Origin: an uncultured Nitratifractor sp.
Lineage (GTDB): Bacteria; Campylobacterota; Campylobacteria; Campylobacterales; Sulfurovaceae
Assembly: GCA_964414305.1 (NCBI GenBank)
Contig: CAYPVY010000001.1
Span: 1 to 24,711 of the forward strand
Direction of reading: 5' to 3'
Length of the DNA stretch: 24,711 bases
Within the stretch, counting starts at the first letter, position 1, and every line of letters begins with the position of its first letter. The notes under the pieces were generated by a model. That model did no database searches, was not told the DNA's origin, and saw nothing but the letters and a program-made list of their open reading frames with translations. A program made the translations under genes and the position numbers. Shown in pieces: positions 1 through 24,711 of this stretch.

Positions 1-8
1 CAAAGATA

Positions 9-590
9 ATGATAATAAGAAAACTATTTAAATTTGAAAATGCACATATTGTAAGAGATTGTTCAACTCAAAGATGTAGCAAAAATATACATGGCCATTC
101 ATACAAAGTAGAAGTTCTACTAGAATCTAACTATTTAGATAATGGACAAATGGTATATGATTTTGGGTTGACCAAATTATATATTAAAGAATTTATAGAT
201 TCATTTGACCATGCTATAACACTTTGGAGTAAAGATGATAAAGAGTATATTAATGATATGAAAAAACACTCTCAAAGATGGATTGAACTTCCAGTAAGTC
301 CATCTGCAGAGCAATTTAGTAGAGTTTTTTTTGTAGTAATAGATAAAATATTAAAACTTAGCACTATGAATAATGGTGAAAAAGAGGTCAAATTAAATAG
401 CATCATTGTTCATGAAACGGATACTGGCTATGCACAATGTTTTACTAAAGATGCTTACTCAAAATTGATGGGAGAGATAGATATAAAATCAATAATCTTT
501 TCTAAACAGATTAAAAGTGAGTGGAGTAGAGGTGATTTTTGGGAAAATTTATTAAGAGATGATAAGCTAGTTACACCAAAAATTATTTAA
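9..590 (+). CDS. queD: 6-carboxy-5,6,7,8-tetrahydropterin synthase (QueD/PTPS family, long QueD2-like form)
   Basis: N-terminal FENAH and CSKNIHGHSY (Cx4HGH) metal/catalytic motif, PSAEQFS and VHETDT motifs of the PTPS fold; 193 aa; TAATG stop/start overlap at 7-11 with an upstream gene outside the window. Confidence 0.9.
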   Translation: MIIRKLFKFENAHIVRDCSTQRCSKNIHGHSYKVEVLLESNYLDNGQMVYDFGLTKLYIKEFIDSFDHAITLWSKDDKEYINDMKKHSQRWIELPVSPSAEQFSRVFFVVIDKILKLSTMNNGEKEVKLNSIIVHETDTGYAQCFTKDAYSKLMGEIDIKSIIFSKQIKSEWSRGDFWENLLRDDKLVTPKII

Positions 591-623
591 TTTTACTTAT
601 ATTACAAAAAATATAATAATTTA

Positions 624-632
624 TGATATAAT
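624..632 (+). promoter_or_regulatory. extended -10 promoter (TGATATAAT) for the cytochrome c gene
   Basis: TGnTATAAT match 29 nt upstream of ATG 662; SD-like AAGGGG at 651-656. Confidence 0.6.
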
Positions 633-661
633 AGCTATATAATTTTAAATAAGGGGTTTTT

Positions 662-1252
662 ATGAAAAAACTTGTTCTAATTTCGATTGCTACTGTTACA
701 GTATTAACATTTAGTGGATGTGGTAATAACTCAAATAGTGATTCTGCAAAAGATGCAGCTACTCAAACAGCTAAGAAAATGGTAGAAGCTACTAAAGAGA
801 GTGCTACAAAAGCAACTGAAGCTACAAAAGAAGCAGCAAACAATATGGCTCAAAAAGCTCATGAAGGTATGGAAAAAGCTAAAGAGAGTATGTCAAAAGC
901 AACTGAAGCTGTAAAAGAAAAAGCTAAAGATGTTGCAAATGCAGCTAAACAAACTGCAAATGAAATAGAAGAAAAAGCAAAAAATAGTGTTGCTGGTGGT
1001 GATGTTGCAAAAGGAAAAGCAATTTTTGCAAAATGTGCTAGTTGCCATGGTGCAGATGGAAAAACAAAAGCTCTTGGTAAATCTGAAATTATTGCAGGAC
1101 AACCAGCGGCTGATTTAGAGAAAAAAATTCAAGAATATAAAGCAGGAACTAGAAATGTTGCTGGTATGGGAATGCTAATGAAAGGTCAAGTTGGCTCTTT
1201 AAGTGATGAAGATATAAAAGCAGTTGCTGCTTATATTTCATCTTTAAAATAA
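662..1252 (+). CDS. lipoprotein c-type cytochrome (c553-like C-terminal domain on an Ala/Lys/Glu-rich linker)
   Basis: Signal peptide with lipobox FSGC; single heme motif CASCH; distal Met region MGMLMKGQV and LSDEDIKAVAAYI typical of class I c553. Confidence 0.9.
   Translation: MKKLVLISIATVTVLTFSGCGNNSNSDSAKDAATQTAKKMVEATKESATKATEATKEAANNMAQKAHEGMEKAKESMSKATEAVKEKAKDVANAAKQTANEIEEKAKNSVAGGDVAKGKAIFAKCASCHGADGKTKALGKSEIIAGQPAADLEKKIQEYKAGTRNVAGMGMLMKGQVGSLSDEDIKAVAAYISSLK
792..918 (+). repeat. imperfect 40-bp direct repeat (792-831 and 879-918, offset 87 nt) in the cytochrome linker
   Basis: ctaaagagagt-N4-caaaagcaactgaagct-N2-aaaaga occurs twice, 34/40 identical, encoding TKESATKATEATKE / AKESMSKATEAVKE. 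Confidence 0.8.
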
Positions 1253-1279
1253 TTTTAAGCCATAAGGCTTAAAATTATT
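1248..1279. terminator. intrinsic terminator hairpin after the cytochrome c gene (probably bidirectional)
   Basis: Perfect 14-bp inverted repeat aataattttaagcc-ATAA-ggcttaaaattatt overlapping the TAA stop; A/T tracts on both sides. Confidence 0.8.
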
Positions 1280-1401
1280 ACTTCTTCATTTTATCTATAC
1301 ATTCTTAAAACATTATATTCTATACTATTTATCAATTAGAGCAATTTAGTTATAAAATATAGTATAATTTCAGATTTATTCATAGTTCTGATTTAATATA
1401 T

Positions 1402-2304
1402 TCATTTAGAATCTTTTTCACATAAACTTATAGCTACTCCTTCTCTTAAACCATCATCTATTACAATAGATTCTTTTTTATTCAGAAGTTTATATAGATT
1501 TTTAAAAATTAAAATTCCAGCAATTATCAAATCATCTCTTCCTACACCGACTGCTAATTCTCTTTGCTCTTTTGACATTTCTAAAAGCTTATTTAGATAG
1601 ATATCTAAATCATTAATAGTAAGCTTTGTGCCATTTACTATATTTGCATTATAAGTTTTATAATTTAGATTATGTTTTAAAGCTGCAATAGTTGTAGGTG
1701 TTCCAGCTGTTGATACAAATATTAAATTTTCTAAATCAAAATCTTTTAAAAACTCTTTTATATCTTGATTATAGCTTTTTATCAAAATTTTGATCTCTTC
1801 AATACTATTTGCACTATTTGCTACTGTTACAATTCCTAATGAAAAGCTTTTGGTATATACTTTATCTTTTATATTTAAAGTTATCTCTGTTGAACCACCA
1901 CCAATATCAACCAAAATAAAATCTTTATTTATACCAAACTTTTTTAAACGCATCTTTACAGCTAGAAGTGTTAAGATAGCCTCTTCTTTTGCATCAATAA
2001 TCTCAAACTCTACACCAAACTCTTGCTTAATCTCTTCTAAAACTTCTAAAGAGTTTTTAGCAACTCTAAGAGCCTCAGTAGCAACTGCTCTAACTAAAGA
2101 GTTATCAAAATTTACAACCATCTTTGCCTCTGCTAATGCATCTTTTACTCTTTTGATAGTATCTTTTGAAATTATCTTTTTATCAACAATATCTTGTGCT
2201 GTTCTAACAATTTTTTCATACTCTGCAATCTTTTCAAGATTATTACAATCAATCTTAACAACTCTTAGAGTATTTGAGCCCAAATCAATACCAATTGTAT
2301 TCAT
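1402..2304 (-). CDS. ppx: Ppx/GppA family exopolyphosphatase / pppGpp phosphohydrolase
   Basis: GIDLGSNTLR, ATEALR, DIGGGSTE, GTPTT and GLREG motifs; ATG at 2304 forms a TGATG overlap with the ilvA stop. Confidence 0.9.
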   Translation of the reverse strand: MNTIGIDLGSNTLRVVKIDCNNLEKIAEYEKIVRTAQDIVDKKIISKDTIKRVKDALAEAKMVVNFDNSLVRAVATEALRVAKNSLEVLEEIKQEFGVEFEIIDAKEEAILTLLAVKMRLKKFGINKDFILVDIGGGSTEITLNIKDKVYTKSFSLGIVTVANSANSIEEIKILIKSYNQDIKEFLKDFDLENLIFVSTAGTPTTIAALKHNLNYKTYNANIVNGTKLTINDLDIYLNKLLEMSKEQRELAVGVGRDDLIIAGILIFKNLYKLLNKKESIVIDDGLREGVAISLCEKDSK

Positions 2305-3515
2305 CAATGCATCTCACTAAAGTTATATCCATACTCTTTTAAAATAGCTCTAATTTCATCTTGATGCTCTTTGCCTTTAGTCTCTAAAGATACGCTTACA
2401 TTTGCATCTCCAAATTCCAAATCTGTAGATGTTCTATCATATCCTATTTGAACAATATTTGCTTGTTTGTCTCTCATCAAACGCGAAAACTCTTCTAAAG
2501 CTCCTGGTTTATCTACTAGTGTTACTACAAGTTTCATCTTTCTATAAGATTTTACAAGACCTTTTTCTATAATCAAATTTAACATTGTAACATCAATATT
2601 ACCACCACTTAAAACTACACAAATATTACTATTTGGTTTTAAATCTAATTTATTATGAAGCAAGGCAGCAACCCCTACTGCTCCTGCTCCTTCAACTAAT
2701 AATTTTTGCTTTTCTAAAAGAAATAATATTGCACTTGCAATTTCATCATCACAAACCAAAGCCATATCATCAACTAATTTGGATATATAATTTAGTGTAT
2801 ATTCTGATGTATTTTTTACAGCAATACCATCTGCAATTGTTCTAACTTTTTTAGTATTGATTACTTTTCCACTCTTGTATGACTCATACATTGCAGGAGC
2901 ACCTTGAGCTGCAACTCCATATACTTTAATATTTGGATTTATCTCTTTTATAGCTGTGGCTATACCACTTATTAATCCACCTCCACCAACTGGAACAATA
3001 ATTGCATCTAAATTATCAATATCTTCTATTATCTCTAATGCAATACTACCTTGACCAGCCATAACATAATCATCTGCAAACGGATGAACAAATTCTATAT
3101 TATTATCTTTTGCATAATTTAAAGCCTCGCTATATGCCTCATCATAATTAACACCTTTTAAAACAACTTTTGCACCATAACTCTCTACCCCTTGAACTTT
3201 ATTTAAAGGTGTAGATTCTGGCATAAATATTGTAGCTTTAATACCAAAGTGTTTTGCACTAAATGCAACACCTTGTGCATGATTTCCTGCACTAGCAGCT
3301 ACTACACCTGTAGGCTTTTTCTCTTCCATCAAACTTGCTATTTTATTAAAAGCTCCTCTTAATTTAAAAGAACCTGTAATTTGTAGATTCTCTTTTTTTA
3401 AATATACATTATGATTAACTAAACCACTCAAAATTGGAGCATAAGCTATTGGAGTTTTATGAGCTACTTTACTTAACCTATCTGAAGCTTTTTGAATATT
3501 TTGTAAGCTTAACAT
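2304..3515 (-). CDS. ilvA: threonine ammonia-lyase with C-terminal ACT domain
   Basis: KKENLQITGSFKLRGA PLP-lysine motif, ASAGNHAQGVA, PVGGGGL, LSGGNID; ACT-like DKPGALEEF; SD AAGGT upstream. Confidence 0.93.
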   Translation of the reverse strand: MLSLQNIQKASDRLSKVAHKTPIAYAPILSGLVNHNVYLKKENLQITGSFKLRGAFNKIASLMEEKKPTGVVAASAGNHAQGVAFSAKHFGIKATIFMPESTPLNKVQGVESYGAKVVLKGVNYDEAYSEALNYAKDNNIEFVHPFADDYVMAGQGSIALEIIEDIDNLDAIIVPVGGGGLISGIATAIKEINPNIKVYGVAAQGAPAMYESYKSGKVINTKKVRTIADGIAVKNTSEYTLNYISKLVDDMALVCDDEIASAILFLLEKQKLLVEGAGAVGVAALLHNKLDLKPNSNICVVLSGGNIDVTMLNLIIEKGLVKSYRKMKLVVTLVDKPGALEEFSRLMRDKQANIVQIGYDRTSTDLEFGDANVSVSLETKGKEHQDEIRAILKEYGYNFSEMH

Positions 3516-3534
3516 CAATTTTACCTTTGTATTA

Positions 3535-3559
3535 TGTTAAAATTATTAAAATTATATCA
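3535..3559. promoter_or_regulatory. overlapping divergent extended -10 promoters for ilvA (-) and the CoA-binding protein (+)
   Basis: TGTTAAAAT on + at 3535-3543; TGATATAAT on - at 3559-3551. Confidence 0.55.
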
Positions 3560-3575
3560 AAATAAAGGATAAAGT

Positions 3576-4010
3576 ATGCAGTGTGAAATGCCAACAATCA
3601 ATTCAAATCCACAAGAAATAAAAGAGATATTACAAAAATATAAAAATATAGCTATAGTAGGTGCTTCTCCAAATCCAGAAAAAGATAGCAATATGGTTAC
3701 AAAATATCTAATAGATGCTGGTTATAATGTTTTTCCAATCTATCCTAAAGAAGATGAAATACTTGGTAGAAAAGTTTATAGAAGTTTAGCTGAAATAGAA
3801 GATAAAGTTGATATTGTAGTGGTTTTTAGAAAACCTCAAGCCCTAGTTCCAATAGCTCAAGCTGTAATTGATAGAGGCGATGTAGATGTATTATGGACAC
3901 AACTAGGTATTGTTAATAATGAAGCTGCAAAAATGGCTAAAGATGCTGGGATTAAAGTAGTTCAAAATTTATGTATAAAGATAGAGCATAATAGATTAAT
4001 TGCAAATTAA
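3576..4010 (+). CDS. CoA-binding protein (YccU-like)
   Basis: IAIVGASPNPEKDS, VFPIYP, EILGRKVYRSLAEI, VDIVVVFR, LWTQLGI, VVQNLCIKIEH motifs; SD AAGGA. Confidence 0.9.
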   Translation: MQCEMPTINSNPQEIKEILQKYKNIAIVGASPNPEKDSNMVTKYLIDAGYNVFPIYPKEDEILGRKVYRSLAEIEDKVDIVVVFRKPQALVPIAQAVIDRGDVDVLWTQLGIVNNEAAKMAKDAGIKVVQNLCIKIEHNRLIAN

Positions 4011-4012
4011 AT

Positions 4013-4038
4013 TATTATGAGGAATTAACCTCATAATA
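4013..4038. terminator. bidirectional intrinsic terminator between convergent genes
   Basis: 10-bp stem tattatgagg-AATTAA-cctcataata between stops at 4010 and 4039. Confidence 0.75.
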
Positions 4039-5112
4039 TTACCAATAAAGAGTTATCTTCTTTTTTCCCCACCTAAGTGCTCTTCTTTTATTAACACCCA
4101 TATAGATATCAATTCTTTTTTTGAATCTTTTATTCATTTTATCTCTTACAGTATATAGACCTGGTAAACCTTTTAGCTTTACTTTAACTCCGTTTGTCAA
4201 ACCATATTTTTTAATCAAATCGTGTGAAACTGCTATAATTTTCATACCAGGCTTTAGCTTATTATTCCAAGCTGCTAAAAATGGAGTTTTATCAGTTTGC
4301 CCACGATGTGAAGTATAAGCTGTTGCTACAACTCTAATATGCTTTTTAAATTTTGGCATATGAGCTTTTTTATATTTGATATTTTTATTTAAATCAAAAA
4401 CTTTTTTACTATTTTGTGTAAAATGTATATTTTTAAAATATAGTTTTTGTCCAATTTTGATATGACCACTTCTGCTTAATCTATTTATCTCTCTAAGCTT
4501 TGCTATAGAGATATTTTTTTGTTTCGCAATTGATATTAGTGTATCACCTTTTTTCACTACATAAAAATCTTTATTTATCTTATTATCTATTTTAATTACT
4601 TTTTTCTTTTTAGCTTTTTTAGCTATAACTTTTTGTTTGATAACTTTTTTTACTTTAGAAGTTTTAGCTATTTTTGTTACTTTCTTTACTACTATCTTCT
4701 CTTTTGTATCTGATTTTTCTACCTTAGAAATAGAAGCAATATCTATATCTTTTACTTTATATTTTTTTAGCTCTATATTATTTGATGCCTCAATAGTTTT
4801 TATTTTAGGCTTATTTATAGCTAAAATCTTTATATCAGATTTTTTATTATCAGTCTTCTTAATTTTTTGATTAAGATTTGTTTGTGATTTTGTAACTAAT
4901 TTATTTAAAAAGCTAGAAGTATCATCTTCTTGAATCTTTTTTGATTTGATACTTTGAGTTTTTGCTTGAATAAAATTTACTTCATATGGATTGCATCCAT
5001 TTTCGTCTTTTAAACCACTTTGGCAACTTGAACCAAAGCTTAAATCTGTTAAAACGCATAGTGCAGCAAAAGTAGCTACACTATGCTTAACCGAGTATGA
5101 ATTACTCTTCAT
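4039..5112 (-). CDS. exported LysM + 3D-domain peptidoglycan-binding / lytic transglycosylase-like protein
   Basis: LysM (YVVKKGDTLISIAKQKNISIAKLREINRL...IKIGQKL); 3D domain (VVATAYTS, IIAVSHD, VRDKM, RIDIYMG); N-terminal hydrophobic segment. Confidence 0.85.
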   Translation of the reverse strand: MKSNSYSVKHSVATFAALCVLTDLSFGSSCQSGLKDENGCNPYEVNFIQAKTQSIKSKKIQEDDTSSFLNKLVTKSQTNLNQKIKKTDNKKSDIKILAINKPKIKTIEASNNIELKKYKVKDIDIASISKVEKSDTKEKIVVKKVTKIAKTSKVKKVIKQKVIAKKAKKKKVIKIDNKINKDFYVVKKGDTLISIAKQKNISIAKLREINRLSRSGHIKIGQKLYFKNIHFTQNSKKVFDLNKNIKYKKAHMPKFKKHIRVVATAYTSHRGQTDKTPFLAAWNNKLKPGMKIIAVSHDLIKKYGLTNGVKVKLKGLPGLYTVRDKMNKRFKKRIDIYMGVNKRRALRWGKKKITLYW

Positions 5113-5130
5113 TTTGTAATCTCCTTTTTG

Positions 5131-6597
5131 TTAAAGAAATTTTAACATTTGCGGCATAATATCACTTTTTTTGACAATTTGCAAATGCACTATATCCTTT
5201 TCAAAGAGATTACTTATATTTTCCACAATTTTAACATTAAATTGCCCTGAAATAAATTCAAGAGCTTCTTTATCAGAATTTGTATTATAGTTAGCAATTT
5301 TGGCTATATTTTTACTAAACTTTGTCCACTCAGCTGTAGAGTATGCTACAAAAGGTAACATATCATTATTTTTTTCATAAAAACTTTTAACTGCTGTTGC
5401 AGTATGTGGATCCATAATATAACCCTTAGATAAATATTTAGAAATTATCTCCTCTGCCTCTTCATCACTACAAGTAGTAGCCATAAAATCGTTTTGAATA
5501 GCCTCTAACTCTTTACTATCTAACTCATAATATCCTTTATTATTTAGGCTATCCATAAGCTCTTTAGTCCTATCTGCACCAAACTTATCATATAGCACTC
5601 TTTCTACATTAGAACTCTTTAGAATATCCATAGCAGGGGAGTTTGTCTGTATTAGCTCTCTATTTCTTAAGTCATATTTGCCACTATTAATAAATTCTGA
5701 TAAAATGTCGTTCCTATTTGTAGAGATAACAATTTTATCTATTGGAACCCCAGCTTTTTTAACATAGTAAGCTCCCAAAGCATTTCCAAAATTACCGCTT
5801 GGAACTATTAAATTAATCTTATCTCCTAATTTAATCTTTCCTAATCTAACTAATTCTAAATAACTATGAATATGATAAATCGTTTGAAATATAATTCTTC
5901 CAAAATTAACTGAATTTGCAGCAGATAATTTTATATCTCTCTCTTCTAATGCTTTTTTAAACTCTTTAGATTGTAAAAGAGATTTTAGAGCATCTTGAGT
6001 ATCATCAAAATTACCTTCAACACCTATTACTTTAATATTTGGGGCATCTTCTGTAACCATCTGCAATCTTTGAACATCACTTGTGCCACCTGCTGGATAT
6101 AAACAACAAACCTTTATATTATCTTTATTTTTAAAAGTCTCTAATGTTGCTGGACCAGTATCTCCACTTGTAGCAGCCATTATAAGATAGTTTTCACCTC
6201 TTTGTTTTGCCAAAGATGACAATATCACACCAAATGGTTGAAGAGCCATATCTTTAAATGCTCTTGTTGGACCATGATAAAGCTCACTTACAAATAGATT
6301 CTCTTCTAATTTTACTATTGGAACTGGATTTTTAGGGTCATCAAATTTATCATATTGATTTAGAGCTTCATCTATCAAGCTCTCTTCTATATCTATATTA
6401 AATGCTTTTAATACATCTTTAGCTAACTCTTTATATGATGAATCAATATGATTATTAAGAAATTCTAAATCAAAACTTGGCAAACTTTTTGGAACATATA
6501 AACCACCATAACTAGCACTTGGATTTAATATAGCTTCACTAAAACTCACCTCTTTTGGTTTAATACCATCATTTCCTCTTGTCTCTATAAACTTCAC
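5131..6597 (-). CDS. thrC: threonine synthase
   Basis: ELYHGPTRAFKDMAL PLP motif, ATSGDTG, SANSVNFGRI, VPSGNFGN, DPHTA; GTG start with SD AAGGA. Confidence 0.95.
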   Translation of the reverse strand: MKFIETRGNDGIKPKEVSFSEAILNPSASYGGLYVPKSLPSFDLEFLNNHIDSSYKELAKDVLKAFNIDIEESLIDEALNQYDKFDDPKNPVPIVKLEENLFVSELYHGPTRAFKDMALQPFGVILSSLAKQRGENYLIMAATSGDTGPATLETFKNKDNIKVCCLYPAGGTSDVQRLQMVTEDAPNIKVIGVEGNFDDTQDALKSLLQSKEFKKALEERDIKLSAANSVNFGRIIFQTIYHIHSYLELVRLGKIKLGDKINLIVPSGNFGNALGAYYVKKAGVPIDKIVISTNRNDILSEFINSGKYDLRNRELIQTNSPAMDILKSSNVERVLYDKFGADRTKELMDSLNNKGYYELDSKELEAIQNDFMATTCSDEEAEEIISKYLSKGYIMDPHTATAVKSFYEKNNDMLPFVAYSTAEWTKFSKNIAKIANYNTNSDKEALEFISGQFNVKIVENISNLFEKDIVHLQIVKKSDIMPQMLKFL

Positions 6598-6656
6598 AAA
6601 ACATCCTTAAAAAAAATTTTTGAAATTATATCTAAAAATTAAATATTGAGTATTAA

Positions 6657-7508
6657 TTATAACTCAATGCAAGTGCCTATACCACTACTTGTTAATATCT
6701 CTAAAAGCAAAGAGTGCTCTAACCTACCATCTATTATATGGGCTTTTTTAACTCCGCCTTTAAGAGCTTCAATACAAGCATCAACTTTAGGCACCATACC
6801 TCCACTTATTGTTCCATCCTCTTTAAGCTTATTAGTCTTAGCAATATTTAATACATTAATTAACTTTCCATCTTTGTCTAAAACACCTGGTGTATCAGTA
6901 AGGAATAAAACTTTTCTTGCATTGAGTGCTACTGCAATTTTACTAGCTGCTAAATCTGCATTTATATTAAATCCTGGATGCTCTATACTACAACCACTAG
7001 CAATAGGTGCAATTACTGGGACAAAATTGTCATCTAAGATATTATAAACAATTTGAGGGTCTATATCTTCAATAATACCTGTATATCCAAACTTTTCTTT
7101 ATCTTTATGAATAGCAGTAATAAAGTTTCCATCCTTACCAGATATACCTATTGCTTTTGCACCATGAAGATTGAGCAAAGATACAATACTTTTATTAACT
7201 TCTCCACTTAAAACCATCTCAACAATACGCATACTCTCTTTTGTTGTAACTCTTTGACCATCTATAAATTTGGTATCAATATTTAAATCATTAAGCAAAT
7301 TAGTAATACTCTTTCCCCCGCCATGCACAATCACTGGTTTCATACCTACTATTTTTAATAATGCAATATCTTGTGCAAATTTTGCTTTTAAATCTTCACT
7401 TGTTTGTGCAGAACCTCCATATTTTATAACTATAATATCATCTCTAAATTTATTTATATAAGGTAATGCATCTAGCAAAGTCTTTACAGTTTCTAATTTA
7501 TCTTTCAT
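6657..7508 (-). CDS. argB: acetylglutamate kinase
   Basis: VIKYGGSA, VHGGGK, GQRVT, NINAD, TDTPGVLD, GGMVPKV, HIIDGR motifs. Confidence 0.95.
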   Translation of the reverse strand: MKDKLETVKTLLDALPYINKFRDDIIVIKYGGSAQTSEDLKAKFAQDIALLKIVGMKPVIVHGGGKSITNLLNDLNIDTKFIDGQRVTTKESMRIVEMVLSGEVNKSIVSLLNLHGAKAIGISGKDGNFITAIHKDKEKFGYTGIIEDIDPQIVYNILDDNFVPVIAPIASGCSIEHPGFNINADLAASKIAVALNARKVLFLTDTPGVLDKDGKLINVLNIAKTNKLKEDGTISGGMVPKVDACIEALKGGVKKAHIIDGRLEHSLLLEILTSSGIGTCIEL

Positions 7509-8412
7509 AATACTCCTCTATCTTTTTGATTATCTCTTTATTAATAGATATTTCTAAATCCATTATTGATATATCAAAATTAAAATTTTCTAATTTTACC
7601 ATATCTTTTTTTGTTACAAGAATTGAAGTAGCATTAAATTGTCTCATTTGTTTTATAATCTTATCTTTATCAAAAAAAGAGTGGTCTTTTAAAATAAATT
7701 TACCTACAATCTCTTTTGGAAGGAAAGGCTCTAATCTATTTGGATTTGCTATTGCAGTTACTAAAAGCATTCTTGAAGTTGGATTTATTATCTTAACTTC
7801 TCTTTTAAAATCTCTATCTTCTTTTAAAATAATATCAGCCCTACTCTTTGCAAACCAAAATTCCCTAAAAGGACCTGAAGGTAGAGTCAGTTTATTTGGT
7901 AATTTATTAGGTTCTAGTAATATATCTAACTTTTTAATAGAAACTTTACTAAATGCATCATCTAAAACTATTAAATCAACTCCTCTTTTTTTAGCCTCAT
8001 TAATAGCATATTCTCTATCTTCACTAACTATTACATCACACTTTGTCTCTTTGGCCACAAGCATAGCCTCATCACCACTTGATTTAGTATCTACTAATAT
8101 ATTGCCATCTTTTTTTACCCATACTAACCCCTTTGAATCTCTTCCATACCCTCTTGATATATAACAAATCTTTAGATTTTTATTTTTGATAAAATATTTT
8201 ATTATCTCAATAGCTATTGGAGTCTTACCACTACCACCTACTACTAAATTGCCAATACTAATAATCTTGACTCTAAAATCTTTAGGATTTGAAATGAGAT
8301 ATTTTATAAAACCAATTAAACCATATATAATAGAAAGAGGGAGTAAAATTAAAGCTACTATATAATGATACCATTTTGGATTATAATATAAATTTTCAAA
8401 AAACCTAATCAT
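7498..8412 (-). CDS. lpxK: tetraacyldisaccharide 4'-kinase
   Basis: ISIGNLVVGGSGKTP P-loop, SRGYG, GDEAML, LDDAF, LPSGPFRE, TAIANP, DHSFF, VTKKDMVK. Confidence 0.93.
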   Translation of the reverse strand: MIRFFENLYYNPKWYHYIVALILLPLSIIYGLIGFIKYLISNPKDFRVKIISIGNLVVGGSGKTPIAIEIIKYFIKNKNLKICYISRGYGRDSKGLVWVKKDGNILVDTKSSGDEAMLVAKETKCDVIVSEDREYAINEAKKRGVDLIVLDDAFSKVSIKKLDILLEPNKLPNKLTLPSGPFREFWFAKSRADIILKEDRDFKREVKIINPTSRMLLVTAIANPNRLEPFLPKEIVGKFILKDHSFFDKDKIIKQMRQFNATSILVTKKDMVKLENFNFDISIMDLEISINKEIIKKIEEYYER

Positions 8413-9515
8413 ATATGAATTGAATCTACCTCTTTAATTGCTCTGCATACTTGCATAGCATCATCAATACTCATCTTGCAGTGGTTTGGGATAGATAAAA
8501 CCTTTTGATACATGCTAAGTGCATTTGGAAAACTAAAAACCTTTAAATTATATTTATCTTTATAATATGTTGTAAAGTTTAGTGGTATATAATGCAAAGC
8601 TACCTCAATACCCCTTTTTTTCAACTCTTTGGCAAAAAGGTCTCTATTTTTATCTACCTCTATAATAAAATAGCTATATGAGTGATTTTTATCTTTTATT
8701 GGCAAAGTAATATGTTTAAGATTGTCTAATTCTTTAAAATATATATCTACTATCTTCATCTTCTTTTTATAAAGTTCTTTTCTATCTTTTATAAAACCAT
8801 CAAGTAAATATGCACTTAAATTATCTAATCTATAATCACATCCAATCTCAATTACATCATATAAATAGTTAATATCTTTATTATATAATTTAACTCCAAG
8901 CTCTTTTGTTAGGTTCGCTCTTTTAAATATTTTTTCATCTTTGAAAGCAACGATTGCACCCTTTAGGGTATTATCATGCTTATAGTTTAATGAAAATATT
9001 GCTATATCTCCTAATATCTTTATATTTTTATTCAATATTGTAACATCACTAAAATCTTCAATTACCAAAACCTTATTTTCTTTTGCCAAAGCAACTATAT
9101 CTGAAATATCATAATGCAAACCTGCAAAGTGTGAGACAACTATAGCTCTTAATTTTTTACTTTTATTATTTTTAAGAGCATCTTTTAGAGACTCTATACT
9201 CATTAAATAACTTCTAGGTTCGATATCTGTAAATATTGGCTCACTATCAAAGTGTCTAATTGCTTGAGGAACATCTGCATATGAATTTATTGGACAAATA
9301 ACTTTATCACCTCTTTTAAGATCTATTGCACACATTGCCAAATGTATTGCAGAGGTAGGGTTTGATACACTTAAGATATATTTATAATTTACAATATTTG
9401 AAAAATTTTTCTCTAAATTAGAAGATGCACTATTTATCATACTATCATAATTATCAACATCAATATCAAATATCTTTTTAGGAATTGTTGGTTGATAAAA
9501 CTCTACTTTATACAT
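8409..9515 (-). CDS. DegT/DnrJ/EryC1/StrS aminotransferase family protein (PLP site appears degenerate)
   Basis: TSAIHLAM, GDKVI, EPIFTDI, IVVSHFAG, VIED, GCDYRL, HYIPL, LSIP family motifs; ATGA overlap with lpxK. Confidence 0.85.
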   Translation of the reverse strand: MYKVEFYQPTIPKKIFDIDVDNYDSMINSASSNLEKNFSNIVNYKYILSVSNPTSAIHLAMCAIDLKRGDKVICPINSYADVPQAIRHFDSEPIFTDIEPRSYLMSIESLKDALKNNKSKKLRAIVVSHFAGLHYDISDIVALAKENKVLVIEDFSDVTILNKNIKILGDIAIFSLNYKHDNTLKGAIVAFKDEKIFKRANLTKELGVKLYNKDINYLYDVIEIGCDYRLDNLSAYLLDGFIKDRKELYKKKMKIVDIYFKELDNLKHITLPIKDKNHSYSYFIIEVDKNRDLFAKELKKRGIEVALHYIPLNFTTYYKDKYNLKVFSFPNALSMYQKVLSIPNHCKMSIDDAMQVCRAIKEVDSIHI

Positions 9516-9523
9516 ATAATCTC

Positions 9524-10336
9524 CTATTTACACTCTTTTGCACCAAGAGTTATTAACTCCTCACAACTAAAACCTGCCTTCTTTCTTGCATCAATATTAA
9601 ACTGCTCTGCCCTACCCTTTAAATTATATCTATTTATTATATCCAAATATCTCTTTTGAGGCTCACTATCTTCTATTTTACAAAGATATTTAAACCACTT
9701 ATCTCCTTTTCTAACATGCTCAATCTCTTCTATATATATAATATCCAAAGCATCTATTATTTTTGAAACAATAAGGTTATTTTTATGGGCTTTAAGTTTA
9801 TTTATAATTTTTGGATTTACATCCAAACCACTAGCTTCAAAATATCTAGGAATTATTGCCATTCTATCAACTAAATTATTACTTGTCTTATATGCCATCT
9901 CAAAAAGCCCTTTATGCACAGGCAAAGCACCATAAAAGATATCTAACTCTTTTAATATATTATCTAACATCTTAAAATGTCTTATCTCATCTTGAGCAAC
10001 AATTAGCCAATCTAATTTATATTCTTTTGGCATATCTTGAAATCTATATACTGCATCTATTGCCAAATCTACTGCACTAAATTCAATATGAGCAATTGAA
10101 TGAACCAAAGCTCTTAAAGAATCAATATTATTAAAATCTCTTCTTTTTGGTAGCTCTTTTGGCGATACAATTTTACAAATCTTTGAGTATGATGGACTCT
10201 CCCATATTTTTGGCTTACTCTTTTTTAAAATTGCATCATCTTTTTTTAAATACTCAATTAAACTATCTACTATAAGCTCTTTTGTGTTAATATCTGCACT
10301 AAATAGTGCCTCTTCTAATTTGGCATAAAAGTTCAT
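9524..10336 (-). CDS. ferritin-like domain protein (DUF455 family)
   Basis: LVHSIAHIEFSAVDLA, DEIRHF, YFEASGLD, EEIEHVRKG di-iron-type E/H ligand pattern. Confidence 0.88.
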   Translation of the reverse strand: MNFYAKLEEALFSADINTKELIVDSLIEYLKKDDAILKKSKPKIWESPSYSKICKIVSPKELPKRRDFNNIDSLRALVHSIAHIEFSAVDLAIDAVYRFQDMPKEYKLDWLIVAQDEIRHFKMLDNILKELDIFYGALPVHKGLFEMAYKTSNNLVDRMAIIPRYFEASGLDVNPKIINKLKAHKNNLIVSKIIDALDIIYIEEIEHVRKGDKWFKYLCKIEDSEPQKRYLDIINRYNLKGRAEQFNIDARKKAGFSCEELITLGAKECK

Positions 10337-10343
10337 AAGGAGT

Positions 10344-10349
10344 ATTATA
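10344..10349 (-). promoter_or_regulatory. -10 box of a probable leaderless DUF455 transcript
   Basis: TATAAT on - followed by exactly 7 nt (ACTCCTT) and then the ATG; no SD on the - strand. Confidence 0.55.
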
Positions 10350-10353
10350 TCTT

Positions 10354-10959
10354 ATGCAAATAAAATTTAAGCCTATGGGTATGTATCAGACAAATTGCTA
10401 TATATTAAGTATAGATAATAAAGATTTTATTATAGATCCAGGTGTAGATGCGACTTCATGGATAAAAGATAATGTTAAAAACCCAGTTGCAATCTTAAAT
10501 ACACATGGACACTTTGACCATGTATGGAGTAATCAAGAGGTAAAAGAGCATTTTAATATACCTATATATTGTCCAAAAGATGATGCTTTTATGTTACAAA
10601 ATGACCCATTCAAATATGGAACTCCAAAATCAAAAGCAGATTTTGAAATATCACCAGATCAAAAGATAAAAATTGATGATATAGAATTTACTTTTTGGCA
10701 TTTTCCAGGGCATACACCAGGATGCAGTGTAATTGAATATAATGATATATGGTTTAGTGGTGATTTTCTATTTAATGGCTCTATTGGTAGATGGGATTTT
10801 AAATATTCAAATAAATATGATATGCTTACTAGCCTAAATAAAGTAAAAAATTTCAACAAAAAAGACAAAAGAGTCCTCCCAGGACATGATAGAGATACAA
10901 CTTTATTTAGAGAATTAAAACATATTGATTATTGGATAAATGTAGTTAAAAACTCATAA
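10354..10959 (+). CDS. MBL-fold metallo-hydrolase (glyoxalase II/YcbL-like)
   Basis: TNCYIL, IIDPG, THGHFDH (HxHxDH), PGHTPG, FSGDFLF, VLPGHD. Confidence 0.92.
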   Translation: MQIKFKPMGMYQTNCYILSIDNKDFIIDPGVDATSWIKDNVKNPVAILNTHGHFDHVWSNQEVKEHFNIPIYCPKDDAFMLQNDPFKYGTPKSKADFEISPDQKIKIDDIEFTFWHFPGHTPGCSVIEYNDIWFSGDFLFNGSIGRWDFKYSNKYDMLTSLNKVKNFNKKDKRVLPGHDRDTTLFRELKHIDYWINVVKNS

Positions 10960-10993
10960 AATTATATTTTTTAGTATTAATTAAACTTCTTTG

Positions 10994-11002
10994 TGCTATA
11001 CT
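10994..11002 (+). promoter_or_regulatory. extended -10 promoter (TGCTATACT) for the outer-membrane protein gene
   Basis: TGnTATACT 32 nt upstream of ATG 11035; SD AAGGA. Confidence 0.6.
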
Positions 11003-11034
11003 TTGATAAATACCATAAATTCAAAGGATTTTTT

Positions 11035-11577
11035 ATGAAAAAGTTAGCACTCTCTATCCTAACTATTATGGCAATATCATCAACATCAAATGCTGCAGAC
11101 CCTAGCTTATACCCAAACTCAATATCTATAATGGGTGGTTATACTATATCTGCTAGTGAAAGTAGATTAGATAATAATCATGCTTACAGCTTTAGATATA
11201 CAAATAATGATTTTGGGATTGATAATTTTGGTCTAGGTGCTTTTCAATTAGCTCTTGATTATACACCAGATATTAAATATAAAGATAATAATGCACAGAC
11301 ATCTAGTATTAGATTTGGTCCAAATCTTCTATGGTATTTAAATAGCCCGAGTGAAATTACACCATATTTTCTATTAGGTTTAGGGCTTGAACACCTAAGT
11401 AATCCAACAGGAGATTATAGCTCTTTAAGCTTTTATGCAAATGGCGGAGCTGGAGTTGAATTTCAAATTAGAAATGATATATCTTTAGTTGGCGAAGCAA
11501 AATATCATTATGCAAATGAAAAAAGAAAAGGAACAACACTAAGTTGTGGAGTCAAATTTAGTTTTGGAGATTATTAA
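11035..11577 (+). CDS. outer-membrane beta-barrel protein (OmpA-like transmembrane domain only)
   Basis: Signal peptide MKKLALSILTIMAISSTSNA; amphipathic strands (ITPYFLLGLG, ANGGAGVEF, ISLVGEAKY, GVKFSF); start moved to ATG 11035 by SD AAGGA. Confidence 0.8.
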   Translation: MKKLALSILTIMAISSTSNAADPSLYPNSISIMGGYTISASESRLDNNHAYSFRYTNNDFGIDNFGLGAFQLALDYTPDIKYKDNNAQTSSIRFGPNLLWYLNSPSEITPYFLLGLGLEHLSNPTGDYSSLSFYANGGAGVEFQIRNDISLVGEAKYHYANEKRKGTTLSCGVKFSFGDY

Positions 11578-11584
11578 ATTTATA

Positions 11585-11635
11585 GGCAAGAGATATAAAT
11601 CTCTTTATGCCAAAACTAAGCTTATTAAAGCTTAG
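11585..11635. terminator. tandem hairpins between the convergent OMP gene and ruvX
   Basis: ggcaagagat-ATAA-atctct(tta)tgcc at 11585-11611 and perfect ctaagctt-ATTA-aagcttag at 11616-11635 followed by CTTTT. Confidence 0.65.
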
Positions 11636-12042
11636 CTTTTATATCTTAAACTATCCAAATATCTCTCTAAAATAATTTTAGCAGCAATTGAGTCAATTTT
11701 ACCATCTCTTTTTTGTCTAGTTATCCCAACCATTTGCTCTTTTGCCTCTTGGGAGCTAAATGCTTCATCAACATATACAATCTCTTTTATATTATTAACA
11801 CTAAGTAAAGATACAAAATGCTTTATTCTTCTTTCCATCTCTTCTGCTGAACCACCCTCTTTTGGCAATCCAACAACTAGCTTTTCTATACCCCACTCAT
11901 TTAAAATATTACTTAAATCTCTAGCAGCTTGATTTCTACCTTTTCTAATAATTGCATTTTGGGGAATTACAATACTACCATCAAAACAAAATGCTAAACC
12001 TATTCTTTTTAGCCCAACATCAATTGCAGCAATCTTCTCCAT
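11632..12042 (-). CDS. ruvX: YqgF/RuvX family nuclease (DprB-like)
   Basis: AAIDVGLKRIGLA, LVVGLP, YVDEAFSS, IDSIAAKIILERY; TGATG overlap with the upstream GH3 gene. Confidence 0.92.
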   Translation of the reverse strand: MEKIAAIDVGLKRIGLAFCFDGSIVIPQNAIIRKGRNQAARDLSNILNEWGIEKLVVGLPKEGGSAEEMERRIKHFVSLLSVNNIKEIVYVDEAFSSQEAKEQMVGITRQKRDGKIDSIAAKIILERYLDSLRYKS

Positions 12043-13079
12043 CAATATAACCTATCTTTTAAATAGTTTATTCTTCTATTTGCATTTTTAATAGAAGATT
12101 CTCTTATTCTACCCTCTTTTAATAGCTCTTTTGTAACCTTAATGAGCTTATCTACACTCACACTATCTCTTGGGCTTAATTGATTAGCAAAAAGTAATAT
12201 ATCATCTCCTGCATTTATTGCCAAAGCTATCGTATCTTTTAAATTAAACCTTTTTCTAATAGCACCCATTTGCAAATCATCTGTTACTACTACGCCATTA
12301 AATCCTATTTTATTTCTTAAAATATATGTTACAACTCTATTTGATAATGATGCAGGATATATAGGATCTAGCTTTCTATTAAAAATATGAGCCACCATTA
12401 CAGTATCGGTTCTATCTTTTAGAGCTTGATATGGCTTCAATTCTATATTTTGCCACATAGAAGTAACATCTACAAAGCCTTTGTGAGTATCGCCTAGGGA
12501 TGAGCCATGACCTGGAAAATGCTTTAATGAGGTTGCAACTCCATATTTATGCATAGCATCAATAAAAACTCTATCATAATTTATAACACTATTTAAATTA
12601 CCATAACTTCTTCCATATCCAACTATTACTCTATTTTTAGGATTAATTGCCAAATCAGCTACAGGAGCAAAATCTAAATTAACCCCTACACTATGTAACT
12701 CTTTTGCCATTTGCTCATAGATATTTTTCGCATAAGCTAAACCTTGTTTTGCTACAATACTAGCTTTTGGATATTTTGTGCCAAAATTTACTCTTTGAAC
12801 CAAGCCACCTTCTTGGTCAACTGCAATTAAAGGTCTATTGATACATCTTTTTAGATTATTTGTTAAATTTTTCAAACTTTTTGCATCATAAAAATTTTTA
12901 TAGCTTTTACCAATTGGGCTTTTTTTGAATACAATTACTCCGCCTAAGCCTCTATTACAAAGTCCAGCTTTTACTACATCATTTCCATTAAAACCTATTA
13001 TAAACATATTAGCTATCTCTTTATCACTAACATTAGAATATAATATAACTGTAGATAAAAACAAAAAAAATCTTTTCAT
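12042..13079 (-). CDS. nagZ: glycoside hydrolase family 3 beta-N-acetylhexosaminidase (NagZ-like) with probable signal peptide
   Basis: AVDQEGGLVQR, FAPVADL, KHFPGHGxxxxDTH catalytic dyad motif, TDDLQMGAI nucleophile, AGDDILL; SD AAGGAG. Confidence 0.85.
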   Translation of the reverse strand: MKRFFLFLSTVILYSNVSDKEIANMFIIGFNGNDVVKAGLCNRGLGGVIVFKKSPIGKSYKNFYDAKSLKNLTNNLKRCINRPLIAVDQEGGLVQRVNFGTKYPKASIVAKQGLAYAKNIYEQMAKELHSVGVNLDFAPVADLAINPKNRVIVGYGRSYGNLNSVINYDRVFIDAMHKYGVATSLKHFPGHGSSLGDTHKGFVDVTSMWQNIELKPYQALKDRTDTVMVAHIFNRKLDPIYPASLSNRVVTYILRNKIGFNGVVVTDDLQMGAIRKRFNLKDTIALAINAGDDILLFANQLSPRDSVSVDKLIKVTKELLKEGRIRESSIKNANRRINYLKDRLY

Positions 13080-13131
13080 AATGCTCCTTTTGCATAATTA
13101 TACACAACAACTCCACAACATTATATTAATA

Positions 13132-13140
13132 TGCTATAAT
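13132..13140 (+). promoter_or_regulatory. extended -10 promoter (TGCTATAAT) for tlpA
   Basis: Perfect TGnTATAAT 21 nt upstream of ATG 13162; SD AAGGA at 13151-13155. Confidence 0.7.
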
Positions 13141-13161
13141 TACAACAAAAAAGGACATAAA

Positions 13162-13767
13162 ATGATAAAAAAGATAGTTGCTATTTTAATCTTGACTCTA
13201 TCTATACTAAATGCACAAGAGTCAAATGCTACAAAAGAGCCAAAATTTATCTTAAAAGATATTTATGGAAAGACAACAACAGTGTATGGATTGAAAAATG
13301 GTCTTAAAATTCCAGATGCAAAAGGAAAAGTTGTATTAATAGAATTTTGGGGAACACATTGCCCACCATGCCTTATGTCAATTCCACACTACATAGATTT
13401 AACCAAAAAATACAAAGATAAACTAGCTATTTATGCAATTGAGGTTCAAGCTACACCAAAAGATAGATTATTAGAATTTGCAAAACAAAAAGGTATAAAC
13501 TATAATATCTTTACTCAAGATGAAAATATTAATTTTGTAAGATACCTAGCACAAAGAGCAGGATGGAGAGGTGCAATTCCATTTTTAGTTATATTTGACC
13601 AAAGTGGTAATGTTGTAGATATGAAAATAGGGATGGTATCTGAGAAATATTTAGAGCAAGTAATAGATTTTTTAAATTCTGATAAATATAAAAATCAAAA
13701 TAAAAGCTCATCTAAAACAAAAGATACAAATAGCACCAAAGCTGATAACAACTCAAGCAAAAAATAG
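13162..13767 (+). CDS. TlpA/ResA family periplasmic thiol-disulfide oxidoreductase
   Basis: Signal peptide; KGKVVLIEFWGTHCPPC (CxxC), cis-Pro loop GAIPFLV; true start ATG 13162 rather than 12925. Confidence 0.9.
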   Translation: MIKKIVAILILTLSILNAQESNATKEPKFILKDIYGKTTTVYGLKNGLKIPDAKGKVVLIEFWGTHCPPCLMSIPHYIDLTKKYKDKLAIYAIEVQATPKDRLLEFAKQKGINYNIFTQDENINFVRYLAQRAGWRGAIPFLVIFDQSGNVVDMKIGMVSEKYLEQVIDFLNSDKYKNQNKSSSKTKDTNSTKADNNSSKK

Positions 13768-13782
13768 GCATATGCCTATTTT
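13761..13782. terminator. perfect 22-bp palindrome, bidirectional terminator containing both stop codons
   Basis: AAAATAGGCATATGCCTATTTT; TAG of tlpA at 13765-13767 and TAG (cta) of dprA at 13776-13778. Confidence 0.75.
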
Positions 13783-14546
13783 AAAAGTTTAACTACACCA
13801 TTTTCAATCTCAATTATACCTTCTAATTCTGCTTCATAAATTTTAGTTCCATATTTAGATATAGCTTCATCAAGAGTAGGCGAACTCTCTAAAAATATGA
13901 TAAATTCATCTTTTTCATTACTAACTACGCCATACTTGTTTGCAAACTCCTCTATATCATAAATAGCTTTTGCTTTTCCCTCTTTCAATAAAATATTTGT
14001 TCCTAAACTTTCACTTAATCTATGTGGTAAAACATATATTGGTTTATTCATTTTAAGTGCATAATCAACACTTCTTAAACTACCACTATTTAAATCTGCT
14101 TCAGTAACTATTAAACACTCCCCCAAAGCAACAACCAATTCATTTCTACTCACAAAACTCCACTTTGTAGCACGAAACCCCTCTTTAAAAAAGCTTAAAA
14201 CCAATCCTTTTTTCTCAATATTTTCAATTAAAGTTTTATTTACTGCAGGATATTTTATATCAAGTCCATTTGCCATTACTGCAATAGTTTTAAAATCTAT
14301 TGCCCCTTTGTGTGCGATAGCATCAACACCCATAGCTGCACCACTAACTATTACTATTCCCCTTTTAGATAACTCTCTTGATAACTTATATGTCCAATCT
14401 TTTGTATATTGGCTAGGACGCCTAGTGCCAACAATAGATATACATCTATTATCAAGAAGTGATAAATCTCCAATATAATATAACTCTTTTGGAGCTTTTT
14501 TCATTAATTTTAGTGCTTTTATCTCTTTATTAACTATCCTAATCAT
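13776..14546 (-). CDS. dprA: DNA-processing protein DprA
   Basis: PKELYYIGD, SIVGTRR, VSGAAMGVDAIAH, TIAVMANGLD, FVSRNELV, EADLNSGS. Confidence 0.93.
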   Translation of the reverse strand: MIRIVNKEIKALKLMKKAPKELYYIGDLSLLDNRCISIVGTRRPSQYTKDWTYKLSRELSKRGIVIVSGAAMGVDAIAHKGAIDFKTIAVMANGLDIKYPAVNKTLIENIEKKGLVLSFFKEGFRATKWSFVSRNELVVALGECLIVTEADLNSGSLRSVDYALKMNKPIYVLPHRLSESLGTNILLKEGKAKAIYDIEEFANKYGVVSNEKDEFIIFLESSPTLDEAISKYGTKIYEAELEGIIEIENGVVKLLK

Positions 14547-15436
14547 AACTCATCAATATATACAAGATCAATATTTTTAAAATACTTTTTTGCCATCTTC
14601 AATGCTTTAAAAGTTTGCATATGTGGATGTCCAATAATTATTGCATAGCCTCTCTTTTTAGCTAGAGATACTCCTCTTTTTATCTCTTTTAATATATAAT
14701 TAATATTTACTTTATTATCTATAAAATGATTATTATACAAATACCTTACACCAAACTCTTTTGCAATTTTTCTAAATTGAGATTTTTGGGTTGTTCTACT
14801 ATCTATAAAATTTATTTTATTATCAAGCAAAGCTTTAAATAAAACTTTACTCTTTTTATAATTTTGACAAAATATACTTCCAGTATGATTATTGATATAT
14901 TTTACATTTGGGAATAATCTTTTTATCTCTTTAACTCTTGCTATTATCTTTTTATCGCTATTGGTAACAAAAAGTGTCTTATACATTCTATTCATAGCTT
15001 TACTATCTGATTGCAAAGGAAGATGCACTAAAAAATGTTTTAAACCTTTTGCTAGGTTTTGAGTATTCATATTCATATGATTTGGTGGAAAAATTGATGG
15101 AGTAACCTTAAAAGGCAAAGATTTTATCATATTTAATTGATATTTATGAGCTATATCATCTATTATTATTGCTAGTTTTGCTCTTTTATTTTTATGAATA
15201 ACTTTTTTATCGCTATTTAGAAGCTCTTTTTTCTTCTCTTTTTTTATACTCTTTTTTTTAAAAACTTTTTTCTTTTTTTTATTTATAGCTTTTATTTTAT
15301 GCTTTTTTTTAATCACTTTTTTTGTTTTGACTTTAATATTTGAGTTAATTGGTGTATCATCAAATATATCAACAACTTTATAATCATTACCAAAAACAAT
15401 ATATGTTATTAAAATTAATATATATAAAATTCTCAA
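14543..15436 (-). CDS. divergent polysaccharide deacetylase family protein (YibQ/DUF610)
   Basis: LAIIIDD, LVHLPL, INNHTGS, FIDSRT, FID, IIGHPH; N-terminal hydrophobic segment and poly-Lys linker; TTG start; ATGA overlap with dprA. Confidence 0.85.
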   Translation of the reverse strand: MRILYILILITYIVFGNDYKVVDIFDDTPINSNIKVKTKKVIKKKHKIKAINKKKKKVFKKKSIKKEKKKELLNSDKKVIHKNKRAKLAIIIDDIAHKYQLNMIKSLPFKVTPSIFPPNHMNMNTQNLAKGLKHFLVHLPLQSDSKAMNRMYKTLFVTNSDKKIIARVKEIKRLFPNVKYINNHTGSIFCQNYKKSKVLFKALLDNKINFIDSRTTQKSQFRKIAKEFGVRYLYNNHFIDNKVNINYILKEIKRGVSLAKKRGYAIIIGHPHMQTFKALKMAKKYFKNIDLVYIDEL

Positions 15437-15451
15437 ATTAGACTCTTTTTT

Positions 15452-15489
15452 TGATATAATATTTTCTTATTGAAAACAAAATTCTACCA
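15452..15489. promoter_or_regulatory. face-to-face extended -10 promoters for the 69-aa gene (+) and the deacetylase-dprA operon (-)
   Basis: TGATATAAT on + at 15452-15460 after a T-tract; TGGTAGAAT on - at 15489-15481. Confidence 0.55.
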
Positions 15490-15501
15490 AAGGTAAATTA
15501 A

Positions 15502-15711
15502 ATGTTAGATAAAAAAGATTTATTAGATGATATTAAGAAACTTTGGAATAATAGTAAAATTATTGAAGATTTTGATATCTCACCTCAAATTTTAGAATAT
15601 CTAGAGATTGAAGATTTAGAAAAATTAAAATATAAAATTTTAAATTCTATGAAAGAGTTAAATGACGAGCAAAAAGAGTGGTTATCAAAATTTAAAAAAA
15701 GTATAAACTAA
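15502..15711 (+). CDS. small acidic hypothetical protein (69 aa)
   Basis: ATG with SD AAAGGT, own extended -10, helical Leu/Glu/Lys-rich sequence that fills the gap between divergent genes. Confidence 0.7.
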   Translation: MLDKKDLLDDIKKLWNNSKIIEDFDISPQILEYLEIEDLEKLKYKILNSMKELNDEQKEWLSKFKKSIN

Positions 15712-16160
15712 ATACCCTTTTTTATCTTTATATACTCTTCAGCATCATAAGCTTCTATTCCTAAATCTTTTGCATATTGTGCCATTACGCCTGTTCCTTT
15801 AGAAGATATTAAATTTTTATCTCTATCATATACTTTTGCACTACATACACCACAACTTGGACTTCTATCTTTTCCTATAAATAATTCAATATCTTTATTA
15901 TTATCAAAAAAAGCCTTTGCATACTCTTTGATTGGTGGAGTTAAATCAGCATGAGTTAAGTTTGATATTACCTTTTGATTCTTACCATCATCAACTATAT
16001 CCATTGTTGGTCTTGGGGTGCCATAACAAAAATCTTCTGGACAAAATGGAATTAACTCATAGCACTCCAAAAGCCCAAGAAGTTTTGGGTCATAATTATC
16101 ACTTCCATCATATCTGCATCTATTGCCAAGCAAACATGCACTAATAGCTACTTTTTTCAT
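15708..16160 (-). CDS. DUF523 / 2-thiouracil desulfidase (TudS)-like Fe-S protein
   Basis: ISACLLGNRCRYDG, PFCPE, GTPRP, KDRSPSCG motifs; TAATG coupling to the upstream ALDH. Confidence 0.85.
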   Translation of the reverse strand: MKKVAISACLLGNRCRYDGSDNYDPKLLGLLECYELIPFCPEDFCYGTPRPTMDIVDDGKNQKVISNLTHADLTPPIKEYAKAFFDNNKDIELFIGKDRSPSCGVCSAKVYDRDKNLISSKGTGVMAQYAKDLGIEAYDAEEYIKIKKGI

Positions 16161-17611
16161 TAAAATATAACTACCGATTTAATCTCTGTAAACTCTTCAA
16201 GAGCAAACTTTGGCCCCTCTTTACCAATACCTGATTGTTTTATTCCACCATATGGTTGAATGTCAAATCTAACTGTTGGGATATCATTTACTACTACTCC
16301 GCCCGCTTCTGCATCATCAATAAAAGCCCTTGTATTTTCAAGTGAATTTGTAAAAATACTATATTGCAATCCATATGGAGAGTTATTTATCTTTTCTATT
16401 GCCTCTTCATAAGAGTTTACTTTAACAAGTGATACTATTGGTGCAAATACCTCTTCACACACAATTTTCATATCATCACGAACATCAATCATTACAGTAG
16501 GTGGAAAAATTCCATCAACCTCTTCTCCCCCATACAAAACTTTTGCTCCTTCATCAATAGCACTTGCTACCCATCTAGCAGCTCTTAGTTTTGCATCTTC
16601 ATTAATAAGTGGTCCCATAAAAGTCTCTTCTTCATATGGTGAACCAACTTTTAAAGTTTTTGCCTCATTTGCAAGAGCATTTGCAAACTCATCATATACA
16701 TTTTGGTGCACATAGATTCTTTGCAAAGATATACATACTTGACCACTATTATAAAAAGAGCCAAAAGCACACTTCTTAGCTGCATCTTCAATATCTGCAC
16801 TCTCATCAATAAAAGTTGCAGCATTTCCACCCAACTCCAAAGCAACCTTTTTTATACCAGCATTTTTCATTATTATTTTACCAACTTGAGCTGAACCTGT
16901 AAAACTAATAACCCTAGGAATTGAATTGCTTACTAGCTCACTACCAACCTCAGCATCGCCATAGACTACACTTAGTGCATCTTTTACTGCAAACTCACTC
17001 TCTATAAATAGTTTTGCCAAAGCATAGGCACACATAGGAGCTTCTGGAGTTGGCTTTAGAACTACTGCATTTCCAGCTCCTAATGCAGGTGCAATCTTGT
17101 GTGCTACTAAATTTAAAGGAAAATTAAAAGGTGTAATAGCACTAACAACACCTACTGGAACTCTTTTGTAATAAGCCATTGCCTTTTTCCCACTAGCTGT
17201 TGCATCTGTTGCAATAGTCTCTCCATGTAAATTAATCAACTCTTTAGCAGTAAGCTCTATTGTTTCTGCACATCTTATAACCTCAATTTTTGCAAATTTT
17301 AGAGGTTTACCTACCTCATCTACAATTAATTTAGCAAACTCATCACTCTTTTGTCTTAATTTTGATGCAACATCTTCTAGCCAACTTATTCTTTGATGTA
17401 GTGGTATATTTTTTGCTACTTTAGCTGCATTTTGTGCTATCTCTAAAGCCTTTTTTGCATCATTTGCATCACATTTTGGATATTTGCTAACTACTTTTTT
17501 TGTATATGGATTTTTTATCTCTATAAATTCATCTCTCTCTTCAATATTTGAACCAAATAGAACCTTTGCGATATTTGGTGTATCATCTGTTTTGGTAAAT
17601 ATATCAAACAC
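16160..17611 (-). CDS. NAD(P)-dependent aldehyde dehydrogenase
   Basis: ITPFNFPLNL, VVLKPT, FTGSAQVG, LELGGN (catalytic Glu), NSGQVCIS (catalytic Cys), EEVFAP, PYGGIKQSGIGKEG; GTG start with SD AAGGA. Confidence 0.93.
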   Translation of the reverse strand: MFDIFTKTDDTPNIAKVLFGSNIEERDEFIEIKNPYTKKVVSKYPKCDANDAKKALEIAQNAAKVAKNIPLHQRISWLEDVASKLRQKSDEFAKLIVDEVGKPLKFAKIEVIRCAETIELTAKELINLHGETIATDATASGKKAMAYYKRVPVGVVSAITPFNFPLNLVAHKIAPALGAGNAVVLKPTPEAPMCAYALAKLFIESEFAVKDALSVVYGDAEVGSELVSNSIPRVISFTGSAQVGKIIMKNAGIKKVALELGGNAATFIDESADIEDAAKKCAFGSFYNSGQVCISLQRIYVHQNVYDEFANALANEAKTLKVGSPYEEETFMGPLINEDAKLRAARWVASAIDEGAKVLYGGEEVDGIFPPTVMIDVRDDMKIVCEEVFAPIVSLVKVNSYEEAIEKINNSPYGLQYSIFTNSLENTRAFIDDAEAGGVVVNDIPTVRFDIQPYGGIKQSGIGKEGPKFALEEFTEIKSVVIF

Positions 17612-17856
17612 TATCTATCCTTTGTTGAGCAACTATTACTATTACAATAGCTCTTTTTTAATATAAATTTATAGATAAAATCTTTTATAATAAGTATTAT
17701 ACACCAAATCCATAAAATATCCATTATATAATTTCTTTTATAATCTAATGCAAAGTATAAAATTGGAACACCTATAGCAATAAACCATTTTGTATAATAA
17801 AAAAATAGTATCCCAGCCCCATATAAATCTTTTAGAATAGCTTTAATTGCTTTCAT
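17611..17856 (-). CDS. small two-TM membrane protein with C-terminal CxxxC (81 aa)
   Basis: ATG 17856 in TAATG overlap with the DUF59 stop; TAGTG overlap with the ALDH start; two hydrophobic segments; tail YCNSNSCS. Confidence 0.75.
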   Translation of the reverse strand: MKAIKAILKDLYGAGILFFYYTKWFIAIGVPILYFALDYKRNYIMDILWIWCIILIIKDFIYKFILKKSYCNSNSCSTKDR

Positions 17857-18164
17857 TATAAGCCACCTAAAGCTTTTTTTACACTCTCTTCGGCCATAGA
17901 TATATTCCACTCTGGCTCCCATACCAAATCAACCTCTACACTCTTAACACCATCTATATTTTTTGGAGCATCCTCTACCCATTGAATTAACATTTGATGC
18001 ATGGGGCATGATTTAGTAGAAAGAGTCATTGTAATTTTTACATTACAATCATCATCAATATCTACTCCATATATCAAACCCATCTCTACCAAATTAAAGC
18101 CTACTTCTGGGTCAATTATCTTTCTTAGTTCATCATAAACTTGCTCTTTTGTTACATTACACAT
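17856..18164 (-). CDS. DUF59 / SufT-like metal-sulfur cluster assembly factor
   Basis: LRKIIDPEVGFNLVEMGLIY, MTLSTKSCPM, VDLVWEPEWNISM; SD GAGGAG. Confidence 0.9.
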   Translation of the reverse strand: MCNVTKEQVYDELRKIIDPEVGFNLVEMGLIYGVDIDDDCNVKITMTLSTKSCPMHQMLIQWVEDAPKNIDGVKSVEVDLVWEPEWNISMAEESVKKALGGL

Positions 18165-18168
18165 CAAA

Positions 18169-19413
18169 TTACTCCTCTACTAACTTATAATTTAAAATAT
18201 ATAATACCGTCTTTACCATAAATATAGCACCAAATATTAGTAGAGAGACCCCTCCTTTAAACATAGCATCATTCCCAAACATCAAAGCAAACAACCCAAA
18301 TATCAATCCTAGCAAACTAAGCCAAAAAGAAAATTCAACATCTTTATTAGGTAGCATCTCATGAAGCATAGGCACCTTTTGTTTACCAACTAGTGGACTA
18401 AACCTCTCAAACCAAACTAAAAATGGTATAATCTTTATTAAATGTGCATTTATCATAAAAGTAACAAACCCTAACAAAAAGAGCCATATAGCACTTTTTA
18501 TTATTCTATCTCCTCCTAATATCAGCCAAAAAATCAAATAAACAATTACTAAAAACAAAGAAGCATATGCAACATATAAATGTTTATACCATATATCAAC
18601 TATTTTTCTAGCTCTTATATTATATAAAGTTACAATTTGTCTAATATATAAACCAACCCCTCCAATAATACCTATTAAAAATATTTCACTTAACAAATCT
18701 AATTTAAAAAATTTTGAAAGTGTAAAAAGAAGTGTTGAGATTACTAAAATTCTAAATGATAAGTTTACATCACTATCATCATAACCGTGAGCTAAACCAA
18801 ACATAGGTAATAAAATCATACTTATACCAATAATTGTTATCGTAACATACCCTATCAAAACAAAAGCTATATGTATATTTAAAAATTTATTGATATCAAG
18901 ATTAAATCCAATAGATATAGCCAATGCCATCAAAAAACCAATTATTATAGCAATAGTTAAAAAAATATTGCCTACTTTTATGGTTTTTACACTTAAAGAG
19001 TTTGATGATGTTTTTTTAAGAGTTGCAAATGTTTCATACAAAAATAGTATCATAGATATCAATACCAAAAAGCCTCCAATTGATAAAACCCAAGGGAAAA
19101 ACCAAAAACCAATTACCATAATAGATAAACCAAGTGCAAGGAAATAAAATATATATCTATATAAATCTATATTGTGATGACCCACCTCCAATACTACAGG
19201 TATAAGCTGTGCCATTGCTCCAAAAATTATTATCATCACAAACCCAAGCAAAAAGAGGTGAGCCCAACCTACTACTCTTAAATCTGTAAGTTCTAAAGAT
19301 TGATTTAAAAATAGTAAAGATATTATAGAAATCAAATAAGCAATTGAGCCAAATTTAAAAAAAGGCTCAATCATCTTTAATGGTGGAGCAAAATCTTTAG
19401 AGATTTGAATCAT
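18169..19413 (-). CDS. 12-TM integral membrane protein, heme-copper oxidase subunit I / NnrS-like fold
   Basis: About 12 hydrophobic helices in three 4-TM units; helices 2, 6 and 10 share a His/Gly/Pro pattern (AHLFLLGF...GAMAQLIP; IHIAFVLIGY...GISMILLP; LFLLGF...AHLIKIIP). Confidence 0.7.
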   Translation of the reverse strand: MIQISKDFAPPLKMIEPFFKFGSIAYLISIISLLFLNQSLELTDLRVVGWAHLFLLGFVMIIIFGAMAQLIPVVLEVGHHNIDLYRYIFYFLALGLSIMVIGFWFFPWVLSIGGFLVLISMILFLYETFATLKKTSSNSLSVKTIKVGNIFLTIAIIIGFLMALAISIGFNLDINKFLNIHIAFVLIGYVTITIIGISMILLPMFGLAHGYDDSDVNLSFRILVISTLLFTLSKFFKLDLLSEIFLIGIIGGVGLYIRQIVTLYNIRARKIVDIWYKHLYVAYASLFLVIVYLIFWLILGGDRIIKSAIWLFLLGFVTFMINAHLIKIIPFLVWFERFSPLVGKQKVPMLHEMLPNKDVEFSFWLSLLGLIFGLFALMFGNDAMFKGGVSLLIFGAIFMVKTVLYILNYKLVEE

Positions 19414-19417
19414 TTAA

Positions 19418-19750
19418 TTACCCACTACAACTTGTATCATCTAAATTTGCTTTATTACTTGCACCCTCTTTATAAGTAAACTCTAACTTTACTCTTCCAT
19501 CATCTAGCTTTTCTTCACTAATATTAAAGTTTTCTCCAATCTTATCAAGTAAACCCATAGGTTTTTTATGATTTATCATAATTAACTTTTTGTTTGGCGA
19601 ATCTATTAGCTTTAATCCTGCCATTGCATTAACCATAGGCTCAGGTGGACCACATCTGCTAGTATCAAATTCATAAACTTCTACATCACCATCTTTATAT
19701 CTATAAAAATCAACTGTTGCACCTGCAACTTCTACTTTTTCTTTTTCCAT
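19418..19750 (-). CDS. TusA/SirA-like (DUF2249-type) protein, 110 aa
   Basis: FDTSRCGPPEPMVNAM resembles the D-x-R-x2-(C)PxP TusA/DUF2249 signature; INHKKPMGL; ends SCSG; ATG 19750 with SD AAGGAG. Confidence 0.72.
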   Translation of the reverse strand: MEKEKVEVAGATVDFYRYKDGDVEVYEFDTSRCGPPEPMVNAMAGLKLIDSPNKKLIMINHKKPMGLLDKIGENFNISEEKLDDGRVKLEFTYKEGASNKANLDDTSCSG

Positions 19751-19773
19751 CTTTAAATACTCCTTTTTTGAGT

Positions 19774-19782
19774 ATTCTATCA
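19774..19782 (-). promoter_or_regulatory. extended -10 (TGATAGAAT) of the six-gene operon
   Basis: TGnTAGAAT on - strand 23 nt upstream of ATG 19750, preceded by a T8 tract. Confidence 0.65.
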
Positions 19783-19800
19783 AAAAAAATCTCTAAAATA

Positions 19801-19814
19801 TTGATTTATATCAA
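19801..19814. promoter_or_regulatory. Crp/Fnr-family (Fnr/Dnr/Nss-type) binding site
   Basis: Perfect TTGAT-TTAT-ATCAA; centre 19807.5, about -40.5/-41.5 from the inferred start site; the only such match I found in the window. Confidence 0.75.
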
Positions 19815-19836
19815 TTTTTAATATTTTATATAAAAT

Positions 19837-20334
19837 TTACTTATTTTTTAACTTTTTTATTTTTACTATTAATTTGCCATCTTTTATATTATAATCAATA
19901 CTTTTACTATCTGCATCTTTTGGAAGGGTAAAGCTTTGCATAAAAGAACTACTAGAAAAACTCTTAACTACACCATAACTACTATTATTTTCAAGGCTTT
20001 TTTTCTCTTCTACTTTTATTGTTAAAACTCCATCTTTTGCTTCTACATTTGCTTTAACATTACCTTTGCCTACATTTACATCAACTTCATAATAATCTCC
20101 CTTATCTTGAACACCTGAACTAATTATAGAACTTGAACTAATCATTGTAGGCATATTAGATTTATCTAAACTTTTAAAAACCTCATCCATTTGTTTTTGC
20201 ATCAATTCCATTTGTTTCATTTGCATTTGAAAAATTTTATCTATTTGAGAGAATGGATCACCATTTGTAGCTAAGCTATTTTGTGCATTTACTAAAGTCA
20301 ATGTTGCAATTAAACTAAATATATACTTTTTCAT
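19837..20334 (-). CDS. Hsp20/alpha-crystallin family protein with N-terminal signal peptide
   Basis: Alpha-crystallin C-terminus (VEAKDGVLTI, FMQSFTLPKDADSKSIDYNIKDGKLIVKIKK); MKKYIFSLIATLTLVNA signal; ATG 20334 with SD AAGGAG. Confidence 0.82.
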   Translation of the reverse strand: MKKYIFSLIATLTLVNAQNSLATNGDPFSQIDKIFQMQMKQMELMQKQMDEVFKSLDKSNMPTMISSSSIISSGVQDKGDYYEVDVNVGKGNVKANVEAKDGVLTIKVEEKKSLENNSSYGVVKSFSSSSFMQSFTLPKDADSKSIDYNIKDGKLIVKIKKLKNK

Positions 20335-20464
20335 TGCATACTCCTTAAATATATTTACATCAAAATTATATATAAGAAATATTTGAAAAAATTGCAAACT
20401 AAGTTGCATTTATTACACATTTTATATACAAAACTATAGTAAAATTAAAATAAAAAGGATATAT

Positions 20465-20860
20465 ATGAAAAAGTTATTTATGATTTTATTTCTTAGCTAT
20501 TCATTAATGGCACAATTAAAAAGCATTGATGCAAAGACTTTGCTTCAAATGCAAAGTAGTGGAGTTCCCGTAATTGATATTAGAACACCACAAGAGTGGA
20601 AAGATAGAGGAGTTATAAAAGGTGCTAAAAAAATTATGTTTTTTACACCAAATGGAGGTGCTGATGTTCCTAACTTTATGTTTGAACTTGGAAGATTAAT
20701 AAAAGACAAATCAAAACCTTTTATAATCTATTGTGCACATGCTAATAGAACTAAAAAATTAGGCAATTGGCTAACAACTCTTGGATTTAAAAATGTATAT
20801 GAATTAAATGGCGGAATTGAGTATGGCTGGATAGATAAAGGTTTTAAAGTAATAAAATAA
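20465..20860 (+). CDS. single-domain rhodanese-like protein with signal peptide
   Basis: VIDIRTPQEW, GVIKGA, IIYCAHANRT active-site loop, VYELNGGI; signal MKKLFMILFLSYSLMA; SD AAGGA. Confidence 0.88.
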   Translation: MKKLFMILFLSYSLMAQLKSIDAKTLLQMQSSGVPVIDIRTPQEWKDRGVIKGAKKIMFFTPNGGADVPNFMFELGRLIKDKSKPFIIYCAHANRTKKLGNWLTTLGFKNVYELNGGIEYGWIDKGFKVIK

Positions 20861-20867
20861 TAATAAA

Positions 20868-20896
20868 AGGAAGTTTAGCTTAAGCTAAATTTTCCT
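20868..20896. terminator. bidirectional terminator between rhodanese and aroE
   Basis: Perfect 16-bp palindrome TTTAGCTTAAGCTAAA (20874-20889) extended by aggaag...tttcct arms. Confidence 0.65.
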
Positions 20897-20903
20897 AATA
20901 ACT

Positions 20904-21698
20904 TTAGTTACTTAAAGCTTCTCTCATAATTTTTTCAACTTCGTCTAAATCATATTGATGATTTGTAAAATAATCAAAAGCTAAAACTCCTTGCTGAAGT
21001 AGCATTTCACTTCCATCTTGGATTGGCAAATTATAATCTTTGGCGAGTTTTAAGAAAGGAGTATCTTTTCCATAAATTATATCAACTGCTGCTTTTGCTT
21101 TTGGGAATATTGCCTCTAAAATATCTTTAGGAGCTGGTAGTAAGTCATCTTTTAATCCAGCACTAGTCATATTTACTATCAAATCATACTCTTTTGGCTC
21201 AAAATTTTCATATGTAAAAGTTTTAAAACCTTTTTTTCTAAAACTATCTAATCTATTTTCGCTTCTATTTAAAATTGTAATATCATAATTAGCATCTGCT
21301 AAAATATCTGAAGTAGAGCTAACAGTCCCACCAGCTCCAAGAATTAATATACTCTTAATATTTTCAAATTTATCAATAGATTTTAAAAATCCAGGAGCAT
21401 CAGTATTGTAGCCAATTAATCTACCTCCATCCCTTACAATTGTATTAACTGCTCCAACTTTTTTTGCAAAATCATCTAACTCATCACAAGCTTTATATGC
21501 CTCTTCTTTATGAGGAACTGTAATATTTGCACCACTTAAATTTTCACTTAAAAATCTATTTTTTAAATCTTTGCCATCTTCAAGTAAAATTTTATAATAA
21601 ATTCCATCAAATCCTAACTCTATAAATGCACAATTATGCATTTTAGGAGACAAAGAGTGCTCAACTGGATTTCCAAATATAGCAAACTTTTTAGCCAT
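20904..21698 (-). CDS. aroE: shikimate dehydrogenase
   Basis: FGNPVEHSLSPKMHN, GANITVPHKE, GAVNTI, GYNTDAPG, ILGAGG, NRS, NMTSAG, DGSEMLLQQG. Confidence 0.95.
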   Translation of the reverse strand: MAKKFAIFGNPVEHSLSPKMHNCAFIELGFDGIYYKILLEDGKDLKNRFLSENLSGANITVPHKEEAYKACDELDDFAKKVGAVNTIVRDGGRLIGYNTDAPGFLKSIDKFENIKSILILGAGGTVSSTSDILADANYDITILNRSENRLDSFRKKGFKTFTYENFEPKEYDLIVNMTSAGLKDDLLPAPKDILEAIFPKAKAAVDIIYGKDTPFLKLAKDYNLPIQDGSEMLLQQGVLAFDYFTNHQYDLDEVEKIMREALSN

Positions 21699-23143
21699 TA
21701 TTTAATCTCTCTTAATAAAACTAAATTCTTCTCCTCTTTTAACTCTTGCATATCTTGCAATGTTGCAATTAATGCCATAAGTTTATTTCTAACTTCTAAC
21801 TCTTCAAGTTCAGGAATAGAATCTGCTACTACTCCAGCACCAGCTTGTAGAGTAATTGAATTATCATTTATAAGAGCTGTTCTTATAGTAATTGCTGAAT
21901 CCATATCACCAGTAAAAGAAAAATATCCTACACTTCCGCTATAAAAGCCTCTTTTTAATTTTTCAAATTTTGCTATTAATTCCATAGCCTTTATTTTAGG
22001 AGCTCCAGTCATAGTTCCAGCAGTAAAAGTAGCTCCAAATAGATCAAACATATCTTTATCTTCATCTAAAGTAGCAACTACATCTGATACCATATGCATT
22101 ACATGAGAATATCTCTCTACACGCATCATATTAGGCACCTTTACAGTTCCAACTTTTGCAACTCTTCCTACATCATTACGACCCAAATCTATAAGCATAA
22201 GATGTTCTGCACACTCTTTTGGATCATTTATTAACTCTTGCTCCATCTCATAATCTTGTTGAGGAGTTTTACCTCTCTTTCTTGTTCCTGCAATTGGACG
22301 AAGCAAAATATCACCATCTGAAAGCCTAACCATAACTTCTGGAGATGAGCCACAAATAGAAAAATCCTCAAAATCTAATAAAAACATATATGGAGAAGGA
22401 TTTTTACTTCTTAGCATTCTATAAAAGCTTAAAGGGTCTATTTTGCCTTTTTGAGTTAATCTATTTGATGGAAGAACTTGAAAAACATCACCAGCACGAA
22501 TATGCTCTTTTGCCTCATTGACAATTTGCATATATTTTTCTTTTGATATAGCAAACTCACCCTCACCTTCTAACTCAACAGGTTTTATAGGTTCTGGTGT
22601 GTGAGCTTTTGATATCAAATCAACTACATTATCTACAATATCAGTATATAAATTATCAATATCAAGAATTGTTAATTCTGAACTCTTATGGGAATATGCA
22701 ACTATTACTTTTGGACGAATCAAATCTAAATCTGGAGTATTAAGAGTATCTTCTAAATTATCCATTGAATCTTTTAATGATGGCTCAAATACTTTTACCA
22801 AATCATAAGCCAAATATCCTATAAAACCATCTACAAAATTAAACCCTACACTCTTAGCAAACTCTTTATATTTATCTTTATCAATATTTTTATAATAATC
22901 TTTTAAAAATTCAAAAGGATTTTTATCTAAAATATTTTCTTTATGTGAGGCATCTATATAGATAGTCTTATTATCTTTATATATTAGCCTCTCTTTTGCA
23001 CCAATTGCAATAAAACTAAAATTTCCATCTTCACTAACTACTGCACTTTCAAAAAGCATAGTTACCTCAGATGGATAAAGCTTTTTTAACTCTGCATATA
23101 GTGCAACCGCACTTAATTGGTCAAATAGATAACTCTTTACCAT
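21698..23143 (-). CDS. trpE: anthranilate synthase component I
   Basis: MLFES and NPSPYM Trp-feedback motifs, GSSPE, PIAGTRKRG, EHLMLIDLGRND, AGTMTGAPK, QAGAGVVADS; PabB is not fully excluded. Confidence 0.82.
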   Translation of the reverse strand: MVKSYLFDQLSAVALYAELKKLYPSEVTMLFESAVVSEDGNFSFIAIGAKERLIYKDNKTIYIDASHKENILDKNPFEFLKDYYKNIDKDKYKEFAKSVGFNFVDGFIGYLAYDLVKVFEPSLKDSMDNLEDTLNTPDLDLIRPKVIVAYSHKSSELTILDIDNLYTDIVDNVVDLISKAHTPEPIKPVELEGEGEFAISKEKYMQIVNEAKEHIRAGDVFQVLPSNRLTQKGKIDPLSFYRMLRSKNPSPYMFLLDFEDFSICGSSPEVMVRLSDGDILLRPIAGTRKRGKTPQQDYEMEQELINDPKECAEHLMLIDLGRNDVGRVAKVGTVKVPNMMRVERYSHVMHMVSDVVATLDEDKDMFDLFGATFTAGTMTGAPKIKAMELIAKFEKLKRGFYSGSVGYFSFTGDMDSAITIRTALINDNSITLQAGAGVVADSIPELEELEVRNKLMALIATLQDMQELKEEKNLVLLREIK

Positions 23144-23148
23144 ATGAC

Positions 23149-23973
23149 CTACTTAATAAATGCTTGTGAATTTATTTTGCTTCTTATAATTCCAAGATAT
23201 TTAGCTGCTTCTGCTCTACTTCTAAATGGACCAACATATACTCTTCTATATCCATTTTGGCTTTTTATTCTATATTTAAATCCAGCTCTTGTTATCTTTC
23301 TAATAAAACTTTGCTCTGGACCTTTTGTAAATGAACCAACTTGTATATAAACATTACCTACACCACCATATGTTTTTGCCGCCCTTTTTGGAGTTGATTT
23401 ATTAACAACTTTATGCTCTTTTGGTTTTGTATGTTTAACTACTTTTGGAGCCTCTTTTCTCTCCTTTACAACAACATTGTTTGGAGGGGTCTCTTCTTTT
23501 TTAATATTATTACCAACTGGAGCAACACCTAAGCTATCTTCATTCTTAGCAACTTGTGTGCTATCTCCTTTTAATGCCATATCATTTTGATTTGCACTAT
23601 TTTGGTTATTATTTTGTGCCTCATCTACATTTACTGTATCCATACTAGAAGGCATACTCATATCACCTATAGGTGCTAAATCAGGGTCATTATTAGATGA
23701 TGCAACTGTTGTATCTTTAGTTGTATCTTTATTAATATTTTCATTACTAATATTATCTAGATTATTATTTACATCACTCTTAACCTCTACTTTTTGAGCA
23801 TTATCCTTTTGTTTATTTTCATCAGAAGTGCTATAAATCATTTTTGCTAATAGTGCACCAACTATTATTAATAAAATAACAAGTCCTAAAAGGGCTAATA
23901 ATCCTCTTGATTTACTTTTTTCTGGTTCTGGTTCAGTTAAAATTAAGTCATCTAATGTGTTGTCATTTCCCAT
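23149..23973 (-). CDS. bitopic SPOR-domain cell-division protein (DedD/FtsN-like)
   Basis: Short acidic N-tail, one TM helix, long low-complexity linker, C-terminal SPOR (YIQVGSF...YRRVYVGPFRSRAEA). Confidence 0.85.
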   Translation of the reverse strand: MGNDNTLDDLILTEPEPEKSKSRGLLALLGLVILLIIVGALLAKMIYSTSDENKQKDNAQKVEVKSDVNNNLDNISNENINKDTTKDTTVASSNNDPDLAPIGDMSMPSSMDTVNVDEAQNNNQNSANQNDMALKGDSTQVAKNEDSLGVAPVGNNIKKEETPPNNVVVKERKEAPKVVKHTKPKEHKVVNKSTPKRAAKTYGGVGNVYIQVGSFTKGPEQSFIRKITRAGFKYRIKSQNGYRRVYVGPFRSRAEAAKYLGIIRSKINSQAFIK

Positions 23974-24005
23974 GATTATACTCCAAATTTAGTTGTTTTG
24001 AGACT

Positions 24006-24014
24006 ATTATACCA
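24006..24014 (-). promoter_or_regulatory. extended -10 (TGGTATAAT) for SPOR-trpE-aroE
   Basis: TGnTATAAT preceded by a long T tract, 32 nt upstream of ATG 23973. Confidence 0.65.
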
Positions 24015-24078
24015 AAAAAAAGTAAATTTTAATATTAACCAATATAAGAAATTTAAATTTTTTACAATAACTTTACAC

Positions 24079-24597
24079 CTAAAAATTTATCAATTCTCTA
24101 GGAAGCTCCAATAAATTCCCAATTTTTGGAGCTTTAAAGTCTGGTAACACTCTCCACTCTTTATCTAATTTTTTTGTTAAATTTTTGTCAATTTCTTCAA
24201 CCAAACTATTAAAATCATCAAAATTTTTCATTTTTACCTCTACATATACAACCATTTTTGAGTTATCTAATGTAGTAATAAATATATTTTTAAAATTTTT
24301 TTGCTTAAAATAGTATTGCAAAAGAAAATAAAATGCTTCTTGATTAACTCCACAATATTCATAAACAATTGCATCTATATTTTCTAAAGAGATTGCTAAA
24401 TTTATATCTTTTTGAAGATGTCTTTTAAGGAGATTATTATCAATTTTGTCATTAAAATATTTATATCTTGAGTATATAGTATGACCATCTATATTCTCTT
24501 TTGAATAAATTGTAGGCTGCTCAATATAATAGCCTTTAGAGTCTTTTGTTAGATACTCTAAAAGCTCTTCTATATTATTAATAGATTGGTTTATCAT
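24079..24597 (-). CDS. DUF1882 family protein (Campylobacterota-specific)
   Basis: [29 protein letters not shown] pattern; position between glyA and the SPOR gene as recalled for C. jejuni Cj0402-Cj0405. Confidence 0.7.
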
Positions 24598-24711
24598 ATA
24601 TAATAAAGTTACTAGCTAAATCTTTTACTTCTTCTTTTATTTTTGCTTGAAGCTTTGTATTATTAATATCATCTAAAATGTCAGCTATTTTATTTGCAAT
24701 CCATTCAAACT
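24578..24711 (-). CDS. glyA: serine hydroxymethyltransferase, C-terminal 43 aa (partial, runs off the window)
   Basis: Frame not in the ORF track reads [43 protein letters not shown], matching the recalled Campylobacter GlyA C-terminus; synteny with DUF1882. Confidence 0.8.

Follow-up and report, generated by a model that had tools for sequence, protein, structure and literature searches.

A probable composite operon in an uncultured Nitratifractor sp.: a conserved DUF2249-like, oxidase-fold and DUF59 gene trio placed before a separate ALDH–DUF523 gene pair

The window analysed here, a stretch of 24,711 nucleotides from an uncultured Nitratifractor sp. (contig CAYPVY010000001.1), contains a tightly packed row of six genes (g1–g6) which splits in three: a core trio encoding a divergent DUF2249-like protein, a membrane protein homologous to the haem-copper oxidases (HCO) and a DUF59 protein; a small membrane protein gene (g4) with variable partners; and a pair encoding an aldehyde dehydrogenase (ALDH) and a DUF523/TudS-like protein, which is conserved by itself. 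The trio (g1–g3) is a widespread conserved unit that accompanies denitrification genes. The locus is probably a composite operon, in which a Crp/Fnr-driven trio and a separate g4–ALDH–TudS-like unit have been joined in this genus. Roughly one in two of the Campylobacterota genomes sampled carries the core trio, as do almost all of the sampled denitrifiers of the cytochrome cd1 type and all sampled members of the human-associated Campylobacter concisus group; the trio presents a well-defined target for a missing accessory function in denitrification or nitrosative-stress defence. The locus also illustrates how tight operon packing by itself can mislead, a regulated module having apparently been coupled to a conserved pair of unrelated genes.

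Gene layout and predicted promoter

The six ORFs lie co-directionally on the minus strand (19750–15708). A 4-nt gap separates g1 from g2 and another separates g2 from g3 when the latter is started at ATG, with the remaining junctions being stop/start overlaps of 1 nt, namely TAATG at 17856 (g3/g4), TAGTG at 17611 (g4/g5) and TAATG at 16160 (g5/g6). The ORF list and a reading of the sequence agree in full with the layout described in an earlier note on this DNA. That note had also seen no internal terminator; terminator-like sites were indeed at chance level (2 observed against 1.4 ± 1.2 in shuffled sequences), the sole internal candidate being a weak 5-bp stem within g1. Promoter-like matches within the locus numbered 33, compared with 32 in shuffles. 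A single transcript over g1–g6 would fit these gaps and overlaps and the chance-level count of terminator-like sites. The 3′ end of the operon is marked by a convergent 69-aa ORF (15502–15711, plus strand), which is kept at the same place in the two sister genomes, G274 and G121. The upstream neighbour, outside the module, is a gene for an Hsp20-family protein (Pfam HSP20) with an N-terminal hydrophobic leader (19837–20409, minus strand). It lies directly before g4–ALDH–DUF523 in G121 and was not found at the corresponding place in G274.

Upstream of g1, a perfect TTGAT-N4-ATCAA was read from the sequence as a predicted Crp/Fnr (Nss/Dnr-type) binding box (TTGATataaATCAA; 19801–19814, minus strand), followed by an extended −10 element, TGaTAGAAT (19774–19782, minus strand); the perfect Fnr box and promoter reported earlier are thus present. 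With transcription predicted to start at approximately 19767, the box would be centred at about −40.5, a spacing which matches class II Fnr-type promoters (consensus centre near −41.5). The start of g1 was placed at the ATG at 19750, which is preceded by AAGGAG; the frame extends to a TTG at 19783, a start that would overlap the promoter. By itself the box is common enough in a genome this rich in AT, where 8 perfect copies were counted in 1.18 Mb with 6.2 expected, and its significance derives from its position and its conservation across orthologous loci. Of 70 orthologous loci, 58 have the sequence TTGA-N6-TCAA, whose background density is 0.054 per kb, approximately 62–76 nt upstream of the start codon of g1. 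The Crp/Fnr control proposed earlier is supported, and its predicted box is conserved across the phylum. In a related thermophile, TTGA-N6-TCAA has also been published as the Nss consensus preceding napA, norE and nosB (PMC11539149).

Within the genome to which the window belongs, perfect boxes were also detected before napA and before the gene preceding a ccoN-like oxidase gene. This genome carries two Crp/Fnr genes, the product of one being 63% identical to a regulator that flanks the trio elsewhere, and a Crp/Fnr regulator gene lies near the trio in 26 loci. Box position, a cognate regulator gene and conservation together predict, from sequence only, a class II Crp/Fnr-activated promoter. 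In Campylobacterota, a Nss/Dnr-type Crp/Fnr regulator controls nap, nir, nor and nos. It is suggested that such a regulator activates the class II promoter before g1, with the trio being expressed during N-oxide respiration or in the presence of NO. As the trio stands directly before the g4–ALDH–TudS-like unit, the regulated promoter probably transcribes these genes too.

Distribution of the trio and of the ALDH–DUF523 pair

Of 301 genomes sampled, 147 contained an orthologue of g2, and in 80 Campylobacterota loci a g1-type gene adjoins g2 in 73 cases and a DUF59 gene in 69. Most genomes with a cytochrome d1 domain (35 of 38) carry g2, mostly 11–25 kb away. Genes of haem d1 biosynthesis type lie beside the trio in 11–21 of the 80 loci, where it directly follows precorrin-2 dehydrogenase-like, NirDL-like, NirE-like and NirJ-like genes, and napAGH lies beside it in 10–15 loci. 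The order of the trio is kept in relatives of 25–30% identity, with DUF1858/DUF2249, ScdA (RIC)–hemerythrin and Rrf2 genes adjoining. The nap and haem d1-type neighbours, the co-occurrence with cytochrome d1 and the RIC, hemerythrin and Rrf2 neighbours support the connection with N-oxide respiration and NO stress that the earlier note had inferred.

The position of the trio directly after d1-type genes and its presence, usually 11–25 kb off, in nearly all genomes with cytochrome d1 could also suggest a factor that serves a single denitrification enzyme in maturation or transport, such as one exporting or inserting haem d1 or another cofactor of cytochrome cd1 nitrite reductase. However, 112 sampled genomes carry g2 without any cytochrome d1 match, and the trio was found in all 63 genomes of the C. 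concisus group as well as in many others without nirS. Distant g2 relatives adjoin the RIC, hemerythrin and Rrf2 genes or, in some cases, hydrogenase-maturation genes. The window's own genome showed neither nirS nor a d1-synthesis gene, although it is only 75% complete and both sister genomes have one. A role restricted to a single enzyme is considered quite improbable. Since the trio is common in genomes without nirS, its tie is to N-oxide or NO exposure generally and not to one enzyme.

The earlier note had read all six genes as one NO- or low-oxygen-induced pathway for Fe-S/sulfur repair or recycling, with the ALDH and TudS-like proteins as clients or detoxifying partners. Such a pathway would account for the stop/start coupling, which is shared with G274, the only sister genome in which the six-gene order is complete, and for three MAG loci (L004, L005 and L014) that keep this order with genes inserted. 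It is also favoured by g4 adjoining both units, by a further locus (L071) that groups a truncated globin, an HCO homologue, ALDH, DUF523 and a peroxiredoxin, and by the window's own family, in several genomes of which the ALDH gene follows the trio at 0–11 kb on the same strand, a loose synteny spanning 3.5–11 kb. Against such a pathway, the ALDH gene was found near g2 in only 5 of the 80 loci and DUF523 in 4. Among 124 genomes of one family, 79 of them with g2, no orthologue of the ALDH gene was found, and complete genomes of other families have the trio at least 200 kb from the ALDH gene. In G121 the Hsp20-family gene, g4, ALDH and DUF523 are together, and the trio is on a different contig. 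A single-copy orthologue of the ALDH gene was found in 65 of the 301 genomes, mostly unlinked to g2; DUF523 follows it in 20 of 29 ALDH loci, with g2 beside the pair only in G274. Stand-alone ALDH loci contained 7 Fnr-type boxes in 130 kb, which represents no enrichment.

The six genes do not, on these counts, form one conserved functional module, and a single six-gene pathway is regarded as unlikely. The co-occurrence of the first three genes and the nap/nir linkage were recovered in the neighbourhood search that the earlier note had proposed; the association of ALDH and DUF523 with the first four genes was confined to one family, close to the outcome under which that note would have abandoned its proposal, namely that they never accompany these genes elsewhere. 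A looser functional tie between the trio and the ALDH may exist within the window's own family. The juxtaposition of the trio with the g4–ALDH–TudS-like unit is lineage-specific and not a conserved pathway, as the composite operon reading would have it.

The 81-aa small membrane protein g4 (17611–17856, minus strand) belongs to a conserved family which follows g3 in some lineages and precedes the ALDH gene in the window's own family. Its tail reads CNSNSC, a C-x4-C motif and not the CxxxC previously assigned, and this Cys tail is kept solely in ALDH-linked copies. The ALDH, g5 (16160–17611, minus strand), matched Pfam Aldedh (PF00171) with 494.7 bits over 455 residues, and ELGGN and GQVCIS are present in its translation, the catalytic Cys and Glu of the family being recognisable. 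It reached no NCBIfam equivalog cut-off, and among solved structures its best relatives are ALDHs of generic or lactaldehyde type. The DUF523/TudS-like protein g6 (15708–16160, minus strand) scored 100 bits against Pfam 2-thiour_desulf (PF04463, cut-off 34.7), and in an alignment to TudS (6z92, E 2e-5) the motifs SAC, FCPE and SPSCG were conserved, giving three [4Fe-4S] cysteines.

Proteins of the trio and their putative role

The first gene, g1 (19418–19750, minus strand), encodes a 110-aa protein tentatively assigned to DUF2249 as a divergent member and predicted to adopt a TusA/SirA-like fold. Its match to Pfam DUF2249 (PF10006) was 16.4 bits, under the gathering cut-off of 29.5. DUF2249 was matched by 11 of 30 orthologues (best E 4e-6), the C. 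concisus orthologue is named a DUF2249 protein in UniProt, and comparison with the true DUF2249 protein of the same genome in hhalign gave a probability of 61% (E 8e-5). The predicted structure (pLDDT 93) had as its top PDB match the SirA-like protein 3hz7 (TMt 0.74, E 0.025). Conserved features include a GPPEPM motif, His61 and a near-C-terminal Cys108.

The second gene, g2 (18169–19413, minus strand), encodes a 414-aa HCO homologue with 12 transmembrane helices (TM), a member of a family of more than 1300 clusters at 50% identity. It gave no Pfam match at E ≤ 0.01, including NnrS (PF05940), and by Pfam is placed outside the NnrS family with which it had been associated; the other family calls of the earlier note were supported (a divergent, probable DUF2249/TusA-like protein for g1, the HCO fold for g2, DUF59, ALDH and DUF523). 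Its AlphaFold model (pLDDT 96.1) is predicted to have the 12-TM fold of an HCO or NO reductase catalytic subunit, with TM scores of 0.67–0.75 to CcoN, NorB and CyoB. Foldseek returned 49 PDB matches at E ≤ 0.001, and all 50 of the matches listed were oxidase or NO reductase subunit I. Positions 15–116 of the family profile correspond to CcoN residues 307–411 (TM9–12; E 7e-11), with His52 aligning to the second His of the CcoN HVH motif, the haem-ligand His of helix 10, and a distant member (P0245) passed Pfam COX1 with 63.9 bits. Across 56 diverse members no His other than His52 and His181 is invariant; His79, His209 and His324 are conserved within Campylobacterota, so that five His are kept in that clade, at positions other than the helix-7 pair.

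These folds and closest solved relatives, and the co-regulation and co-location with N-oxide respiration genes, could indicate that g2 is a new type of catalytic NO reductase or oxidase for which g1 and g3 serve as electron or assembly partners. However, just two His are invariant across the family, the family alignment showed no counterpart of the conserved helix-7 His pair or of the full six-ligand set of the binuclear centre, and no conserved cytochrome c or quinol-binding subunit was seen beside g2 in the Campylobacterota loci. By its ligands g2 was rejected as a catalytic HCO or NO reductase, and catalysis by it is judged very unlikely. It has instead the marks of a non-catalytic HCO homologue (HCOH), namely the fold, the similarity to TM9–12 and two conserved His. 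The protein is a member of the HCO superfamily in which the CuB/FeB ligands and most haem ligands have been lost and the His at the low-spin haem position has been kept in the repeat units. With this ligand position retained, g2 probably holds a single haem or metal.

The third gene, g3 (17856–18164 from ATG or 17856–18167 from TTG, minus strand), encodes a DUF59 (FeS_assembly_P) protein with 60 bits against PF01883 (cut-off 23.5). It remained under the NCBIfam SufT and PaaD equivalog cut-offs (SufT, 95.6 compared with 143.4 bits). Cys-Pro is invariant in 26 sequences and the nearby His is nearly so (C53/H56 counted from ATG). DUF59 is naturally fused to the C-terminus of the g2 homologues P0172, P0231 and P0265. 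Prediction of a g2–g3 complex scored 0.43 compared with 0.01 for the best control and was graded weak; of 80 solved complexes 58 attain the mark applied, as do 2 of 110 mismatched pairs. Invariant residues of both proteins would take part in the predicted interface.

Judging from the fusions and the complex model, the Cys-Pro-x-His loop of DUF59 may dock on the conserved cytoplasmic ends of g2 helices 2, 6 and 10, and g1, given its strict adjacency, may be a third, cytoplasmic partner. From the genomic context, the trio most likely protects, repairs or matures membrane iron centres, and would have an NnrS-like or RIC-like role. It is conceivable, if doubtful, that the trio forms a non-respiratory machine on an oxidase scaffold, in which His52, His181 and His324 would make up a haem or metal site in the membrane, linked to a cytoplasmic Cys/His site made of Cys53 and His56 of DUF59 and the helix-end His79 and His209; it would relay electrons or a metal for iron-centre repair or maturation under NO, with g4, ALDH and the TudS-like protein recruited in this lineage as partners or clients.

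Comparison with known systems

CcoN and NorB resemble g2 in overall fold, and His52 falls on the haem-ligand His of CcoN helix 10. They differ from it in that g2 is shorter, shares about 11–15% identity with them and lacks the CuB/FeB ligands and a partner cytochrome subunit. NnrS is a haem- and copper-containing membrane protein of denitrifiers which limits iron-nitrosyl damage in Vibrio cholerae, and Pei et al. are said to have put it in the same superfamily as the HCO homologues. Like NnrS, g2 is polytopic, bears His residues, is under predicted control of the Crp/Fnr family (NnrR-type for NnrS) and is linked to NO stress; it differs in having no PF05940 match (the atlas feature score for an NnrS cluster was only 0.83), and NnrS is not known to have DUF2249 and DUF59 partners.

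In Thermus thermophilus (DrpA/DrpB) and Haloferax mediterranei, DUF2249 proteins belong to nitrate-respiration clusters and are induced under denitrification by Crp-family regulators (PMC6282519; PMC11218638). The likeness to g1 lies in its putative DUF2249 type, the N-oxide link and the Crp-family type of control. However, the partner of DrpA is the soluble, membrane-associating DrpB and not an HCO homologue, and a nitrate sensor role is proposed for it, whereas g1 is divergent and has a C-terminal Cys and an additional beta extension at its N-terminus. SufT of Staphylococcus aureus (PMC4982691) shares with g3 a DUF59 domain with a conserved Cys; unlike SufT, g3 is not beside suf genes, is under the SufT equivalog cut-off and is fused to membrane proteins in its relatives. 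With the thiouracil desulfidase TudS (6z92), g6 shares its DUF523 domain and the three cysteines of the cluster, although the match is distant and the conserved ALDH partner is undescribed for TudS.

The trio is presumably one of the computationally predicted HCO-homology (HCOH) families, reportedly built of three units, of Pei, Li, Kinch and Grishin (2014; Protein Sci 23:1220). The features shared with these families, as reported, are the 12-TM HCO fold with one four-helix unit most similar to oxidase TM9–12, two conserved His and, according to an excerpt of PMC11218638, a link to DUF2249 and to denitrification/NO genes. The earlier note knew of no functional description of the six-gene combination; for its DUF2249–HCO homologue part, a prior computational prediction (Pei et al., 2014, as cited in that excerpt of PMC11218638) qualifies this. 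The locus in the window differs from the HCOH families in adding g4, the ALDH gene and the TudS-like gene downstream.

Layout of the predicted operon and promoter

The six ORFs, taken from an ORF listing and a reading of the sequence, run on the minus strand from 19750 to 15708 and encode, in order, a DUF2249-like protein, a haem-copper oxidase (HCO) homologue, a DUF59 protein, a small membrane protein, an ALDH and a DUF523/TudS-like protein. The genome, whose contig C1 is the window, is metagenome-assembled (1.18 Mb, 75% complete, 28% GC) and originates from hydrothermal-vent samples. The first two genes are separated by 4 nt, as are the second and third provided that the DUF59 gene starts at the ATG at 18164, with the remaining genes joined by the stop/start overlaps TAATG (17856), TAGTG (17611) and TAATG (16160). 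These junctions, described in the earlier note, were all found again on re-reading. Its remark that no internal terminator was seen agrees with a scan giving two sites against 1.4 ± 1.2 in shuffled sequences, nothing being above chance and the sole site in the operon being a 5-bp stem in the DUF2249-like gene. Promoter-like matches were at shuffle level, making that scan uninformative on internal promoters. The operon end is marked by a conserved, convergent 69-aa acidic ORF without a Pfam match (15502–15711, plus strand), found at the corresponding position in each of the two sister genomes of the genus (52–64% identity). The flanking genes are of housekeeping type (aroE-like, trpE-like, dprA, nagZ-like, lpxK, argB-like and thrC-like). 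It should also be noted that an Hsp20-family gene (19837–20409, minus strand) encodes an N-terminal hydrophobic leader and its product is possibly periplasmic; it lies directly before the small membrane protein, ALDH and DUF523 genes in one sister genome (G121) and is missing from the corresponding place in the other (G274).

Ahead of the operon, a Crp/Fnr-type box, TTGATataaATCAA (19814–19801, minus strand), is followed by an extended −10 element, TGaTAGAAT (19782–19774, minus strand), and by AAGGAG upstream of the first ATG at 19750. These positions would put the box centre near −40.5 relative to the inferred start. The perfect Fnr-type box reported previously was confirmed, and TTGA-N6-TCAA was found 62–76 nt upstream of the DUF2249-like gene in 58 of 70 orthologous loci (perfect in 34 of those), against a background of 0.054 per kb. 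Across the Nitratifractor genome the box was not enriched (8 versus 6.2 expected) and by itself is therefore not significant. The motif is the consensus of the Nss regulator in Wolinella and Nitrosophilus, where it precedes napA, norE and nosB (PMC11539149). Three intergenic perfect boxes are present in the Nitratifractor genome: ahead of the six-gene operon, of napA, and of a gene preceding the only COX1-family oxidase gene, which is probably ccoN. This sequence pattern hints at a small Fnr/Nss regulon comprising nap, an oxidase and the operon. The genome also encodes a regulator that shares 63% identity with the one found beside the first three genes elsewhere. Regarding the other two sites, a perfect TTGAT-N4-ATCAA lies 70 nt before napA and is followed by napGH (C40:3413, L090), and the second (C12:15192, L088) lies 80 nt before the gene preceding the oxidase gene, which encodes 190 aa without a Pfam match.

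The haem-copper oxidase homologue and its neighbours

The HCO homologue (414 aa) has no Pfam match, and its family comprises over 1300 clusters at 50% identity. Its model (pLDDT 96) contains twelve helices and matches solely subunit I of oxidases and NO reductases (CcoN, CyoB and NorB; TM 0.67–0.75), and the family profile matches helices 9–12 of CcoN (E 7e-11). His52 aligns to the second His of the CcoN HVH motif and, together with His181, is the only family-wide invariant His; members from Campylobacterota additionally keep His79, His209 and His324. From this fold, the CcoN match and the two invariant histidines, the protein is, judging by sequence and model, a non-catalytic HCO homologue. 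A new NO reductase, as the NorB match might suggest, ranks lower, and a role as oxidase or NO reductase was set aside given that only His52 and His181 are invariant. Of the description as HCO/NnrS-like, the HCO fold was upheld, while membership of Pfam NnrS was rejected as there is no Pfam match. The C. concisus orthologues are often named 'peptidase M50' by NCBI (L094:4037–5227), a label that, in view of their fold and family, seems to be mistaken. Cj0830, a C. jejuni membrane protein in the NssR regulon, was considered as a possible homologue and then dropped; no open paper was found that mentions both.

In the DUF59 protein the Cys-Pro is invariant and the His nearly so. In three relatives the HCO-homologue-type membrane protein is naturally fused to DUF59 at its C-terminus, and DUF2249 is carried by an atlas cluster of 613-aa proteins. 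A predicted complex between the HCO homologue and the DUF59 protein scored 0.43 (best control 0.01), which the tool grades as weak support; 58 of 80 solved complexes reach this mark, as do 2 of 110 mismatched pairs. The predicted interface involves the invariant DUF59 loop (residues 19–22 and 49–55) and the most conserved residues of the HCO homologue, located where helices 2, 6 and 10 end (69, 73–74, 203–205, 209–210 and 331–351). Based on oxidase topology and the C-terminal place of the fused DUF59, this face is likely to be cytoplasmic.

The DUF2249-like protein (110 aa) scores just 16.4 bits against Pfam DUF2249, which is matched by 11 of 30 orthologues, and the orthologue profile aligns around the PEP motif with a true DUF2249 protein of the same genome. 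Its model (pLDDT 93) gave no Foldseek match in the PDB at E ≤ 0.001; a TusA-like fold is suggested by the weak best match, a SirA/TusA-like protein.

Conservation of the first three genes and their link to denitrification

Among 80 Campylobacterota loci bearing a relative of the HCO homologue, the DUF2249-like gene lies directly upstream in 73 and the DUF59 gene directly downstream in 69. Recurrent neighbours were a Crp/Fnr regulator (26 loci), a precorrin-2 dehydrogenase-like gene (21), a NirDL-like sirohaem decarboxylase (20), a NirE-like methylase (13), a NirJ-like radical SAM protein (11), NapA (15), NapG (14) and NapH (10). The HCO homologue is present in 147 of 301 sampled genomes of the phylum, with no match in two large host-associated genera (0 of 34 genomes each). 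Comparison of two hit lists placed it in 35 of the 38 genomes that encode a cytochrome d1 domain; in most of them the two genes are 11–25 kb apart. Such linkage would suit a NirS/haem d1 factor, including one for haem d1 export; this explanation ranks low, and in the Campylobacter concisus group the HCO homologue is present in 63 of 63 genomes, none of which has a d1 match.

The order DUF2249(+DUF1858), HCO homologue, DUF59 is retained in very distant relatives (25–30% identity), in one case alongside ScdA-hemerythrin, hemerythrin and Rrf2 genes. A second HCO homologue of the Nitratifractor genome (29% identical; C92, L089:2692–4635, minus strand) follows a hemerythrin and a true DUF2249 gene (33 bits), without DUF59. 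At some loci (L009:7195–7701 and L043:6755–7255) the small membrane protein gene is followed by a DUF1858-DUF2249 protein gene, an FmdE-like gene and napA, giving the operon a second DUF2249-type protein.

The fold, the histidine pattern, the order of the genes, the conserved box and the fusions are observations; it is inferred that the three genes are expressed under an Nss/Dnr-type regulator and that the HCO homologue binds a single haem or metal, with the DUF59 protein docking on its cytoplasmic face and the DUF2249-like protein as a third partner. The trio probably protects, repairs or matures iron centres during N-oxide respiration.

The ALDH and TudS-like genes and the relation to described systems

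The small membrane protein is a real, conserved protein of 81 aa with a C-x4-C tail, the ALDH is generic, and the DUF523 protein has the three TudS cluster cysteines. In the same 80 loci they occurred in about 10, 5 and 4 cases, respectively, which leaves the proposal that all six genes form one module weak; the linkage to nap and haem d1-type genes was found for the trio, and ALDH is mostly unlinked to the HCO homologue. The ALDH orthologue (single-copy, 58–83% identity) is present in 65 of the 301 genomes, in every sampled member of environmental families and in none of 124 genomes of a family in which 79 have the HCO homologue. In 20 of 29 loci DUF523 follows ALDH at a distance of up to about 1.3 kb, and in 7 the small membrane protein gene sits just upstream of ALDH. 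In sequence comparisons, ALDH followed by DUF523/TudS-like, often with the small membrane protein gene ahead, is a conserved unit of environmental Campylobacterota (15708–17856 in the window; L100–L128). No description of what this pair does is known to us. At stand-alone ALDH loci the box was not enriched.

In the 29 ALDH loci, the HCO homologue is beside ALDH in G274 only, which has all six genes and flanks as in the window. In G121, a rhodanese gene is followed by the small heat-shock protein, small membrane protein, ALDH and DUF523 genes, the trio being on a different contig. Since these two species of one genus differ, the putative six-gene operon is, as far as gene order can tell, a recent joining of two units. 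Within the window's own family the trio and ALDH share a strand and lie 0–11 kb apart; in other families, complete genomes place them hundreds of kb from each other. A single pathway of six genes, which the shared operon might suggest, is ranked lower, and the ALDH/TudS-like pair is judged to be carried along by the regulated promoter as a passenger. In a Helicobacteraceae MAG (L071:1018–7377), a truncated (bacterial-like) globin gene is divergent from an HCO homologue lacking both trio partners. Genes for a 666-aa protein, ALDH, DUF523 and a peroxiredoxin of the AhpC/TSA type come next, and the whole makes up a stress-gene cluster.

The literature search found no experimental work on the trio, nor any paper joining DUF2249 with DUF59, NnrS with DUF59, or HCOH (HCO-homology families) with heme-copper. 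The earlier note knew of no functional description of the six-gene combination; for the trio this holds for experiments and not for prediction, as the DUF2249/HCO-homologue association was already predicted computationally (Pei et al., 2014, as cited in PMC11218638). What the window adds to the trio is the appended ALDH/TudS-like pair. The core trio is an attractive unstudied system. Induction of DUF2249 proteins during denitrification is known from Thermus and Haloferax (PMC6282519; PMC11218638).

Follow-up and report, generated by a model that had tools for sequence, protein, structure and literature searches.

A conserved Crp/Fnr-type box links an operon encoding a protein with a heme-copper oxidase fold to a predicted N-oxide regulon in Campylobacteria

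INTRODUCTION

Among described Crp/Fnr-type systems, those closest to the promoter analyzed here are the Nss regulons of the Campylobacterota. In Wolinella, the regulators NssA, NssB, and NssC raise the expression of nap, nrf, and nos in response to nitrate, NO, and N2O (PMC6682613, PMC8139620), and in mesophilic vent Campylobacteria Nss-type genes lie upstream of nap (PMC7476070). PMC11539149, citing Kern and Simon 2016, gives the Nss site consensus as TTGA-N6-TCAA, in agreement with the consensus that a first-pass annotation of the DNA studied here had stated. In Nitrosophilus labii, exact boxes begin 48 to 49 nucleotides (nt) upstream of the napA, norE, and nosB starts (PMC11539149). This distance corresponds to the arrangement box-N22-hexamer followed by a 7-nt discriminator. 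The literature thus contains the same Nss arrangement within the Campylobacterota, and the class of mechanism considered below is already known.

Two further systems invite comparison. The class II arrangement of Escherichia coli FNR (TTGAT-N4-ATCAA at -41.5) shares with our locus the consensus, the position relative to the -10 element, the lack of a -35 element, and a regulator with an E--SR recognition helix. It differs in that FNR carries a [4Fe-4S] O2-sensing N-terminal Cys cluster, which is missing from P0125, the candidate regulator described below, and in that the spacer in the genus studied here is 1 nt shorter. The NO-responsive activators Dnr and NnrR likewise act at an FNR-type box ahead of nor and other denitrification genes and lack the FNR cysteines, but P0125 bears only distant similarity to them and has a conserved C-terminal C-x-x-C. 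The NssR site of Campylobacter jejuni is TTAAC-N4-GTTAA.

Here, we describe a box of this type in a 24,711-nt stretch of DNA (the window) from the vent metagenome-assembled genome (MAG) of an uncultured Nitratifractor sp.; the MAG comprises 1.18 Mb in 149 contigs, is 74.65% complete, and has a GC content of 28.7%. Like the Nss regulons of Wolinella succinogenes, C. jejuni, and N. labii, the system belongs to the Campylobacterota, uses the same consensus, and has boxes before nap and a nor-like operon; as in those regulons, about 48 nt would separate the first base of the box from the transcription start, here a predicted one.

RESULTS

A palindromic box takes the place of the -35 element. Read directly from the window sequence, ATTGATTTATATCAAT (ATTGAT-TTAT-ATCAAT) forms a perfect 6-4-6 palindrome at positions 19800 to 19815, assigned to neither strand, within which the Crp/Fnr-type core TTGAT-N4-ATCAA occupies positions 19801 to 19814. 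This exact inverted repeat is one hallmark of a class II promoter. On the minus strand, a -10 element, TAGAAT (19779..19774), follows 21 nt 3' of the box and is preceded by TG-A (19782..19780), the full stretch being TGATAGAAT (19782..19774). Rereading the sequence returned both elements exactly where the first-pass annotation had put them. At the -35 position (19797..19802, minus strand) stands AATATT, which agrees with TTGACA at 1 of 6 bases and overlaps the promoter-proximal half-site, and a sigma-70 consensus scan called no -35/-10 pair at this promoter. The second hallmark of a class II promoter, an absent or weak -35 element overlapped by the proximal half-site, is thus present as well.

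Taking TAGAAT as -12 to -7, transcription would begin near 19767 on the minus strand (predicted range 19766..19768, that is, 7 ± 1 nt past the -10 element), and the center of the box, 19807.5, would lie at -40.5; the earlier calculation of the same start and center is arithmetically correct. Because the spacer is 21 nt where 22 is usual, the value of -40.5 holds only for a start 7 nt past the hexamer. A ribosome-binding site, GGAG (19763..19760, minus strand), lies 9 nt 5' of an ATG at 19750..19748, which is most likely the start codon of the first minus-strand gene; an alternative, longer frame opening with TTG at 19783 would overlap the -10 element. A search for sequencing runs of this genome returned no RNA sets and seven DNA sets, these being hydrothermal vent metagenomes and related ones.

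A palindrome in this position might also be read as an intrinsic terminator of the neighboring Hsp20-like gene (19837-20409), that is, as a hairpin with a U-rich run after it. The palindrome does lie 22 nt past the stop of that gene on the same strand, and a U-rich stretch would follow it in the RNA. However, the stem would have six pairs with a single G-C, the regional fold is no better than that of shuffled sequences (z = -0.65), and a terminator scan makes no call. Moreover, across relatives the sequence of the half-sites is kept, not merely their pairing, and the Hsp20-like gene stands upstream of the box in only 4 relatives' loci while the box is found in nearly all, indicating that the box travels with the downstream operon. 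We consider a terminator very improbable, and read the palindrome as part of the promoter.

The box is conserved at a fixed distance from the -10 element. In the window, 0.11 exact boxes are expected by shuffling, with at least one in 11 of 100 shuffles, close to the 0.14 per window estimated in the first pass; boxes with at most one mismatch number 7 against 4.2 expected. The single-window statistic is weak by itself. The whole MAG holds 8 exact boxes, near the 3.3 to 6.3 expected from composition, and this count alone is not significant; we discarded it as an uninformative test and gave weight only to the intergenic subset and to conservation. The approximately 87 kb outside long open reading frames contain 3 of the 8 boxes against 0.16 to 0.52 expected; by our own arithmetic, the corresponding Poisson tail lies between about 0.016 and 0.0006. 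The shuffles and the genome-wide count, together with the commonness of TAnnnT hexamers at 29% GC, speak for a functionless chance palindrome in AT-rich intergenic DNA beside an equally fortuitous -10-like hexamer. Against it, the position and spacing of the box are unchanged ahead of orthologues from six families although its flanks have diverged, and all three intergenic exact boxes precede functionally linked operons, which makes coincidence exceedingly improbable.

For the phylogenetic footprint, stretches of at most 160 nt preceding the P0002 orthologue (P0002 being the first gene of the operon) were taken from 28 loci that represent 11 genera of one family. Of these 28 loci, which come from related genomes and are not independent samples, 25 have the box ahead of the operon with one mismatch or none, and the remaining three (L032, L039, and L044) lack it. 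The spacer between the box and a TAtAAT-type hexamer measures 22 nt at 19 of the 25 loci, 21 nt at 5, and 23 nt at 1; the 21-nt spacers belong to the window and four loci of the same genus. Within the genus, four of five relatives share the window's 21-nt spacer and the fifth has 22 nt, as do nearly all other genera and the five other families. In those five other families of the class, a box with at most one mismatch occurs at 18 of 20 loci, and the spacer is exactly 22 nt at all 19 loci whose box has two mismatches or fewer. With starts placed by inference, the center of the box would thus fall at -41.5 in orthologues with a 22-nt spacer and, if transcription begins 7 nt past the hexamer, at -40.5 in the window. 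Lack of conservation upstream of orthologues, which the first-pass annotation had named as evidence against its reading, was not what we found: the box is kept at 43 of 48 promoters from six families, at a fixed spacing from the -10 element.

When the family loci are aligned on the box, TTGAT, ATCAA, and the -10 element are the only positions of high information content, and the N4 and the flanks vary. Nearly invariant half-sites around a variable N4 are likewise seen at 18 of the 20 loci from the five other families. The 115 kb of family loci contain 15 exact boxes, 14 of which are the promoter site. The "extended -10" described earlier fared less well: its TG is present in the window, but TG precedes the -10 element at only 2 of the 25 box-bearing family loci, that is, at just one other. 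Judged from these alignments, conservation of the promoter does not extend to the TG, which in the window may permit basal promoter activity without the activator.

The operon encodes a membrane protein with an HCO subunit I fold. All of its genes lie on the minus strand. The first, P0002 (19418..19750), encodes 110 amino acids (aa) with a weak, subthreshold DUF2249-like match; the second, P0001 (18169..19413; 414 aa), a 12-helix membrane protein with the fold of subunit I of the heme-copper oxidases (HCO); and the third, P0004 (17856..18167), a DUF59/FeS_assembly_P protein. The fourth, P0003 (17611..17922), encodes a small membrane protein in a frame overlapping the 3' end of the DUF59 gene. 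It is kept after the DUF59 gene in 15 relatives and is therefore a real gene; translation probably begins inside the listed frame, near residue 23, since alignments in many relatives begin near residue 24 to 26, suggesting a later start than the one listed. An aldehyde dehydrogenase gene (16160..17611) overlaps its neighbors and is probably cotranscribed, and the run ends with a gene of the DUF523/2-thiouracil desulfurase family (15708..16160), whose overlap, the one indication of cotranscription, suggests that it may belong to the same transcript. In 29 relatives' loci, P0004 follows P0001 in all 29 and P0002 precedes P0001 in 28, the one locus without P0002 being cut at a contig end. The module is followed by P0003 in 15 relatives and by the aldehyde dehydrogenase in 9.

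P0001 has no Pfam or NCBIfam match. Its more than 2,000 relatives are mostly unnamed and mostly from the Campylobacterota, and one of them is called a "heme-copper oxidase family protein." An AlphaFold model built from 34 relatives (mean pLDDT, 88) gave cbb3 CcoN, bo3 subunit I, and NorB as top Foldseek/PDB matches (TMq 0.62 to 0.74, the highest being CcoN). Five histidines are invariant (H52, H79, H181, H209, and H324), and the HH pair is absent. Two other identities were considered and set aside: Pfam and NCBIfam are silent on NnrS even at E = 1, NnrS appearing in the Atlas at low score only, and a literature search on NorH (Helicobacter pylori HP0013) gave nothing usable. Among the feature neighbors of P0001 there is also, at a low score of 0.86, an Atlas cluster of 613-aa DUF2249-bearing proteins.

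The other intergenic boxes precede napA and a gNOR-like operon. The two remaining intergenic exact boxes of the MAG, both TTGATTTAAATCAA, lie ahead of napA and of a two-gene HCO operon. The napA box stands 22 nt from TGA-TAAAAT, giving a predicted center of -41.5, and that of the HCO operon 22 nt from TAATAT. NCBIfam confirms the identity of napAGH. In relatives, a box with at most one mismatch occurs ahead of napA at 25 of 30 loci and ahead of the HCO operon at 17 of 22, 16 of which are exact. The HCO operon (contig C12:12876-15118, equivalent to L006:3877-6119; minus strand) consists of P0135 and P0136. P0135, the large subunit, is most similar to Thermus ba3, of the B family; relative to ba3 it has Leu/Asp at the CuB ligand His233 and Ala at the cross-linked Tyr237, and it keeps the HH pair. 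CuA ligands are missing from P0136, the small subunit. A putative NO reductase, gNOR, has been described with such features (PMC11214002), and it is with this description that the operon was compared. The P0135 gene is the sole COX1-family gene found in the 75%-complete assembly, in which ccoN was not found. Boxes thus precede respiratory N-oxide genes, as in an Nss regulon, by way of napA and the gNOR-like HCO operon, bearing out the expectation of the first pass that a genome-wide scan would turn up nap or nor promoters. Searches of the 75%-complete MAG found neither nirS nor nosZ; as the MAG is incomplete and the nosZ family search also missed its control, we draw no conclusion about nosZ or nirS promoters.

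Several genera carry the P0001 operon directly 5' of napA. G045, a relative whose genome is complete, has 17 matches to the pattern box-N21-23-TAnnnT, versus 0 for a reversed control, and 10 of the 17 fall within 212 to 300 kb. The genes that follow it encode a Rieske protein, mono- and multiheme cytochromes c, a sirohaem-synthase-like protein, an HCO small subunit, and the P0002 orthologue. The corresponding region (G045:C1:212000-301000) forms a respiratory N-oxide island: within approximately 90 kb it brings together napA with the P0001 and gNOR-like operons, the regulator gene, and eight or more box promoters.

Two one-mismatch boxes in the Nitratifractor MAG were also seen at comparable distances from a hexamer. 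One, TTGATATAAATCAT (C102:3727-3740), stands 22 nt from TGT-TAAAAT ahead of an FmdE-domain gene divergent from ferrochelatase, and the other (C109:3288-3301) stands 20 nt from TAAAAT ahead of moeA. These may be further regulon members, concerned with molybdenum cofactor and heme supply. One-mismatch boxes ahead of lon, nusA, a patatin gene, and a LysR gene have unsupportive spacing and were treated as chance occurrences.

A Crp/Fnr-type protein with a matching recognition helix is encoded in the genome. The assembly contains two Crp/Fnr genes, on contigs C31 and C67, and neither lies in the window, as the first-pass annotation had stated. P0125 (contig C31:2888-3577; L007) has a cNMP-binding domain and an HTH_Crp_2 domain, and its recognition helix, TPETLSR, was aligned by HMMER to TVETISR of Aliivibrio FNR. 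An E--SR helix is the established reader of TTGAT; the genome thus encodes a protein with the recognition helix that matches the box. The PDB matches of P0125 include FNR (E about 1e-9, at low identity) and DNR (3dkw; E 9e-7). Its first 80 residues contain no cysteine; beyond them lie C82, C92, and the C-terminal C-x-x-C. Without N-terminal cysteines P0125 is not an FNR in the strict sense, a class that combines an N-terminal Cys cluster with a central Cys. The product of the second gene, P0126, was rejected as the regulator: its helix, VRHIIDR, lacks E--SR, and it scores best to NtcA.

Most genomes with the operon also encode a P0125 orthologue (48 to 67% identity), and in many relatives its gene lies within a few kilobases of napA, the P0001 operon, or the HCO operon. 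The location of P0125 orthologues upstream of nap resembles that of the Nss genes of mesophilic vent species, a likeness of gene position. The TPETLSR helix is invariant in 30 orthologues. In the Nitratifractor assembly itself, the targets are not near the P0125 gene, and no box was found upstream of it.

Two observations concern the regulator itself. P0125 and its orthologues (L113-L141; all 30) share an invariant tail, K-x-C-[TSN]-x-C-[IL]-x-x-[FL]-K, which is absent from the descriptions of Nss or Dnr proteins in the literature cited here; its C-x-x-C could be a redox- or metal-sensing element. In two relatives of the same genus (G033 and G052; loci L114 and L115), the regulator gene has an exact TTGATTTATATCAA 73 nt ahead of it, which suggests that the regulator is autoregulated in these two genomes.

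DISCUSSION

The conserved sequence and spacing described above indicate that TTGAT-N4-ATCAA at 19801 to 19814 very probably serves as a genuine binding site of an activator of the Crp/Fnr type (Nss/Dnr-like), and the interpretation put forward in the first-pass annotation is, on sequence grounds, supported. As a model, we propose that an Nss/Dnr-like Crp/Fnr dimer, most probably of P0125, would bind both half-sites, with its center approximately 40.5 to 41.5 bp upstream of the start. The bound dimer would fill the place of the missing -35 element and recruit RNA polymerase to the TAGAAT -10 element, and transcription would start near 19767 on the minus strand. The resulting transcript would carry the genes for the DUF2249-like protein, the HCO-fold membrane protein, the DUF59 protein, and the small membrane protein, and probably also those for the aldehyde dehydrogenase and the DUF523 protein. 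Activation, as opposed to repression, and an N-oxide-related effector are the presumed mode and signal. We regard this explanation as a whole (a class II activator-dependent promoter, a regulator of the P0125 type, and membership of the operon in an N-oxide regulon) as highly probable. The operon shares its predicted regulon with napAGH and the gNOR-like putative NO reductase, which points to nitrate or N-oxide respiration or NO stress as the most likely occasion for its expression.

The same site could be genuine and yet serve another Crp/Fnr-family protein or another signal, such as a P0125 paralogue missing from the assembly, an O2 or redox sensor, or a repressor. With the MAG 75% complete, another paralogous regulator may exist, and some relatives have two or three P0125 paralogues, just as Wolinella has NssA, NssB, and NssC (PMC6682613). 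An invariant C-terminal C-x-x-C in the P0125 orthologues would suit another signal, and the general respiratory genes (Rieske, cytochrome c) among the targets in G045 would fit a broader anaerobic switch. However, P0125 is the sole Crp/Fnr protein found here with E--SR, P0126 having VRHIIDR and NtcA as its best match; the predicted position near -41.5 combined with an absent -35 element is the geometry of an activator; and P0125 is without the N-terminal Cys cluster by which FNR senses O2. We judge a different regulator or signal unlikely, and continue to favor activation of the operon by P0125 within an N-oxide regulon.

The targets of Nss regulators named in the cited papers are nap, nrf, nos, nor, and globin genes; the DUF2249-like/HCO-fold/DUF59 operon is not among them. 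Tentatively, and at odds we would put well short of even, the most deeply conserved target of the Nss/Dnr box across Campylobacteria might be the unannotated P0002-P0001-P0004-P0003 module instead of nap, nor, or nos, and the module might be an unrecognized component of N-oxide respiration or NO detoxification. If this is true, the module, whose HCO-fold protein P0001 lacks the CuB His pair, could for instance be a metalloenzyme of a new kind that handles NO or N2O, or else a sensor in the membrane, and the promoter would offer a handle for inducing and studying the module.

The type of site is a textbook one, and the value of the finding is as a lever for annotation, tying the HCO-fold operon to a predicted N-oxide regulon. 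An operon without family assignment, present in most of the vent and sulfur-oxidizing Campylobacteria searched, would stand under the same switch as nap and the gNOR-like operon. The analysis nominates a specific regulator, P0125, and yields a testable prediction of when the HCO-fold protein is made. Box-N22-TAtAAT also provides a simple pattern with which N-oxide regulons may be reconstructed in uncultured Campylobacterota with a part in the nitrogen loss and N2O turnover of vents.
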